DNA of 64,000 nt. Source: Candidatus Omnitrophota bacterium. GTDB lineage: Bacteria; Omnitrophota; Gorgyraeia; Zapsychrales; JANLHA01. The notes under the pieces are model-generated. The model worked only from the letters and a program-made list of their open reading frames with translations, was not told the origin of the DNA and made no database searches. Shown in pieces: positions 1 through 64,000 of this stretch (position 1 is its first letter; the number at the start of each line of letters is the position of its first letter). Position numbers and translations under genes: made by a program. The DNA lies in the NCBI GenBank assembly GCA_022711395.1, contig JAKLFA010000003.1, positions 162,509 through 226,508 of the forward strand, given 5' to 3'.

Positions 1-55
1 CAAACCCGGACAACCGGGGACACAAGGCCAAAACAACAAGGCCGGAAATAATATT

Positions 56-84
56 TGTGCCTGCCGTTTTCTTTTGTTATAATG
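56..84 (+). promoter_or_regulatory. Putative sigma70 promoter with extended -10 (TGtTATAAT at 76-84) and a weak -35 (TTGTGC, 17-bp spacer). It would drive the MelB-like transporter through a ~130-nt leader.
   Basis: Direct reading of the TGn-TATAAT motif and its spacing. No other strong promoter lies upstream of the 217 start. Confidence 0.3.
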
Positions 85-216
85 CACAGCTCAAAGTCAT
101 CCACAGATGATCTTTTCTTAATATAGAGAAATCAAGGGGTTTGGGCTCTAAGGAAGGTCCGAGCGTTTTTGGTTTCGCAGTGTTCTGGCATTTTAAAATC
201 AAACCGGAGGTAATGA

Positions 217-1743
217 ATGGAACAGGCAGCTGCTCGGCCAACCCACCATGAAACGGCCCGCGAAGACCGTATCTCTCTTTTTCAAAAACTCGCTTACAGC
301 ATGGGCGCCTTCGCCAACACCGCCCAATCGGCATTTACCGGACAGATGGTCATGATCTTGAACCTCGGCCTGGGGATCAACCCGGCCCTGGTCGGTTTTA
401 TAGGATTTCTTCCCCGTATCGTGGACGCGATCTCAGACCCGGTCACGGGATATTTCTCGGACAACCTGCGCACGCCCTGGGGACGACGCAGGCCGCTGAT
501 CCTTTTTGGAGCGATCACCGGCGGCATCCTCTTCGCCCTGATGTTCCAGCTTTATAAAGGGCACACGGAAACGTTTTATTTCGCTTACTTTTTGACATTC
601 CAGGTCCTGTTCTTTTTATGCTTCACATGCTTTTCCATTCCATGGATCGCCCTGGGCTATGAAATGACGCCCGACTATCATGAACGCACGCGCCTGCAGG
701 CGGCCAGCAGTTTTGCCGGACAGCTGCCGTGGTTCATCGCTCCCTGGAGCTGGATGATCATGCACAACCCGAAATGGTTTACCGACGGCGTGCACGGGGT
801 CCGGGTCCTTGCGATCATTATCGGAGGCTGTCTTATTCTGGGAGGGATCCTGCCGGCGATCTTCAATAAGGAATTCTTCACCGAACTGCCCAAGCCCGAT
901 GTCAGCGGAGCGTGGAACGTCACGAGAAAATTCTTTAAAGGCGTCGGGACCTCGTTCCAATGCGGACCGTTCGTCAAGCTCTGCGTTTCCACACTGTTGA
1001 TCTTCGGCGGGTTCATGCTCGCTTCATCCTTTACCGCTTACATCGTGTTCTTTTATGTGTTCCAGAATTCGCCTTCGGTCGATATGGCCTACGCCAACGG
1101 CGGAAAATTGCTGGGCTGGTACGGCTCGTTCAGCGCCCTCTGCAGTCTGGGCGTTATTTCCCTGACCGCCTGGCTTTCCAAACGCCTCGGAAAACGCAAC
1201 ACCTTCTTTATCACCATCCCGATCTCGATCGTGGGTTACGCCTTGAAATGGATCGGATATAATCCGAACTTTCCTTATCTTTTGATGATCACCGCTCCGT
1301 TCGTGACCTTCGGACTGGGGTCGCTTTTTACCCTGATGAACTCAATGGTCGCCGACGTCTGCGACCTGGACGAACTGACCTCCGGAGAACGGCGCGAAGG
1401 AACGTTCAGCGCTGTTTACTGGTGGATGGTCAAGCTCGGGGTCGCGCTGGCCTCGCTGATCGCCGGGTTCCTTTTTAATCTCATCGGGTTCAAAGAATCC
1501 CTTGGCCTGGGACAATCCGTCAACACCCTGTTCTGGATGAGAATCTGCGACATCGGTATTCCGATCGTGACCTCGTTTGTCGCGATCTTTGTCATTCTGT
1601 CCTTTGATATCTCAGAGAACAAGGCCTATGACATCAGAAAACAGGTCGAAGAACGCCGCAAAGAAGACCGCCGCAAGGCCGAACGCCGCAATGAAGAGCG
1701 GCGCGCGGAAGAACGACGTAGGACGGACCGGCGCGAACAATAG
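217..1743 (+). CDS. Glycoside-pentoside-hexuronide (GPH, MelB-like) family sugar:cation symporter of the MFS superfamily. It carries an unusual Arg/Glu-rich C-terminal tail.
   Basis: 508-aa ORF with about 12 predicted hydrophobic helices. The N-terminal conserved stretch (ISDPVTGYFSDNLRTPWGRRRP) is typical of GPH transporters. A terminator hairpin follows. Confidence 0.75.
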   Translation: MEQAAARPTHHETAREDRISLFQKLAYSMGAFANTAQSAFTGQMVMILNLGLGINPALVGFIGFLPRIVDAISDPVTGYFSDNLRTPWGRRRPLILFGAITGGILFALMFQLYKGHTETFYFAYFLTFQVLFFLCFTCFSIPWIALGYEMTPDYHERTRLQAASSFAGQLPWFIAPWSWMIMHNPKWFTDGVHGVRVLAIIIGGCLILGGILPAIFNKEFFTELPKPDVSGAWNVTRKFFKGVGTSFQCGPFVKLCVSTLLIFGGFMLASSFTAYIVFFYVFQNSPSVDMAYANGGKLLGWYGSFSALCSLGVISLTAWLSKRLGKRNTFFITIPISIVGYALKWIGYNPNFPYLLMITAPFVTFGLGSLFTLMNSMVADVCDLDELTSGERREGTFSAVYWWMVKLGVALASLIAGFLFNLIGFKESLGLGQSVNTLFWMRICDIGIPIVTSFVAIFVILSFDISENKAYDIRKQVEERRKEDRRKAERRNEERRAEERRRTDRREQ

Positions 1744-1766
1744 TCCATAGCGCATACAAAACATAA

Positions 1767-1800
1767 GGGGACGCTTTTAAAAAGCGTCCCCTTTTCTTTT
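1767..1800 (+). terminator. Rho-independent terminator (GGGGACGCTTT-loop-AAGCGTCCCC followed by a T-run).
   Basis: Perfect GC-rich inverted repeat immediately followed by TTTTCTTTT, 24 nt after the transporter stop. Confidence 0.7.
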
Positions 1801-1956
1801 GCGGACCTTTTTCCTTTCCTTCAAAGAACGCTCATCCTGATCCCCTATCCTGCCTGTTGAAAACAAATCCATTGAATTTGCTTTTCCCCTGTGTTTAAAT
1901 AGCGTTATCGACACTGTTGGCCCATCAACCTTTTCCACGCGGAGTTTCAGCAAACT

Positions 1957-2898
1957 ATGGCAAAGAACGCCTCTCCTAAGACCATCAATTCCAAACCGGT
2001 CATTATCTTTCCGTACCTGGGATACGAGAACAACAAAAAATGCGAGTGGTATTTCTGGTGGACGGTCGACCGCTGCAAGGAGATCGATCCCAGGCCGATC
2101 GTTGTGCTTCCCCGGGACACGGTCATCCGTCAGGACGCGGCGTCCTTTATCAAGGACGCGCGCTACGCGGACCTGGAAGTGGTGCAGACCTGGTCGGTCG
2201 ACACCTGCCAGACCTGGCTCGCCGGCTGGGGCCACGTGCTCGATCATTACCCGGAAGTCGAACGGATCGTTCAGATCCCCGGGGACATCGATTATGTGGA
2301 TGAGGACGTGGAATTCTATGACAATTTGCGGGCGTTCATCCAGACCACGACTTCGGATATCGTGATCGGCGACTTTCGCACGGGCGATCAATACAGCGCC
2401 AAAAGCCTGGTCGACACCTACGGCACGTATTCGCTTCTGGCCAACTGGTTCCCGGAAGTTTCTCAGAGCATCCGATCGATCCCTCTCAACAGGCCGCGGT
2501 CCGAATTCTTGAACATCAAGACCTCTGTTCTGCGGGAACTGATCATCACCAACCGGTGTTTTGCCTACGAGCAGACGCTGAATTTTTTGATCAAGTGCTG
2601 GGACAATGAAAGAACACAGTGGAAATACAACATTTCAAAAACATTTTTAGGCACGCTCTCCGACAATAAATCCTTCCGGAACTACCGCGCCTGCATCGAC
2701 CAGATCGAGAGGACCGAGCGGATGCTTTCCCTCTTGTGGCGGGAGATCAAACAGCCGAAAAAAAATGACCGCTTAAGCAATAAAGAATTTGAGCAGCAGT
2801 ATACGGTCTTCAGCGACGAATACGATAAGCTTTACACAAAATCCAAAGGCATCATGGAAACGGCCCGCACCACCCTGCGCGCGCTGCTTGGCGTATAA
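1957..2898 (+). CDS. Hypothetical protein (313 aa) with no recognisable family. Trp/Cys-rich N-terminal region and a DxD-like acidic patch (DIDYVDEDVEF).
   Basis: Long ORF with coding-like composition. An RBS-like AG-rich stretch lies upstream. No motif I can assign. Confidence 0.55.
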   Translation: MAKNASPKTINSKPVIIFPYLGYENNKKCEWYFWWTVDRCKEIDPRPIVVLPRDTVIRQDAASFIKDARYADLEVVQTWSVDTCQTWLAGWGHVLDHYPEVERIVQIPGDIDYVDEDVEFYDNLRAFIQTTTSDIVIGDFRTGDQYSAKSLVDTYGTYSLLANWFPEVSQSIRSIPLNRPRSEFLNIKTSVLRELIITNRCFAYEQTLNFLIKCWDNERTQWKYNISKTFLGTLSDNKSFRNYRACIDQIERTERMLSLLWREIKQPKKNDRLSNKEFEQQYTVFSDEYDKLYTKSKGIMETARTTLRALLGV

Positions 2899-2917
2899 AA
2901 AAAGACAGAGGATCGAT

Positions 2918-3370
2918 ATGAAAAAGACCATCGGTAAAAGATCGTTGTGGGTCATGGCCTGCTTGATCTTCGCGGGCGTTATGGCTGCTGAAGCCGCCGT
3001 TCAAACAAAGGAAGAGCTGATCGCGGATTTTATCAAGGCCGTGAATTCCGACAATCCCCAGGAGGTCAAGGCCCTGATCCATCCCCGCTGCCTGGAACTG
3101 ATCAACGATGATACGCAACCGTATTTCGAAAGCCTGATCGCCAACGACCTTCGCCACACCATTCCTGAAGACGCCCGCATCCATTACACACCCTTCACAG
3201 GGCAGGACAGCCTTCTGTTCGCCGCGATGGGGGATTTCCCAGTCCGGCCCACCGAACAGGTCACCATCGAATATAACGAATCCGAGTGGTCTTCGGTGTC
3301 AATGATCCGCTGGATCGTTAAGGATGGCGCAGGCTGGCACTTCGTCATCCTCCGCCCGAAATTGAAATGA
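2918..3370 (+). CDS. Small secreted hypothetical protein (about 150 aa) with an N-terminal signal peptide (MKKTIGKRSLWVMACLIFAGVMAAEAAV).
   Basis: ATG at 2918 preceded by GAGGA. Positively charged n-region, hydrophobic core and AxA-like cleavage site. The ORF-track start at 2789 is likely an upstream in-frame extension. Confidence 0.6.
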   Translation: MKKTIGKRSLWVMACLIFAGVMAAEAAVQTKEELIADFIKAVNSDNPQEVKALIHPRCLELINDDTQPYFESLIANDLRHTIPEDARIHYTPFTGQDSLLFAAMGDFPVRPTEQVTIEYNESEWSSVSMIRWIVKDGAGWHFVILRPKLK

Positions 3371-3416
3371 TAAAATCGATCAGGGGGGCCGTGCTCTGTC
3401 TATCCCGGCCCCGGGG

Positions 3417-4811
3417 TCATGGTTTAATGACCCGGATGGTCAAAAGCCTCTCCAAAAGAGATTTCTTCCATGTCCCTTCACCAAGCGAAAGGTCGCTGAC
3501 CACAACGCGGTTGATGACATGAAAGACTTCCGGCCGGCATTTGTGGCCGCTTTCTCCGCCGGAACACGCTTCCCGATAGCCCCATGGCGCATGGATAGCA
3601 AAGGCGCGTCCGTCAACGGAACCCAGATACAGCATGATGTGGCCCTTCATATACAGCGTGGTGATGCCGGCAACGGCCTCATGCTTTAACGCGTTGACCT
3701 TAAGCTGGGGCCCGGTCTGGTCCGAGAACTGAGCGATCAGCGCGCCGACCTTGGCCTGCGCGCCGGAATTGCGCGGCATCATGATCCCGGCGGTTGAAAA
3801 AATTTCCTGAATAAAACGCGAACAATCCTGTTCTCCATACATCCCGCCCCAGCCGTAAGGGCTGTTGAGCATCTTAAAGGCCTGCTCAATGATCGTCCTT
3901 TGCGTGTATGGCAGAAATCCGATGCTGACCTCATCTTTTTTCAAATATCCGGGCACGTCCCTAAGCTTGCCGTCGTCATTGCGCGTGGGGACCGTGACCT
4001 CAACGCTGTTATCGTGTTCGCTGACCAGAGGCAGAACAACTCCCATGCGGATATGATCGTAATGGTCGGTAAGCTGCGCGTTTAGGAAAATATCCGCCTT
4101 AGGGACAGTCACGACGACGATTCCGTCTCTGGCGGAGTAACGTTTGATATCCTCAAGCCCGGCCAAGGCGACGTCCTGGGTCCGGACCCATCCGCCGCTA
4201 AGCTCTGTCTTTCCGTAGAGCCACTCTCCGTCACGGCTTTGATGCAGGATCACGACCGCGGTCCCAACGTCCAGGGCGCTGTTCTGAAGCTCATCAAAAT
4301 CCACATCCCCTTGCTGCGCATAAAGCGCCTCCATCGTCGGCAAAAGGCGCTGGTCCGCGTAATGGACCGCCAGGCCGTAACGCGGCTCCACCTTCCTGGG
4401 GATGGCCTTCAGATCCATGGCCTCGACAAGCGGATCGAAAAAATCCGCGCCGGCTTTTTTGTCCGATCTCAAAAAAAGCGCCTGTTTGCGGACAGAATCC
4501 AACAGCTCCCCGATCGACGCAGCCACCTCCTTGCCCTTGACCGGCACCTCAAGGCGCGTGATGTCCTCAACGCTCTTTTGCTCCCGGATCTGCGCGTTAA
4601 GGTCATCGATCTTTTGCGCGGTCAGGATCACCGCGTCGGGATCTTCGATCTTCGAGATCCAAAACCCCGCCGTCTTCATCGCGCGTGTCGTGTTGGGCAG
4701 GACGCTTGGCGCGCGCAGCTCGACCCTTTGCGGAACATGGCAGCAGCCGTTTACGGTCACAAAAAAGATCACGGAAAAAAAGACTTTTAGAATGGTTGTG
4801 TGTGTTTTCAT
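3417..4811 (-). CDS. NlpC/P60-family cell-wall endopeptidase lipoprotein with N-terminal SH3b-like region. YkfC-like gamma-D-glutamyl-L-diamino-acid endopeptidase.
   Basis: The C-terminal catalytic region carries the NlpC/P60 Cys motif (GMYGEQDCSRFIQEIF) and His (HIMLYLG). A lipobox-like VNGCC follows the signal peptide. The start at MKTHTT overlaps the upstream gene stop (ATGA). Confidence 0.8.
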   Translation of the reverse strand: MKTHTTILKVFFSVIFFVTVNGCCHVPQRVELRAPSVLPNTTRAMKTAGFWISKIEDPDAVILTAQKIDDLNAQIREQKSVEDITRLEVPVKGKEVAASIGELLDSVRKQALFLRSDKKAGADFFDPLVEAMDLKAIPRKVEPRYGLAVHYADQRLLPTMEALYAQQGDVDFDELQNSALDVGTAVVILHQSRDGEWLYGKTELSGGWVRTQDVALAGLEDIKRYSARDGIVVVTVPKADIFLNAQLTDHYDHIRMGVVLPLVSEHDNSVEVTVPTRNDDGKLRDVPGYLKKDEVSIGFLPYTQRTIIEQAFKMLNSPYGWGGMYGEQDCSRFIQEIFSTAGIMMPRNSGAQAKVGALIAQFSDQTGPQLKVNALKHEAVAGITTLYMKGHIMLYLGSVDGRAFAIHAPWGYREACSGGESGHKCRPEVFHVINRVVVSDLSLGEGTWKKSLLERLLTIRVIKP

Positions 4812-5977
4812 GGCACGATCCAATGGCACAGTTGGCCGGTTAAAATTCCCAGATATGTCCCGATAATATTTCCCAATACCGCCAGCAAGAGCCCCACCGG
4901 CGCCAGGCTTGGCTGATAGACCGCTGCCACCATCGGCGCTGAAGCGACACCTCCGATATTCGCCTGGCTCGCGGTCGCCACCAGATACAAGGGCGCGCGC
5001 AACACCTTCGCGCCTGCCAGCATAAAAACCGCGTGCACCAGCACGATGGAGAATCCGGCGAAGATCAGAATGACCGAACTTTCAAAGTTGACAAGGTTCG
5101 CTTTCGCGCCGATCGATGTGAGCACAAAATACAGGATCCATGTGCCGATCTTCGAAGCGCCATAACGTTCTAAATTCCGCAGCCGCGTGAATGACAGCCC
5201 GATGCCCATACACGAAACAATAATGATCGCCCACGCGTAAGTGGAGATGATCCCTTGGACTTCAGGAAGCCGCTGGGCCATAAAACCGGCGGCCAGACTT
5301 CCCCCCGCGGCGATCGCAAAGATCGCGCCAAGACGCTTTAAGTCCCACCCCTTAAAACTTTGAGGAGCGAAATTTTCGGTCTTGCGATTAAATTCATCTA
5401 AAAGGTCCGTGCGAGCGCGGCTCCAAGGGTCAAAGGTCTTTTGCCATCCCACCATGAGAACCAGAAACGCCATCCACACATACGGCACCACCGTGTCGAC
5501 CACGACCATCGGAAGAAAGACTTCGCCCGGCGTTGAAAGGGCCTCTTTGACCGCGATCATATTGGCGCTTCCCCCCATCCACGACGCTGACAGCGCGCCA
5601 AACCCGGACCAGAATTCCGGGCCTACGATATCTTTTAGAACCGCAAAGACCAGCACCGTGCCCGTCATGATGCCAGCGCTTCCGATCAGGAACATCCCTA
5701 GCGCGATCTTACCCAGATGCAGGATCGCCTTGATGTCAACGCACGTTAAAAGCAGCACCAGGCTCGCCGGCAGAAAATATGTGGTGATCAGCGAATAGAC
5801 GGGATTTTTGGCATCAAGCAGCCCCAGGGTCGAGGCCAGCATGGGTAAAAAATAGATCCAGAAGACCGAAGGAAAGAACGAAAAATATTTTTTATAAACG
5901 TTCGTCTGCGAAGCGGACAAAACCAGCACTTCGATAGCAATAAGCGCAAAAATAATAAAAAACGGATCGCGGATCAT
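4808..5977 (-). CDS. DUF819-family integral membrane protein.
   Basis: 389-aa polytopic membrane ORF with N-terminal features typical of the DUF819/YjcL-like family. Translationally coupled to the flanking genes. Confidence 0.6.
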   Translation of the reverse strand: MIRDPFFIIFALIAIEVLVLSASQTNVYKKYFSFFPSVFWIYFLPMLASTLGLLDAKNPVYSLITTYFLPASLVLLLTCVDIKAILHLGKIALGMFLIGSAGIMTGTVLVFAVLKDIVGPEFWSGFGALSASWMGGSANMIAVKEALSTPGEVFLPMVVVDTVVPYVWMAFLVLMVGWQKTFDPWSRARTDLLDEFNRKTENFAPQSFKGWDLKRLGAIFAIAAGGSLAAGFMAQRLPEVQGIISTYAWAIIIVSCMGIGLSFTRLRNLERYGASKIGTWILYFVLTSIGAKANLVNFESSVILIFAGFSIVLVHAVFMLAGAKVLRAPLYLVATASQANIGGVASAPMVAAVYQPSLAPVGLLLAVLGNIIGTYLGILTGQLCHWIVP

Positions 5978-7224
5978 GTCTCGTTATTCATCCATCCTTT
6001 CCCGTTCAAGATGCGGGCGATCAGCATGCTGACCACATTGTCGCCGGTGGCATTGACCATCGTGGCCGGCGGGTCCACGAGCGTCCCGATCATGGTGATC
6101 AGAGGAAGCGCCTGGATGGGAAAGCCGTAAAGGGTCACGATCATCAGTTCCCCCAGCATCCCGCCGCTGGGAATCCCGCTGATCACAACGCCCGAGAGGA
6201 TCGCCACCCCGATCGCCGACAAAATGGCCTGCGGGCCCGAAAAGCTCACGCCGAAGATCCCGAACAAGAACGCGATCTTCAAAACCGCCGCCAGACATGA
6301 TCCGTCCATGTGGATCGTAGCGCCGATCGGGATCGTCATCTCGCGGATGTCCCTGGGCGTGCCGATCTTTTCAGCCGCCTTTAAATTAACAGGGATCGTC
6401 GCGATACTGCTACCCGTGGCCCACGCTGTTAAGGCCGGCGGAAAGATGTTCGCCCAGAATTTTTTGACCGCTTTTAAGCCCCCCGCCAAATACGCATACA
6501 CTGAAAATCCGATCACGCAATAGCCGATCGCCACCGGATAATAGAGAACAAGCGCCCTGACATACGACCCGAACAGCTGGCTGCCGAAGGTGCCGGTCAG
6601 ATACGCGAAATACGCGCCCAGCCCGACAGGCGCGTAGAGCATCACGAACGACATGGCCTTCTCAATGACCGCCTTCGCCGAAAGAAGGAACTGCACGAAC
6701 GGTTTTCCTTTTTCGCCGGAGGTGGAGGCGGCAACGCCGATCAGGATCGAGAACATGATCAAGGCCAGCATGTTCTTTTTGCTCAATAATTCGTTAAAGT
6801 CCGATACGGTCAGGGCCTTGACGATCTGCTGCGCGACACTGATCTGCTGCGGCTGATACTCAGGCAAGGCCTGAAGCTGCAGCCCCTCCTGCACCACAGG
6901 AAACACTTTGACCGCCGCGATCATCAATAAGGACGACACAAGCCCCGTTGCCACAAAGATCAAAAGCATGAGCCCCAGGATCTTTCCCAGCCGCTTGACA
7001 TCCGGCATGGCCGCGACCGCCGATGAGATCGAAAAGAACACCATCGGGACCGCGATCACAAACAGCATGTTCAGGAAAACATCACCAAGGGGTTTCAAGA
7101 GGACCGCCCGCTCTTGTAAGGCCATTCCGATCAGGGAACCCGCCGCGATCGAAGCGATCAGGATGAGCGAGAACCCGTAATTTTTTAAAAACGCCGCCTT
7201 CGGTTTATTCATTTTTTCCTCCAC
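5974..7224 (-). CDS. Dicarboxylate/amino-acid:cation symporter (DAACS family; GltP/SstT-like).
   Basis: 416-aa membrane protein with the conserved DAACS N-terminal helices and reentrant-loop-like serine-rich segments. First gene of a three-gene minus-strand operon with the DUF819 and NlpC/P60 genes. Confidence 0.8.
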   Translation of the reverse strand: MEEKMNKPKAAFLKNYGFSLILIASIAAGSLIGMALQERAVLLKPLGDVFLNMLFVIAVPMVFFSISSAVAAMPDVKRLGKILGLMLLIFVATGLVSSLLMIAAVKVFPVVQEGLQLQALPEYQPQQISVAQQIVKALTVSDFNELLSKKNMLALIMFSILIGVAASTSGEKGKPFVQFLLSAKAVIEKAMSFVMLYAPVGLGAYFAYLTGTFGSQLFGSYVRALVLYYPVAIGYCVIGFSVYAYLAGGLKAVKKFWANIFPPALTAWATGSSIATIPVNLKAAEKIGTPRDIREMTIPIGATIHMDGSCLAAVLKIAFLFGIFGVSFSGPQAILSAIGVAILSGVVISGIPSGGMLGELMIVTLYGFPIQALPLITMIGTLVDPPATMVNATGDNVVSMLIARILNGKGWMNNET

Positions 7225-7292
7225 GCTTACCTGTCACCTTATGATTGCTTCGCAACTTGCAATGAGAACGGAAATCTTAAAATCCGTTATCT

Positions 7293-7330
7293 GTTTTCCG
7301 TTCTCCGCTTTCTGTTCTCCGTGTTCTCCG
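7293..7330 (-). repeat. Four tandem copies of the octamer GTTCTCCG (one variant GTTTTCCG). They sit directly after the M15 peptidase stop and upstream of the DAACS symporter.
   Basis: Direct reading: GTTTTCCG 7293-7300; GTTCTCCG 7300-7307, 7314-7321, 7323-7330. Confidence 0.5.
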
Positions 7331-8122
7331 TTAAGGCGCGTCAAACCGCCAGTGCCACGGCTCATAGGTGATGCCGGCCTGTCCCGTCTTGGGATACGAC
7401 AGCACAAACCCGAACTCGCCGGCACGTTTTAAAAGCCACTGATATTCCGGCAGGTCCTCGAATTCTTTCGTATTATACTCGCCGTTGATGCCGAAGACAT
7501 TGATAAAATCGACCGCCTGATGTCTGGGGGCGCCGTGCTCGCTGTAACCGGGAAGAGCGACGAACCTGACCGTCTCCCGGATGGAATAGTCATGATTCTT
7601 GAGATAATACACAAACAGATACAGCTGATAGGCGCTGGAGCGGTATCCGGACTCGATCAACAGGCGTTTGCCGATGTCTTGTTCCATCGCCTCCATCATT
7701 TTCAAATATTGGTCATAGACAGGTTGGGGCAGATACTGAACCCCGATCTCGCGCGAGGCGCCGTTCTCGATATGAACGTAATGCATGCGCTGCCCGGCGA
7801 TCTTGACCAGTTTTTCCTCGCCGGTCGCCATGCCGCGGAACGGGATCTTGACGTTAAGCTCTTTGGCATCGAGATTTTGGAATTCCTTGAGAAAGCGGGC
7901 CTCTTCTTCGTTAAGCGGGGCATACAATTCGTCAAAGGTCAGTGTCGCCAGCGTCTCTTCCTTTTCTCTGGCTTTGGTCAGGGGCTCCAATTTCTCCAGC
8001 AGCGTCTTGACCATCGCGATGTCCTTAGGCGGAAGTCCATCGAGTTTAAGCTCTGCCAGGGCCGGCGAGCTCAAAAGAAAAACCAAACAGCACGCCGTTT
8101 CAAATAGAAAAAGTTTTTTCAT
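7331..8122 (-). CDS. Secreted peptidase M15B (VanY/LdcB-like D-Ala-D-Ala / LD-carboxypeptidase family).
   Basis: Signal peptide (MKKLFLFETACCLVFLLSSPALA). The SGYRS and LPGYSEHGAPRHQAVDF motifs match the zinc-binding SxHxxGxAxD signature of VanY-type peptidases. Confidence 0.7.
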   Translation of the reverse strand: MKKLFLFETACCLVFLLSSPALAELKLDGLPPKDIAMVKTLLEKLEPLTKAREKEETLATLTFDELYAPLNEEEARFLKEFQNLDAKELNVKIPFRGMATGEEKLVKIAGQRMHYVHIENGASREIGVQYLPQPVYDQYLKMMEAMEQDIGKRLLIESGYRSSAYQLYLFVYYLKNHDYSIRETVRFVALPGYSEHGAPRHQAVDFINVFGINGEYNTKEFEDLPEYQWLLKRAGEFGFVLSYPKTGQAGITYEPWHWRFDAP

Positions 8123-8132
8123 TGTTTTTTCC

Positions 8133-9212
8133 TTATGTCTTGAGATCCGGGATCACCCCGATCCCCCGTTTGATCTTTTTTAATTCATAAACGCCGTTGG
8201 GTTTAAGATGCGCCTGTTTCAAAATATCGCCTTTGATAAAAAATGGCGTATCGAGATCAATGTAATTGAACGCCCCGCTCCCGCCGGCAAAATGCGCTGC
8301 TGCCGCCGCCGACAGCGGGCTTTCCATCATGGAGCCCAGCATCAGTTCGATGTTGTTCTTGACGGCGAGCCGCACGATCTTTTGCGCTTCCAGGATGCCG
8401 GTCTTCATGAATTTGATGTTGATCGCATCCACGGCCTTTGTGCGGATGGCCTTTGAAGCGTCCTCTAAACTGGCGGCACTTTCATCCGCGCAAACCTTCA
8501 CTCTGGATTCGCGCGTGATCTTTGCTAAACCGTCCCAATCCGCTTTCGGAACAGGCTGCTCGATCAGGACTGGATGGATACGAAGTTTTTCAAGGTCGTT
8601 CAAAAAAAACAGCGCTTCATGCGCGCTCAAGGCCTGATTGGCATCCAGGATGATCTTGGCTTTCGGGGCGATCTCACAGACCGCGGCGACCCGCTTGATA
8701 TCCAAGTCCAGGTCCCGCCCGATCTTGATCTTAAAAACGCGAAAACCCTGCGCGTAAAATGCCCGCGCGGATTTTTTGGTCTGCGCCAGGCCCGAGATAA
8801 CGATGGTGATGTCCGTGACGACCCGGCTCAAGGCCTGGCCGAAATATTTCCACAACGGCAGGCCGCGGCTCTGGGTATATGCATCCAGCAGGGCCATCTC
8901 AACGGCGGCAAGAGCGGATCTGTTTTTGCTGAATTTTTTTGAGGCGGCCTCTGATAACGGCCGATACCCGGCGATCTCTTTGCCGATCATTTGAGAGGCG
9001 AATTTTTGAAGGTTGGCTTTGGTCTGCGCAACTGTTTCACCCGTGATGTGCGTGGCCACCGCCGCCTCGCCAAAACCCGTGATCCCGCCTTCGCAGTCAA
9101 TGCGGAGCAGAACATTCTCGAGAGAATCGTGTTTCCCGGATGCGATACGGAACGGATAGATCAAAGGAGCGTTCAGATCACAGACCGTGACATTTGAAAT
9201 ACGCTTCGGCAT
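8133..9212 (-). CDS. L-Ala-D/L-Glu dipeptide epimerase (enolase superfamily, MLE subgroup; YkfB/YcjG-like).
   Basis: KxK motif (FKIKIG), metal-ligand acidic residues (DANQA, EQP, CADE) and overall length of 359 aa. Adjacent to the murein peptidases. Confidence 0.75.
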   Translation of the reverse strand: MPKRISNVTVCDLNAPLIYPFRIASGKHDSLENVLLRIDCEGGITGFGEAAVATHITGETVAQTKANLQKFASQMIGKEIAGYRPLSEAASKKFSKNRSALAAVEMALLDAYTQSRGLPLWKYFGQALSRVVTDITIVISGLAQTKKSARAFYAQGFRVFKIKIGRDLDLDIKRVAAVCEIAPKAKIILDANQALSAHEALFFLNDLEKLRIHPVLIEQPVPKADWDGLAKITRESRVKVCADESAASLEDASKAIRTKAVDAINIKFMKTGILEAQKIVRLAVKNNIELMLGSMMESPLSAAAAAHFAGGSGAFNYIDLDTPFFIKGDILKQAHLKPNGVYELKKIKRGIGVIPDLKT

Positions 9213-9269
9213 GGAATTATTATAAAGGGTGGAGCGTGGAGCGTAAAGCGTAAAGGGGAAACCTTTATG

Positions 9270-9761
9270 CTATTCCAGCACCTGAAGAAAACCCGGATGG
9301 GTCAGGATCTCAGGGGGCATATAACTTTTTAGTTTTCTCCGGATCAGGCGGTTCAAGTCATTGCCGGATTGGTCTTTAGACGATCCGAATTGCAAAGACG
9401 CCATATTGATCATGACCATGCTCAACAGCCATTCCTTCTGTTTTTGATCGACCACTTTTTCCTGAAGGACAATATCGGCATAGGTCCTGGCGATCGCTTC
9501 CTGCATGTAGAATTCGATACGGGGATACTCGGCCGACTCGATCTCACGGACCGTCTGCTGCAGCGACTTCGTATCCACATCACGGACCAGTTCTTTAAAG
9601 GCGGCGATCCTCTCCCGCTCTTGGGCCGTCAAAGGCCCGCGAAGATCGACCGCCGCGCTCCTGGACTCCGCCCTCATGGCCGCGCGCCCCTCAGGCACAT
9701 CCTGGGCGTGAGCGAGAGATGCTGTCATCAAAAAACCAAGCAAAAAGATCCGTAACTTCAT
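9270..9761 (-). CDS. Secreted hypothetical protein (about 160 aa) with a signal peptide.
   Basis: MKLRIFLLGFLMTASLAHAQ signal sequence. A GAGGTG RBS lies upstream of the ATG at 9761. No recognised domain. Confidence 0.55.
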   Translation of the reverse strand: MKLRIFLLGFLMTASLAHAQDVPEGRAAMRAESRSAAVDLRGPLTAQERERIAAFKELVRDVDTKSLQQTVREIESAEYPRIEFYMQEAIARTYADIVLQEKVVDQKQKEWLLSMVMINMASLQFGSSKDQSGNDLNRLIRRKLKSYMPPEILTHPGFLQVLE

Positions 9762-9832
9762 TTTGTTCACCTCGTGATTTTGTTTTTTCATAATTAAGAC
9801 CTCCGCCCAAAACGCCGGCTCGGCATCGATAT

Positions 9833-10564
9833 TTACTTTTTATAGACAGTGATGATGATCCCCGGCGGCAGAAAGAACAACAGCCATTCCAGGCACGCGA
9901 CCATCCATGACGGAAAATACTGGTACAAAAAGAACGAATTGTAGCGCCCCGCTTTCCTGAAAAGCGGCAAAGACAGCGTTTTGACAAACCCGCTTTCCCG
10001 GCAGAACCGGTCCATTTGCGCGGGAGCGTATCCTTCAGATTCGATCTCCTTTGTCTTAAAATGGTCCCGGGCATAGATTTCATGCCACACAAAAAACCCT
10101 CCGGGCTTAAGCGCCGAGTGGATCCTCCGCAGGGCCGCGGTAACCTCATCGGCGGATGCGAAATGCAAGAACACGACCAGCGCGGTGATCACGTCATATT
10201 CATTAGAGCTGTTCAAATTCAGGAGGTCCTCATTCTTATAAATGATGGCGGGATTCATTTTTTGAGCGCTCTCGATCCTCAGGCGCGAAAGGTCGATCCC
10301 GTGAATATTGGAAGGATCGTTGATGAGCTCAGCCATGAACCTGGAGTGCCCGCCCGCCCCGCAGCCGACATCCAGGATTTTCAGCTTTGTGATATCGATC
10401 CCGTTCCGGCGGAAATAATTGAAAATTTTATAGAACGCCTTGCGGATCTTTTCATTGGAATAAAAACCGACAGGATTGATCAGGCTGTAACGATTATTGT
10501 AGATATGAACGTCTTTTTCCCGCCCGTCATAACGCTCTTCAACGACTTCCTTATACGATTTCAT
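9833..10564 (-). CDS. Class I SAM-dependent methyltransferase.
   Basis: Motif I (LDVGCGAGGHS) and a downstream acidic motif (IHGIDLS) typical of the Rossmann-fold MTase family. Confidence 0.8.
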   Translation of the reverse strand: MKSYKEVVEERYDGREKDVHIYNNRYSLINPVGFYSNEKIRKAFYKIFNYFRRNGIDITKLKILDVGCGAGGHSRFMAELINDPSNIHGIDLSRLRIESAQKMNPAIIYKNEDLLNLNSSNEYDVITALVVFLHFASADEVTAALRRIHSALKPGGFFVWHEIYARDHFKTKEIESEGYAPAQMDRFCRESGFVKTLSLPLFRKAGRYNSFFLYQYFPSWMVACLEWLLFFLPPGIIITVYKK

Positions 10565-10593
10565 TCCTTGGCCCCTCCTGTTAAAACATGCCC

Positions 10594-11526
10594 TTATGGC
10601 GTGGATGCCGGAAGCGCGGGGATGAACTGCAGCGCACCGATCTTCTGCCCAAGAAGTTCAGAAAAAATTTCAGCCCCGACGTCATTTAAGTGATCCAGGT
10701 CCTTGTATAATTTATGATCGCTGAACTGAGGATAACCGTTCAGATCAAAATCGAAAAACGGCACGGACATCTCTTCCAGATACCGGATAAGGTCTTGGGG
10801 AATGTCATACGCCCCTGTGCTGTAGCGCGGAGAACACACAACAACGACCTTGATTCCGCGCTCTTTCGCCAGTTGAATGAACTGTTTGTAATAATCGACC
10901 AGTAATGGGTCCCGCTCACCGGCCTCTTTCCTGTCCGGCTCCTCCAGGGGGACCGGCCGCATGACCGAACGCTGCGGAAAATACCCGTTGCTGGCGCCGG
11001 GCCTGTTTTTCCAGATGTTGAACATCATGACCGAATGGAGCTTGGAATTATACGGATAGAGCCGGGAAAAGAAAAACAGCGGTTCCAGCCGGCTCCTTTT
11101 TTTCAGCAGCTCCCAAACGGACGGGCTGCTCCGGAACGGATAGAGCGGATACAGCTTGGAATACGGATCTTCGGATTTATTGATCGTCTGCACGGAAAAA
11201 TCATAAATGATCAGAGACGGCGTGTAGTGTTCCAGGACGAGCCGAAGGAGCGCGTAATCATAAAGACTGCTGGAGCCCTTGAACCCGGCATTGAAAGCTT
11301 CGCCCCCTAAGCTCTTCCCCAAAACATCCGGCACGTATTGGCCTTCCGCCCGGGATGATCCGAACACAAGGATCGGCGCCTTTTTTTCCAACAGCCCGTT
11401 GATCTGGCCTCCGGTGTCCCCGTCCCGGGTCTTGAAAAAATAATGGTCCGCCAGGCGCCCGAGAGAGCGGTCAAGCGCGAACATGATCAGAAACAAAATT
11501 ATGATTTTAAAAAGAAATTTCTTCAT
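10594..11526 (-). CDS. DltD-like / SGNH-type accessory protein, partner of the MBOAT O-acyltransferase.
   Basis: N-terminal signal anchor and a GSS block (VFGSSRAEG) resembling the DltD GSSE motif. Sits 5 bp downstream of the MBOAT gene, as in dltBD- and algIJ-type loci. Confidence 0.55.
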   Translation of the reverse strand: MKKFLFKIIILFLIMFALDRSLGRLADHYFFKTRDGDTGGQINGLLEKKAPILVFGSSRAEGQYVPDVLGKSLGGEAFNAGFKGSSSLYDYALLRLVLEHYTPSLIIYDFSVQTINKSEDPYSKLYPLYPFRSSPSVWELLKKRSRLEPLFFFSRLYPYNSKLHSVMMFNIWKNRPGASNGYFPQRSVMRPVPLEEPDRKEAGERDPLLVDYYKQFIQLAKERGIKVVVVCSPRYSTGAYDIPQDLIRYLEEMSVPFFDFDLNGYPQFSDHKLYKDLDHLNDVGAEIFSELLGQKIGALQFIPALPASTP

Positions 11527-11531
11527 CAGCT

Positions 11532-12965
11532 TTAAAATTGAAAGTAAATAAACTGGGACGCGTGATCAAATACGCCGACTGTCAGGATCGAGAGGGCCAT
11601 AAGGACGTAAAAGCCCCATCGGACCACAAGTTTCTGCCGGCCCAAAAATTGATCAACATCCTGTCCGCGCGACCAGAAATCAAACCCAACCAAGAACACG
11701 ATCCCCATCACACCATACATAATATCCCGGAACCCGCCCAGAAAAAGCGGACCCGGATCAGAGAAGATCTTCTTTAAGATCAAAATGGCGTCCGAAAGGT
11801 TCGCCGCTCGAAAGAACACCCATCCCAGACACACGAGAAAGAACGTGAAGACCGTCCTGATGAACGCGTGAAAGCGGGGATGCCTGGCCAGTCCGCTAGC
11901 CGCCGCGACCCGTTCACGGAGCGGTTGCGTGAGGACCGAGCATGTGAAATAAAATCCGTGCAAAGCTCCCCACGCGACATACGTCCAGTTGGCCCCGTGC
12001 CAGAGCCCGCTGATCAGAAAGGTCAGGAACAGATTGATATGCCAGCGCGCGGCCGGAACCCGGCTGCCTCCCAGAGGAATATAAACGTAGTCCCTGAACC
12101 ACGTTGAAAGCGAGATGTGCCACCGTTTCCAAAACTCGGCGACGCTCTTGGAAAAATACGGCCGGTTGAAATTGCGCATCAGATCGAATCCCATCACCTT
12201 GGCCGATCCAATGGCGATGTCCGAATACCCGGAAAAATCACAATAGATCTGGAACGCGAAAAAAACCGTTGCCAGCAGCAGCGTCACTCCATTATGCTGC
12301 GAAACGTTCCCGTAAACGGCCTCAACATAAAACAGCAGCCGGTCGGCGACCACGACTTTCTTGAAAAATCCCCACAGCATCAATTTCAGCCCGTCGCGGA
12401 CCCGCTCATAACTAAAGTCGTATTTTCCATAAAATTGCGGAAGCAGGTTCTGCGGCCTCTCGATCGGGCCGGCGACCAGCTGGGGAAAGAACGAAACATA
12501 AAGCGCGAAGATCCCCAGATGCCGCTCTGGCTTCATGTCGCCCCGGTAAACATCGATCGAATAGCTCAGCGTCTGAAACGTGTAAAACGATATCCCGACC
12601 GGCAGCAGGGCCTTGAAGGCCGGCGCGTTATAAAAAATGTTGAACTGCGCGAGCGCCGCCCTCGCCGAATCGCTGAAAAAATTGAAATATTTGAACAAAA
12701 ATAATAACCCGAGGTTGACGACCAGGCTGATCAGCAGATATTTTTTACGCCCGGCCTTCGTGGGCTCCTTCGCCATCAACAGGCCCATCACATAATCGAT
12801 CAGCGTGGAAAAGATCAGAAGCAGGACATACTCCGCCTTCCAGCACATATAAAAATAATAACTGGCGCACAAAAGAAGGACCCACCGGAATCGATACGGG
12901 CACAAAAAATACAAAAGAACGACGATCGGAAAAAAAATGATGAATTGTGGTGAATTGAATAACAT
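11532..12965 (-). CDS. MBOAT-family membrane O-acyltransferase (DltB/AlgI-like).
   Basis: 477-aa polytopic protein with the MBOAT conserved His region (ISGLWHGANWTYVAWGALHG). Confidence 0.85.
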   Translation of the reverse strand: MLFNSPQFIIFFPIVVLLYFLCPYRFRWVLLLCASYYFYMCWKAEYVLLLIFSTLIDYVMGLLMAKEPTKAGRKKYLLISLVVNLGLLFLFKYFNFFSDSARAALAQFNIFYNAPAFKALLPVGISFYTFQTLSYSIDVYRGDMKPERHLGIFALYVSFFPQLVAGPIERPQNLLPQFYGKYDFSYERVRDGLKLMLWGFFKKVVVADRLLFYVEAVYGNVSQHNGVTLLLATVFFAFQIYCDFSGYSDIAIGSAKVMGFDLMRNFNRPYFSKSVAEFWKRWHISLSTWFRDYVYIPLGGSRVPAARWHINLFLTFLISGLWHGANWTYVAWGALHGFYFTCSVLTQPLRERVAAASGLARHPRFHAFIRTVFTFFLVCLGWVFFRAANLSDAILILKKIFSDPGPLFLGGFRDIMYGVMGIVFLVGFDFWSRGQDVDQFLGRQKLVVRWGFYVLMALSILTVGVFDHASQFIYFQF

Positions 12966-13000
12966 ATGAATTCAAAACGGCTTCGGCGGTTCTCCCCTGC

Positions 13001-14095
13001 TTAACCCTTATTGGAACGGTTTTTCATTTTTTCGACAATGCCTGCTTTATAGCAGCTATAACAGAATTCGGGCAGCTCATTCGACCGGATCTGTTCGCGC
13101 AGCCGCTGATATCCCCTGGAATACCATATCGTGCGGAAGTCTTCCTGATCGAGGTTCCCGAAATTACAGATATCGGCGTTCGCCACCCGGCAGCACGGGA
13201 TAACATAGCCCCGGGTATCAATGTAGCTCCCAAGCCAGGGCCAGGGGCAGGGATTTTTTTCATCATAAAGGTCGTTGGATATTTTCAGGTCGATCCCGTT
13301 CTCCCGCGCGATATCCCGGATCTCGCCCATAAAAGACTCCGTTTGGGCGACCCGGCGTTTTGTCGTCTCGGGATCGAACGTGTTTTGGCCGTAATTGACA
13401 ACGATCAGCTGCAAAAAGAAATCCTTCACGCCGATCTTTTTCGCCAACTCAAGCGTCGGCTTGATCTGGTCTTTATGCTCCTCAAAGGCGACCATCGACA
13501 GAATGACCTTGGATTTCAGCGGCTCCGTCTTCGCCACGCGCTCGATATTCTCCGTGACCTTCTCGAAATTGGCTCCGACCCGTATTTTCTCAAAAACTTC
13601 TTTTGTGGCGCCGTCAAAACTGAAATTAACGCTCAACTGGGGGTTCTGCGTCAATATGTCACGGATCTCCTCGGTCATGACCGTGCCGTTTGAAACGATC
13701 TCAATATAGACATCTTGACCGGCGAGCTCTTTGATGATGGCAGGCAGTTCTTTGTTCAGGAACGGTTCTCCCATCCCCTGCAGTTTGATCCGGCTCGCTT
13801 CTGAAAAATGCTTGATGTATTTCCTGAAATTCGCCAGGCTCAAGGACTCTTTGGGCTTGCTCCAATGCGTGACCTGGCAATGGCCGCAGCGCAGATTACA
13901 AAAATTGGTGGGTTCTATATCGACCGCGATCGGCCTGCCCCAGGGCCGGACCAGTTTCAGCTTATATGACAGGATGGTCAGGATCGAGTTGAGCGCCTTG
14001 CGCGGATGGCGCAAACTGATGCCGATCAGGCGCCGTTCTTCCAGCAAGCGTTTAAAAATTTTCATAAAACTTCCGTGGGTTTCAGCTGCAGGCAT
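13001..14095 (-). CDS. Radical SAM protein with a C-terminal SPASM-type auxiliary Fe-S cluster domain.
   Basis: CNLRCGHC (CxxxCxxC) radical-SAM motif. The C-terminal Cys-rich segment (CPWPW...CCRVANADICNFGN...CYSCY) is typical of SPASM/twitch domains. An alternative start at ATG 14065 is possible. Confidence 0.8.
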   Translation of the reverse strand: MPAAETHGSFMKIFKRLLEERRLIGISLRHPRKALNSILTILSYKLKLVRPWGRPIAVDIEPTNFCNLRCGHCQVTHWSKPKESLSLANFRKYIKHFSEASRIKLQGMGEPFLNKELPAIIKELAGQDVYIEIVSNGTVMTEEIRDILTQNPQLSVNFSFDGATKEVFEKIRVGANFEKVTENIERVAKTEPLKSKVILSMVAFEEHKDQIKPTLELAKKIGVKDFFLQLIVVNYGQNTFDPETTKRRVAQTESFMGEIRDIARENGIDLKISNDLYDEKNPCPWPWLGSYIDTRGYVIPCCRVANADICNFGNLDQEDFRTIWYSRGYQRLREQIRSNELPEFCYSCYKAGIVEKMKNRSNKG

Positions 14096-14131
14096 CCATG
14101 GACCATGGCTGAATTCGCTGAATGCCTGGAT

Positions 14132-15277
14132 TTATATTTTCGCCTGAAGCGCTTTTAACGCCTCAGACATCTTGAACGCGCTTTCCTTCAAGCCGTACTG
14201 ATGGCGGACCTTCAAAACATTGCCGCGCCAGGAAGAGATCCTGTCTTTGTCCGCAAGCACGGCCTTGATCCGGCCGGCCACATCATCAATGTTTAACGAT
14301 GACGCGGTCCCGATCTGGTTCTGCTCAACAAAATCCCTCAGGCCGCCGCAGTCATCCAGGGCGAAGATCGGCAGTCCGGCGTTCAAATAATGATACACCT
14401 TGGAAACAAAGGAGATCTCTCCCTTCACGCTGGCCAAGGCCATATCATACTGCGTCAGGACCCGCATCAGTTCATTAAAAGACAGATATCCTTTAAACCG
14501 TATCTGGGGCCCCAGATACGGCGTCAGCCGGAGCGTCGGATAATATCCCCTGGGGCCGTAAAAGTCCACTTCGATCTGTTTTCCGAAAGCGGGGTCCTGC
14601 TTGATCAGCCGCTGACAGGCGCGGGCGAAGATCTCAGGCTGCGTGCGGAAATTCAAGGACCCCGCGTAGGCGATCCTCACCGGCAGGCCGGCCTTCTTCT
14701 GCTCTGGGATGTCCAGAAGGTCCGTGATCCCATTGGGCATCGGCAGGACCGTTTCGATCCCGTAAAAAGCGCTCGTGTTCTTTTGTATCTGTTCTGTGGC
14801 GCCGAAGACAAGGTCCGCCCTTTTAACAATGACCGGGTCGATATCGCAGGTGTCATCCACCAGATGCAGCACGAGCGGGCACCCGTGTTTTTCCGCTAAT
14901 TGATAGGCCAAAACGGCGTTATCGATCGCCGGAACAACGGCATAGACGATCCCTTTTTTGTCAAATTGAGCCTGATCGACCGCCTCCTGTATCCAGGACC
15001 GCCTCAGATTATTACGGATATTGAGGGTCTTTTTAAGATCATACATCAACCAACCCTGATCGCTTTTAAAACGCTGAATATTGATGGATCCGGGAAGGAC
15101 GTTCAAGAGCGCGGGGTCTTGCTGGAAATTTAGAACAACACTGCGGTAATTCTCGCCGGTGACAACATCGATATCCCAGCCCATTTCAGAGAGATACTTC
15201 ACAAGATACGTCCGATTGACCCCGTCCGCGCGGCCTAGAGGAGCAAAATAGTATGAGACCAGATATAATTTACACAT
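14132..15277 (-). CDS. Glycosyltransferase family 4 (GT-B fold, RfaG-like).
   Basis: N-terminal YYFAP...GG motif, a C-terminal donor-binding region with the EX7E-like pattern, and length of 381 aa. First gene of the minus-strand glycan-modification operon. Confidence 0.8.
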   Translation of the reverse strand: MCKLYLVSYYFAPLGRADGVNRTYLVKYLSEMGWDIDVVTGENYRSVVLNFQQDPALLNVLPGSINIQRFKSDQGWLMYDLKKTLNIRNNLRRSWIQEAVDQAQFDKKGIVYAVVPAIDNAVLAYQLAEKHGCPLVLHLVDDTCDIDPVIVKRADLVFGATEQIQKNTSAFYGIETVLPMPNGITDLLDIPEQKKAGLPVRIAYAGSLNFRTQPEIFARACQRLIKQDPAFGKQIEVDFYGPRGYYPTLRLTPYLGPQIRFKGYLSFNELMRVLTQYDMALASVKGEISFVSKVYHYLNAGLPIFALDDCGGLRDFVEQNQIGTASSLNIDDVAGRIKAVLADKDRISSWRGNVLKVRHQYGLKESAFKMSEALKALQAKI

Positions 15278-15404
15278 TTATATGTCCGTTGGGAGAGTGC
15301 CCAGCTTATAAAAAGTATAAATAGAATGACCTATTGTAATCATACATAAATAGAAAAATCAACTAGTTTCGAGGCACGATGCAAAGAATTCCCCACGTGT
15401 TAAT

Positions 15405-15436
15405 TTAAAAGGGCATCTCTAGAAGATGCCCTTTTA
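15405..15436. terminator. Bidirectional rho-independent terminator (AAAA-GGGCATCT-ctaga-AGATGCCC-TTTT).
   Basis: Perfect 8-bp stem flanked by an A-run and a T-run. Lies between the convergent-facing phoU 3' end and the GT4 operon promoter region. Confidence 0.65.
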
Positions 15437-15466
15437 TGCCTTAAAGAACATTCGCTGTCCGGACTT

Positions 15467-16141
15467 TTACTTGTCCTGCAGCCGTTCAGGATGGTGTTTG
15501 ACGACCTTGGCCTGGATCATATAGATCACATCTTCTGCGATATTGGTCGTGTGATCGCAGATCCGTTCAAGAAAACGGGCGATGAGCAACAACTGCACGG
15601 CCCGCGGAGCCGTAGAGCCGTCCTTGACCATGTAATCCTCGATCAGCTCCTTTTGAATAATATTCCTCAACTGGTCCGCCTCAGAGTCCGACATCAGGAC
15701 CTGGCGGGCCAGATCCATATCGTTATTGACGAACGCGTCAATGGCGCCCTTGATCATCTTTTGCGCGACCTGCGCGAGCTTGGGGATGTCGATCAGCGGC
15801 TTTAACAGCGGTTTATCAACGATCTCCAGGGTGCGCTGGGCAATATCCACAGCGATATCCGCAATGCGTTCAAGCTCATTGTTGATCTTCATCCCCGTCG
15901 TGATAAAACGAAGGTCTTTGGCCATCGGCTGATAACGCGCGATCAGGTCAATGCATTTTTCATCAATGATCAATTCAAGCTGATCGATCATCGTGTCCTG
16001 ATCAATGACTGCCTGGGCCAGTTCTCGGTCCCGGGCCTTGAGCGCCTCAACGGATTTATAGATCGCCTCCTCAGCGAAGGCCCCCATCCTGAGAATATCA
16101 TTGTTCAGATCGTTCAGTTCATGATCAAAATGACGTTCCAT
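15467..16141 (-). CDS. phoU: Phosphate signalling complex protein PhoU.
   Basis: Two PhoU repeats, each with the conserved E/DxxxD motif; 224 aa. Last gene of the pst operon. Confidence 0.9.
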   Translation of the reverse strand: MERHFDHELNDLNNDILRMGAFAEEAIYKSVEALKARDRELAQAVIDQDTMIDQLELIIDEKCIDLIARYQPMAKDLRFITTGMKINNELERIADIAVDIAQRTLEIVDKPLLKPLIDIPKLAQVAQKMIKGAIDAFVNNDMDLARQVLMSDSEADQLRNIIQKELIEDYMVKDGSTAPRAVQLLLIARFLERICDHTTNIAEDVIYMIQAKVVKHHPERLQDK

Positions 16142-16156
16142 TGCACCCTCCGATTC

Positions 16157-16909
16157 TTAACCGTAACGCCCGGTTATATATTCCTCTGTGCGCCGGTCCT
16201 TCGGCGCGGTGAAAATCTCACTGGTCTTACCGAATTCGATCAGTTCACCCAAAAGCATAAACCCGGTGTCATCCGAAACCCGCGCCGCCTGCTGCATGTT
16301 GTGCGTCACGATGATGATCGAATAATTGCTCTTAAGCTCCCGCATCAACTCCTCTATGCGCGCCGTGGCCTGAGGGTCGAGCGTCGAACAGGGCTCGTCC
16401 ATCAGGAGCACCTCAGGCTGGACAGCGATCAGCCGCGCGATGCACAGCCTTTGTTTTTGCTCAAGGGACAGCAGCAAAGCCGAGGAATTCAATTTATCCT
16501 TCAATTCGTCCCACAGCAGAACGCTTTTCAAACTTTTCTCAACAATGATATCCAGCTGCTCCCTTTTCGTTTCGCCGTGGATCTTTTTCCCAAAAACGAT
16601 ATTCTCATAGATCGACAGCGGAAAAGGGTTGGGCCGCTGAAAAACCATGCCGACCTTTTTGCGCAAGGTCACCAGGTCCGTCCGGCCGTTCAGGATATCC
16701 TCTCCATCAATGAGGACTTCCCCGTCCGTGCGCACTCCATCGACAAAATCGTTCATCCGGTTAAAGACCCTCAGAAGGGTCGATTTGCCGCACCCGGAAG
16801 GCCCGATGATGGCCGTGATCCGCTTATCCTCAAATGACGCGTGAACATCTTTGAGGGCGTGAAACTGACTATACCACAAATTCAATTTTTTCGTTACGAT
16901 CTTTGACAT
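16157..16909 (-). CDS. pstB: Phosphate ABC transporter ATP-binding protein PstB (copy 2).
   Basis: Walker A (GPSGCGKST), ABC signature (LSLEQKQRL) and Walker B. The PstB-specific C-terminus is present. Confidence 0.9.
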   Translation of the reverse strand: MSKIVTKKLNLWYSQFHALKDVHASFEDKRITAIIGPSGCGKSTLLRVFNRMNDFVDGVRTDGEVLIDGEDILNGRTDLVTLRKKVGMVFQRPNPFPLSIYENIVFGKKIHGETKREQLDIIVEKSLKSVLLWDELKDKLNSSALLLSLEQKQRLCIARLIAVQPEVLLMDEPCSTLDPQATARIEELMRELKSNYSIIIVTHNMQQAARVSDDTGFMLLGELIEFGKTSEIFTAPKDRRTEEYITGRYG

Positions 16910-17661
16910 TATCCGAACTTCCCCAGAATATAATCCTCCGTGCGTTTATCATGCGGAGCGGTAAAAATTTTCTCTGTCTGATCAAGCTCGATCAATTCGC
17001 CGTTTAAAAAGAACGCGGTCCTGTCCCCCACCCGGGCGGCCTGCTTGACGTTGTTGGTGACCAAGACGATCGTGTAGCGGCTCTTAAGCTTAAGCATCGC
17101 GTCTTCGACCTTGGCGGTTGAGATCGGGTCAAGGCCGGAACACGGCTCATCGAACAGGATCACCTCCGGCTCAACGGCCAGAGTCCTGGCGATGCACAGC
17201 CGCTGCTGCTGGCCGCCGGACAATTTGAACGCGGATTCCTGAAGCCGGTCTTTCACTTCCTCCCAAAGGTAAGCCTCCTCAAGCGCCGCCTGGACCCTTC
17301 CTTCGAGTTTCTTTTTGTTCTTCTCACCGTGCATCCGCACCCCATACGCCACATTATCATAGATCGACAGCGGCAGCGATAACGGCAGAGCGAACACCAT
17401 CCCGACCCTTTTTCGCAAAGCTTCAACATCAAGCCTTAAAAGATCGACTCCGTCGATCCGGATCTCTCCCTCCACCCGGAAACTCAGGTTCAGCGCGTTC
17501 AGCCGGTTCAGCATCCTTAAAAAAGTCGTCTTGCCGCTGTTGGAAGGCCCGATGATGCTCAAGATCTCATTGGGCGCAATCGCCAGCGTCACCTTCTTTA
17601 ACGCCTGAAGATGCCCGAACCAGACACTCAAATCCTTTATATCAAATTTTGGATCTACCAT
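16909..17661 (-). CDS. pstB: Phosphate ABC transporter ATP-binding protein PstB (copy 1).
   Basis: Walker A (GPSNSGKTT), signature (LSGGQQQRL) and Walker B. Overlaps the downstream pstB by 1 nt. Confidence 0.9.
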   Translation of the reverse strand: MVDPKFDIKDLSVWFGHLQALKKVTLAIAPNEILSIIGPSNSGKTTFLRMLNRLNALNLSFRVEGEIRIDGVDLLRLDVEALRKRVGMVFALPLSLPLSIYDNVAYGVRMHGEKNKKKLEGRVQAALEEAYLWEEVKDRLQESAFKLSGGQQQRLCIARTLAVEPEVILFDEPCSGLDPISTAKVEDAMLKLKSRYTIVLVTNNVKQAARVGDRTAFFLNGELIELDQTEKIFTAPHDKRTEDYILGKFG

Positions 17662-18503
17662 TTCTTCTTTTTCCTGAACTTCGAACGGATGACGATCGCG
17701 ACAAGGTTCATCGACAAGACCAAAGCCAGTAGAACAAAAGCCGTCCCATAGCGGACCTTTTCATCCACATTGGGGACCTGGGTCGAGATGACATACAGAT
17801 GATAAGGCAAGGCCATGGCCTGATCAAAGATCGAAGCCGGCAACTGCGGCAGATAGAACGCGGCGACGGTAAAAAGGATCGGCGCCGTCTCTCCGGCCGC
17901 CCGCCCAAGCCCCAAGATGGTCCCGGTCAAGATCCCGGGGACAGCGTTGGGCAGAACGATATTCCGGATCGTCTGCCACTTGCTGACTCCCAGCGATAAA
18001 CTCACTTCCCGGAAAGACGCCGGAACACTTTCCAGCGCCTCGACCGAGGTCGTAATGATAACGGGCAGGATCATGATCCCCAGCGTCAAGGACCCGGAAA
18101 GGATCGAAGCCCCGAACTTGAAAAATACAACAAAAAGCGCGAACCCGAACAATCCGTAGACAACCGACGGAACGCCCGCGAGGTTGACGATCGCCAGCTT
18201 GATGATCCGCGTCAACAGGTTGTCTTTGGCATACTCCGTCAAATACACCGCGGCCAAAAGGCCGATCGGCAGGGCGAACAGGATCGCGCCGCTGACCAAA
18301 TAGAACGTTCCCACGATGGCCGGGAATATCCCTCCCGCGCGCATCCCCTGCTGCGGAACCTCGGATAAAAACTGCCAGTTGATCGCCGGCAGCCCTTTCT
18401 GAATGATAATAACGACGATCAACCCGACCGGAACCACGATCAGGAGCGTCGATAAAAGCAGGAAGAAGAACGCGATCTTTTGCGTGCGGTAAGGATTTCT
18501 CAT
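17655..18503 (-). CDS. pstA: Phosphate ABC transporter permease PstA.
   Basis: Six-TM permease with the EAA-like loop. Its position after pstC and 4-nt and 7-nt overlaps with the neighbouring genes support the call. Confidence 0.9.
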   Translation of the reverse strand: MRNPYRTQKIAFFFLLLSTLLIVVPVGLIVVIIIQKGLPAINWQFLSEVPQQGMRAGGIFPAIVGTFYLVSGAILFALPIGLLAAVYLTEYAKDNLLTRIIKLAIVNLAGVPSVVYGLFGFALFVVFFKFGASILSGSLTLGIMILPVIITTSVEALESVPASFREVSLSLGVSKWQTIRNIVLPNAVPGILTGTILGLGRAAGETAPILFTVAAFYLPQLPASIFDQAMALPYHLYVISTQVPNVDEKVRYGTAFVLLALVLSMNLVAIVIRSKFRKKKKW

Positions 18504-19366
18504 CTCTGCCTCTTATGTAAAAACAGGTCCGCGGTCACGTTGATCATAAAACTGATCATAAACAGCACGATCCCGATTGCAAAAAGCGCGAAATAGTGTT
18601 CGCCGCCCACCACCGCCTCGCCCATCTCAGCCGCGACCGTCGCTGTTAACGTCCGCACCGGAACTAAAATTGTTTTCGGAATGACCGCGGCATTCCCGGT
18701 GATCATCATGACCGCCATGGTCTCGCCGATCACGCGGCCGATCCCCAGCATCACGGCAGCCAGAATCCCGCTGGATGAGGCCGGCAGCATGACGCGCCAG
18801 ATGGTCTGCCACTGCGTCGCGCCCAAGGCGAACGCGCCTTCTTTGTAATTTTTTGGGACTGAATACAGCGCGTCTTCCGCGACCGAAACGATCGTCGGCA
18901 TAGCCATGAACGCCAGCATGATCGACCCTGAAAGCGCCGTTAATCCCGTCGGTAAATTGAAAACGTTTTTGACCAGCGGAACAAGCGTCACCATGCCGAC
19001 AAATCCCAAAACAACACTGGGGATCGCGGCCAGCAATTCCACGCCCGCCTTGAGGACCTCTTTGGCCCACGCGGGAGCGATCTCAGCGATGTAAATGGCG
19101 CTTCCGACCCCGATAGGGATCGAGATGATCGCGGCGCCGATCGTGACCAGGATCGAGCCGAGGATCAACGGAAGGATGCCCAACTGAGGCGGTTCGGAAA
19201 TGGGATACCACTTGTGTCCTGCCAGAAAATCCGAAAGGCTGACCGTTTTAAATACGGCAAGCCCTTCTTTCATCAAAAAAAGGAAGATCAGCGCGACAAA
19301 AAATATCGACGCCACCCCGCAGGTGAGGATCAATTTTTCAACAATGAATTCTTTTGCTTTTCTCAT
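18500..19366 (-). CDS. pstC: Phosphate ABC transporter permease PstC.
   Basis: Permease with conserved PstC motifs, placed directly after pstS. Confidence 0.9.
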   Translation of the reverse strand: MRKAKEFIVEKLILTCGVASIFFVALIFLFLMKEGLAVFKTVSLSDFLAGHKWYPISEPPQLGILPLILGSILVTIGAAIISIPIGVGSAIYIAEIAPAWAKEVLKAGVELLAAIPSVVLGFVGMVTLVPLVKNVFNLPTGLTALSGSIMLAFMAMPTIVSVAEDALYSVPKNYKEGAFALGATQWQTIWRVMLPASSSGILAAVMLGIGRVIGETMAVMMITGNAAVIPKTILVPVRTLTATVAAEMGEAVVGGEHYFALFAIGIVLFMISFMINVTADLFLHKRQR

Positions 19367-19369
19367 ACA

Positions 19370-20224
19370 TCACTTTGTTAAGGGCACAAAATCCGTGACC
19401 CTGACAATGTCCTGCCCTTCTGGCGAAAGGGCGAAATTAACAAAACTTTCCACCAAACCCGACGGAACGCCTTTTGTATACAAAAAGAGCGGGCGCGATA
19501 TCGGATAATCCCCTTTCATGACATTTTCGATCACCGGCATGATATAGGGGTCCTTGTCCGTTTTTGCGATCGCAATGGGCTTTTGCTGAGCTGAAATATA
19601 TCCCATGCCGTAATACCCGATCGCGGCCGAATTCCCGGCGACCTCATCGGCGACCGCCTGGGACGATGAAAGCATCAAAGCGCCCGGCGCGAATTCTTCC
19701 TGAGAGTCAGGATCGTTCTTCCTTAAGACGTGTTCTTTAAAATACACATGCGTTCCGGAATTGACTTCGCGCGAAAGGATAACGATCGCTTCGTCCTTGC
19801 CGCCCAGCTCTTTCCAGTTCACGATCTTTCCGGTAAAGATCGCGGCAAGCTGATCCAGCGTTAACTGATCAACCGGATTGGCCGGATTGACCACGACGGC
19901 CAGGCCGTCTAAGGCGATCATAATTTCATTCGGGTTGATCCCTCTTTTTTGGGCCAAAGCAATTTCTTTCTCTTTAATATTGCGAGAACTCATCGCAATG
20001 TCGCATGTCCCGCTGATCAGGCTTGAAAGCCCGGTGCCTGATCCGCCGCCGGTCACCGCGACAAAGGCGCCGGGATTTTGCTGCATGTATTTTTCCGCCC
20101 AGGCCTGGACCAGATTGACCATGGTATCCGACCCCTTGACCTGAATAGAATTTTTTCTGGTCGCGGAACACCCGATCAACGCAAGCATGAATATCGCAAT
20201 GACAACGAGTCTCTTTTGAAACAT
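19370..20224 (-). CDS. pstS: Phosphate-binding protein PstS (periplasmic lipoprotein).
   Basis: Signal peptide with lipobox (LIGCS), the PstS phosphate-binding motifs (GGGSGTG, SSRNIK) and operon position. Confidence 0.9.
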   Translation of the reverse strand: MFQKRLVVIAIFMLALIGCSATRKNSIQVKGSDTMVNLVQAWAEKYMQQNPGAFVAVTGGGSGTGLSSLISGTCDIAMSSRNIKEKEIALAQKRGINPNEIMIALDGLAVVVNPANPVDQLTLDQLAAIFTGKIVNWKELGGKDEAIVILSREVNSGTHVYFKEHVLRKNDPDSQEEFAPGALMLSSSQAVADEVAGNSAAIGYYGMGYISAQQKPIAIAKTDKDPYIMPVIENVMKGDYPISRPLFLYTKGVPSGLVESFVNFALSPEGQDIVRVTDFVPLTK

Positions 20225-20304
20225 ATCCCCTCCTCATTTGCTTATACAGTATCTCTTGCTCAAACTAAAAACAAATTAAACCAATGTTAAATGGATGTAA
20301 AATC

Positions 20305-21003
20305 TCAAAACGACAATTTAAATTTCGCCCCCAGAACATTGGCGTCTTTCCATCCGGCAGAACCTTTAGAGCTCTGCAGCATGTAATAAAGCTCTGCTTT
20401 GAAATTTTCGGCAATCTTCATGCCCAGGCCGGAAGAAACCCTGTTTTGATTGAACGGGTCATCTTTCGTGAACTGGATAAATACCTCGTCAGAAAAAAAC
20501 GGCTGGATGTCAAACCGCGTAAACTTCCAGGGCAACTTAACAGTCAATTTATTACGATACCTGCCCTTGTCCTGCCGATCATCAAACTGCTGATACTCCA
20601 GGCGGCTGCGGTCCTCGACCTTAAACCCGGCCAGGTCACCCGAAACGGCCGCTGTCAAATACGGCTCATTTTCAGGGCTCCAATCCCCATTCGATTTTGT
20701 ACGGATATAGCGAAAACCAAACCCGAGATTCCAATGCTTGTTCAATTTGTAAACCAGGCCAAGGTCATAGTGCTGGTAATAGAATTCACTGATGTCCCCG
20801 CCCCAGCGGAATTCCTGTTCAAACGCGGCCTTCCAGGCATCAGAAATCTTTATTTCTTCAACGTTGGTATTCCAAAATTGGACATCGCCATCCTCGTAGG
20901 CAAAGGCTGGGCCCATGGGGACAAGCGCCGTCAACAGAACAATGAACAGGGCTTTTTTCATGCGTGTTCTCCTTTGAATGTTGTTGTATTTCTGCACAGT
21001 CAA
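20305..21003 (-). CDS. Small outer-membrane beta-barrel protein (DUF2490-like) embedded in the pho operon. Candidate Pi-regulated porin.
   Basis: Signal peptide, alternating amphipathic beta-strand pattern, C-terminal aromatic residue (KLSF), 232 aa. Lies between phoR and pstS on the same strand. Confidence 0.55.
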   Translation of the reverse strand: MTVQKYNNIQRRTRMKKALFIVLLTALVPMGPAFAYEDGDVQFWNTNVEEIKISDAWKAAFEQEFRWGGDISEFYYQHYDLGLVYKLNKHWNLGFGFRYIRTKSNGDWSPENEPYLTAAVSGDLAGFKVEDRSRLEYQQFDDRQDKGRYRNKLTVKLPWKFTRFDIQPFFSDEVFIQFTKDDPFNQNRVSSGLGMKIAENFKAELYYMLQSSKGSAGWKDANVLGAKFKLSF

Positions 21004-21044
21004 AAAGATTTTAATTGCGCATGATTAAATCGATCTCAAGAAAA

Positions 21045-21064
21045 AGTAAAATGTGCGTAAAATC
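21045..21064 (-). promoter_or_regulatory. Candidate Pho-box-like PhoB site. Two direct ATTTTAC heptamers separated by 4 bp (ATTTTAC-GCAC-ATTTTAC, minus strand), upstream of the barrel and pst genes.
   Basis: A 7+4+7 direct-repeat architecture with 11-bp periodicity, as in Pho boxes. It lies 13 bp after the phoR stop and about 45 bp before the barrel-gene start. The sequence differs from the E. coli CTGTCAT consensus. Confidence 0.3.
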
Positions 21065-21076
21065 TCGGAAAAGATT

Positions 21077-22861
21077 CTATGCTTTCGGAAGGGTGAACCA
21101 AAACTTGGAACCGGTGCCCTCGACGCTTTCCACGCCGACTTCTCCCCGGTGCTTTTCGACAATATGTTTGACGATCGAAAGCCCAAGCCCTGTGCCGCCC
21201 AGCTCGCGGGAACGGGCCCGGTCAACGCGGTAAAAACGTTCAAAAAGCCGGGGGAGATCTTTTTCCGGTATGCCGATGCCAGTGTCCTCAACGCAAATCT
21301 TAACGTGGGAACCCAAATCCTGACACGAGATGGTCAAGACGCCGTTATCCGTATTGAATTTTATTGCGTTATCGATCAGGTTGCTCAAGACCTGCGTCAA
21401 TTTGTCCATATCGCCGGCAACATAAAGGCCCGGCGGCAATTCATTCCGGACCGTCAATTTCATTTTCTGCCATTGGGACTGCGCCTCCGTCAAGGCCGCG
21501 TCCGCCAGCCGGGACAGGTCCACTTTTTCCCGGCGGAAAACGATTTCCTTTGACTCAAGGCATGCCAAAGACAACAGATCGTTGACCAGCGTGTTGAGCC
21601 GTTCGACCTGACCTTCAATGATCTTTAAAAAATTGCGGTTGTTCTGCCGGTCTTCCAGGGCGCCGGCCAAAAGCGTCTCAATGAACCCTTTGATGGTCGT
21701 CAACGGCGTCTTGAGCTCATGGGACACATTGGCGACAAAATCCTTTCGCATCGTTTCCAGGCGCTTGATTTCCGTGATGTCATGAATCACGGCAAGGCAG
21801 CCGCTGATCGATCCCCCCTCAAAAACAGGAGCCGCGTTGATCTGAAATATTTTACGGACCGGCAGCACAAAAGGGATCTCACGGGACACGGGCTTCCCCT
21901 CGCGCAAAACAGCGTTCATCAATTCGACCATATCATTATTGCGGACAACCTCCAGAAACGGGCGCCCGACAATATCCTTGTCGGGGATCCCGAAGATCCT
22001 TTCAAACGCCGGATTGATAGAAAGCACCTTTCCGGACCTATCGATCACCACAACACCTTCGACCATGCCATGGAACACCGCCTCCAGCTGCTGATTGCGC
22101 GCATCGGCTTCTTTTGTTTTTTCTTCCGTGCGCTGGGCCATGGTGTTTAACGTAGAGGCGAGCTCCGCGATCTCGTCCTGCGAGGTCGAAATGATCCGCC
22201 GGCTGTAATCCCCGCCGGATAATTTGCGTGAAACCTGGATCATGCGTTTGATCGGCCGGACCGCCCGCGCGATAAAATACACCCCAAGAACGAGCGCGAG
22301 ACAAAACGCGACCAGGACCCCGGCAGCGATCGTTTTCCTGGCTGTGCCCAGGATTTTTTCAACTTGTGTGGGTATCAGCGCCAGCCTCACGGCCCCGATG
22401 ATTTCGCCATGGCCTCTCAGCGGAAGCGCGACATACAGCATGTCTTTCTTTAAGGTGACCGAATAGCGGACCTCGGCGCCCGTGCTCCCCGACAGGGCCG
22501 CCCGGATCTCAGGACGTTTTGCGTGGTTTTCCATCTGACCGATCTGCGCCGGCGTCTCCTGCGAATCCGCCAGGACCCTGCCCTGGCTGGAAACGATCGT
22601 GATCCTGCAGTCTGTTCTATCCTTCAGCCGGTCCACCAGCGCCGCCAGCCGGGGGATGTCTTCTCTAATAAGGCTCTCGGCGGAAATCTGGTCCGCAATC
22701 AAACCGGCCTGCGTCATTAAGGAGGCCTTGATCTCCTGCATGGCATTCTTTTCGAAATTTTTTTCCAGAAAAAACGCGACAAACCCGAATGAAATAAAAA
22801 TGATGAGCAGGTAAGACAGTGTTAATTTTAGAGTGAGGCTGCGCACGGTTTTCATAAACAA
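21077..22861 (-). CDS. phoR: Phosphate regulon sensor histidine kinase PhoR (TM, HAMP, PAS, HisKA, HATPase).
   Basis: N-terminal TM segments, a PAS region, H-box ([12 protein letters not shown]), N and G boxes ([15 protein letters not shown]). Lies downstream of phoB. Confidence 0.85.
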
Positions 22862-22870
22862 TGAGCCCTT

Positions 22871-23563
22871 TTACCCTTCATGATCAAACCGGTATCCGTA
22901 GTTCTTGACCGTAACAATATGATCCGCGGCGGAACGGAGCTTCTTGCGCAAGGTCGTGACATGGACATCAACGGTGCGTGTCTGAATTTCAACGGCATGA
23001 TCAACACCCCAGACAACGTCTAAGAGATGCTCCCGGGAAAGGACCCGTCCATTCGCCTTGATCAGGGCTTTCAGCAGTTCAAATTCTTTAGAGGTCAGTT
23101 CCACGGCCTTGTTCTTTACGCTCACCTGGATCTTAGAGAAATCGACCTCCAGATCACTGATCCGCATCACTTCCGGCAGCTGTCCCTGCCTTTTGCTTCG
23201 GCGCAAAACAGCCTTGATCCGGGCCAACAGCTCCCGAAGGCTGAAGGGCTTGGTCACATAATCATCCGCTCCCAATTCCAGCCCGACGATCTTATCCGCT
23301 TCCTGGCTCTTGGCAGTGAGCATAATGATGGGAATCGCCGCGGTCTTGCTGTGCCGGCGAAGCTCCTTACAAACCTCAAATCCGTCCATTCCCGGAAGCA
23401 TGAGATCAAGAAGGATGAGGTCCGGATGGTCCCGCGTGGCGGCTTCAACCGCCTGGGAACCATTGCTGACAGATGCCGTGCGGTAACCTTCTTTCTGAAG
23501 GTTATACTCAAGCATTTTCACAATATCATGTTCGTCTTCAACGATCAGGATGAGCTGTTTCAT
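22871..23563 (-). CDS. phoB: Phosphate regulon response regulator PhoB (OmpR family).
   Basis: REC domain (DD..D54..K) plus a winged-helix C-terminal domain, 230 aa, 9 bp upstream of phoR. Confidence 0.85.
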   Translation of the reverse strand: MKQLILIVEDEHDIVKMLEYNLQKEGYRTASVSNGSQAVEAATRDHPDLILLDLMLPGMDGFEVCKELRRHSKTAAIPIIMLTAKSQEADKIVGLELGADDYVTKPFSLRELLARIKAVLRRSKRQGQLPEVMRISDLEVDFSKIQVSVKNKAVELTSKEFELLKALIKANGRVLSREHLLDVVWGVDHAVEIQTRTVDVHVTTLRKKLRSAADHIVTVKNYGYRFDHEG

Positions 23564-23691
23564 GCAAAAAAATGCCTCAAAAAAATTTACGGTTAAGCTA
23601 TTTTAACAGACATCTGCCGATCGACCAAATAATACTCCCAATTCACTGAAAAAGATTTCCCCCTCTTTCATGTCAAAATCCTCAACCGCTC

Positions 23692-23723
23692 AAAAAAAGG
23701 GGGAGGCATGATCCGCCTCCCCG
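23692..23723 (-). terminator. Rho-independent terminator downstream of tpsA (GGGGAGGC-ggatcat-GCCTCCCC followed by a T-run on the minus strand).
   Basis: GC-rich perfect stem followed by seven T (read on the minus strand), about 75 nt after the tpsA stop. Confidence 0.65.
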
Positions 23724-23796
23724 TTATCTTTGCTGACCATGTCCTCAGCTGTTTCACAGAACAAAGCACCGGCCGGATTTCATAAATCTCTCCGCG

Positions 23797-26700
23797 CTAC
23801 TCTTCTGTTTCATCGGGAAAACTGCCCGTATTCCCACCCTGCTGCGTGCGGTCCTCAATGAGCTTAAATACCGAAAACATATCAATAGAGCTGCTCCCGG
23901 CTCCCGGGCCCATGGCATAAACGTCGCCCGGGGAAGACGCCCCGGACGCCTCGCCGGAACCCCCGGAAGAAGTTTCCTGCGTTCCATTCACCGCTTGCTG
24001 CAGGCTCGTCAAGGACCTGACCACAGTATCGATGTCCGCGCTGCCTGGAGCAGAGGCGATCGTCAACGTGCCGTTGGCATAATTTACCGCGTATCCCAAT
24101 AAGGACGTGTAGCCGCTGGGCGTGATCGTATACGTTCCAATCGCCATGGCCCCCTGGGACGTGCCTCCATACGACACGCTCCCGCTCAAGGCCTGCGCCG
24201 AGGTGTCGCCGTTTTGAAGGCCGGTCATGCCCACCCCATTCCCTCCGGAATACGCCAGACCGTCATAAGTCTTGCTGTCATTGGAGGCCGTTACCGTAAC
24301 GGCCGGCTGCTCGCGGTAAACCGCGTAATGACCGGCTCCTAAGGCCGTTGAGAAATTTGACGCGCTTTCATCGCTGTTGTATCGGAACTTCCCGCTTCCC
24401 GAGCCGATCAGCGCCGTCAGCCCCGTGCTGTCGCTGACGTCACCGGAATACAATGTCGCCCTCCCGCCTGCGCCGACCGTAACGCTTCCGCCGCTGACAA
24501 TAATATTTCCGCCGGTGGATGTTCCGGCCGCGGTATTTTTTCCGGCATTCAACACAATCGCGGAATTCCCCGTGTTTGTTGTTTCGATGGCCCCGGCCAG
24601 TGTCAAATCCCCTGTCAATGTCGCCGCGCTTACTGTTCCGGTCGAATTGACGGCGGCCAGCGTCATGGCGTTGCTGTCGATAATGCTGATATCATTGCCT
24701 GAAACAACGGACACCGCGCCGGTAAAATCATTGCTGGTATTATTTAGCGTGATCTGTCCCGCCCCCGCCGTTAAACTGGTTGTCCCTCCAATGTCCAGCG
24801 AGCCTGTCCCCGCGATGTTTCCGGTTGAACTCAGCACAAGGGATCCGGTGCCTGTGGAGGCAATGGAACTTCCTGCCGTGCTCAGATTGATGCCGTTCGT
24901 GCCGGTGTCCTTAACGCCGGTGATGGAAATTGTTCCGTTCTGGGAACTGACTGTGCCACCTGATATGGCTGTCCCGTCAGAAGAGCCGTAGGCCTGTCCT
25001 GAGATCGTGATCGTTCCCTCACCTGTCGTCGATACTGTCCCGCCGATATGCACGCCGCGGGCATACTCCACAGCGTTCGAGCCCTGCCCATTGATGATGA
25101 TGTTACCGCCCAACGCGTTGATCGTCCCATTAATCGCGGCCCCGCGCATCAAGGAGTTGGACTCATAACTTGTCAGATTGATCCCCATCGCCCTGGTCGT
25201 TGCGGGAGTGGCCCCGCCCCCGATCGTCACATACCCGCCGTTGGTTTCGATCGATGATCCCGATGAAAGCCAAAATCCTCCAGCCGCCCCCGCACTGCCG
25301 GGATTGATCAAGACGTTTAATTTATTCGAGGTGGAGCTGATCGCACTTGGGTTATTGTTCGCCAGATTGCTTGATAATCCGGAAGCGATATACCCGGATG
25401 AGCTGTCGGCAGTCGTAATATACGAGGTTGCCTTGAGCGTCAGTGTCGCATCTGACCCGCTGGTCTTAGAAATATCGCCATTGACCAATACCCGGCCGTT
25501 GCCGGCCTCGACCGTGAGGTCTTCCACCATCGTGATCGTGTCGGTGATATCGATCTTCGCGTTATTTTTTAATATCGTATCATCATTAAACGTCACCGCT
25601 CCGCCAACAGTAATATCCCCGGCTGTCGCGTTGCCGATCGTGACGCTGGAAAAACCGTTCGCAAAATTCGTTGAAAAATAACTCGCCGCAATATCCAACG
25701 TGCCGGCGCCGGTCGTACCAATATTGATTGCCCGGCTTGTATAGGGTTCGATAGTCAGGGTGCCGCTGCCGGAGATTGTGTGATTGGCGCCAATACTGAG
25801 AAGATTGGTCTTAAGAATCGTGTTCCCCGTCCCGGCATTAAAACTATGGGCATTAGCACCGGCATAGATATCCACATAATTGGGGGACTCTACAGTAATG
25901 TCTCCGCCGTTGGTCGTTGTCATGTTCTGGGAAATTCCAACACCTTTGGCAGTGTTGACTGTGTTGTGGCCATAAAGGGTGATTCCACCCGCCCCAGCGG
26001 TGATACGGGTATATCTCGAGCTAAGCTGCGAACTGGAAAGCCCGTGATAGTTCGTATTTGAACTTGTGCCGCTGATATTCACCGTACCGGCGTTGATGTC
26101 TAAATAACTGCCGGACGGAGCGCCGTCCAACCACGCGGACAACTCGATGCCCGCATAAGAAGAAGACTCTCCGATCATGGTGAGTGTGCCGCTGCCGGCA
26201 TCCAGCGTTCCGCTATGGGAATAATTGATCCCCATCCCTGTTCCGGCGCCGGCCGTGCTTTTACCTTTTATAAAAATATTACCGCCGCCTGATTGAATCG
26301 TTGTCCCGGCTGTCGCCGCATTATTCAATCTTCCTATACTGACCCCGCTGTAAGTAGCGGTTGCTGTCGCAAAACCATCCGGCCTGCCGTCGCTGTTGTC
26401 GTCAGCCCCGCCCGCCATCACAATATCACCGCCGTTGGTGTCAACCACAGTGCCATCGTAAAGAAAAATGTAGCCGTTATTATTCACGTCTGCATCCGCC
26501 CACAAGACCGTATCCAATGCCCCTGTTGAGGATTCAATTGAACTGCCGGCATCCATAATGATCGAGCCGGTTGTTTTCACCGTCAGCGAGGCGTCATTGC
26601 CATAAGCGTTTGTGATGGATTTACTAGCCTGTAAAGTAAAATCCGTCGCTGCATTGGTCTGCGTCAACGTTGTCGCCGCCGCACCCAGCGTGATATCGCC

Positions 26701-29244
26701 GGCATAGGTCTGAAGTCCTTCGGTTGTTACCGCTCCGCCGTTGATCGCGATCCCATTGTCAGCAGATGACGTGACGTTCAGTGACGCCAGGGCCTTGCTG
26801 GTCCCGACCGCGCCGGAAAACGTCACCGTTCCCGCCCCGGCGTCGATCGTGACCGGGGACGCGGCAAGATTTGTTTCTTTGACATAATGAGCAAGCGTGC
26901 CGGTGGAAGCCGCGAGGTCATTCCATTGGCCTTCGGTCCCGGTAAACTGCAGGGCCGATTCATAATCCAATCCTCCTGACACCGGGCGTGTCTGCGAAGG
27001 GCTTCCGCCGTAGTTATTCGGTTCTCCGCTGCTCCAATTCGTGAATGCCCCATCGATCGCCGCCCCTCCGCCGGAATCGCTCTGCGTAAAAAACTGCCGG
27101 CCTTTTTCGCCATCCTCGGTTCCTTCCGGCCCGGCCACCCAGCGCCACACCGCGTTGGTGCTTGGGGTCAGCCCGACCACGCGCCGCCCCCCCAGCCAGG
27201 ACGGTTCGTAATTCACGGTCCTGCCCGCGATCGCGTTTTCCAAACGGGAGGTGATCGTTGCTAAATAGGTATCGTCGACCTCGCTGCCGTCACCTTCCGA
27301 TCCAAGCTCTGCGTTTCCTAATGCTTGGGTCCATGTTCCCGTATACGCCACATCGGTATAACTATTCCCGGAATTCAGCAGGCCGTAAAACCTGACGTTG
27401 CCGCCATTGGTCGTAATAATCAAACCGTCGGTATTTCCGACCAGCATCTCCCCTTTAACATTAACGGCCCCGCCGTTGGTCGAGATCGTCCGTGTGCCTG
27501 ATCCTGCCACATACACGTCCCCGCCGACCATGGTCGTCACGCCGTTCAAATCGATCGTGCTGCCGTCACCAAAATTCACGTAACCGCCGTTGGTGGTAAT
27601 GTCCTCGTTAAGCAAAATAATGCCGTCACCGTCATGTGCGCCGTTATCGTTATCTGCCAGCACATCCACGTTCAACTTGCCTGTCCCTCCGTCATTGCTG
27701 ATCCCCGCGTTGATCGTGATCGTTTTTGCCGCCTGCAATGTCAACGTGACATCTGTATCACCGGATCCCTTGGAGATCGCGCTGCTGACGGTAATGTTCC
27801 CGTTCTGGGTCCCGGCGCCGGCGGTCGTGACATTGACGCTGGTTCCCCCTTCCAGCAAACCGTTGATCGTTGTGTTTAAAATGGTTGAATCGTTGCCGGT
27901 GGCGACCCATGTCCCTGAAGAAAAACTTCCGCCGGAAGTCGCCGTGGTGATGGTGACATTATACGGATCGAACAACCAGATCCCGGCATCTCCGTGAGGG
28001 GCGATCGCTCCGCCTGTCACGCCAGCCGTGTCCAGCCAATGACCGGAGGTTTCGATCCGCCCGCCGTCGCCGCCGTTCATCCCGCCTCTGGCTAAAAATG
28101 TTCCGTAAGCCCGCGTGACCGAATCAGGATCCGTAACATCTGACCACGCGACAACAGTTCCGCCGTCGCCGCTCTCCGTGGCGCTCGCGTCAAGCAAAGC
28201 CCCGTTTGAAATCACAACGCCGGTCGCCTCATAGATTTCAGGATCGGAACCCTGCCAGCCTCCGCCCGCATAGATCTCTCCGCCGCCTGTCGATCCTCTT
28301 GCCAAAACCTCAGCGCCTTCTTCAACAAGGACCCTCTCCCCCGTCGCCACAACTTTCCCGCCGATGGATCCTTCCGATGACACATCCACAGTGCCCGCGA
28401 TCGTTACCTGCCCGTTTTCCCCAGCGGCCAGAAAGATCCTTCCGCCCTGCTCGCTGATCCCTTTCGCCTCAAGAACGCCATCGTTATTGACGACCGCGTT
28501 CGTTAATTCATCTTTCGCCAGGGCGGTCATCACAATCAACCCGCCGTCGGCTTTAATCAGCTGCTTGTTCTCGGCCAAAGCATCGACAGCGCCTTCCTCA
28601 ACATTGTAATTGATCAGCTGATCTCCAAAAAAATCCAGGCTGACCTTGTCGCCCGCAGCCATCAAAACACTTCCCTCGGAAGAACTGATCTGTCCCTCAT
28701 TACGGACAACGGGGCTCAATAACGCGACATACCCGCCTTCCCCGGAAAGGATCTGCCCCTGATTCAGGACCATGCCCGCGGCCCCGGCGTTTTCAAAAAT
28801 AAAATTCCCGTTCAGAAAATTTTCATCGGATATATTTAAAGAAGAAGCGACCAGACCGCCCACATTGACCTGAGCGGAGGGACCGAAAATGATCCCGGCG
28901 GAATTTAAGAGAAAGACCTGCCCGTTGGCGCTCAGGTTTCCGAAGATCTGGCTGGGATTCTGATCAAAGATACGGTTAAGGGCAACGCTCGAGGAGGCGG
29001 GCTGTATAAATTGAACAGCGGCATCCTGCCCGATATTGAACGTGTTCCAGTCGGCGATCATCCGGTCCGTATACTGGTTGACGGTCATGCCGGACCCGCT
29101 TTGGCTGATATCACCGCTTCCGGATACGATCGTCCCTCCGGTGGGAAGTTCTTGAACATCAACAGCCAGGGCAGGCAGCCCGCTCACGTGGAGAAAAAAA
29201 CACAGCGCCAGACCGGCGCGAAAAAAACGCCCAAAGGATTTCAC
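23797..29244 (-). CDS. Two-partner-secretion exoprotein TpsA (about 1815 aa). It has an N-terminal TPS secretion domain, a long Gly/Thr/Asn-rich beta-helical repeat region, an embedded C-type-lectin-like segment and a C-terminal MBG-like domain.
   Basis: Hemagglutination-activity (TPS) domain signature (NQYTDRMIADWNTFNIGQDAAVQF...NPSQIFG...NSAGIIFG). Probable GTG start at 29244 with an AAAGGAGA RBS 6 nt upstream; the ORF-track start at 29403 would overlap tpsB. It lies 17 nt downstream of tpsB. Confidence 0.85.
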   Translation of the reverse strand: MKSFGRFFRAGLALCFFLHVSGLPALAVDVQELPTGGTIVSGSGDISQSGSGMTVNQYTDRMIADWNTFNIGQDAAVQFIQPASSSVALNRIFDQNPSQIFGNLSANGQVFLLNSAGIIFGPSAQVNVGGLVASSLNISDENFLNGNFIFENAGAAGMVLNQGQILSGEGGYVALLSPVVRNEGQISSSEGSVLMAAGDKVSLDFFGDQLINYNVEEGAVDALAENKQLIKADGGLIVMTALAKDELTNAVVNNDGVLEAKGISEQGGRIFLAAGENGQVTIAGTVDVSSEGSIGGKVVATGERVLVEEGAEVLARGSTGGGEIYAGGGWQGSDPEIYEATGVVISNGALLDASATESGDGGTVVAWSDVTDPDSVTRAYGTFLARGGMNGGDGGRIETSGHWLDTAGVTGGAIAPHGDAGIWLFDPYNVTITTATSGGSFSSGTWVATGNDSTILNTTINGLLEGGTSVNVTTAGAGTQNGNITVSSAISKGSGDTDVTLTLQAAKTITINAGISNDGGTGKLNVDVLADNDNGAHDGDGIILLNEDITTNGGYVNFGDGSTIDLNGVTTMVGGDVYVAGSGTRTISTNGGAVNVKGEMLVGNTDGLIITTNGGNVRFYGLLNSGNSYTDVAYTGTWTQALGNAELGSEGDGSEVDDTYLATITSRLENAIAGRTVNYEPSWLGGRRVVGLTPSTNAVWRWVAGPEGTEDGEKGRQFFTQSDSGGGAAIDGAFTNWSSGEPNNYGGSPSQTRPVSGGLDYESALQFTGTEGQWNDLAASTGTLAHYVKETNLAASPVTIDAGAGTVTFSGAVGTSKALASLNVTSSADNGIAINGGAVTTEGLQTYAGDITLGAAATTLTQTNAATDFTLQASKSITNAYGNDASLTVKTTGSIIMDAGSSIESSTGALDTVLWADADVNNNGYIFLYDGTVVDTNGGDIVMAGGADDNSDGRPDGFATATATYSGVSIGRLNNAATAGTTIQSGGGNIFIKGKSTAGAGTGMGINYSHSGTLDAGSGTLTMIGESSSYAGIELSAWLDGAPSGSYLDINAGTVNISGTSSNTNYHGLSSSQLSSRYTRITAGAGGITLYGHNTVNTAKGVGISQNMTTTNGGDITVESPNYVDIYAGANAHSFNAGTGNTILKTNLLSIGANHTISGSGTLTIEPYTSRAINIGTTGAGTLDIAASYFSTNFANGFSSVTIGNATAGDITVGGAVTFNDDTILKNNAKIDITDTITMVEDLTVEAGNGRVLVNGDISKTSGSDATLTLKATSYITTADSSSGYIASGLSSNLANNNPSAISSTSNKLNVLINPGSAGAAGGFWLSSGSSIETNGGYVTIGGGATPATTRAMGINLTSYESNSLMRGAAINGTINALGGNIIINGQGSNAVEYARGVHIGGTVSTTGEGTITISGQAYGSSDGTAISGGTVSSQNGTISITGVKDTGTNGINLSTAGSSIASTGTGSLVLSSTGNIAGTGSLDIGGTTSLTAGAGQITLNNTSNDFTGAVSVVSGNDISIIDSNAMTLAAVNSTGTVSAATLTGDLTLAGAIETTNTGNSAIVLNAGKNTAAGTSTGGNIIVSGGSVTVGAGGRATLYSGDVSDSTGLTALIGSGSGKFRYNSDESASNFSTALGAGHYAVYREQPAVTVTASNDSKTYDGLAYSGGNGVGMTGLQNGDTSAQALSGSVSYGGTSQGAMAIGTYTITPSGYTSLLGYAVNYANGTLTIASAPGSADIDTVVRSLTSLQQAVNGTQETSSGGSGEASGASSPGDVYAMGPGAGSSSIDMFSVFKLIEDRTQQGGNTGSFPDETEE

Positions 29245-29260
29245 GGGTCTCTCCTTTTCA

Positions 29261-30979
29261 TTAGAACCAGATTGTGGCCTGGGCCCAAACCCGGCCGCTT
29301 TCATCCTGATTATCAGAATTGTTGTCGAACGCGTCCCGTCCGGGATTCTTTCCCAGCGCGTGAGCATACGAGAACTGCAGGCGATACGATCCCTGCTTTT
29401 CAAAATTCACACCGGCGCCCACGCCGGACAGCCAATAGTGGTTCCGGCCCGAAATATTCGTCACGGAATTGGACCACGTCCCTTCATGGAGCCTCACCTG
29501 GCCGGCATCAACAAAACCCACCAGCTGTGTCTTGAACGCGGTCTTTAAAGGCAGATCGTAGCGGTTTTCAAACGTCAGGATATGGCCCGTGTCACCGGAA
29601 GCCTCTCCGATCGGATACGCGCGCACGCCCGTGGGCCCTCCCAGAATGATTTTTTGTGATGAATCAAGATTTCCGTCGGCGAACTGCCCCCTGGCAGAAA
29701 AGAAGAGCGACGTGTTTTTCGTCGCCCGCTGCAGGCGCGCCAGGGCATACGTTGCCCGTGAAAAATTTCCGCTCACGCGCGCCCCTGAATCATCCCCAGA
29801 GCTCCCATCCGTGATATTCACGCTTCCGGCGTAAAACGACATCAGAGCGCTGGTCAGCCCCCCTCGGAAAAACTCATCATAAAAATTCCCCGTTAAATTC
29901 AGGTTCGCGGCGGAAACGCTGCGGTCACTGGTCACGTCTCCGGCGGATTTGTCTTCCAGCAAATACTGCTCATATCCTGATCCGATCCAGACGCTGGCCC
30001 TTCGTGTCCGCTTGACCGGATACTTAAGGTTCGTCCCGAAGGTGTGAGCGGAACCCTTGGCCTGCAGGTCTTTTAGCTTTCCGCCTAGCTCATAACGCAG
30101 CCCATTATACGAAAAATCCGCGATCGCGCCACGGGACCCGACAGGAAGCGAAAGATCCGCCCGGCCCTGATTCAGATCATCGGCGTTGATGTAGGTCATC
30201 CTCAAAAGATCGCCTTTTCCTAACGAATCAATAAGGGCCACCTGCCCGGTCCGGCGGAATCTGCCGGTATACCGGTTGCCGAAATTGTCGCCTGACACCG
30301 TTGCGGCGACCCACCGCCCTTCCTTGGAAAGCAGCGATAGGCGCGACGTCCCGGGGACCTCTCCTTTATCCAGATAAGCCCTGGCTGAGACGCCGGGAAG
30401 GTCGTTCATCAATAAGACCGCCCGCTCCACATCCTTGAGCATCACGGTCTCGCCTTCGGCAATAGACTGCCTCGCGATCCGTTCAAGAAACGTTTTGTTG
30501 ATCCGGTGATCGCCATCGATCGAAACGCCGACCTTGCCATCCAGGCGCCCCACGCTGACCGCGATGATAACATTTCCTTCGGTCACGTCCTGCTGAGGAA
30601 GATACGCCCGCGCCAGAAGATAGCCTTTCGTTTCTCTTAAATATAGGGTGATCTTCTGCGCCAAGCGCTGCAGGTCAGCGAACGAAACCTCATTCCCCAC
30701 GCAGGGCGCAGCTATCTTCTCAAGCTCTTTCAGGGAAACGACCTTTTCATAGCCTGTAAATTCGAAACTTTTAACGCGGACTTTGATCCCGGGATCGGCG
30801 GTCATCTCCGGGGGAGCTTCGATCTCAGCGGACGAAGACGCCGGCGGTGTTCTTTGAAGATCGACCTGTTCCTGCTGGCGTAATATCGATCCGGAATCCG
30901 GAGGGGCGGCCAAAACAGGAAAACAAAAACTAAAAAGAGAAATTAAAACGGAACAGAGAAGGAGATTTTTTATTTTCAT
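29261..30979 (-). CDS. Two-partner-secretion outer-membrane transporter TpsB (ShlB/FhaC/HecB family, POTRA + Omp85-like barrel).
   Basis: Signal peptide, POTRA-like N-terminal region, and a C-terminal barrel with conserved motif (RAYPIGEASGDTG...). 572 aa. Immediately upstream of tpsA. Confidence 0.85.
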   Translation of the reverse strand: MKIKNLLLCSVLISLFSFCFPVLAAPPDSGSILRQQEQVDLQRTPPASSSAEIEAPPEMTADPGIKVRVKSFEFTGYEKVVSLKELEKIAAPCVGNEVSFADLQRLAQKITLYLRETKGYLLARAYLPQQDVTEGNVIIAVSVGRLDGKVGVSIDGDHRINKTFLERIARQSIAEGETVMLKDVERAVLLMNDLPGVSARAYLDKGEVPGTSRLSLLSKEGRWVAATVSGDNFGNRYTGRFRRTGQVALIDSLGKGDLLRMTYINADDLNQGRADLSLPVGSRGAIADFSYNGLRYELGGKLKDLQAKGSAHTFGTNLKYPVKRTRRASVWIGSGYEQYLLEDKSAGDVTSDRSVSAANLNLTGNFYDEFFRGGLTSALMSFYAGSVNITDGSSGDDSGARVSGNFSRATYALARLQRATKNTSLFFSARGQFADGNLDSSQKIILGGPTGVRAYPIGEASGDTGHILTFENRYDLPLKTAFKTQLVGFVDAGQVRLHEGTWSNSVTNISGRNHYWLSGVGAGVNFEKQGSYRLQFSYAHALGKNPGRDAFDNNSDNQDESGRVWAQATIWF

Positions 30980-31231
30980 GATTAAATTTTATATAACATA
31001 TTATTTTTAAACAATATAAATATAAAAAATTTAATCGGGCCGCCTCAAGAAAGCCGGCGTTCTCAAATATAAGACGGTCGCCGGCTCGCCTGCGGCGTCT
31101 TGCCAGCCCAAAGGGCTGCTCCAACCGGATTTCGCTCGCAAAGCTCGCGGAATCATTGCCATTCAAAATAAATAGTGGAAGCAATGCTTGGAACCGGATC
31201 CGCTTTCAGCGGATTGCCGGTTCCAAGTGTT

Positions 31232-31290
31232 GGGGCTACCAGTCACAAAAAAACCCGCATCTTTCGATGCGGGTTGTGACTGGTAGCCCC
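31232..31290 (-). terminator. Extended hairpin plus terminator after tRNA-Glu. The inner stem (CCCGCATC-GAAA-GATGCGGG) is followed by a T-run. The 17-bp outer stem pairs the tRNA 3' end (GGGGCTACCAGTCACAA) with an inverted copy.
   Basis: Perfect nested inverted repeats read directly from the sequence. The T7 run follows the inner stem on the minus strand. Confidence 0.55.
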
Positions 31291-31358
31291 AACCGGATTT
31301 GAACCGGTGTTTAAAGACTGAGAATCTTCCGTCCTGGACCAGGCTAGACGATGGGGCC
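31281..31358 (-). tRNA. tRNA-Glu (anticodon CUC), CCA-encoded.
   Basis: Manual cloverleaf. Acceptor GGCCCCA/TGGGGCT; D-arm TCGTCTAG...GGAC, typical of tRNA-Glu; anticodon stem GAAGA/TCTTT; loop TTCTCAG; T-arm ACCGG-TTCAAAT-CCGGT. Confidence 0.8.
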
Positions 31359-31636
31359 AAAACCTAAAAAATGTATATTAAAAAATTCCAATAAACAAAT
31401 TACAAAACCCAAACAATCCCAAACATCAAATTGCAATAAACACTGGCTTAAGGTTTGTTTGCTGTGTATTGTTCATTGTTTGTGATTTGTTGCTTGTATA
31501 TTGTGATTTTCCTGAGTCTGTGTCCAACAAATTTATGATAAATCTTACCATATTTCCCTTTTTGGTCAATAAAAATATCCGGACCAATTTTTACGGAAAA
31601 GGCGCCCATGCCAACCCTTTTTTATGATATATTCTT

Positions 31637-31650
31637 TATGAATATTCATA
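31637..31650 (+). promoter_or_regulatory. Perfect 14-bp palindrome TATGAATATTCATA. It lies 19 bp upstream of the FIST gene start, overlapping the likely -10 region. Candidate operator for a dimeric regulator.
   Basis: Exact self-complementarity and position relative to the AAGGA RBS and the ATG at 31669. Confidence 0.35.
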
Positions 31651-31668
31651 TAATTGAAGGATATCCAT

Positions 31669-32859
31669 ATGGCCCTTTCCGTGGGGATCGGTTTCAATAA
31701 TGACAAGAACTCAAATCTGGCGGCCGCAGCCGCGATCGAGCAGGCAAAACGCAAGATCCATGTCAACCGCATCGACCTGATCCTGGTTTTGGCTACCCCC
31801 CATTATTCACCGGAAAACATCATACAGGCGATCGGAGACCGCCTTGATTCTCCGCGGGTCATCGGTTGCTCGACCGAAGCTATCATCATTGATCGTGTGA
31901 TCCATAAACGGGGTGTCGCGGTCGCGCTGTTCCACTCCAATCAAATGAAATTTGAGACCGGCTCGGTCCAGCATTTGAACCTGCAGAACCCCCAGCAAGC
32001 TGCCGCATCCCTGATCCATTCCTGCAAATCGGAGTACGGAGAAAAGGAGCGCCGTCTGTTCTTCGTGTTCACGGAAGGCGCCCCCAACAACATCCCGGCC
32101 ATCCATCATCACCTGCGCAAAGAGCTCAAAAACGAACCGGAAATGCCGATCCTGGGGTCTTCCGCCACCAATATGGTCGCTCCTGACAGTTCCTTTCTTT
32201 TTCATAACAATGAAACGGTCAAAAAAGCCGCCACGGTTTTTGTCCTTGGCGGGAAAGCGACCGTCAAGACGGTCACCCGGCACGGCTGGCATCCCATCGG
32301 CCGCCCGAGATTTGTGGATAAGAGCAGCCATCACATCATCCATTCGATCGATGGTCGTCCGGCGATTGAACTCTACAAAACATTTTTTCCCGAGCAATAT
32401 CATTTATTAAAAGACCCTTCTTCTTCGCTGAACCTTTATTATCCTTTGGGCATCGCCAGCGGGAAGCGGGGCACCTTCTTTATCCGAAATATCATAGATG
32501 TCCTTGACGACGGCAGTATCGTCTGCAATGATAATGTGGATTCCGGTTCCCAGGTCCATATCATGCTGGGCAACAAAGATTCCTGCCTGCAGGTCACCAA
32601 AGAAGCCATCCAAGAGTTCAAAGGCTTTTTTTCTGACCAGCCAACAGGCCTGGCCCTGGTCATCGTGTCCGAAAAGCATCACCGGATCCTGGGGCGTTCC
32701 TTTGAACGGGAGCTCGCTTTTGTCAAACGCGCCGCTGGAGAAAATATCCCTGTTTTTGGATTTGTCAGTTACGGAGAGATTTTTGACACGGGAGACGCTT
32801 GCCAGCAGACTCTCAATTCAAGACAAAACAATAATTTAACCTTAATCGGGATAAAATAA
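31669..32859 (+). CDS. FIST-domain sensory protein (FIST_N + FIST_C).
   Basis: Typical FIST N-terminus (MALSVGIGF...) and conserved architecture. Probable start is the ATG at 31669 with an AAGGA RBS; the ORF-track start at 31654 is upstream. First gene of a three-gene signalling operon. Confidence 0.7.
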   Translation: MALSVGIGFNNDKNSNLAAAAAIEQAKRKIHVNRIDLILVLATPHYSPENIIQAIGDRLDSPRVIGCSTEAIIIDRVIHKRGVAVALFHSNQMKFETGSVQHLNLQNPQQAAASLIHSCKSEYGEKERRLFFVFTEGAPNNIPAIHHHLRKELKNEPEMPILGSSATNMVAPDSSFLFHNNETVKKAATVFVLGGKATVKTVTRHGWHPIGRPRFVDKSSHHIIHSIDGRPAIELYKTFFPEQYHLLKDPSSSLNLYYPLGIASGKRGTFFIRNIIDVLDDGSIVCNDNVDSGSQVHIMLGNKDSCLQVTKEAIQEFKGFFSDQPTGLALVIVSEKHHRILGRSFERELAFVKRAAGENIPVFGFVSYGEIFDTGDACQQTLNSRQNNNLTLIGIK

Positions 32860-32867
32860 AATTACCT

Positions 32868-34343
32868 ATGTTGTGGGCCGTTCTGATAACCCTTTTTCTC
32901 TGCCTGATCGCCGGAGGGGCGTTTGTCGCCATTCATCAAAGAAGTAAGATCAACGCCCTTTCTGAGGCGGTCCAGCGGTTCAAGGATTCCTTTGATGAGA
33001 TCGATGAACAGGCCAAGCTGATCATCAAGACCGACCTTGAGCTTAACCGCACCCAGGAGGAACTGGATAAGCGCCTCAAAGGGCTCGACGCTCTTCAGGC
33101 GATCTCACGGCTGGTCAGCACGACTTTGGATGAACATGAGATCTTTGAGCTTCTGGGCGAGCCCCTTGTCGCTGACATGGGCCTGGAACAATATTATTTC
33201 CTGATCCTGAACAGCGAAGGCTCCCTGAATTGCGCCGCCCATCTGGGTTCCACGGCAGAGGAAGCGAAGCGCATCCTCTCTTTGGTCGGAAACAACCTAA
33301 CGCTCATTGACCAGCTCAAAAGCCGGCAGACCATTTCGTCCATTAATGCCACGGATGAAGAGCGCTCTTTTTTCACAAGACACTTAAAAACACGGCATTT
33401 TATCATCACACCGATCATGGCCAAGAACACCATGCTGGGCATTCTGATCGCCACCAGCCATTCGACGACATACGCCGTTTCGGAAGGGGATGAAGAGATC
33501 TCATCGATCCTGGCGGACCAGATCGGCCAGGCCATCCAGAACGCCAGGCTGTTCGAGGAGGTCTATCACTCACGCCAAAAACTGGAGATCATGGTGCAGG
33601 AGCGCACCCGGCAGCTCCAGGAAGCCCTTTCCAACGTCCAGCAGGTCAGTAAAATGAAATCCGAATTTATTTCCGCGGTCTCGCACGAGCTGCGCACCCC
33701 CCTGACCTCGATCAAAGGGTACGCTTCGCTGTTAAGTTCCGGTAAACTGGGCGATATTCCTGACACCGTGCGCCAGCGCCTGGAAAAGATCAATCATCAT
33801 TCCGACAGCCTGGTGCAGCTGATCAACAATCTGCTGGATATTTCCCGTATTGAATCCGGAAAGACCAGCATGAACCGTAAGAAAATGCCGATCGTTCCGG
33901 TCATTGAGAACGTCCAGGACCTTCTCATGCCGCAGCTTAAAGACAAGAACGTCCAGCTTATCATCCAGATCCGTCAGCCCCTTCCGGAGCTTCTGATCGA
34001 CCAAAGCCAGATCGAACGCGTCTTTATCAATCTGGTCGGCAATGCCATCAAATTCACCCCTTCCCAGGGAACGATCACCGTCAGCGGAGAACCCAGGGAA
34101 AGTGACGCGCTCTTTAAGGTCACGGACACCGGGATCGGCCTCAAAGAAGACGAACGCCGCAAGCTGTTCAATGAATTTTACCGTGTCGACAATGAGATCA
34201 ACCAGAACGTGAAAGGCTCAGGCCTCGGCCTTTCCCTGGCGAGGAAGATCATTGAGGCGCATAACGGCCAGATCTGGGTCGAAAGCGTTTACAAAAAAGG
34301 TTCCACCTTCGCCTTCACGATCCCGCTTGATGATCAAAAATAA
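32868..34343 (+). CDS. Sensor histidine kinase with an N-terminal TM helix, coiled coil, GAF domain, HisKA and HATPase_c.
   Basis: H-box (SHELRTPLTSIKGY), N box (NLVGNAIKF), G1 (DTGIGL) and G2 (GSGLGLSLA). A GAF-like region lies between the coiled coil and HisKA. Confidence 0.85.
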   Translation: MLWAVLITLFLCLIAGGAFVAIHQRSKINALSEAVQRFKDSFDEIDEQAKLIIKTDLELNRTQEELDKRLKGLDALQAISRLVSTTLDEHEIFELLGEPLVADMGLEQYYFLILNSEGSLNCAAHLGSTAEEAKRILSLVGNNLTLIDQLKSRQTISSINATDEERSFFTRHLKTRHFIITPIMAKNTMLGILIATSHSTTYAVSEGDEEISSILADQIGQAIQNARLFEEVYHSRQKLEIMVQERTRQLQEALSNVQQVSKMKSEFISAVSHELRTPLTSIKGYASLLSSGKLGDIPDTVRQRLEKINHHSDSLVQLINNLLDISRIESGKTSMNRKKMPIVPVIENVQDLLMPQLKDKNVQLIIQIRQPLPELLIDQSQIERVFINLVGNAIKFTPSQGTITVSGEPRESDALFKVTDTGIGLKEDERRKLFNEFYRVDNEINQNVKGSGLGLSLARKIIEAHNGQIWVESVYKKGSTFAFTIPLDDQK

Positions 34344-34354
34344 AGGAGTTTGGA

Positions 34355-35287
34355 ATGCCGAAAGAACGCATTTTAACGATCGACGATGACCCGGATATCC
34401 TGGACGTCCTCGATCTGACCTTATCCGAACACTACGATGTCCTGCAGGCCCCTAACGGAAAAGAAGGACTGTCGATCCTGCAAAGCAAGACCCCCAATCT
34501 GGTGATCTGCGACTACATGATGCCAGTCATGAACGGTAAAGATTTCTGCAAAGCGGTCAAAAAAGATGTCCTGTTGCGCCACATCCCGATCATCATGCTC
34601 ACCGGCAAAGGCGAGGTCCATGACATGATCGGGGGGATCGAAGCGGGTGCGGACGATTATATCGTTAAGCCCTTCGAACCCGAAGCCCTGCTGGCGCGGA
34701 TCCGAATGATCTTGCGCCGCACCGAACAGAGCCTGGACGCCAACCCGTTGACCCATCTTCCCGGAAACACCTCCATTACCGAAAAACTGCAGGAATGCAT
34801 TGACAGCAAATCGCCTTTTGCCGTCGGGTATGCCGACCTTGATAAATTCAAGATCTACAATGACAAATACGGGTTCGAAAAAGGCGATGAGGTGATCCGT
34901 GAGACGGCACGCATCCTGATCAAGAACGTCCGGCAGCTCGCCGGAGAGGACGCGTTTATCGGGCACATCGGAGGCGATGATTTTGTTTTTATCACCAAAG
35001 ACAGCGTCATCGATGACGTCTGCCGGGCCATCATCCATGAGTTCGACACCAACAGCCCGATGTTCTATTCGCAAGAGGACCGCGAAGCAAAATTCATCAT
35101 CGGAAAGGACCGGCTCGGCAACGAGACCCGCGCCGGACTTCTGTCCATCTCGATCGGGATCGTCAGCAACGCTCACACCGAGATCTCCCATATCGCTCAA
35201 GTGAGCGAAATAGGGGCAGACCTCAAGAAATATGCCAAGACATTTGATAGAAGTGTTTTTGTGAGGGACAAGCGTAAAGCGCTATAG
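34355..35287 (+). CDS. Response regulator with REC domain fused to a GGDEF-type diguanylate cyclase domain bearing a non-canonical GGDDF motif.
   Basis: REC motifs (DDD...D53...K). GGDEF domain start (LTHLPGN) and the active-site pentapeptide read as GGDDF (nt 34970-34984). Confidence 0.8.
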   Translation: MPKERILTIDDDPDILDVLDLTLSEHYDVLQAPNGKEGLSILQSKTPNLVICDYMMPVMNGKDFCKAVKKDVLLRHIPIIMLTGKGEVHDMIGGIEAGADDYIVKPFEPEALLARIRMILRRTEQSLDANPLTHLPGNTSITEKLQECIDSKSPFAVGYADLDKFKIYNDKYGFEKGDEVIRETARILIKNVRQLAGEDAFIGHIGGDDFVFITKDSVIDDVCRAIIHEFDTNSPMFYSQEDREAKFIIGKDRLGNETRAGLLSISIGIVSNAHTEISHIAQVSEIGADLKKYAKTFDRSVFVRDKRKAL

Positions 35288-35292
35288 CACGA

Positions 35293-35538
35293 TCACGGAA
35301 AAGGCCCTTTGGAACCAAAGGTGACCCCATTATACGCCGCCGGCAACCCATAGGTTTCTTTCAGAGTGTAATTCATATATTCATCTGAGAGGTTCTTGGC
35401 TTTGATCAAAAAGCCTTTTTTAGGATGGAATGCCAACAGGACCACAAGCACGACCGTGGTCAACAGGATCATATACTCAAACGCGGCTTGCGCTTCTCTT
35501 CCGGATAAGGAATATTTTTGAAATACCCCAAAACGCAT
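35293..35538 (-). CDS. Small Flp/class-III-signal-peptide pilin-like protein (81 aa).
   Basis: N-terminus SGREAQAAFEYMILLTTVVLVVLLAF resembles the G-x4-EY-x-L(I) prepilin motif of Flp/archaeal-type pilins, followed by a single hydrophobic helix. Confidence 0.4.
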   Translation of the reverse strand: MRFGVFQKYSLSGREAQAAFEYMILLTTVVLVVLLAFHPKKGFLIKAKNLSDEYMNYTLKETYGLPAAYNGVTFGSKGPFP

Positions 35539-35627
35539 AGCAGAAACTCCTCTTTCTTTAAGTATATCATCCCCTGCTTAAGCCGCAACCGGTTTTGTGT
35601 GTTCTTCTTATGTAATAATTAAAGATC

Positions 35628-36341
35628 TCAGGACAGCCCCAATGATTTCATTTCCCGCACAAGTTCTTTGGGATCGTGGGCCCCAAAAAAATAACTGGCC
35701 GTTGCCAGGATATTGGCCCCCGCCTTAACCGCCTGCGGGGCGGTAAGGCCATTGATCCCGCCGTCGACAGAAATGTCACCGGAGAACGTTCTGGAGAGTT
35801 TTTCGATCTTTGACAGCGCCACAGGCATGAATTGCTGGTGGGCGAAACCGGGGTTCACGGACATGACCAGGACCCCGTCCAATTCCGCGGCCAAAGGCCC
35901 CAGCTCAACAGGTGTGCCCGGATTAAAGACCAAAAATGCTTTTTTTCCTGAATTCTTGATGGCCTCAATATCCGGACGCAGGGCGTCATACTCGATTCGG
36001 TCCACTTCCTTGGGAAAATCGCCGTAACTGGCGCACTGAGGACGGCGGCGGCCATAGCATTCGGCGTGGACCATGATCGCGTCCGCTCCGGCTTTAGCGA
36101 ATTCTTCAATATGATCAGAAGGATGGTCAACCATAAGGTGCGCATCGATCGGGAGTTTGGTCAGAGGCCTGATCGCTTTAACGATCAACGGGCCGACCGT
36201 GATCGGAGCGACAAAATGGCCGTCCATCACATCCACGTGAATACGGTCGGCGCCGCTCGATTCGATCTTTTTGATCTCTTCGGATAGACGGGAAAAATCT
36301 GAACACAAGATACTAACGCTGATCTGGATGGGTTTAGTCAT
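35628..36341 (-). CDS. rpe: Ribulose-phosphate 3-epimerase.
   Basis: Conserved RPE motifs (HVDVMDGHFVP-like HVDVMDGHFVAPIT, DAHLMV, GGIN). Probable start is MTKPIQ (ATG at 36341); the ORF-track TTG at 36410 is an upstream extension. Confidence 0.85.
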   Translation of the reverse strand: MTKPIQISVSILCSDFSRLSEEIKKIESSGADRIHVDVMDGHFVAPITVGPLIVKAIRPLTKLPIDAHLMVDHPSDHIEEFAKAGADAIMVHAECYGRRRPQCASYGDFPKEVDRIEYDALRPDIEAIKNSGKKAFLVFNPGTPVELGPLAAELDGVLVMSVNPGFAHQQFMPVALSKIEKLSRTFSGDISVDGGINGLTAPQAVKAGANILATASYFFGAHDPKELVREMKSLGLS

Positions 36342-36351
36342 AATTTTAAAT

Positions 36352-36490
36352 GACACGGACACATGGCACAGGAAAAAACAAAAAATCAAGATAAACCAAA
36401 ATCTAAACAAAAAAGTTGTTTTTTAATTTCTCTGTTTTTTTGATCTTGATTTTGACTCTCGAATTTCTCCTTGTGTCCTGTGTCGTGTGT
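36352..36490. repeat. Nested imperfect inverted repeats forming a large (about 140 nt) potential stem-loop between tRNA-Leu and rpe. Outer arms are GACACGGACACATGGCACAGG / CCTTGTGTCCTGTGTCGTGTGTC. Inner arms are AAAATCAAGAT / ATCTTGATTTT.
   Basis: Direct reading of complementary arms. The inner 11-bp arms are perfect; the outer arms are about 75% complementary. Confidence 0.4.
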
Positions 36491-36503
36491 CTTTTTTAAT
36501 TAA

Positions 36504-36720
<217 letters not shown>

Positions 36721-36783
36721 CCGCGTAAAATACCAGAAACTCCCCTTGCTGTCAATACGCTTTCCTTTACGCTCTACGCTGTC

Positions 36784-38385
36784 TTAACTGCCCAAAGCTG
36801 CCTTGATAAAATCCCTGAACAATGGATGAGCCTTATCCGGTTTGGATTTGAACTCCGGATGGAACTGACAAGCCACAAACCAGGGATGATCTTTGATCTC
36901 AAAGATCTCAACCAGGTCCTTTTGAGGGTTCTCTCCCGCGATCACGGCCCCTTGTTTCTCCATGGCCTTGCGGTATTTGGGGTTAAATTCGTAGCGATGA
37001 CGATGCCGTTCGCTGATCGTTTCTTTCTTGTAAGCCTGAAACGCATTTGAATCCTTGATGATCCGGCACTGATACGCACCGAGGCGCATGGTCGCCCCCA
37101 TATCCTTCACGGCTTTTTGTTCCTCCAGAAGGCTGATGACCGGAAATTCGGTCTTGGGATCAAATTCAGTGGAATTGGCGTTCTTCATGCCGCAGACATT
37201 GCGGGCGAACTCGATCGTCGCCAGCTGCATCCCCAGGCAGATCCCGAAGAACGGGACCTTGTTCTCCCGGGCGAAACGGATCGCCGCGATCTTGCCTTCG
37301 ATCCCCCGGTTGCCGAAGCCTCCGGGGATCAAGATGCCTTTGGAATCGCCCAAGACCTTCGAAAGGTCTTTCGCCTCTTCCAATTCTTCAGAATCGATCT
37401 TGTTGATCACGACGCCGGCATCATTGGCGATGCCGCCGTGGGTCAACGCTTCATAGATCGATTTGTAGGCATCCGGCAACGTGATATATTTCCCGACAAC
37501 GGAAATCTTGACCTCCTGGGACGGGTGCTTGACGCGCTCCACAACATAATCGGCCCATTTTTCTAAACCTTTATCTTCCTTCTTTATGTTCAATTTTCGG
37601 AAAATGAGGTCATCCAGTCCCTGCTTTTTAAAACAGATCGGCACCTCATAAATGGTCTTCACATCGATCGCCTCAATGACCGCGTCACGGTCAACATTGC
37701 AGAAAAGGGAGATCTTTTCTTTCTGTTCCAGGGTAATGTGCTTTTCGGTGCGGCAAAGCAGGATGTCCGGCAGGATACCGATCTCGCGCAAACGTCCGAC
37801 GCTGTGCTGGGTCGGCTTTGTTTTATGCTCACCGGCCGCTTTGATATAAGGCAGAAGCGTCACATGGATGTTCAAAGCATATCCGTCCCCCAGCTCCCAG
37901 CGCATCTGCCGGATCGCCTCCAAAAACGGAAGGCTTTCAATGTCGCCCACCGTGCCGCCGATCTCAACGATCGTGACGTCGATATCCTTGTTCTTGGGGA
38001 CGGCCCTGATGGAATCCTTGATCTCGTTGGTGATATGCGGAATGATCTGGATCGTCTTGCCCAGATAATCACCCCGGCGCTCTTTGGTGATCACGGAATA
38101 ATAGATCTTACCCGTCGTGATATTGCTTTCCTTGGAGCAGACGCTGTTGGTGAACCTTTCATAATGCCCGAGGTCCAGGTCCGTCTCCGCCCCGTCATCG
38201 GTGACATACACTTCACCGTGCTGAAAAGGGCTCATCGTGCCGGGGTCAACGTTCAAATACGGATCGCATTTGATAAAAGCGACCTTGAGCCCCCGTTCTT
38301 CCAGCAGCTTGCCGATGGATGCCGCCGCCAATCCTTTTCCTAAACTTGAAACAACGCCGCCTGTCACAAAGATGTATTTGCTCAT
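36784..38385 (-). CDS. pyrG: CTP synthase.
   Basis: Highly conserved N-terminus ([18 protein letters not shown]) and the C-terminal GATase domain (GICLGMQ...H...E). Confidence 0.95.
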
Positions 38386-38461
38386 AGTAAAAACCCCGTT
38401 CGTTGTTCAGTGGTTTTTCTTGTCCTATGAATCCAGGCGGGCACTGCCGCCTGTCCAACGT

Positions 38462-39838
38462 TTAACTTTCAAGCAAATATTTGCTCTGGTTCACTGGGAC
38501 CTTGACTGGATATTTCCCCGAAAAACAGGCATGGCAGAACTGCGTCCCGTCGTTCATGACCGAAAGCATGCCTTCAAGGCTTAAATAGCCCAATGAATCG
38601 ACCTTGATGAACTTCGCGATCTCCTCCACGGATTTGCTGGAAGCGATCAATTCCTTCTTGCTCGGAAAATCGATCCCGTAAAAACACGGCCACTGGATCG
38701 GCGGACAGCTGATCCGCATGTGGATCTCCTTGATGCCCGCGTTGCGCAGCTCTTCAATACGGCTGCGGCTGGTGGTCCCCCGCACGATCGAGTCCTCAAC
38801 GACCACGACCCGCTTCCCTTTCAAAACATCACGGATCGGGTTAAGCTTTACGCGAACCCTGGCCTCCCGGATGAACTGGCTCGGCTGAATGAACGTCCGG
38901 CCGATATAATGATTGCGGATCAAGCCCGTCTCAAACGGCAGGCCCATCTCCTGGGCGTAGCCTAAGGCCGCGTAATTGCCTGAATCAGGAATGGCGATGA
39001 CAAAATCCGCGTTCTTGACCGGATGTTCCTTGGCCAGTTGAGCGCCCAGTCGTTTACGGGTCAAATAGACATTATCATTAAAAATATGGCTGTCCGGGCG
39101 GGCAAAATAAATGTTCTCAAAAACGCAATGGGCGTGTTTCTCGGCCCCGTTCTTTCCATAACGGCAGGTCTTTAGTTTATCCTTGTTGATGATCACCATT
39201 TCGCCGGGCTCGACCTCTCGGATAAACTCCGCCTTGATCAGGTCAAAAGCGCAGCTTTCACTGGCCAAAACATACCCGTCACCCGAACGGCCCAGGCATA
39301 AGGGCCGGAATCCTTGCGGGTCACGCGCGCCCACGATCGTGTCCCCAACCAAAAAAACGAGCGAAAACGCCCCTTCCAGCTGGCGCAGGACATTAGTGAA
39401 CATTTTTTCCAGGTCATTGGTCTTTTCTTTGGCTAAAAGATGAACGATCAGCTCGGAGTCCATGGTCGTCTGAAAAAGAGAACCTTCTTCTTCCAGCCGG
39501 CTGAACAGTTCCGCCGTATTGGTCAGATTGCCATTATGAGCGATCGCGATCGGACGTCCCCGGTGCCGGACCAAAAACGGCTGAATATTCTTCACGTTGC
39601 TGGAACCGGTCGTTGAATAACGGCAATGCCCGATAGCGGCATACCCTTTGAGCTTGATCAGGTCCTGATCGGTCAGGGCATCAGAGGCAAGCCCCGGGCT
39701 TTTGATCAGATGCACTTCCTGCCCGTCGAAAGACGCGACGCCCGCCGCCTCTTCCCCCCGGTGTTGAAGCGCATAGAGCCCCAAATAAATGGCTCTGCTT
39801 GCTTCAGGATGATTGGAAACTCCGATAATTCCGCACAT
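38462..39838 (-). CDS. purF: Amidophosphoribosyltransferase.
   Basis: N-terminal MCGIIG (Ntn Cys1), PRTase motif (VVVVEDSIVRGTT) and a C-terminal Cys cluster. Start is the ATG at 39838, 2 nt after the carB stop; the ORF-track start at 39871 is upstream. Confidence 0.9.
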   Translation of the reverse strand: MCGIIGVSNHPEASRAIYLGLYALQHRGEEAAGVASFDGQEVHLIKSPGLASDALTDQDLIKLKGYAAIGHCRYSTTGSSNVKNIQPFLVRHRGRPIAIAHNGNLTNTAELFSRLEEEGSLFQTTMDSELIVHLLAKEKTNDLEKMFTNVLRQLEGAFSLVFLVGDTIVGARDPQGFRPLCLGRSGDGYVLASESCAFDLIKAEFIREVEPGEMVIINKDKLKTCRYGKNGAEKHAHCVFENIYFARPDSHIFNDNVYLTRKRLGAQLAKEHPVKNADFVIAIPDSGNYAALGYAQEMGLPFETGLIRNHYIGRTFIQPSQFIREARVRVKLNPIRDVLKGKRVVVVEDSIVRGTTSRSRIEELRNAGIKEIHMRISCPPIQWPCFYGIDFPSKKELIASSKSVEEIAKFIKVDSLGYLSLEGMLSVMNDGTQFCHACFSGKYPVKVPVNQSKYLLES

Positions 39839-39840
39839 AG

Positions 39841-42800
39841 TTATTTTTTGTAATATTCCTGCAAAGAACAAACCGACCAGCCGTTCTTCAAACTGACGTC
39901 CAAAGCGTTAACGGCGGCCCAGGCTCCCTGCAGGGTCGTGATACATGGAATATTATGTAAAATCGCAGCCGCCCGCATCGCGCGCATATCCGACTGACTG
40001 CGTTCCCCAGATGGTGTATTGATGATCAAGTCGATCTTGTCCTCTTCGATCAATTTCAAAAGATCCTTCCGCCCTTCGCCGCATTTCTCGACCAATTTGA
40101 CCTTCACGCCGTTGGAGCGAAGGACTTTGGCGGTTCCCTTGGTGGCCATCAAAGCAAAGCCCAGATCTTCCAGTTTCTTGGCCAGAAAAATAATGTGCCT
40201 CTTGTCTTCATCGTTAACGCTTAAAAATATGGTTCCTTTGAGTGGAAGGCCCTGACCTGCGCAGATCTGGGACTTGGCGAACGCTTCACCATATGATAAC
40301 GCGATTCCCATGACTTCGCCAGTGGATTTCATCTCCGGCCCCAAGACAATGTCCACCCCGGAAAACCTCGAAAACGGAAGGACGGACTCTTTGATGGAAA
40401 AATGGCGCGGATCCTCTCTTTTCAATTCGAAATCCGACAGTTTTTTTCCGACCATGATCTTGGCGGCGATCCTGGCGACGGGATTGCCGGTGGCCTTGGC
40501 AACGAACGGCACCGTGCGCGAAGCGCGCGGATTGACCTCCAGAATATAAACATGGCTGCCCTTGATCGCGTATTGGATATTCATCAGTCCGACGACCTTC
40601 AGCCCCAGGGCGATATCGCGGGTATGCTGACGGATTCGCTCGATCACATGTTCGCTGATCGTCGGCGGCGGGATCACGCAGGCCGAATCGCCCGAATGGA
40701 TCCCCGCGTTCTCGATATGTTCCATGATCCCGGCCACGAAGACATCCTCGCCGTCACAGATCGCGTCCACGTCCACCTCGACCGCCTCTTCCACGAACTT
40801 ATCGATCAGGATCGGATGCCCCTGCGAAACCTCTTTCGCCTCATCAATGAACGATAACAACGTCTTCTCATCATACACGATCTTCATCGCGCGGCCACCC
40901 AGCACGTAGGACGGGCGCGCCAGGACCGGAAACCCGATCGAACGGGCGACCTTCAGGGCCTCTTCGGTCGAAATAGCGCTTCCGTTGGCGGGCTGTTCAA
41001 TGCCGAGCTTGGTAATAAATTTCGAAAATCGTTCCCGGTTCTCCGCCAGGTCGATGGAGTCAACCGATGTCCCGACGATCGGAACACCCGCCTGCTCCAG
41101 CCTCTGGGCCAGATTCAACGGCGTCTGCCCACCGTACTGAACGATCACGCCGTCCGGCTTTTCGACATCCACAATGTTCATCACGTCCTCAAAGGTCAGC
41201 GGCTCAAAATACAAACGGTCCGATGTGTCATAATCGGTCGAGACCGTTTCGGGATTGGAGTTGACCATGATCGTCTCGTAACCTAATTCTTTCATCGCAA
41301 AGGCAGCGTGACAGCAGCAATAATCAAACTCGATCCCCTGACCGATACGGTTGGGCCCGCCGCCTAAGATCATGATCTTCTTACGCTTTCCGAGCTTCGC
41401 GTCCATCTTCCGGTTCTCGATGACCGACTCGTCTTCCGTCTCATACGTTGAATAATAATACGGCGTGTAGGCCTCAAATTCGGCAGCGCAGGTATCAACC
41501 TGCTTAAAGGTCGCAACGATCCCCAGGTCTTTTCTCTTCTTTCGGAACTGCGGCTCGGACATGTTCAAAAACTTGGCCAGCTGCGCGTCGCTAAAACCCC
41601 ATTCCTTGGCTTGACGGACCGTTTCTTTTGAAAGATCCTTGTTTTGTTCGATCTCGGCCAGCATTTCCTTTTCAAAATTCAAAAGCTGCTCCATATGGGC
41701 GATGAACCACACGTCGATCTTGCTGACACGCGCGACTTCTTCAACGCTCATGCCCTTCTGAAGCGCATATTTGACATAAAAAATGCGGGAGGCGTTAGGT
41801 TCCATCAAACGCTTCTGGATCTTTTCATCCGGAATATCCTGAAAGTTGACTTTATTATCCAAACCGATATGGCCGATCTCAAGGCCCCTTAAGGCCTTTT
41901 GCAGGGCCTCTTTGAACGTGCGTCCGATGGCCATGGTTTCCCCGACGGATTTCATCTGGACTCCCAGAACGTCCTGGGCTTCGGGGAATTTTTCAAATGT
42001 AAAACGCGGCGCTTTCACGACACAGTAATCGATCGTCGGCTCAAAGCTGGCCGGCGTTTCGCGGGTGATGTCGTTCTGGATCTCATCCAGCGAATACCCG
42101 ACCGAAAGCTTGGCCGCGAATTTCGCGATCGGAAAACCCGTAGCTTTACTCGCCAGCGCCGAGCTTCTGGACACACGGGGGTTCATCTCAATAACGACCA
42201 TGCGACCGTTTTGGGGGTCGACCGCGAACTGAATGTTGGAACCGCCGGTCTCCACACCGATCTCCCGGATCAGGGCCAGCGAAGCGTTCCGCATATTTTG
42301 ATATTCGGCGTCGGTCAGCGTCTGCTGCGGCGCGACCGTGATGCTGTCACCGGTATGGACGCCCATCGGGTCAAGGTTCTCGATCGAGCAGACGATCACG
42401 ACATTGTCCTTATTGTCACGCATGACCTCCAGCTCAAATTCCTTCCAGCCTTCGATCGACTCTTCGATCAGGATTTCATGAATGATGCTGCTGGCCAGCC
42501 CCAGCTCGGCCATCCTGGCAAAATCTTCTTTTGAACGCACGATCCCGCCGCCGGTCCCTCCCAAAGTAAATGATGAACGGATAATAAGAGGGAATCCGAT
42601 CTCTTCGGCAGCCTTCCAGGCCTCATCCATATTATAAGCGAACGCGCTCCTGGGAAGGTCCAGACCGATCTTTTGCACGGCCTTCTTAAAATGTTCCCGG
42701 TCCTCGGCCTTTTTGATCACATCATAATCAGCGCCGATCAGCTTAACATTATGCTTCTGAAGGATCCCCTGTTCGTAAAGGGCGATCGCGGCATTCAACC

Positions 42801-43092
42801 CCGTCTGGCCGCCCAGCGTCGGTAATACCGCGTCAGGCTTTTCTTTTTCGATAACCTTCTCAAGAAACTCCGGGGTCAACGGTTCAATATAGGTGCGGTC
42901 GGCGGTCTCCGGATCCGTCATGATCGTGGCGGGATTGGAATTGACCAGAACCACCTCAAAGCCTTCCTGGCGAAGGGCCTTGCAGGCCTGGGTCCCGGAA
43001 TAATCGAACTCGCACGCCTGGCCGATCACGATGGGGCCTGAACCGATCAGTAAAATTTTATGGATGTCTGTGCGTTTAGGCATACTGATCAA
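39841..43092 (-). CDS. carB: Carbamoyl-phosphate synthase large subunit.
   Basis: 1083 aa with a duplicated ATP-grasp architecture and an MGS-like C-terminal domain. Confidence 0.95.
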
Positions 43093-43130
43093 CCTTATAA
43101 AGTCACTATGGCACTACGGCACTCAGCGCC

Positions 43131-44237
43131 TTAGCGTCTTTTCGACTCTGCCATAAGTTTAATAAAATCTTCAAACAAATACTGCGCGTCATGCGGTCCC
43201 GGCGCAGCCTCCGGATGATGCTGGACCGAATAGATCGGAAATTTTTTGTGCCGGATGCCTTCGATCGTCTGGTCATTCAGATTTTTATTGATGATCTCGA
43301 TCTGTTCCTTATCCAGAGAATCAATGTCCACGCAGAACCCGTGGTTTTGCGACGTGATCCCGATGCGTTCGTCCCTTGAATCCAGGACAGGATGATTGGC
43401 GCCGTGATGACCGAATTTCAATTTAAAGGTGCGCCCCCCCAGGGCCAGCCCCATGATCTGATTCCCCAAACAGATCCCGAAGATCGGCAATTTTCCGACC
43501 GCTTTTTTAGCTTCAGAAATAACATACGGGACCGCCGCCGGATCTCCCGGCCCGTTCGAAATAAAAAGCCCGTCCGGCTTATAGGCCATGATCTCCTCAA
43601 ATGTCGTGCCCGCCGGCACCACCTGGCATTCGCAGCCAAGCCGCGCGAAGATCCGTAAAATATTGAATTTCACACCGCAATCGATCACCGCGACCCGAAA
43701 ACGGGGGCGGTCCTTGAACTCTCCTTCGGCCGGCCACAGATACGGTTTTTTACAGATCACTTCTTTAACCCAATCCGCGCCTTCCATGGATGGGACCTTT
43801 TTCATTTTTTGAGCCAGGCTTTTCGGATCCAGGTCTTCTGTTGAAATGATCGCGCGCATGGCCCCCCGCTCACGAAGATGGCGCGTTAAAGCGCGCGTAT
43901 CGATCCCCTCGACCGCCATGACCTTATAACGGTTCAAATAATCAATGAGGCTCTCCGTGGCCCTGAAATTAGAATGATAACGGCAGAACTCCTTGACAAG
44001 GAATCCTTTAACATGGACACCACCGGATTCAACGTCTGTTTCATTTACGCCGTAATTGCCGATCAAAGGATAGGTCATGGTGACGATCTGACCGGCATAG
44101 CTGGGGTCGGTGAGGATTTCCTGATAACCGCTCATCGCGGTATTAAAGACAACTTCGCCTGAAGTTTCGCCTGTCGTGGCAAGCGTTTGACCGTAATAAC
44201 AAGTTCCGTCTTCTAAGTAAACAACTGCGTTTTTCAT
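43131..44237 (-). CDS. carA: Carbamoyl-phosphate synthase small subunit (glutamine amidotransferase).
   Basis: CarA N-terminal domain plus a GATase triad (GICLGNQ, H, E). 368 aa, upstream of carB. Confidence 0.95.
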   Translation of the reverse strand: MKNAVVYLEDGTCYYGQTLATTGETSGEVVFNTAMSGYQEILTDPSYAGQIVTMTYPLIGNYGVNETDVESGGVHVKGFLVKEFCRYHSNFRATESLIDYLNRYKVMAVEGIDTRALTRHLRERGAMRAIISTEDLDPKSLAQKMKKVPSMEGADWVKEVICKKPYLWPAEGEFKDRPRFRVAVIDCGVKFNILRIFARLGCECQVVPAGTTFEEIMAYKPDGLFISNGPGDPAAVPYVISEAKKAVGKLPIFGICLGNQIMGLALGGRTFKLKFGHHGANHPVLDSRDERIGITSQNHGFCVDIDSLDKEQIEIINKNLNDQTIEGIRHKKFPIYSVQHHPEAAPGPHDAQYLFEDFIKLMAESKRR

Positions 44238-44403
44238 AAATTTTCTATAAAAAAAGCCCTCCCAAAGCCAAAGACTTTTGAGGGCTCCAATGCCCTAAAA
44301 CCCGCACTACTATAACGATAGAGTTTGTCTTTGTCAAGGATTTTCCCTGCTGAGGGCTTGTCCTTTATCGTCGAGAATTCACAAAATCCTGATCCGCCGC
44401 GTG

Positions 44404-44901
44404 TTACTGGGATAATCCCTGAAGAAGCACCAGAGCGCGCCGAAAATTCTCTTCATTCCGCTCTTTTTGGAAGATCAAAAGGCTTTTTTCCGCGTTCTGA
44501 ACAGCCTGTTCTTTCTTGCCCTGCAGTCCATTGGCAATGGCCAGAAGGTAATAGACCTCACCCTGGTCCGGCGCCACCCTCAAGGCCGCGCTATATGTCT
44601 GTGCTGCGTTATCAAAATCATTCAAATGCATATAGGTCTGGCCAAGGATCAAATAGGCCTGCAAATCCTGCGGGTCGCTCTGGATCGCCATTAATAAGCT
44701 TTTTACCGCTTCGGGGGCATTGGCCTCCTGCAAGTATTTGACCCCTTGGGCAAGGTATTCCTGATTGCCCGAAGCCTGTCCTGACGGTGTTACTGCTTGC
44801 TGTTGAAGAGCCTGCGATGGGGGAAGTTGAGGTTGGGGTTTTTGGTTCTGGCATCCCGTCAGCACAAAAACAACTGCGATCCCTAAAATAAACCTTCTCA
44901 T
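44404..44901 (-). CDS. TPR-repeat lipoprotein (165 aa). It lies immediately downstream of the giant gene.
   Basis: Signal peptide with lipobox (VLTGC), a Gln/Pro-rich linker and three TPR-like helical repeats. Confidence 0.7.
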   Translation of the reverse strand: MRRFILGIAVVFVLTGCQNQKPQPQLPPSQALQQQAVTPSGQASGNQEYLAQGVKYLQEANAPEAVKSLLMAIQSDPQDLQAYLILGQTYMHLNDFDNAAQTYSAALRVAPDQGEVYYLLAIANGLQGKKEQAVQNAEKSLLIFQKERNEENFRRALVLLQGLSQ

Positions 44902-45057
44902 ACAGACTCCTTATGTTCGAGGATTAAAATTTAGTTTATTATACTATAGAAAATAAATATAGCAATCTTTAGAACGCATCTTCTCTTGTTTTTATTTAAT
45001 ATGTAACCGTTTGAAAACAAATGGTTTGAATGTCTTTTGCCCCCCAAGAACCAACGG

Positions 45058-48000
45058 TTACGGCGTCTGGCCCAGAAAATGCATGACATTGGCGTGAGGA
45101 AGAACATTGACCACAACTGGTGAGAGCCCGGTCAGCTCTTCTTTCAAGAGCAGCTCCGGCGCATCAAGCGATTCTGTCCAGCGCCGCCATAATTGATCGG
45201 TCACTGCGGAAGTTTCAACATCGATATCCGTAAGATCGATACCACCTGTCGGCGCCCCTTCGCCTGGCAAGACGGCGGAGTTCGTCCCCCTTTCCCCTGT
45301 CCTCCTTCCCCCTTCTGTTTTTTTCGCCTGCTCCGCCAGCGACTGGGCAGCGATCTGCCTCATAAAAAATTTAAATCTTTTTCCATGCGTAAAAATACTT
45401 TCTTCTTTTTCGGAAATAAAGAACACTCCACTCAAATTCTTCAGCCCTCCAGAATCGACCAAATGCTCAAGAAAATGCGCAGCCTCATGAACGACCGTCT
45501 CCGTTGCCTGATGCCGGCCGCTTAAACTTGCTATCCCTTCAGCCAGTGTGTCAGCGTTAAGGTACATGGTCACTTCGCCGGCCATATTAATAGAAAACAG
45601 CCCGCTAAAAGGAAGCCGTTTCCCGCGACCGGAGACGATCTTGACGTCCTGAAGCCCCAAAGGCCCCGCCACCTCCCGCCCGATCCGCAAAAGAGCCTTC
45701 AACGGTTCCGTGCCCGGATCGATCACATGATCTTCAGGGTTAATGCTCTGGCTTTCTTCCATGTCCGCCGCGACCTGGGCCCTTTTTTGAGCATGAGGGT
45801 CATGGGAACGCAGCGATCGTTCATAATCACGTCCTGTTTTTTGAGCGGCCAGACGTGCGCGCCGTTCATCGATCTTGGCCTGGGTCTTGATCCGCCTTTG
45901 CAAATAGCTGTTCACCTGCGGCCGGCCCTGTTCATCCGGAACAAACGCTTCGATCAGGACAAGGACGCGGGTCAGGACATCATCCGTTCGGTCGCAAAGG
46001 TCCCTCATGGATTCCAATCGATCATAATCGAAAGAATCCGCCGCGGCCCCCTTAAAAAGCTCCTGATTGATCTGCCCGATCACATCAAACATGTGGATAT
46101 TCCCGTCCAGCATAAGCCCAGGATTGTTTTGCGGTTCAACCGAGTTCCAATAATGCTCCGCCGGATTGACCTCCCAGTCCCTGGGAACCTCATCTAGCGT
46201 GAATGTTGTCTCCTTGCTTAATCCCCTGGAGACAAGAGCGCGATAGAAAGCGACCGCGACACTCTTTTGGATCTCCGGCAGGACCACATCCTCCTCCATG
46301 AACGAACTGCGGTTCTGGATCAGGCGTAACGGCGCATCAATTTGAATGACCAGCCCGATCTGTTTGGCATACCGCCGCAATTTTTGCGGGACCAGATCAA
46401 GAAAATGTTCTTTTTCTTTCAAGCTGTCGATCCGCAAACCCCGGCGGTCAACGACCTGCATCGGCATATCAGGATCCGCCGTGGCCCATACACGGACAGA
46501 ACCCTCCACGGTCCTTCCTTCGTCAAGAGATCGCACGCGCAATCCCGCTGAGGCCAGAGCCTCTTTTCCTCTGACCGCCAAAACGTCCGCGTCCTGAAGC
46601 GTTCCATCCTCTGCTGCCGGCTTCAAGAACCGGATGTTGAATTCCCCTCCTGCGGACATCCCGGCGTGCATCTTCCAGGCCCTGCGGGCGATCATCTGCT
46701 CAAGTTCCGGCAAACTTTTTCCGGGAGCGCGCATCCGCCGAATCCCAACACCTTTTTTAACAGACGAAGACGGGATCTTGGTGATCTCCACCAGCACGAG
46801 CTTGCGCCGTTCATAATCCACTTCGACATCAAAAACAAAACTCTCAACCCCGTTGTTCATGATGATCTGGACCTGGTCCATGCCGGCATACATCGTGAAT
46901 TTTCCTGTTCCAAAAAATCCGACCACCTGAGAATCCTGCCCGGCCTCCGCCTTATTCGATTGAGGGATCAAAAGCGCCAGGGCCTTGCCCAACGGAGGCC
47001 CGGCCCCGTCATCCCAGATCTCTTCGACATACATCCCGCTGCGCTCATCCACATAATATTCGATCTCAAGGTTCCTGGCGCCGGCATCCGTGGAATTCTG
47101 AGCGATCTCAGCGGCATAGGCCCCCGCCTCCCTCTGGACCTCGACCAATTTAAAGATCTCCTCGGTCAACTTGGCGCTTCCTGTCTGGCGTGAGACCGCT
47201 TCGCTGTTCGCAATAATATCGTCGATCGTATAAAGATCTGTGTCCTGCTCGGCCCTCCTGGGCTTGGAGCGGTTATACATCGCCAACTGGTCCAGCGTCA
47301 CATCGATCGAATGGAACTCTCCCGGAAAGACCTCGATCTTCTTCTTCGCGATCGGCTCCGTGTCGCTGACAAGAAAAACAAAAAAATCATTTAGGATCCC
47401 CAGCGACCCCCTGTCCGCCTCAGGGTCGGTCAACGCACGGAACAATTCATCCTGTTCAAAACCTTCGAATGCCCGGCTCATTTCTTCAATGTAACGAGGA
47501 TATTGGAGCATTTTTTCAAGCTGTCCGGCAAATCTGGCAGGGTCCACCCCTTCCTCATTGACCAGCAACTGCAGTATTTGAACGACCTTGGAAACATGCT
47601 CCGCGCCGCTGCCCTGGATCTTTCCGATCAATGCCTGGACCGGGGCCATGGCTGATAACAACGGTTCGGTCCTCGGATACCATCCATAGGACAGAGCTAA
47701 AAAGAATTCTTCTGTTAGAACCGCTGAATTGACCTCATGATCAGCGCCGGCCAGCGCCATCAATCCGGCAAAGAAATTTCTATAAAGGTCTGCCCGCGCC
47801 TTTCTGCCCTCCTGTTCGAACCGTCCCTGGATCTTCTGCCATACAGTAGACCCGTCGGGAAGAACTCTGTCAAGGGCCTGCACAAAAGCCCCCATGCGTT
47901 CAGCCATTTTGGAAAAAGGCTCATAACCCAACTCCACCGGCTCTCCTCCTTCCGCACGGTCGATCTGCTTCTTAAGCTGTTCCTGGATCCTCCGGCTCTC

Positions 48001-51000
48001 CGATACATAAAGATGAAAAATTCCCGGCGCCATCTCTCTTTGAAGGCGATCCGGAACACGTTCCAAAAGCGGCCCATACACCGCCTGGGCCCGACCGATC
48101 CATTCAGCCCGATGAGCAGCGACAAGCCTATTCCATGCTTCCAGCGTCTTTCCCCCGATCCGGGGCCGGCTGACCGGGGCCCGCCCCAGAACAAAAAGCC
48201 TGGGATCGATAAGGCTCAACCGGTTCATCGCCGTGGCCGGACTTCCATGCTCCTGCTTCCACCTGAAATCGATCGAATCCTTTTCCCCGGAAGGCGGAAC
48301 AAGGGCGGGGGATTTAACGAACTCACTGAACGGGATCTGATACAAGAGCCCGTCCGGGGTCAGCAAAAGATGAACATCTCCGCTCGGTGAATATGTGCGC
48401 TGCTCATCAAGAAGGACGATCGTGAAATACGTTTCCTTGCCTATCGTATGCCTGACCGGCCCCACCAAAGACTTGACCGTGCCCGGAAAGATCTCCGCAG
48501 TCAAAAAATCCTCAAGATTTGCCTCCGCCGCCTGACCGGTCAGCGGATTAAAAAAGATCCTGGCGGCAACGCGGTCATCGATCGAATCGAACTTGACCGG
48601 GATCCGCGCCTGCCCGATGAATTCCAGCTCAAACTCTCCGGGGTCCGCGAGCTCATGGTCCTTCGATTCAGAAATGATCTGCCCATTTTCCCCCATCCGA
48701 AAGAACCTGTACATGCGTCCCTGATAGCCGTTTGAAAGAAGCGATACCGGCTGCATGGAATACTGAATGAACAATCCTCCTCCCAGATGGCGGATGTTTT
48801 CACTGACCGGGGCCGCGACCGTATCTGAAATCTTTTTAGGATTCAATATGAAATCCACGTCTCGAACGCTTCCGTTTTTTTTCTCGATCCCTTCAAAATA
48901 TCTTGGAACAGAAGAGTCGGAATACCCGGAAAAATCTCCCTGATAAATCAGCTTTCCTGTTAATTGATCATAAACGCTGAGCTGCCAATACAGGCCGGGG
49001 TCATCTTGCAGGACCTTGGCGCCGTTCTCGATATCAGAGGGAAGGGCCTCCTGGCTGGCAACAACAAAAACACGATCACCCTCCTTGGCTGTTCCCACAA
49101 GATAGCGTGGACGCCCGCTCATCATGGGCACATCTAAATTGGCGCGGTCTAACGGATCGCGTTTAACGCCAAACACATGGACCGCAATATTGGACCAGGA
49201 CTCTTCACCAATGTAATTCAGATATCCCGCTCCGTTACGCATCATGGAAATTCGTTCGCCTTGCCCGGCAGATTCTCTCATCTGTGTTTGGTCGATAGAA
49301 TGATTTTTACAATCATACGCCCAGACCGTGCCCTGAAACGACTCCCCCGGGATACTCGCATCGTTCACAATAAAGAAACCTGTTTCCGAATCAGGATGTT
49401 CTATCAGCTTCGTTTTCAGGCCATTGGTTTCGATCTTGTTTTTGACCGCTCCGGTTCTGATGTCGATCACGTCCCACGACTGCCTGTCCGAGCCAAAAGG
49501 CTCCCCTATATTTAAGATCGGCGCCATTCCGTCACGCACCACCAGCGTGTTGCCGAACAAATACCTCTCCGAACTAAACCTGTAATTGACAAAAAGGTCC
49601 AGCGGAAAAAATCTATGCGCCTTTTGCTGGTCAGGGTCCACGAATTCATCACGGCTAAAACTCCGGAAGACGATCTCATCCCGCGCGGACTCGACGACAA
49701 CGCCTTTCTCAAAAAAATACGCGTTCCGATGCCGGCCCAAATACTTTCCGGTCTTCTGCGGCCCCCCGGCCTCACTGGATATATAATTGATCATGTCCAC
49801 AAAACTCCCGAACGTCGATTCTTTCTGCCTTGCCAATTCCTTAAGAGAAGGGTTCCTGGCTTCCCCTGCCACGGGCCTGAAGATCTTCACCGAAGGCTCC
49901 TTCAAAAATCCCTCAATGGCCGCGGCATCCGGCCCGACGGGCTGAACATCAGACGGACCCGGCCCCTCCGATCCCCCGGTCTTTTTTTGAAGCCGGCTTC
50001 TCTGTCCTCCCATTTCATAACTTGTCGTCAAATCTTCTTCTTTAGTGATCTGGATGGACAAACGTTCCAGCAGAGATGCCAGACGGATCTGCTCATCATC
50101 AGAAAGCGCTCCGTCGCGTTCTCTTTTTTCTATCAAATCTAAAACCACATCCATCCACTGTTTAGGAACAAGGATCACCGTTCCTGTTTCGATCATCGGG
50201 ATCTGCGCGTCCTTAGCCCCAAGCTGCAATTGTTTCATGCTGTCTTCATTAAAATCAACGGCCATCAACGTCAGTTCGGTCTCGCGCCCGTTCACGCGCT
50301 GCGATACGGAAATGATGTCTTTGGAAACCGCCCTGGCCTGCAGACTTTTTAAGGCCGTTGCGCCGTCCTGCCAGTCAAACAGGAATTCATTCAAATACAC
50401 AGCCGTCACGCCTTGCGGCAAAGCCACCTGCGAGAACTGGACATCGTCCGGGAAGAACAAATATTTCGGATCGCCTGAAAGCTTTAAGACCACCCGCCCG
50501 ATCAGCTCTTTGACCCGGCCCCTCATCATCTGCAGCACCTGTTGATTGTGAGGGTTATCTCCCGCAAGTTCCTGAAGACCGTTAATTAAAGAGTTGATCA
50601 GCCGTAATTTATCGATATCCGTCATCCGGTCCTGCGTGATGCTGAGGATCTGCCTCACCACCTGTTCGATGCCGGCCGCCATCGCCTGCTGCCCGCTCTC
50701 TGAAGACGGAAAAATGATCTTGTCCCGCGCCTGCTGGACCTGCAACAACCGGCCCATTTCAAGCATCAGCCGTCCTTTAAAGATCCCCTGAGGATGGATG
50801 CCGGAAGGGACCTCGATCTCCTTAATGATCTCTCCGTTGCGAGAAAAGGCGACAACGCTGCGTTCCTCCGGCATGTCCTCATGCGCCAAAGCAAGATAAT
50901 CGAGCTCATTCTGAATATGCTCCGCCGTCAGCTGCGAGGCCGCCTGTTTGTCCCCGCCTTCCGCCGGAATGAACATGCGTGATAGCGTCGCGACGTTCAT

Positions 51001-53088
51001 GCCCTTGCCGTTGTCCACGATCCTGATCGAATGGGCGTCCAGCCCGACCCGGATATGGCGCCCTCCGAATGCGTCGCGTTCATCGCCGAAACCGAAGATC
51101 AGCCTGCGGCGGTCCCAGCCGTTGACATGGTCCTTTAGCCCATTCAATTCCAGGTCAATGCGCACATCCCTGACGAACCTGAAGCGGTCCTTGATGGACC
51201 CTGCGATCTGCTCCAGGACGCTGGACCCGTCCGGCGTTTTTTCAGCGGACAGGTCTCGCGCAGCCGAAACCTCCACCACGGTCCCCTGCTCCGCGCTTTC
51301 ACCGGCCTTTGAAAAAAACTCCTGCTCCGTCATCGCAGAGACCTGCACATACCACTGCCCATGGTCGTCACGGACGATCTGAAGATGGTTTGCCGTGCCG
51401 TCCGATGTCTTCGAATACACATCAATACGGTCTCTGCCGCTTTTATCAAGCCAGCTTAAGATCTGCTTAACGCCTTTGCCGAACTGTCCGATCCAGTGAT
51501 CCGAGCTTGCGCGCAACGCGTCGATACTGTTGGCGACCGCCTCCAGGACGCTCTGCGACTTGGCGTTCGCGTTTTGCCCCAGGACCGTCACGTTCAAACG
51601 GGGGTCTTTATAAGCATAACCACCGTCCGATCTGTTGATAAGGTCTACCGTTTCGGCTGAATATCCCCGCCGGGTCAACTCAAGAAGAATGCCGTTATAA
51701 TAAGCGGTCCGGGACCCTGCGGAGAACACATCATCCTCCTCCATGATCCCCAAATGCCGAAGCACGGCCTCAAGCCGCTCGTCATCCAGTTCCCGGTTCG
51801 CCAGGCGCTGCTGCGCGACCAAAAAATGTTCCAGGTCCACGCCTTGAAAAATACCGTCGCTCGATCTGTATTCCGTCGCCTGCAGCCGGGACTTGACCGC
51901 CCTGGCCAGAATATCCTCATCCCCCGCGATCCCAGTGCCCGTCGATGTCCCATCACGATAAAAACGGTAATGCCCGCTCAAAATGGCCGAGTTTCCTTCA
52001 AAACGGATATCGGCAGAAGCCGCCGGAACCTCTTCAATGGCCGGCTTCAAGTTTGTGCTGGAAAACCCGATCCCTCCGGAAAAATATTTTCGCGGAATGA
52101 TCTGCTGACTTAACGGGTCCTCTTCTTCCCGTATATAGTTGTAGACCCCTTTTTTAAATGACGCGACATACTGCTCGTAGATCCTTTGAGAGGCCTCTGG
52201 CTCATCATGCTCAACGCCACGCAGCTTGCCCTTGCTGCCGTAAACGCGCATCAGCATGCTTTCCCGAAGGGTATTCCGGTACCACGTCGCGAGGATCAGC
52301 GCGTAATAGATCTGCCGCAGGCGGGAAAAACTTTTTCCCGCGTTGACTTCCTGCTCAATCGCGGGAAGGATGATCTGCCGGTAAACTTCCTCCGCCTCCG
52401 CCGATATCGGATTTTTTTCCTCAACGCCGTTACTGGTCATGGCCAAATAATCCTTTTCGAGCATGACCTTGAGCCTGGCCTTGCTGATCACGGCTGTCTG
52501 CCCATGGACGGCGACCTGGGCCTTGTCCGGCATGATCCAGACCTTGTGGAAGGTTTCCAAAGGCGCGTCAGATTTTCCGAACTTTTTGGCGATCTGCGAC
52601 CGGACCGTTGACCAGAACTCCTGGCCCAGTTCTTTTTCAGGATATAGCAGCGAAGCGGAAAGCTGTTTCAAAAGATAGTCCTGCGCCAGAAGGTCCCGGC
52701 CCATTTCTGTCTGCCCAAAATCCGGCGCGATGATCCGGTGTTCCTCATAAGGAGACAGGTTGACCCAAAAATCCTCTTCCGGGATCGCCAATCCTGTCAG
52801 GAAAAAACGGATCAACGCCTCCCCTTCTTCTTTCAGTGCCTCCTGAGAAATGTCCTGACTGCCGGTGTCCACAATAAAATTAAATTCAAACGGCTTTTCG
52901 ATATCAAACTGCAGACCCTTTAAAAGTACCGGACTAAACGGCTGGCTGAATGAGACCATTTCCCCGATGACCGGCAAAGCCGGCATAGGTTGGGCCCAAG
53001 AACAGGTAGGATAGATCGAATAAAATACAAAATTTGCCAAAAATAAGCAAAAAAATGATTTTTTTATATACTTTTTTGTGTCGGCCAT
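45058..53088 (-). CDS. Giant 2676-aa exported protein with an N-terminal Sec signal peptide. It carries an N-box/G1/G2 motif set typical of the GHKL/Bergerat ATP-binding fold (aa about 1994-2065), a second degenerate GHKL-like motif set (aa about 515-700) and a C-terminal HExxH zincin-like motif (HEAAHFLEH, aa 2534-2542). Otherwise uncharacterised.
   Basis: Single uninterrupted 8031-nt ORF starting at the ATG at 53088. Signal peptide MADTKKYIKKSFFCLFLANFVFYSIYPTCSWA. Motifs read from the translation (listed under findings). Confidence 0.8.
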   Translation of the reverse strand: MADTKKYIKKSFFCLFLANFVFYSIYPTCSWAQPMPALPVIGEMVSFSQPFSPVLLKGLQFDIEKPFEFNFIVDTGSQDISQEALKEEGEALIRFFLTGLAIPEEDFWVNLSPYEEHRIIAPDFGQTEMGRDLLAQDYLLKQLSASLLYPEKELGQEFWSTVRSQIAKKFGKSDAPLETFHKVWIMPDKAQVAVHGQTAVISKARLKVMLEKDYLAMTSNGVEEKNPISAEAEEVYRQIILPAIEQEVNAGKSFSRLRQIYYALILATWYRNTLRESMLMRVYGSKGKLRGVEHDEPEASQRIYEQYVASFKKGVYNYIREEEDPLSQQIIPRKYFSGGIGFSSTNLKPAIEEVPAASADIRFEGNSAILSGHYRFYRDGTSTGTGIAGDEDILARAVKSRLQATEYRSSDGIFQGVDLEHFLVAQQRLANRELDDERLEAVLRHLGIMEEDDVFSAGSRTAYYNGILLELTRRGYSAETVDLINRSDGGYAYKDPRLNVTVLGQNANAKSQSVLEAVANSIDALRASSDHWIGQFGKGVKQILSWLDKSGRDRIDVYSKTSDGTANHLQIVRDDHGQWYVQVSAMTEQEFFSKAGESAEQGTVVEVSAARDLSAEKTPDGSSVLEQIAGSIKDRFRFVRDVRIDLELNGLKDHVNGWDRRRLIFGFGDERDAFGGRHIRVGLDAHSIRIVDNGKGMNVATLSRMFIPAEGGDKQAASQLTAEHIQNELDYLALAHEDMPEERSVVAFSRNGEIIKEIEVPSGIHPQGIFKGRLMLEMGRLLQVQQARDKIIFPSSESGQQAMAAGIEQVVRQILSITQDRMTDIDKLRLINSLINGLQELAGDNPHNQQVLQMMRGRVKELIGRVVLKLSGDPKYLFFPDDVQFSQVALPQGVTAVYLNEFLFDWQDGATALKSLQARAVSKDIISVSQRVNGRETELTLMAVDFNEDSMKQLQLGAKDAQIPMIETGTVILVPKQWMDVVLDLIEKRERDGALSDDEQIRLASLLERLSIQITKEEDLTTSYEMGGQRSRLQKKTGGSEGPGPSDVQPVGPDAAAIEGFLKEPSVKIFRPVAGEARNPSLKELARQKESTFGSFVDMINYISSEAGGPQKTGKYLGRHRNAYFFEKGVVVESARDEIVFRSFSRDEFVDPDQQKAHRFFPLDLFVNYRFSSERYLFGNTLVVRDGMAPILNIGEPFGSDRQSWDVIDIRTGAVKNKIETNGLKTKLIEHPDSETGFFIVNDASIPGESFQGTVWAYDCKNHSIDQTQMRESAGQGERISMMRNGAGYLNYIGEESWSNIAVHVFGVKRDPLDRANLDVPMMSGRPRYLVGTAKEGDRVFVVASQEALPSDIENGAKVLQDDPGLYWQLSVYDQLTGKLIYQGDFSGYSDSSVPRYFEGIEKKNGSVRDVDFILNPKKISDTVAAPVSENIRHLGGGLFIQYSMQPVSLLSNGYQGRMYRFFRMGENGQIISESKDHELADPGEFELEFIGQARIPVKFDSIDDRVAARIFFNPLTGQAAEANLEDFLTAEIFPGTVKSLVGPVRHTIGKETYFTIVLLDEQRTYSPSGDVHLLLTPDGLLYQIPFSEFVKSPALVPPSGEKDSIDFRWKQEHGSPATAMNRLSLIDPRLFVLGRAPVSRPRIGGKTLEAWNRLVAAHRAEWIGRAQAVYGPLLERVPDRLQREMAPGIFHLYVSESRRIQEQLKKQIDRAEGGEPVELGYEPFSKMAERMGAFVQALDRVLPDGSTVWQKIQGRFEQEGRKARADLYRNFFAGLMALAGADHEVNSAVLTEEFFLALSYGWYPRTEPLLSAMAPVQALIGKIQGSGAEHVSKVVQILQLLVNEEGVDPARFAGQLEKMLQYPRYIEEMSRAFEGFEQDELFRALTDPEADRGSLGILNDFFVFLVSDTEPIAKKKIEVFPGEFHSIDVTLDQLAMYNRSKPRRAEQDTDLYTIDDIIANSEAVSRQTGSAKLTEEIFKLVEVQREAGAYAAEIAQNSTDAGARNLEIEYYVDERSGMYVEEIWDDGAGPPLGKALALLIPQSNKAEAGQDSQVVGFFGTGKFTMYAGMDQVQIIMNNGVESFVFDVEVDYERRKLVLVEITKIPSSSVKKGVGIRRMRAPGKSLPELEQMIARRAWKMHAGMSAGGEFNIRFLKPAAEDGTLQDADVLAVRGKEALASAGLRVRSLDEGRTVEGSVRVWATADPDMPMQVVDRRGLRIDSLKEKEHFLDLVPQKLRRYAKQIGLVIQIDAPLRLIQNRSSFMEEDVVLPEIQKSVAVAFYRALVSRGLSKETTFTLDEVPRDWEVNPAEHYWNSVEPQNNPGLMLDGNIHMFDVIGQINQELFKGAAADSFDYDRLESMRDLCDRTDDVLTRVLVLIEAFVPDEQGRPQVNSYLQRRIKTQAKIDERRARLAAQKTGRDYERSLRSHDPHAQKRAQVAADMEESQSINPEDHVIDPGTEPLKALLRIGREVAGPLGLQDVKIVSGRGKRLPFSGLFSINMAGEVTMYLNADTLAEGIASLSGRHQATETVVHEAAHFLEHLVDSGGLKNLSGVFFISEKEESIFTHGKRFKFFMRQIAAQSLAEQAKKTEGGRRTGERGTNSAVLPGEGAPTGGIDLTDIDVETSAVTDQLWRRWTESLDAPELLLKEELTGLSPVVVNVLPHANVMHFLGQTP

Positions 53089-53183
53089 AATATAAATATA
53101 TATGATGATATAAGTATTTTGCCAAAAAACATGACTGGTTTTTTTATTTGCACTTTTATTCTTTTTTGAGTAAAGTATCTGGC

Positions 53184-54533
53184 ATGACTTTCTGGATCCT
53201 TGGATTTTTCACCCTGCTTCTTTATATTGGTTTTCAAGTTGCTCATCAAGCCAAAGACCCTTCTCAATTTTATGTGGCTGGAGCCGGAAACCCCGTTTGG
53301 CTCACCACAGCGAGTCTTTTAGCGACTATCCTGGGAAGCTCCGCGATCTTGGGCACGATCTCATTAAGTTCAAAAATAGGCTGGGCGGCGATATGGCTGA
53401 TGGGTTCTGCCAGTTTGGGTCTGTTCGCCCTGGTCCCACTTTCAAAATATGTCCGCCGCCACGGCCGCTTCACGCTGCCTGAACTGTTTGAAAAATTCTT
53501 CGGCAGACAGGCCTTCATTGTCTCCTCTGCCATCATCCCGATCGCCTGGACCGGCGTCATCGCGGCTCAGGTCATCGGAGGCGGAAAGATCTTAAGCGCG
53601 GCAACCCCGTTAAGCTACCCGGCCGGATGCATCTGCTCAGGAACAGTCTTCATCGTCTACACCCTTTTAGGAGGGCAGGTCTCAATCCTTAAAACGGATT
53701 TCTGGCAGGCCATTCTGATCGTGGCGGGGCTTTCCACCGGCGCGTTCTTCGCGCTCCAGTCTTTTCCAGCCCCCATGACAAGCCTGCAGGCGCCGTCCTT
53801 TCCGTTCAACGCACAGTTTACTCCGATGGACCTGGGCGTGCTCATTATGACGTATGCCTCAATGTTTCTGGTCGGGCCGGACATTTACTCAAGGCTTTTT
53901 TGCGCTAAGGACGAACGGGCGGCGGCCCAAAGCGTTCTGTGCGCGGCGGTCCTTCTGATCCCGGTCGGGATCCTTCTGACCACGATCGGGGTCATTTCAC
54001 AAGCCTTGTTTCCATCGGCAGAAATACACAATTTCCACTCATTGATCCAAACCCTGAGGCTGGTGCTGCCTCCCTGGGCCTTCGTCCTTATGATCCTGGC
54101 CCTGTTGTCGGCGGTCATGTCATCGGCGGACACGACACTCTTGACATCCGCCACGATCTTCAATGGGCTTTTCCATAATTTGACACAGCGCGAATCGGTC
54201 CGGTCAGCGCGAATCTGGATCGCCGTTTTTGGAGCAGGCTCGACCCTTATCGCCCTCTTCTTAAAAAGCATCATTGATTCGCTGCTTTTGGCCTTTTCCT
54301 GTTTTTCGGGAGCGTTCTTTGTGCCTGCTGTGGCGGGGCTGTTGGGGGCGCGTTTCTCAGAACAGCGGATCATCAAAGCCATGATCGCCGGAGGGGTCCT
54401 GGCCCTGGCCGGAAAGATCGTCTCCATCCTGTTCCATCAGAACGCCGGACATCTTTTGATCTTTTCGGCCTTTATCATGAACGCTCTGGTCCTTTTTCTG
54501 CCGGTGCCGTCAACAAAAAAACCGCTGCCGTGA
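53184..54533 (+). CDS. Sodium:solute symporter (SSS family).
   Basis: About 13-TM protein with a conserved SSS N-terminal region (FYVAGAG...W). Probable ATG start at 53184; the ORF-track TTG at 53148 is upstream. Divergent from the giant gene. Confidence 0.7.
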   Translation: MTFWILGFFTLLLYIGFQVAHQAKDPSQFYVAGAGNPVWLTTASLLATILGSSAILGTISLSSKIGWAAIWLMGSASLGLFALVPLSKYVRRHGRFTLPELFEKFFGRQAFIVSSAIIPIAWTGVIAAQVIGGGKILSAATPLSYPAGCICSGTVFIVYTLLGGQVSILKTDFWQAILIVAGLSTGAFFALQSFPAPMTSLQAPSFPFNAQFTPMDLGVLIMTYASMFLVGPDIYSRLFCAKDERAAAQSVLCAAVLLIPVGILLTTIGVISQALFPSAEIHNFHSLIQTLRLVLPPWAFVLMILALLSAVMSSADTTLLTSATIFNGLFHNLTQRESVRSARIWIAVFGAGSTLIALFLKSIIDSLLLAFSCFSGAFFVPAVAGLLGARFSEQRIIKAMIAGGVLALAGKIVSILFHQNAGHLLIFSAFIMNALVLFLPVPSTKKPLP

Positions 54534-54551
54534 CCGGCCAGCGGTTTTTTC
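54514..54551. terminator. Bidirectional rho-independent terminator (A-run - ACCGCTG-ccgtgaccggc-CAGCGGT - T-run) between the convergent SSS and gltD genes.
   Basis: 7-bp perfect stem flanked by A6 and T6. Confidence 0.6.
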
Positions 54552-54571
54552 ATCAAAGGGTCTTTCAAGCC

Positions 54572-56002
54572 TTAAATTTTCGCTTTCAGGAATTTGTCAA
54601 CGCCTTCCGCGGCAAGCCGACCCTCTTTGATCGCCCAGACGACCAGGGATTGCCCGCGGCGCAGATCACCGGCGGCAAAAATACCGGGCACGCTGGTCAT
54701 GAAATTCTTATCGGCTTTGACATTTCCTCGCTCATCCAGCTCCAGGCCGAGCTCTGCCACGGCCCCCTCTCGGACCGGCCCCAAAAAACCCATGGCCAAA
54801 AAGACATAATCACATTCGATTTCAAACTCGGACCCCTCAATCTCTTTCATGGGACGTCGTCCGGTCTTCGGGTCTTTTTCGCCAAATTCAAGACGGATGG
54901 CATGTAGCTTCTTCAACACTCCGTTCTCTCCGCTCAATTTCTTGGTCATCACGCAGAAATCCTGTTCAACGCCTTCTTCGTGTGAAGTGGACTTGCGTTC
55001 AACGAAGGCCCACTGCGGCCAGGGGTTGTCCGCCGCCCGCTCTTTGGGAGGACGCGGCAGGATCTCGAACTGCTTGACGCTCACCGCTCCCTGACGGTTA
55101 GAGGTCCCCACGCAGTCGGAACCCGTGTCTCCGCCGCCGATGACCACGACCTTTTTACCCTTCACATCAATGCGTTCGCCGTGGAATTTAAGGCCGCTGT
55201 TGACCCGGTTCTGCTGAGCTAAAAATTCCATGGCGAAATATACCCCTTTAAGTTCGCGTCCGGGAACATTCAAATCCCTTGGCGCTTCCGCTCCGCCGGA
55301 AAGAACAACGGCATGATGTTTCTTTTTAAGTTCGGACAGCAGAACATCTTTACCAACATGAACGCCCGTCTTGAACTCCACGCCTTCCTTTTTCATGATA
55401 TCAACACGGCGGTCAATGACCCTTTTGCTTAACTTAAAATCAGGAATGCCGAAACGCAGCAATCCTCCCGGGCGTTCGTTCTTTTCATAAAGCGTGACCT
55501 TATGACCGCTCTTGTTGAGCTGATCAGCGCACGCCAGACCAGCCGGTCCGGAACCAACGACCGCCACGGTCTTGCCGGTGCGCGTCTTCGGAGGACGCGG
55601 CTTGACCCATCCTTTTTCATAAGCCCGCTCAATGATCATCAGCTCTATGTTCTTGATCGTCACCGCCGGAAAATTATACCCGAGCACGCAGGCGTTCTCG
55701 CATGGGGCGGGGCAGATCCTCCCGGTGAATTCAGGAAAATTATTCGTTTTGAATAACCGCTCAATGGCCTCTTCCCACCGGTCATGATAAACAAGATCGT
55801 TCCATTCGGGGATCAGATTGTCGACCGGACATCCGGACTGACAAAACGGGATCCCGCAGTCCATGCACCGTGCGCCCTGGGCCTGAATCTCGTCATTCTT
55901 CAGGAATTGAATGAATTCATCCCAATGCTTGAGACGGTCTTCGACCGGCTCCTTGCCAATGTCCTGACGGTCGTGTTTTAAAAATCCCTTCACTTCACCC
56001 AT
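54572..56002 (-). CDS. gltD: Glutamate synthase small (beta) subunit, NADPH-dependent.
   Basis: N-terminal 4Fe-4S Cys cluster (CMDCGIPFCQSGCP), FAD/NAD Rossmann motifs (VAVVGSGPAGL, VVVIGGGDTG). ATG at 56002 preceded by AAAGAGGA; the ORF-track TTG at 56020 is upstream. Confidence 0.9.
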   Translation of the reverse strand: MGEVKGFLKHDRQDIGKEPVEDRLKHWDEFIQFLKNDEIQAQGARCMDCGIPFCQSGCPVDNLIPEWNDLVYHDRWEEAIERLFKTNNFPEFTGRICPAPCENACVLGYNFPAVTIKNIELMIIERAYEKGWVKPRPPKTRTGKTVAVVGSGPAGLACADQLNKSGHKVTLYEKNERPGGLLRFGIPDFKLSKRVIDRRVDIMKKEGVEFKTGVHVGKDVLLSELKKKHHAVVLSGGAEAPRDLNVPGRELKGVYFAMEFLAQQNRVNSGLKFHGERIDVKGKKVVVIGGGDTGSDCVGTSNRQGAVSVKQFEILPRPPKERAADNPWPQWAFVERKSTSHEEGVEQDFCVMTKKLSGENGVLKKLHAIRLEFGEKDPKTGRRPMKEIEGSEFEIECDYVFLAMGFLGPVREGAVAELGLELDERGNVKADKNFMTSVPGIFAAGDLRRGQSLVVWAIKEGRLAAEGVDKFLKAKI

Positions 56003-56050
56003 AATATCGTCCTCTTTCAAAAAGGGCGCTTCTTAAGCCCCTGTTTAGCT

Positions 56051-59000
56051 TTATTCCCATTGTGAATCGCTGACGGCCACGCCTTCTTCTTCAACGGCCA
56101 GGGCCGCTTTGCCCTGTTCAATAACGCGCCGATAGTCCCGCGGATACACTTTTACGAACTGCGGCAGGACCTCATCCCAGTGATCGAGCACGGAACGCGC
56201 GATCGAGCTGCCTGTATACTGATAATGCGACCGTATCAGCTGCAGCAGCTCCCTGGCGTCCTCGGCGGACTCTACCGGAAAGAGATCGGCCATGCCGTCA
56301 TTGAAGCGGGTGCGAAAATCCCCTTCTTTGTCCCAGACATAAGCGATGCCTCCGCTCATACCCGCGCCGAAGTTGCGTCCGGTCGGGCCCAATACGACCA
56401 CCCGTCCTCCGGTCATATATTCACAGCAATGGTCCCCAGCTCCTTCGACCACCGCCATGGCCCCGCTGTTACGGACACAAAACCTTTCACCGGCGACCCC
56501 TCTGAAATAGGCTTCACCGCAGATCGCTCCGTAAAGAAGGACGTTACCCACCAGGATGTTGTGTTCAGGAACGAACGCCGCGTTCTTAGGCGGATAAACG
56601 ATGATCTTCCCGCCGGAGAGACCCTTGCCAAGATAATCGTTGGCGTCACCCTCCAGAGTGAACGTAACCCCCCGGGCCAAGAACGCGCCGAAGCTCTGGC
56701 CAGCCGATCCGGTAAAATGGATTTTGATCGTGTCTTCCGGAAGTCCCTGCATGCCGTACATCCGGGCGATATAAGAGCTCAGCATCGTTCCGACCGTGCG
56801 GTTGACATTGCTGATCTCGGAATCAAAGCTCACCGGGCGATGCGTCTCGATCGCCTTTTTGCAATGCTTGATCAATTCGTTATCAAGGGCCCTTTCCAGG
56901 CCGTGCTGCTGTTTCTCCCCGCAGGAGATCGCGATGTGACTGTGGACATCAGGTTTATGCAGCACATAGGTCAGATCGATCCCCTTTGTCTTCCAATGAT
57001 CGATCGCTTCCTGCGTTTCCAGCATATCGACCCGTCCGATCATTTCTTTAAATGTTCGAAAACCCAATTCCGCCATGATCTCGCGAACCTCTTCGGCCAC
57101 GAACATGAAATAATTGACGACATGTTCTGGTTTGCCTTCGAACTTCTTACGCAGTTGCGGGTCCTGTGTCGCGATGCCCACGGAACAGGCGTTCAAATGG
57201 CATTTGCGAAGCATCATGCATCCCATGGCGACCAGCGCAACGGTGGCAAACCCGAATTCATCGGCGCCCAGCATCGCCGTAATGACCACGTCCCGTCCCG
57301 TGCGGATCAATCCGTCCGCCTGGACCCGGATGCGGCCCCGGAGGTCGTTCATGACCAAAACCTGCTGCGCTTCAGCCAGCCCGAGCTCCATGGGCAGCCC
57401 GGCGTATTTGATCGATGTCTGAGGAGATGCCCCTGTCCCGCCTTCGCATCCGCTGATCACCACGTGATCCGCCTTCCCCTTGGAAACGCCGGCGGCAACC
57501 GTTCCGACGCCGACTTCTGAAACCAGCTTCACGCTGATATCCGCGTTGGCGTTGGCGTTCTTCAGATCATGAATAAGCTGCGCCAGGTCTTCGATCGAAT
57601 AAATATCATGATGCGGCGGCGGCGAGATCAACCCCACGCCCGGCGTGGTCAACCGCGTCTTGGCGATCTCAGAACTCACCTTATGCCCGGGCAACTGCCC
57701 GCCTTCGCCGGGTTTTGCTCCCTGCGCCATCTTGATCTGGATCTGATCGGCGTTCACCAAATATTCGATCGTCACACCAAAACGGCCTTGCGCGACCTGT
57801 TTGATCCGGCTGCGCCGGAAATCGCCGTTCGGGTCACGTTTAAAACGCTCCGGATCTTCACCACCCTCGCCGGTATTGGAATATCCTCCCAGACGGTTCA
57901 TCGCGATGGCCAGACACTCATGGGCCTCCCGCGAGATCGAGCCATACGACATCCCGCCGGTAGCGAACCGCTTGACGATCTCAGAGGCCGGTTCGACCTC
58001 TTCGATCGGAATGGATTTTTTCTTTTTGAATTTCAGAAGCCCACGGATCGTCGTAAGGTTCGTTTCATAATTATTCAAATACTGCGCGAACTGGCGATAC
58101 GCCTCCTTATTGTTCGTCCGAACCGCATAATGAAGTCTTTCAATAGTAAAAGGATTGATCTGATGCTGCTCGTCGTTCTTGCGCCAATGATAAAACCCGC
58201 CGCTGTCCAGAACACCGGCATCCGGGCTCACCTCATCCCCGTAGACCGCTTCATGCCGCATCAGGGCCTCCTGAGCGAGGTCTTCGATCCCGATTCCTCC
58301 GATGCGAGAAACCGTCGCCGTAAAATAACGCCCGATCAACTCCTCGGACAGTCCAACCGCCTCGAAGATCTGGGCGCCGCAATAAGACTGGACCGTCGAG
58401 ATCCCCATTTTAGAAATGATCTTGAAAAGCCCTTTGCGAGTGCTCTTTAAGAAGTTCTTGACCGCGTCCGCGTGGGTCATGCCTTCCGGCAAAAGCCCTC
58501 TGGCAATATGGTCCGCGATGATCTCACCGATCAAATACGGATTGATCGCGTTGCACCCATAACCGATCAAAAGGGCGAAATGATGCATTTCACGCGCTTC
58601 CCCCGTCTCAACGACCAGGCTCACCTTGGTCCGGGTCTGCCGGCGCACCAAATGCTGATGCAGCCCCGAGCAAGCCAAAAGCGCCGGGATAGGGGCGTTC
58701 TTTTTATCCATCGCGCGGTCGGACAAGATCAAAATGCTGCATCCTTCTTCGATCGCCTTATCCGCCTGGGCAAAAAGGTCTTCCAGGGCCGGTTCCAAAC
58801 CTTTCTTTCCTAAAGCGGCTTCAAAGGTCATCGACAGCGTCCTGGATTGAAAATCAGGATCTTTAAGATCACGGATCTTTTCAAGTTCCCTGTTGGTCAA
58901 CAGCGGCCTTTTCAAACGGATCCGCCGGGCATGCGCGTCCATCTCTTCCAAAAGGTTCGCCTCGGCCCCAAGCACGACCTGCTCGGACATAACGTTTTCC

Positions 59001-60607
59001 TCACGGATCGGATCAATCGGAGGATTGGTCACCTGCGCGAAAAGCTGTTTAAAATAATTATATAAAAGCTGTGACTTCTTCGAAAGGACGGCCAAAGAGG
59101 TATCAGCGCCCATCGAACCTGTGGCCTCTTCGCCATTGACGATCATCGGAAAAATGATCATTTTAAGGTCTTCAAGGGTATAGCCAAACGCCCGCTGCCG
59201 CTGCAAAAGCGTCTTTAAGTCCGGTTCATGGTACCTCTTTGGATCCGGCAGGCTTTCCAGGTCCACAATATTCTTTTTCAGCCACTCGCCGTAAGGTTTT
59301 GCGGCTGAGCACTCTTTCTTAAGCTCCGCGTCGTCTACGATACGGCCCTGCTGCGTGTCGATCAAAAAGATCTTTCCGGGGCGCAGGCGTTCTTTGGCCC
59401 TGACCTGTTCCGGCGCGACCGGAAGAACGCCGGTCTCGGAAGCCATAATGACAACATCATCGCGGGTGACCGTGATCCGTGACGGGCGAAGGCCGTTACG
59501 GTCCAAGATCGCTCCGATATAGCGCCCATCAGTAAACGCGATGGATGCCGGGCCGTCCCATGGCTCCATCAGGCACGAATGATATTCATAAAAATCCTTT
59601 TTTTCCTGGGGCATACTCTCGTGGCCGGCCCAGGCCTCGGGGACCATCATCATCAACGCGTGAGGCAGGCTCCGGCCGGACAAGACCAAAAATTCCAGGG
59701 CGTTGTCAAAAGTCGCCGAGTCACTGACGTGCGGGACCACGACCGGCAGGGCCTTTTTTAATTCTTCATCGCTGAAGACCTGAGAAACAAAATTCTTCTC
59801 CCTCGCCCGCATCCAATTGAAATTGCCTCTTAATGTGTTGATCTCGCCGTTATGCGCGATCATCCGAAATGGGTGCGCCAGCGCCCAGGTCGGAAACGTG
59901 TTGGTGCTGTAGCGTGAATGCACCATCGCCAGGCCTGTTTCAAAATCCGGGTCCGCCAGGTCCGTAAAAAAACTGTCCACCTGGTCGGCCAATAGCTGCC
60001 CTTTATAAACGATCGTCTTCGCTGACAAACTGCAAAAATAAAAAGAACGTTTTTCTCTCAAGATCGATTCTTCGATCTTGTTGAACAGACTCTTGCGGAT
60101 CACATAAAGCTTCAGCTCAAACCGCTCCCGGGGGGTCTTCTCGCCCCGGCCGATAAAGATCTGCCGGAAGATCGGCATGCCGGAGCGGGCAACAGGCCCT
60201 ATCTTTTCCGGGTCGATGGGAACGTCCCGCCAGCCCAGAAAAACCTGCCCCTCCTGCCGGACCGCGCGCTCGATCCACTCCTGGATCGTATTGCGAGATT
60301 CCAGATTTCGGGGAAGGAATGTCATCCCGACGCCGTAATCCCCCTCACAGGGAAGATCGATGTTCAGCTTCGCGCATTCCTTGCGGAAAAATTTATCCGG
60401 CATCTGGACCAGGATCCCGGCCCCATCGCCAGTCAGAGGATCAGAACCGGTGGCGCCGCGGTGATTGAGGTTTTCAAGGATCTTGATGCCATCTCGGACC
60501 ATTTTATGCGTTTTATGTCCCTTCATATGACAAATAAAACCGACCCCGCAGCTGTCATGTTCGAAGAACGGATCATAAAGCCCTTGTTTTTCTGGATACT
60601 GATTCAT
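56051..60607 (-). CDS. gltB: Glutamate synthase large (alpha) subunit.
   Basis: 1518 aa. N-terminal Ntn amidotransferase Cys1 (CGVGF), central FMN/3Fe-4S domain and a C-terminal GXGXG beta-helix. Confidence 0.95.
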   Translation of the reverse strand: MNQYPEKQGLYDPFFEHDSCGVGFICHMKGHKTHKMVRDGIKILENLNHRGATGSDPLTGDGAGILVQMPDKFFRKECAKLNIDLPCEGDYGVGMTFLPRNLESRNTIQEWIERAVRQEGQVFLGWRDVPIDPEKIGPVARSGMPIFRQIFIGRGEKTPRERFELKLYVIRKSLFNKIEESILREKRSFYFCSLSAKTIVYKGQLLADQVDSFFTDLADPDFETGLAMVHSRYSTNTFPTWALAHPFRMIAHNGEINTLRGNFNWMRAREKNFVSQVFSDEELKKALPVVVPHVSDSATFDNALEFLVLSGRSLPHALMMMVPEAWAGHESMPQEKKDFYEYHSCLMEPWDGPASIAFTDGRYIGAILDRNGLRPSRITVTRDDVVIMASETGVLPVAPEQVRAKERLRPGKIFLIDTQQGRIVDDAELKKECSAAKPYGEWLKKNIVDLESLPDPKRYHEPDLKTLLQRQRAFGYTLEDLKMIIFPMIVNGEEATGSMGADTSLAVLSKKSQLLYNYFKQLFAQVTNPPIDPIREENVMSEQVVLGAEANLLEEMDAHARRIRLKRPLLTNRELEKIRDLKDPDFQSRTLSMTFEAALGKKGLEPALEDLFAQADKAIEEGCSILILSDRAMDKKNAPIPALLACSGLHQHLVRRQTRTKVSLVVETGEAREMHHFALLIGYGCNAINPYLIGEIIADHIARGLLPEGMTHADAVKNFLKSTRKGLFKIISKMGISTVQSYCGAQIFEAVGLSEELIGRYFTATVSRIGGIGIEDLAQEALMRHEAVYGDEVSPDAGVLDSGGFYHWRKNDEQHQINPFTIERLHYAVRTNNKEAYRQFAQYLNNYETNLTTIRGLLKFKKKKSIPIEEVEPASEIVKRFATGGMSYGSISREAHECLAIAMNRLGGYSNTGEGGEDPERFKRDPNGDFRRSRIKQVAQGRFGVTIEYLVNADQIQIKMAQGAKPGEGGQLPGHKVSSEIAKTRLTTPGVGLISPPPHHDIYSIEDLAQLIHDLKNANANADISVKLVSEVGVGTVAAGVSKGKADHVVISGCEGGTGASPQTSIKYAGLPMELGLAEAQQVLVMNDLRGRIRVQADGLIRTGRDVVITAMLGADEFGFATVALVAMGCMMLRKCHLNACSVGIATQDPQLRKKFEGKPEHVVNYFMFVAEEVREIMAELGFRTFKEMIGRVDMLETQEAIDHWKTKGIDLTYVLHKPDVHSHIAISCGEKQQHGLERALDNELIKHCKKAIETHRPVSFDSEISNVNRTVGTMLSSYIARMYGMQGLPEDTIKIHFTGSAGQSFGAFLARGVTFTLEGDANDYLGKGLSGGKIIVYPPKNAAFVPEHNILVGNVLLYGAICGEAYFRGVAGERFCVRNSGAMAVVEGAGDHCCEYMTGGRVVVLGPTGRNFGAGMSGGIAYVWDKEGDFRTRFNDGMADLFPVESAEDARELLQLIRSHYQYTGSSIARSVLDHWDEVLPQFVKVYPRDYRRVIEQGKAALAVEEEGVAVSDSQWE

Positions 60608-60619
60608 AAATAACCTCTT

Positions 60620-62299
60620 TTAATATTCCCTGTATTTATTAGTAATCGGCAGCCGCCAATCCTTACCGAACGCCCTGGGCGTTATCTTAACACCCGGCGG
60701 AGCCTGGCGGCGTTTATATTCACTCTGATCTACAAGCCGAAGCACCCTCTGCACGGTCTGTGGCTCCTTGATATGTTTTAAGATCTGTTTAAAAGAACGG
60801 TGCCGTTCAATATAATCCATCAGGATCTCATCCAAGACATCATACGGCGGCAGCGAATCCTGGTCAGTCTGGTTGGCTTTAAGCTCCGCCGAAGGCGCGC
60901 GGTCCAGAACAGACTGAGGGATGACCTGCCCACCTTCGATAGCATTACGGTACCGGGAAAGTTCATAAACGCGAGTCTTATAGATGTCTTTAATGACCGC
61001 GAAACCGCCTGACATGTCCCCGTAAAGCGTGCAATATCCGACCGCCATTTCGCTCTTATTGCCTGTCGTTAAGACCAGCCACCCCTGTTTATTGGACAAG
61101 GCCATCAAATAATTCCCTCGAATGCGGGCCTGTAAATTTTCTTCGGCAACGCCTTCAGGCAATCCCTTAAAAACGTCTTTCAACGCCACGCGATAAGCAT
61201 CAAACGTCGGATTGAGCGGGATCTCATGAAAACCGATCTTAAGATTTTCCGCAACCCGCCGGGCATCAGCGTATGTTCCAGCGCTCGTGTATTGGGATGG
61301 CATCGAAACGCCGACCACGTTTTCCCGTCCGATCGCATCCGCCGCAATACAGGCCACCAGGGACGAATCGATCCCGCCGCTTAAACCGACCACGACCTTC
61401 TTAAAACCGTTCTTAAGGACATAATCCCTCGTTCCCAGCACAAGCGCCTGGTAAATGCGCTCGATCTTTTCGCTTGCAGGGCGGACCTGAGCTGAGACCC
61501 CCGGCTTTTTTCCTTCCTTGCCGGAAAAAAGAGCGGCCACGTTCTTGTCGCGTTTCTTTTTGGAAACGACTGACGAGTCCACATCAAGCACAAGAAGGTC
61601 TTCTTCAAATAAACGGGCCGATGCCAGGACGTTCCCTTTGGGAGAATACGCGCAGCTGCCGCCGTCAAAAACGATCTCATCCTGGCCGCCCACGAGATTC
61701 ACATAAAACACGAACGCCTGCGCCTCTTTTGCCCGCCGGGCCAAAAGTTTCTGGCGGATCTCAAGCTTGCCGATATCATACGGTGAGCCGGACATGTTCA
61801 GCAAGATATCCGCACCCCGCTTGGCCTGCTCGATATGCGTTCCATCATCCGGCCAAATATCCTCACAAATGCTCAGGCCAATGCGGAGCTTCCCGAATTG
61901 GAACACCGGATTGTTCTCCCCCCGCACAAAATACCTTCGGTCATCAAAGACCCCGTAATTGGGCAAATGCTGCTTATGATAAATTCCGGCTATTTTTCCG
62001 TCGCTCAAAACAGCCGCGGCATTAAAGATCCGCCCGCTGCTGTCGCGGTCGACAAAGCCGACCACGGCGTTTATTCCGCGCGAATGGCGTTTCAAAGAGC
62101 GCAAAACCTTTATATTGTCCGCAATAAAATGCGGCTTTAAAACCAAGTCTTCCGGAGGATATCCGCACAACGTCATCTCCGGAAAGACCACACAATCAAC
62201 GCCCAAGCGTTTAGCACGTTCAATATTGGCGATTATTTTCTCACTATTACCTTTTAGATCGCCAACCGTTGTATTGATTTGAGCAAGCGCAATCCGCAT
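60620..62299 (-). CDS. nadE: Glutamine-dependent NAD+ synthetase (N-terminal CN-hydrolase domain + NAD synthetase domain).
   Basis: The nitrilase-type domain has E, K and C (CEDIWP). The C-terminal part has the PP-loop SGGIDS motif. 559 aa. Confidence 0.9.
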   Translation of the reverse strand: MRIALAQINTTVGDLKGNSEKIIANIERAKRLGVDCVVFPEMTLCGYPPEDLVLKPHFIADNIKVLRSLKRHSRGINAVVGFVDRDSSGRIFNAAAVLSDGKIAGIYHKQHLPNYGVFDDRRYFVRGENNPVFQFGKLRIGLSICEDIWPDDGTHIEQAKRGADILLNMSGSPYDIGKLEIRQKLLARRAKEAQAFVFYVNLVGGQDEIVFDGGSCAYSPKGNVLASARLFEEDLLVLDVDSSVVSKKKRDKNVAALFSGKEGKKPGVSAQVRPASEKIERIYQALVLGTRDYVLKNGFKKVVVGLSGGIDSSLVACIAADAIGRENVVGVSMPSQYTSAGTYADARRVAENLKIGFHEIPLNPTFDAYRVALKDVFKGLPEGVAEENLQARIRGNYLMALSNKQGWLVLTTGNKSEMAVGYCTLYGDMSGGFAVIKDIYKTRVYELSRYRNAIEGGQVIPQSVLDRAPSAELKANQTDQDSLPPYDVLDEILMDYIERHRSFKQILKHIKEPQTVQRVLRLVDQSEYKRRQAPPGVKITPRAFGKDWRLPITNKYREY

Positions 62300-62323
62300 A
62301 ACCCGTGCACCCTCTCAGCGCTT

Positions 62324-63019
62324 TTATATTAGATTAAGTAGATTATTATATATATTTTCTGATAATTGACAAAACTTTTCTTGGCTTTCAGCAAAATTTT
62401 TCACAAGGGATTGTTTTCGGTCACGATCCTCCTTGTTTTTTCCCAAAAAATACGCGTCCGCCCAAGCCTTGACCATATCCAGCGAAACTTCCATATGGCA
62501 TTGAAATCCATAGACTTTCGAACCTAACCGGAAGGCCTGATTGCGGCATTGGCTCCCTTCTAAAAGAAGCTCCGCCCCTTTAGGCAGATCAAACGTGTCG
62601 CCATGCCATTCAAAGTATTGTTCCTCCCGGTCAATGCCGAAAAACAACGGATCCTTACGGCCGGCCTCTGTTAAAACAAGCGTCCTAAACCCTATTTCTT
62701 CAACCGGCGAACGATAAACTTTTGCCCCGCAGGCCTTGGCAATAAGCTGCGCGCCAAGGCATAGGCCAAAGACCGGCACATCCTGTTCGATCAGGCCTTT
62801 TATGAATTCCGTTTCCGAACGCAAAAAAGAGAATTTCTCCTCCTCATAAACGTTCATCGGCCCCCCCAGGATCACGGCAAGTTCAATGTCATGCAGGTCC
62901 CGAGGAAGCGGTTCGCCCTGACTTAATTCAACCGTACGGCTAGAAAACCCTTTTTGGGTAAAAAAATGCCCTAGCGTGCCCGGACCTTCAATAGGAATAT
63001 TTTTTAAGTAAAGGATCAT
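62324..63019 (-). CDS. Class I glutamine amidotransferase-like protein (standalone GATase1 domain).
   Basis: Conserved nucleophile elbow (GLCLGAQ) and a His/Glu pair near the C-terminus. 24 bp upstream of nadE. Confidence 0.7.
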   Translation of the reverse strand: MILYLKNIPIEGPGTLGHFFTQKGFSSRTVELSQGEPLPRDLHDIELAVILGGPMNVYEEEKFSFLRSETEFIKGLIEQDVPVFGLCLGAQLIAKACGAKVYRSPVEEIGFRTLVLTEAGRKDPLFFGIDREEQYFEWHGDTFDLPKGAELLLEGSQCRNQAFRLGSKVYGFQCHMEVSLDMVKAWADAYFLGKNKEDRDRKQSLVKNFAESQEKFCQLSENIYNNLLNLI

Positions 63020-63273
63020 TGCGCCCTCTCAAGTTTAATAAAAAAGCGCAGCACGTAAAGAAGTTGTCACGCTTTACGGCTACGCTTAAATATCTTTACG
63101 CTTTTCTTTTCAGGGGGTGGGGGTGGGCTGCTGGGAGCCCACCCCACCAAAGGGATGCATCCCACACACTACATCCCATACCTTTAAGACAAGCGCACAC
63201 AATTATGCATTCGTCATAACCAAGATGTGCTGTCAAGGCTGTACAGATGCGCTCATGTGCGCCCGTACAGGAT

Positions 63274-64000
63274 TTAATACATAAACAGCATCTCGGCGTA
63301 AGACGGCACCGGCCAGAGGTCTTTAGGAACCAAACCTTCCAGCTCGTCGATCGGCTTGCGCACGGCCTTCATGGCAGCCTTGATCTTCGCGGAATCTGCT
63401 TTGGCAACAGCCTGATCCAATTTTTCAGTCAATGCCAAGGCCTCTTCAACGAGTCCTGTAACACTTTCAAGGAGCTTCCGCTGACCGGCCGCTTTGACCT
63501 TGCTTACAGCCTCAACGGATTTGATGGATTCAGCCAGCTCTTCTTGATAGGCCACAATAACCGGAACATACATGGTCTTGACCATATCTGAGGCCAACCG
63601 TCCCTCATAATCCAAGATCGTGTTATAGGTTTCAGAATAGACTTCATAACGGCTCAACAGCTCCGTCTTGTTTAACACACTATGACGGGCAAACAGATCA
63701 ATGACCTCTTTGCTCTTCATGAACGGCAAAGCTTCCGGTGTTGTCTTAAGATTGGGAAGGCCGCGTTTCTCGGCTTCCTTCACCCACTCTTCCGTATAGT
63801 TGTCACCGTTAAAAAGGATCCTCTTGTGCTTTTTGACGATCTTCTGCAAAAGCTTCTGAACAGCATCGTTAAAATCCTTTTTGCTGACCTTTTCAAGCTC
63901 ATCGCAGATCTCTGCCAAAGAATCGGCAACAATGATGTTCAATATCGTGTTCGGTCCGGAAAGGCTCTGATTCGAACCTGCGGCGCGGAACTCGAACTTG
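63274..64000 (-). CDS. C-terminal portion of a probable type III glutamine synthetase (GlnN-like). The ORF runs off the window edge and the N-terminus is not in the window.
   Basis: The in-frame ORF continues without a stop to position 64000 (...KFEFRAAGSNQSLSGPNTILNIIVAD...). The C-terminal helical region resembles GSIII C-terminal domains, and the neighbouring genes are nitrogen-assimilation genes. The ORF-track start at 63942 is a TTG inside this frame. Confidence 0.45.
   Translation of the reverse strand, partial: KFEFRAAGSNQSLSGPNTILNIIVADSLAEICDELEKVSKKDFNDAVQKLLQKIVKKHKRILFNGDNYTEEWVKEAEKRGLPNLKTTPEALPFMKSKEVIDLFARHSVLNKTELLSRYEVYSETYNTILDYEGRLASDMVKTMYVPVIVAYQEELAESIKSVEAVSKVKAAGQRKLLESVTGLVEEALALTEKLDQAVAKADSAKIKAAMKAVRKPIDELEGLVPKDLWPVPSYAEMLFMY

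Follow-up and report, generated by a model that had tools for sequence, protein, structure and literature searches.

A candidate minimal zincin domain adjoining an Hsp90-like unit in signal peptide-bearing giant proteins of Candidatus Omnitrophota

Zincins share a canonical layout, in which a helix and three strands precede a helix bearing the HExxH motif and a further helix follows, and the related minimal zincins BlaR1, SPRTN and Wss1 are known to cleave themselves. Zincin domains are also common among delivered toxins (PMC3417536). Giant proteins of the Omnitrophota have been proposed to act on prey cells (bioRxiv 10.1101/2023.11.21.568195), and the largest protein in a 2026 preprint has 147,155 aa (10.64898/2026.06.07.730766). 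In term searches of these two papers, we found no mention of the zincin domain, of its coupling to an Hsp90-like unit or of the bookends formed by the N-terminal domain and the GGIDL tail that are described below. Likewise, a literature search returned no paper linking GHKL/Hsp90-like proteins with zincin/SprT, or Omnitrophota with SprT.

In the window (the whole stretch of 64,000 nucleotides that was analysed), the minus strand carries a giant open reading frame whose C-terminal part holds the region of interest. The JGI gene call P0002 is the same reading frame with its start placed at M35; the longer start is supported by homologue alignments, since these begin at aa 5-14. Translation of the minus strand confirmed that HEAAH lies at aa 2534-2538, as the first-pass annotation had read it, within the stretch HEAAHFLEH (aa 2534-2542, window 45463-45489). 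The features are as follows, from the N-terminus of the protein.

45058..53088, minus strand: giant open reading frame, 2676 aa plus stop
52993..53088, minus strand: Sec-type signal peptide, aa 1-32 (MADTKKYIKK, hydrophobic core, CSWA|Q), read from sequence
52054..52992, minus strand: N-terminal domain of unknown function, aa 33-345, from homologue searches
49879..51891, minus strand: conserved region A, aa 400-1070, subfamily-specific, with a weak GHKL-like G1 box (IRIVDNGKGM)
48229..49791, minus strand: variable middle, aa ~1100-1620, from a histogram of homologue coverage
47209..48141, minus strand: conserved region B1, aa 1650-1960, N-terminal of the ATPase
46699..47211, minus strand: GHKL (Hsp90/sacsin-type) ATPase domain, aa 1960-2130, from Pfam, NCBIfam and hhalign
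45760..46698, minus strand: beta-rich middle domain plus helical domain, aa 2131-2443, joining the ATPase to the zincin
45286..45759, minus strand: zincin-like domain, aa 2444-2601, from alignment, AF2, Foldseek and HMM search
45475..45489, minus strand: HEAAH, aa 2534-2538, two candidate Zn ligands and a candidate catalytic Glu
45466..45468, minus strand: E2541 (HExxHxxE), conserved as E or Q
45463..45465, minus strand: H2542, the His of 'FLEH', not conserved and no family ligand
45385..45387, minus strand: H2568 (FTHG), candidate third Zn ligand
45070..45255, minus strand: shared C-terminal tail, aa 2612-2673 (GGIDL...hxGhxPVhhNhxPhxNhxxFLG)

HEAAH is the sole HExxH of the 2676-aa protein. 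Given the composition of the protein (46 His, 214 Glu), 0.063 such motifs are expected by chance, corresponding to about 6% of such proteins; HExxH alone is therefore weak evidence and conservation decides. A word-indexed homologue search with aa 2400-2676 returned just one fragment of 169 aa, and relatives were reached only via a whole-protein search and an exhaustive profile search. The exhaustive HMM search found 97 clusters among 1.84 billion representatives, and the named members all belong to Candidatus Omnitrophota, bar one match confined to the helix. P0185, a 'tape measure' protein in which HELTHxxQ is repeated six times, matches the profile on the helix only and was excluded from the family.

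In an alignment of 20 paralogues and orthologues with 19-31% identity to the window copy, six of 158 columns are invariant, and these include H2534, E2535, H2538, H2568 and F2572. The complete H-E-x-x-H...H set (H2534, E2535, H2538, H2568) is kept in 95 of the 97 domain instances that cover both motifs. Counted per residue among aligned, non-gap instances, H2534 and E2535 are each present in 100/102 and H2538 in 101/102, and the column of H2568 holds His in 98/100. The three residues of HEAAH on whose conservation the first-pass annotation had made its reading depend are thus kept in the homologues. The two exceptions, P0178 and P0197, lack several motif residues together, a pattern of loss that looks like that of inactivated copies. 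As the motif is conserved at this level of identity, HEAAH is more than a chance occurrence.

The proposal that FLEH supplies a further Glu and His held only for the first of these. E2541 is conserved (E in 89, Q in 10 and other residues in 3 of the 102 aligned non-gap instances) and is probably a second-shell residue, whereas the column of H2542 is variable (E22/A13/H8/R8/D8/K7 and others). The conserved third His is instead H2568, which is placed 30 residues downstream of H2538 in the family motif (S/T)-H-(D/Q)-x-x-x-F.

The AlphaFold (AF2) model of the domain, a confident one (pLDDT 86.6, pTM 0.81), predicts a backing helix (model residues 18-34), a three-stranded sheet (38-42, 53-57 and 63-68), the HExxH helix (79-103, with the motif at its centre, 91-95), a variable loop and a C-terminal helix (127-155) that begins just past H2568, this residue being two positions ahead of it. 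In the model, HExxH would therefore sit on a helix directly after a mixed beta-sheet with the backing helix before the sheet, and the candidate third ligand H2568 would adjoin the following helix, as in the zincin fold. Together, conservation, AF2 and Foldseek support the earlier suggestion that the motif belongs to a zincin-like domain with a metal site, which closes the part of the protein that contains the GHKL domain, and the alternative of a non-zincin helical bundle lacking a third ligand failed against the minimal-zincin topology and the conserved H2568.

Searching the PDB with Foldseek, we obtained the SPRTN protease domain 6mdw as best match (E 2.2e-3, probability 0.99), with CapP, the BlaR1 protease, HtpX, Ste24 and Wss1 among the other matches. 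Against BFVD, the top 20 were mostly SprT-like/XE, M48 or IrrE proteins. The TM-scores of the zincin-only model are low, however (0.34-0.47), and the same model matches Hsp90 M-C fragments, including TRAP1 and MC-Hsp90, similarly to SPRTN (E 0.02-0.06, TM ~0.35-0.40). On this model, the structure search alone cannot separate 'zincin' from 'Hsp90-segment-like'.

At sequence level, the best Pfam match of the zincin domain, though sub-threshold, is SprT-like (PF10263), which scores 19.9 bits (E=7e-4) on the domain alone against a gathering threshold of 25.6 and 13.7 bits in the whole protein; two of the 20 members match it at E<=1. The family consensus gave zero matches to zincin models in Pfam and NCBIfam, and none of the curated peptidase models of these two collections was matched at threshold. 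An hhalign comparison of the 20-sequence alignment with E. coli YggI/SprT, a single-sequence template, covered 13 columns round the motif at a probability of 37%. Sequence searches of the PDB gave nothing significant: 3e11, a 'predicted zincin-like metalloprotease', reached only E 0.19, and matches to S100B (E 0.03) were discarded as spurious, as they align the helix without the His residues. The earlier statement that there is no recognisable peptidase-family context therefore holds against curated thresholds, but is too strong structurally in view of the matches to SPRTN/SprT-like, M48 and IrrE proteins.

The signatures of several established zincin groups are absent. Three positions after the second His stands E/Q and not G, so the metzincin signature HExxHxxGxxH, which in that group goes with a Met-turn, is lacking; among the 20 relatives, the extended motif has no conserved His at +6, the only nearby His being the variable H2542 at +4. 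Unlike in gluzincins, no invariant Glu is found at least 18 residues past HExxH; H2568 and F2572 are the only invariant residues downstream of HExxH in the 20-sequence alignment. Furthermore, aa 2590-2676 contain no Cys and no apparent further His cluster that would point to a C-terminal Zn-ribbon or Zn-binding subdomain of the kind present in bacterial SprT and SPRTN. Judged by sequence, the domain represents what appears to be a new, previously uncatalogued zincin family of the SprT/M48/IrrE structural type.

The GHKL domain upstream of the zincin carries the Bergerat-fold motifs ExxxNxxD, DxGxG and GxxGxG, and E1994, N1998, D2001, D2026, G2030, G2057, G2060 and G2062 do not vary among 18 sequences. 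It scores 24.7 bits with Pfam HATPase_c_3 (cutoff 25) and 24.2 bits (E 3.5e-5) with the NCBIfam sacsin ATP-binding model NF047352, below the cutoff of 50; hhalign against E. coli HtpG gave a probability of 87% (E 4e-6). Modelled by AF2 as one piece, aa 1960-2595 (636 aa) fold as a single body (pLDDT 82.6, pTM 0.80), which Foldseek aligns with full-length Hsc82, HSP90B, HtpG, TRAP1 and GRP94 over 700+ columns at E 1.6e-11 to 1e-9. The TM-score against these Hsp90s is only ~0.33 because the domain orientations differ. The model thus follows the Hsp90-like order of N-domain, middle and C-terminal domain, and the zincin is predicted to stand where Hsp90 has its C-terminal domain. In more than 50 clusters, the GHKL domain, the middle region and the zincin come in this fixed order, and the zincin always adjoins the Hsp90-like unit, even though it is internal in many relatives (1944-2093 of 4247 aa in P0126, 4365-4505 of 7727 aa in P0140).

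At the N-terminus, the predicted signal peptide has a basic n-region, a hydrophobic core and an AxA|Q-type site, here SWA|Q after aa 32. The same n/h/c layout ending in AxA|Q is found in 21 homologues, which bears out the signal peptide of the first-pass annotation, and no further hydrophobic 19-mer with a Kyte-Doolittle score >1.6 occurs in the protein. The N-terminal domain (aa 33-345), with zero Pfam matches, is common to ~1,960 Omnitrophota proteins carrying many different cargo domains (45-51% identity over 12-13% of the query). About 1,940 of these have no zincin, and those inspected carry the same C-terminal tail. As zincin-less proteins bear the N-domain (and the tail where inspected), the zincin is a cargo and does not serve tail maturation in general.

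Region A matches Pfam HATPase_c at E=0.086 and HtpG at an hhalign probability of only 14%; an internal duplication relating it to the GHKL-zincin unit was not established (probability 22%, misregistered). For the variable middle, no homologue was detected except the identical JGI copy, and P0012 has faint Pfam WD40 beta-propeller matches at this position. A T9SS-type C-terminal sorting domain, considered for the tail after a PF18962 flag on P0118, was rejected, as neither tail matches Pfam. The neighbours in the window are housekeeping genes (carAB, gltBD, nadE, pyrG, a purF-like gene and a TPR protein). No conserved operon partner was found in the neighbourhoods of the window copy, P0012 and P0005, which are all different.

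Our preferred reading, to which we give a probability of roughly 60%, is that aa 2444-2601 are a minimal zincin that is catalytically competent and, coupled to the Hsp90-like unit, carries out gated, limited proteolysis. H2534, H2538 and H2568 would hold one Zn2+, E2535 would activate a water molecule and E2541 may help to position the metal site. The Hsp90-like unit would serve to bind or clamp a polypeptide, which may be a client or a different stretch of the giant protein itself, and the flexible loop that connects the HExxH helix with H2568 may control access to the site. As the protein has a Sec signal peptide, its target would lie outside the cytoplasm of the producer. Counting against this reading are the missed curated thresholds, the unmatched family consensus, the short hhalign match to SprT, the low Foldseek TM-scores with the accompanying matches to Hsp90 fragments, and the lack of an obvious ATP supply for an exported ATPase.

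A more ambitious version of this reading is possible, though we regard it as rather doubtful. It takes the protein to be a GHKL-driven chaperone-protease exported by Omnitrophota, in which the Hsp90-type C-terminal domain was replaced by, or evolved into, a zincin, and nucleotide-dependent clamping feeds or gates the proteolytic site. If true, it would stand beside AAA+ proteases such as FtsH as their counterpart with an Hsp90 fold, and its site of action might be in or on prey cells, which have ATP available.

We consider it improbable that the domain is a dedicated autoprocessing protease, whose sole substrate is its own precursor, cut for instance between cassettes or in the low-complexity linker that leads to the GGIDL tail. 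The zincin does lie close ahead of a Gly/Ala-rich linker and the shared tail, at a distance of 11 residues, and the autocleaving BlaR1, SPRTN and Wss1 are among its structural matches. However, maturation of the tail or of the bookends cannot depend on the zincin, given the ~1,940 zincin-less N-domain proteins, and the often internal zincin of relatives such as P0126 and P0140 stays beside the Hsp90-like unit and not the tail.

Similarly low is our estimate for a non-proteolytic metal-binding or dimerisation domain. This would be the structural equivalent of the Hsp90 C-terminal domain; its Zn site, if any, would be structural and its HExxH non-catalytic. The end-to-end alignment of the full unit with Hsp90, the matches of the zincin-only model to TRAP1 and MC-Hsp90 fragments at TM-scores similar to that of SPRTN, and the failure to reach any peptidase family threshold would agree with such a domain. 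A structural site needs no Glu, yet E2535 is kept in 100/102 aligned instances; moreover, the motif falls exactly at the zincin positions of the topology, its residues are lost together in P0178 and P0197, as expected of a catalytic unit, and the BFVD matches are mostly peptidases.

Quite unlikely, in our view, is an ATPase-independent secreted effector or degradative protease that acts on surface or cytoplasmic proteins of prey or host, with the Hsp90-like part as mere scaffold. The conserved signal peptide, the prey-directed action proposed for Omnitrophota giant proteins and the frequency of zincins in delivered toxins would fit this. The strict, fixed-order linkage to a GHKL domain with invariant ATP-binding residues argues instead that ATPase and zincin work together, and secretion-system or immunity genes are not conserved beside the homologues in the window, P0012 and P0005 neighbourhoods. 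Finally, that HExxH arose by chance in some ordinary helix-forming region, conceivable for so short a motif with many chance cases in any proteome, is already refuted by the family-wide invariance of the motif, the conserved third His and the zincin-like fold, and hardly merits consideration.

The gated-peptidase reading would add to the peptidase catalogue a sequence-novel zincin family that Pfam and NCBIfam do not recognise for now, and would make this domain the first zincin found to be firmly tied to an Hsp90-type ATPase. It offers a testable model of ATP- or conformation-gated proteolysis on a GHKL scaffold and, for the exported multi-domain giant proteins that Omnitrophota make, an enzymatic entry point; these proteins have been functionally opaque so far. 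The Omnitrophota are a phylum suspected of a predatory or parasitic life.

Compared with the SprT-like/SPRTN/Wss1 proteins (PF10263, WLM family), the domain shares the HExxH helix after a three-stranded sheet and a third-ligand His followed by an aromatic residue (H-x-x-x-F here, H-G-x-x-F in SprT-like proteins), and these proteins provide its closest PDB structure and figure prominently among the BFVD matches. It differs in its sub-threshold Pfam score and unmatched consensus, the lack of a Zn-ribbon or Zn-binding subdomain, the additional E/Q that is conserved three positions after the second His, and its fusion to an Hsp90-like unit in an exported protein with no DNA link. In addition, 29 residues including a variable loop separate its second and third His, while 14 reportedly lie between H115 and H130 of SPRTN (6MDW). 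The M48/M56 and IrrE/ImmA/CapP proteins (HtpX, Ste24, BlaR1, CapP) have a comparably small zincin core and recur among the structural matches; they perform regulated limited proteolysis under an attached sensor or partner domain, as may also apply here. In contrast to the Omnitrophota domain, M48/M56 proteins use a downstream Glu and other minimal zincins use other arrangements; the M48/M56 and IrrE-type proteins are membrane-embedded or HTH-fused, and a sequence-level match to them is absent.

With Hsp90, HtpG, TRAP1 and the sacsin repeats, the preceding 480 aa share Hsp90-type Bergerat motifs; the order of N-domain, middle and C-terminal domain aligns with Hsp90 at E 1e-11, and the NCBIfam sacsin ATP-binding model is weakly matched. 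However, the Pfam cutoff is narrowly and the NCBIfam cutoff clearly missed, Hsp90 has no HExxH...H site at its C-terminal position, and the unit studied here forms part of an exported giant protein with several cassettes. The long multi-enzyme Omnitrophota proteins or 'Archaeovorins' (bioRxiv 10.1101/2023.11.21.568195; 10.64898/2026.06.07.730766), come from the same phylum and likewise are very long, with a signal peptide and strung cytoplasmic-type enzyme domains including HATPase_c; they are far larger, with many TM helices and genes of >90 kb (bioRxiv 10.1101/2023.11.21.568195). FtsH differs in fold (AAA+ versus GHKL, no homology) and in facing the cytoplasm, and is a functional analogy only, in that it too places an ATPase N-terminal to a zincin peptidase (M41) in one polypeptide.

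Translation of the giant ORF confirmed that HEAAHFLEH occupies residues 2534-2542 of its product. The features considered here are:

45058-53088, minus strand: giant ORF, 2676 aa
52987-53088, minus strand: longer start of the ORF, from an upstream ATG
52054-53088, minus strand: signal peptide and ~310-aa N-terminal domain
49879-51891, minus strand: region A (aa 400-1070)
46699-47211, minus strand: GHKL ATPase domain
45463-45489, minus strand: HEAAHFLEH
45070-45255, minus strand: ~65-aa tail
44404-44901, minus strand: 165-aa TPR protein, directly downstream of the giant
23797-30979, minus strand: two-partner secretion pair, ~15 kb from the giant ORF

HEAAH is the protein's sole HExxH, with 0.063 expected by chance from its composition (46 His, 214 Glu); taken alone, it would be suggestive and of no statistical significance. 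That it arose by chance is refuted: in an alignment of 20 zincin domains (aa 2444-2601; 19-31% identical to the giant's own copy), G2496, H2534, E2535, H2538, H2568 and F2572 are invariant, and H-E-x-x-H...H is kept in 95 of the 97 domain instances spanning both motifs. In the homologues P0178 (aa 50-209) and P0197 (aa 3365-3522), several of the four motif residues are jointly lost (YF..H..N and EH..Y..N), and these are probably inactivated pseudo-enzyme copies. The first-pass annotation took FLEH to supply a further His and Glu. The Glu stood (E2541 column: E 89, Q 10), whereas the His did not, as the H2542 column is variable (E 22, A 13, H 8, R 8, D 8 and others). From this column conservation we therefore derived the family signature T-x-T-h-h-H-E-L-x-H-h-h-E ... 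(S/T)-H-(D/Q)-x-x-x-F, with H2568 as the candidate third zinc ligand.

When aa 2400-2676 were used as query, a single 169-aa fragment was found (75% identical, HEAAHFLEH kept). The whole giant retrieved 1,962 proteins, and all named ones belong to Candidatus Omnitrophota/Omnitrophica. The majority share only the first ~340 aa (45-51% identity), joined to very different enzyme domains, while about 20 (P0003-P0022) match two long stretches, aa ~10-1070 and ~1650-2670, at 25-37% identity; all of these carry HExxH at the aligned position except the C-terminally truncated P0018. An exhaustive HMMER search of 1.84 billion representative proteins with the zincin profile gave 97 clusters at E<=1e-3. 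Named members of the additional clusters were again Omnitrophota, with P0185 ('tape measure domain-containing protein', 6835 aa) as the sole outlier. P0185 was rejected as a family member, since the profile matches its HExxH helix only; it holds six repeated hhHELTHxxQ zincin-like helices (aa 2288-4223) and looks like a separate zincin protein of the repeat type.

The AlphaFold2 model of the domain, run on the 20-sequence alignment (pLDDT 86.6, pTM 0.81), comprises a helix (18-34), strands (38-42, 53-57, 63-68), a helix (79-103) holding HExxH at 91-95, a lower-confidence loop and a helix (127-155) starting two residues past H2568. A minimal zincin consists of a backing helix, a sheet, an active-site helix and a ligand-bearing helix, and this is the layout predicted here. 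The best PDB match in Foldseek was the SPRTN protease domain (6mdw; E 2.2e-3, probability 0.99); CapP, BlaR1 (protease domain), HtpX, Ste24 and Wss1 were among the further matches. Best matches in BFVD were mainly SprT-like/XE, M48 and IrrE-like, with probabilities reaching 1.0. TM-scores of the structural matches were low (0.34-0.47). By sequence, Pfam SprT-like stayed below its threshold of 25.6 bits (whole protein 13.7; domain alone 19.9, E 7e-4), and weak sub-threshold matches of 20 members were spread over SprT-like, Reprolysin_4, DUF6055, M91, M10, M50B and ATLF. Neither Pfam nor NCBIfam has a zincin model that the family consensus matched, and hhalign aligned just 13 columns with E. coli SprT. 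The metzincin and gluzincin signatures are both absent from the domain. Fold matches and sub-threshold scores therefore point to a zincin fold closest to the SprT/M48/IrrE group and outside every curated family. The lack of recognisable peptidase-family context noted earlier holds for sequence but not for fold, and the proposed zincin-like module is borne out by the four conserved residues and the predicted fold.

Across more than 50 representative clusters, a GHKL domain, a ~300-aa region and the zincin always follow one another in this order, whether the cassette is terminal or internal in proteins of 1-7.7 kaa. In an alignment of 18 such units (aa 1960-2595), the Bergerat-fold residues E1994, N1998, D2001, D2026, G2030, G2057, G2060 and G2062 are invariant, and the GHKL motifs matched E. 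coli HtpG (hhalign, probability 87%, E 4e-6). AlphaFold2 modelled the 636-aa unit as a single body (pLDDT 82.6, pTM 0.80), which matched full-length Hsc82, HSP90B, HtpG, TRAP1 and GRP94 over >700 columns (Foldseek, E 1.6e-11 to 1e-9). In this model the zincin stands where Hsp90 has its C-terminal domain, whether by descent or through similar topology alone. Hsp90 M-C fragments (TRAP1, MC-Hsp90) also match the zincin model itself in the PDB (E 0.02-0.06). The invariant E2535 and the all-or-none loss of motif residues weaken the alternative of a non-catalytic domain that resembles the Hsp90 CTD and serves in metal binding or dimerisation. Region A is a constant upstream companion of the cassette. 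It contains EAVANSIDA (E-x-x-x-N-x-x-D-like), GQFGKG and DNGKGM in unusual order and could be another, divergent GHKL unit; profile comparisons gave probabilities of 14-22%.

In all family members inspected, the protein opens on a basic n-region followed by a hydrophobic core and then AxA|Q, in agreement with the signal peptide annotated on the giant (cleavage site SWA|Q, following aa 32). Elsewhere the giant lacks any strongly hydrophobic 19-mer. P0002, the public JGI call of the identical protein (2642 aa), begins at M35 and omits the signal peptide. Because the alignments with homologues begin at aa 5-14, the longer start is preferred. The giant, which has a canonical Sec signal peptide and lacks further TM segments, contains an ATPase that is apparently active, its Bergerat motifs being invariant. 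Such an exported ATPase, like the paralogues' kinases and glycolytic enzymes, would lack an evident source of ATP unless they work in or on another cell. A secreted effector protease working independently of the ATPase is weakened by the strict linkage of the zincin to it.

The last ~65 aa (GGIDL...PVhhNhxP...FLG) also occur in paralogues without the zincin, which therefore belongs to the cargo cassette and not to a general maturation apparatus. That many paralogues with the same ends lack it likewise weakens a purely autoprocessing role. The signal peptide and N-terminal domain were found in ~1,960 Omnitrophota proteins, and the tail (GGIDL...PVIINI.P...LLG) in those inspected. In their middles they carry 'cytoplasmic' enzymes of unrelated kinds: TIM, PGK, GAPDH, enolase, PPDK, phosphoglucomutase, methyltransferases, kinases, M48+ABC1, response regulators and GGDEF. 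A single genome may hold several copies, as hinted by longest contigs of equal length for P0005/P0044, P0037/P0061 and P0024/P0098. Neither end matched a Pfam model, and the papers searched held no description of them.

The gene neighbourhood of the giant is of housekeeping type and is not conserved when compared with the homologues P0012 and P0005, neither of which has the TPR protein alongside. In the secretion pair, the TpsA-like exoprotein (1868 aa; Pfam TPS domain, E 4e-35) carries a C-type-lectin-like 'WSSGEPNN' segment, and its gene overlaps that of a ShlB/FhaC-type TpsB (572 aa, POTRA_2 + ShlB).

In the literature searched, we found no paper linking GHKL/Hsp90-like proteins to zincin/SprT or Omnitrophota to SprT, and term searches of two preprints on Omnitrophota giant proteins (bioRxiv 10.1101/2023.11.21.568195; 10.64898/2026.06.07.730766) turned up no mention of the domain. 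The zincin fold and chemistry are already known; the sequence family and its architecture, an Hsp90-like unit with a zincin at its end, are new.

In the best-supported reading, aa 2444-2601 form a putative, catalytically competent zincin. H2534, H2538 and H2568 would hold zinc, E2535 would act as general base, and limited proteolysis would be governed by the Hsp90-like unit rigidly joined to it. The loop that runs from the HExxH helix to H2568, poorly predicted and variable in length, could serve as a lid. The domain's structural neighbours SPRTN, Wss1, BlaR1, CapP/IrrE and HtpX are all regulated, substrate-selective proteases, several of which autocleave.
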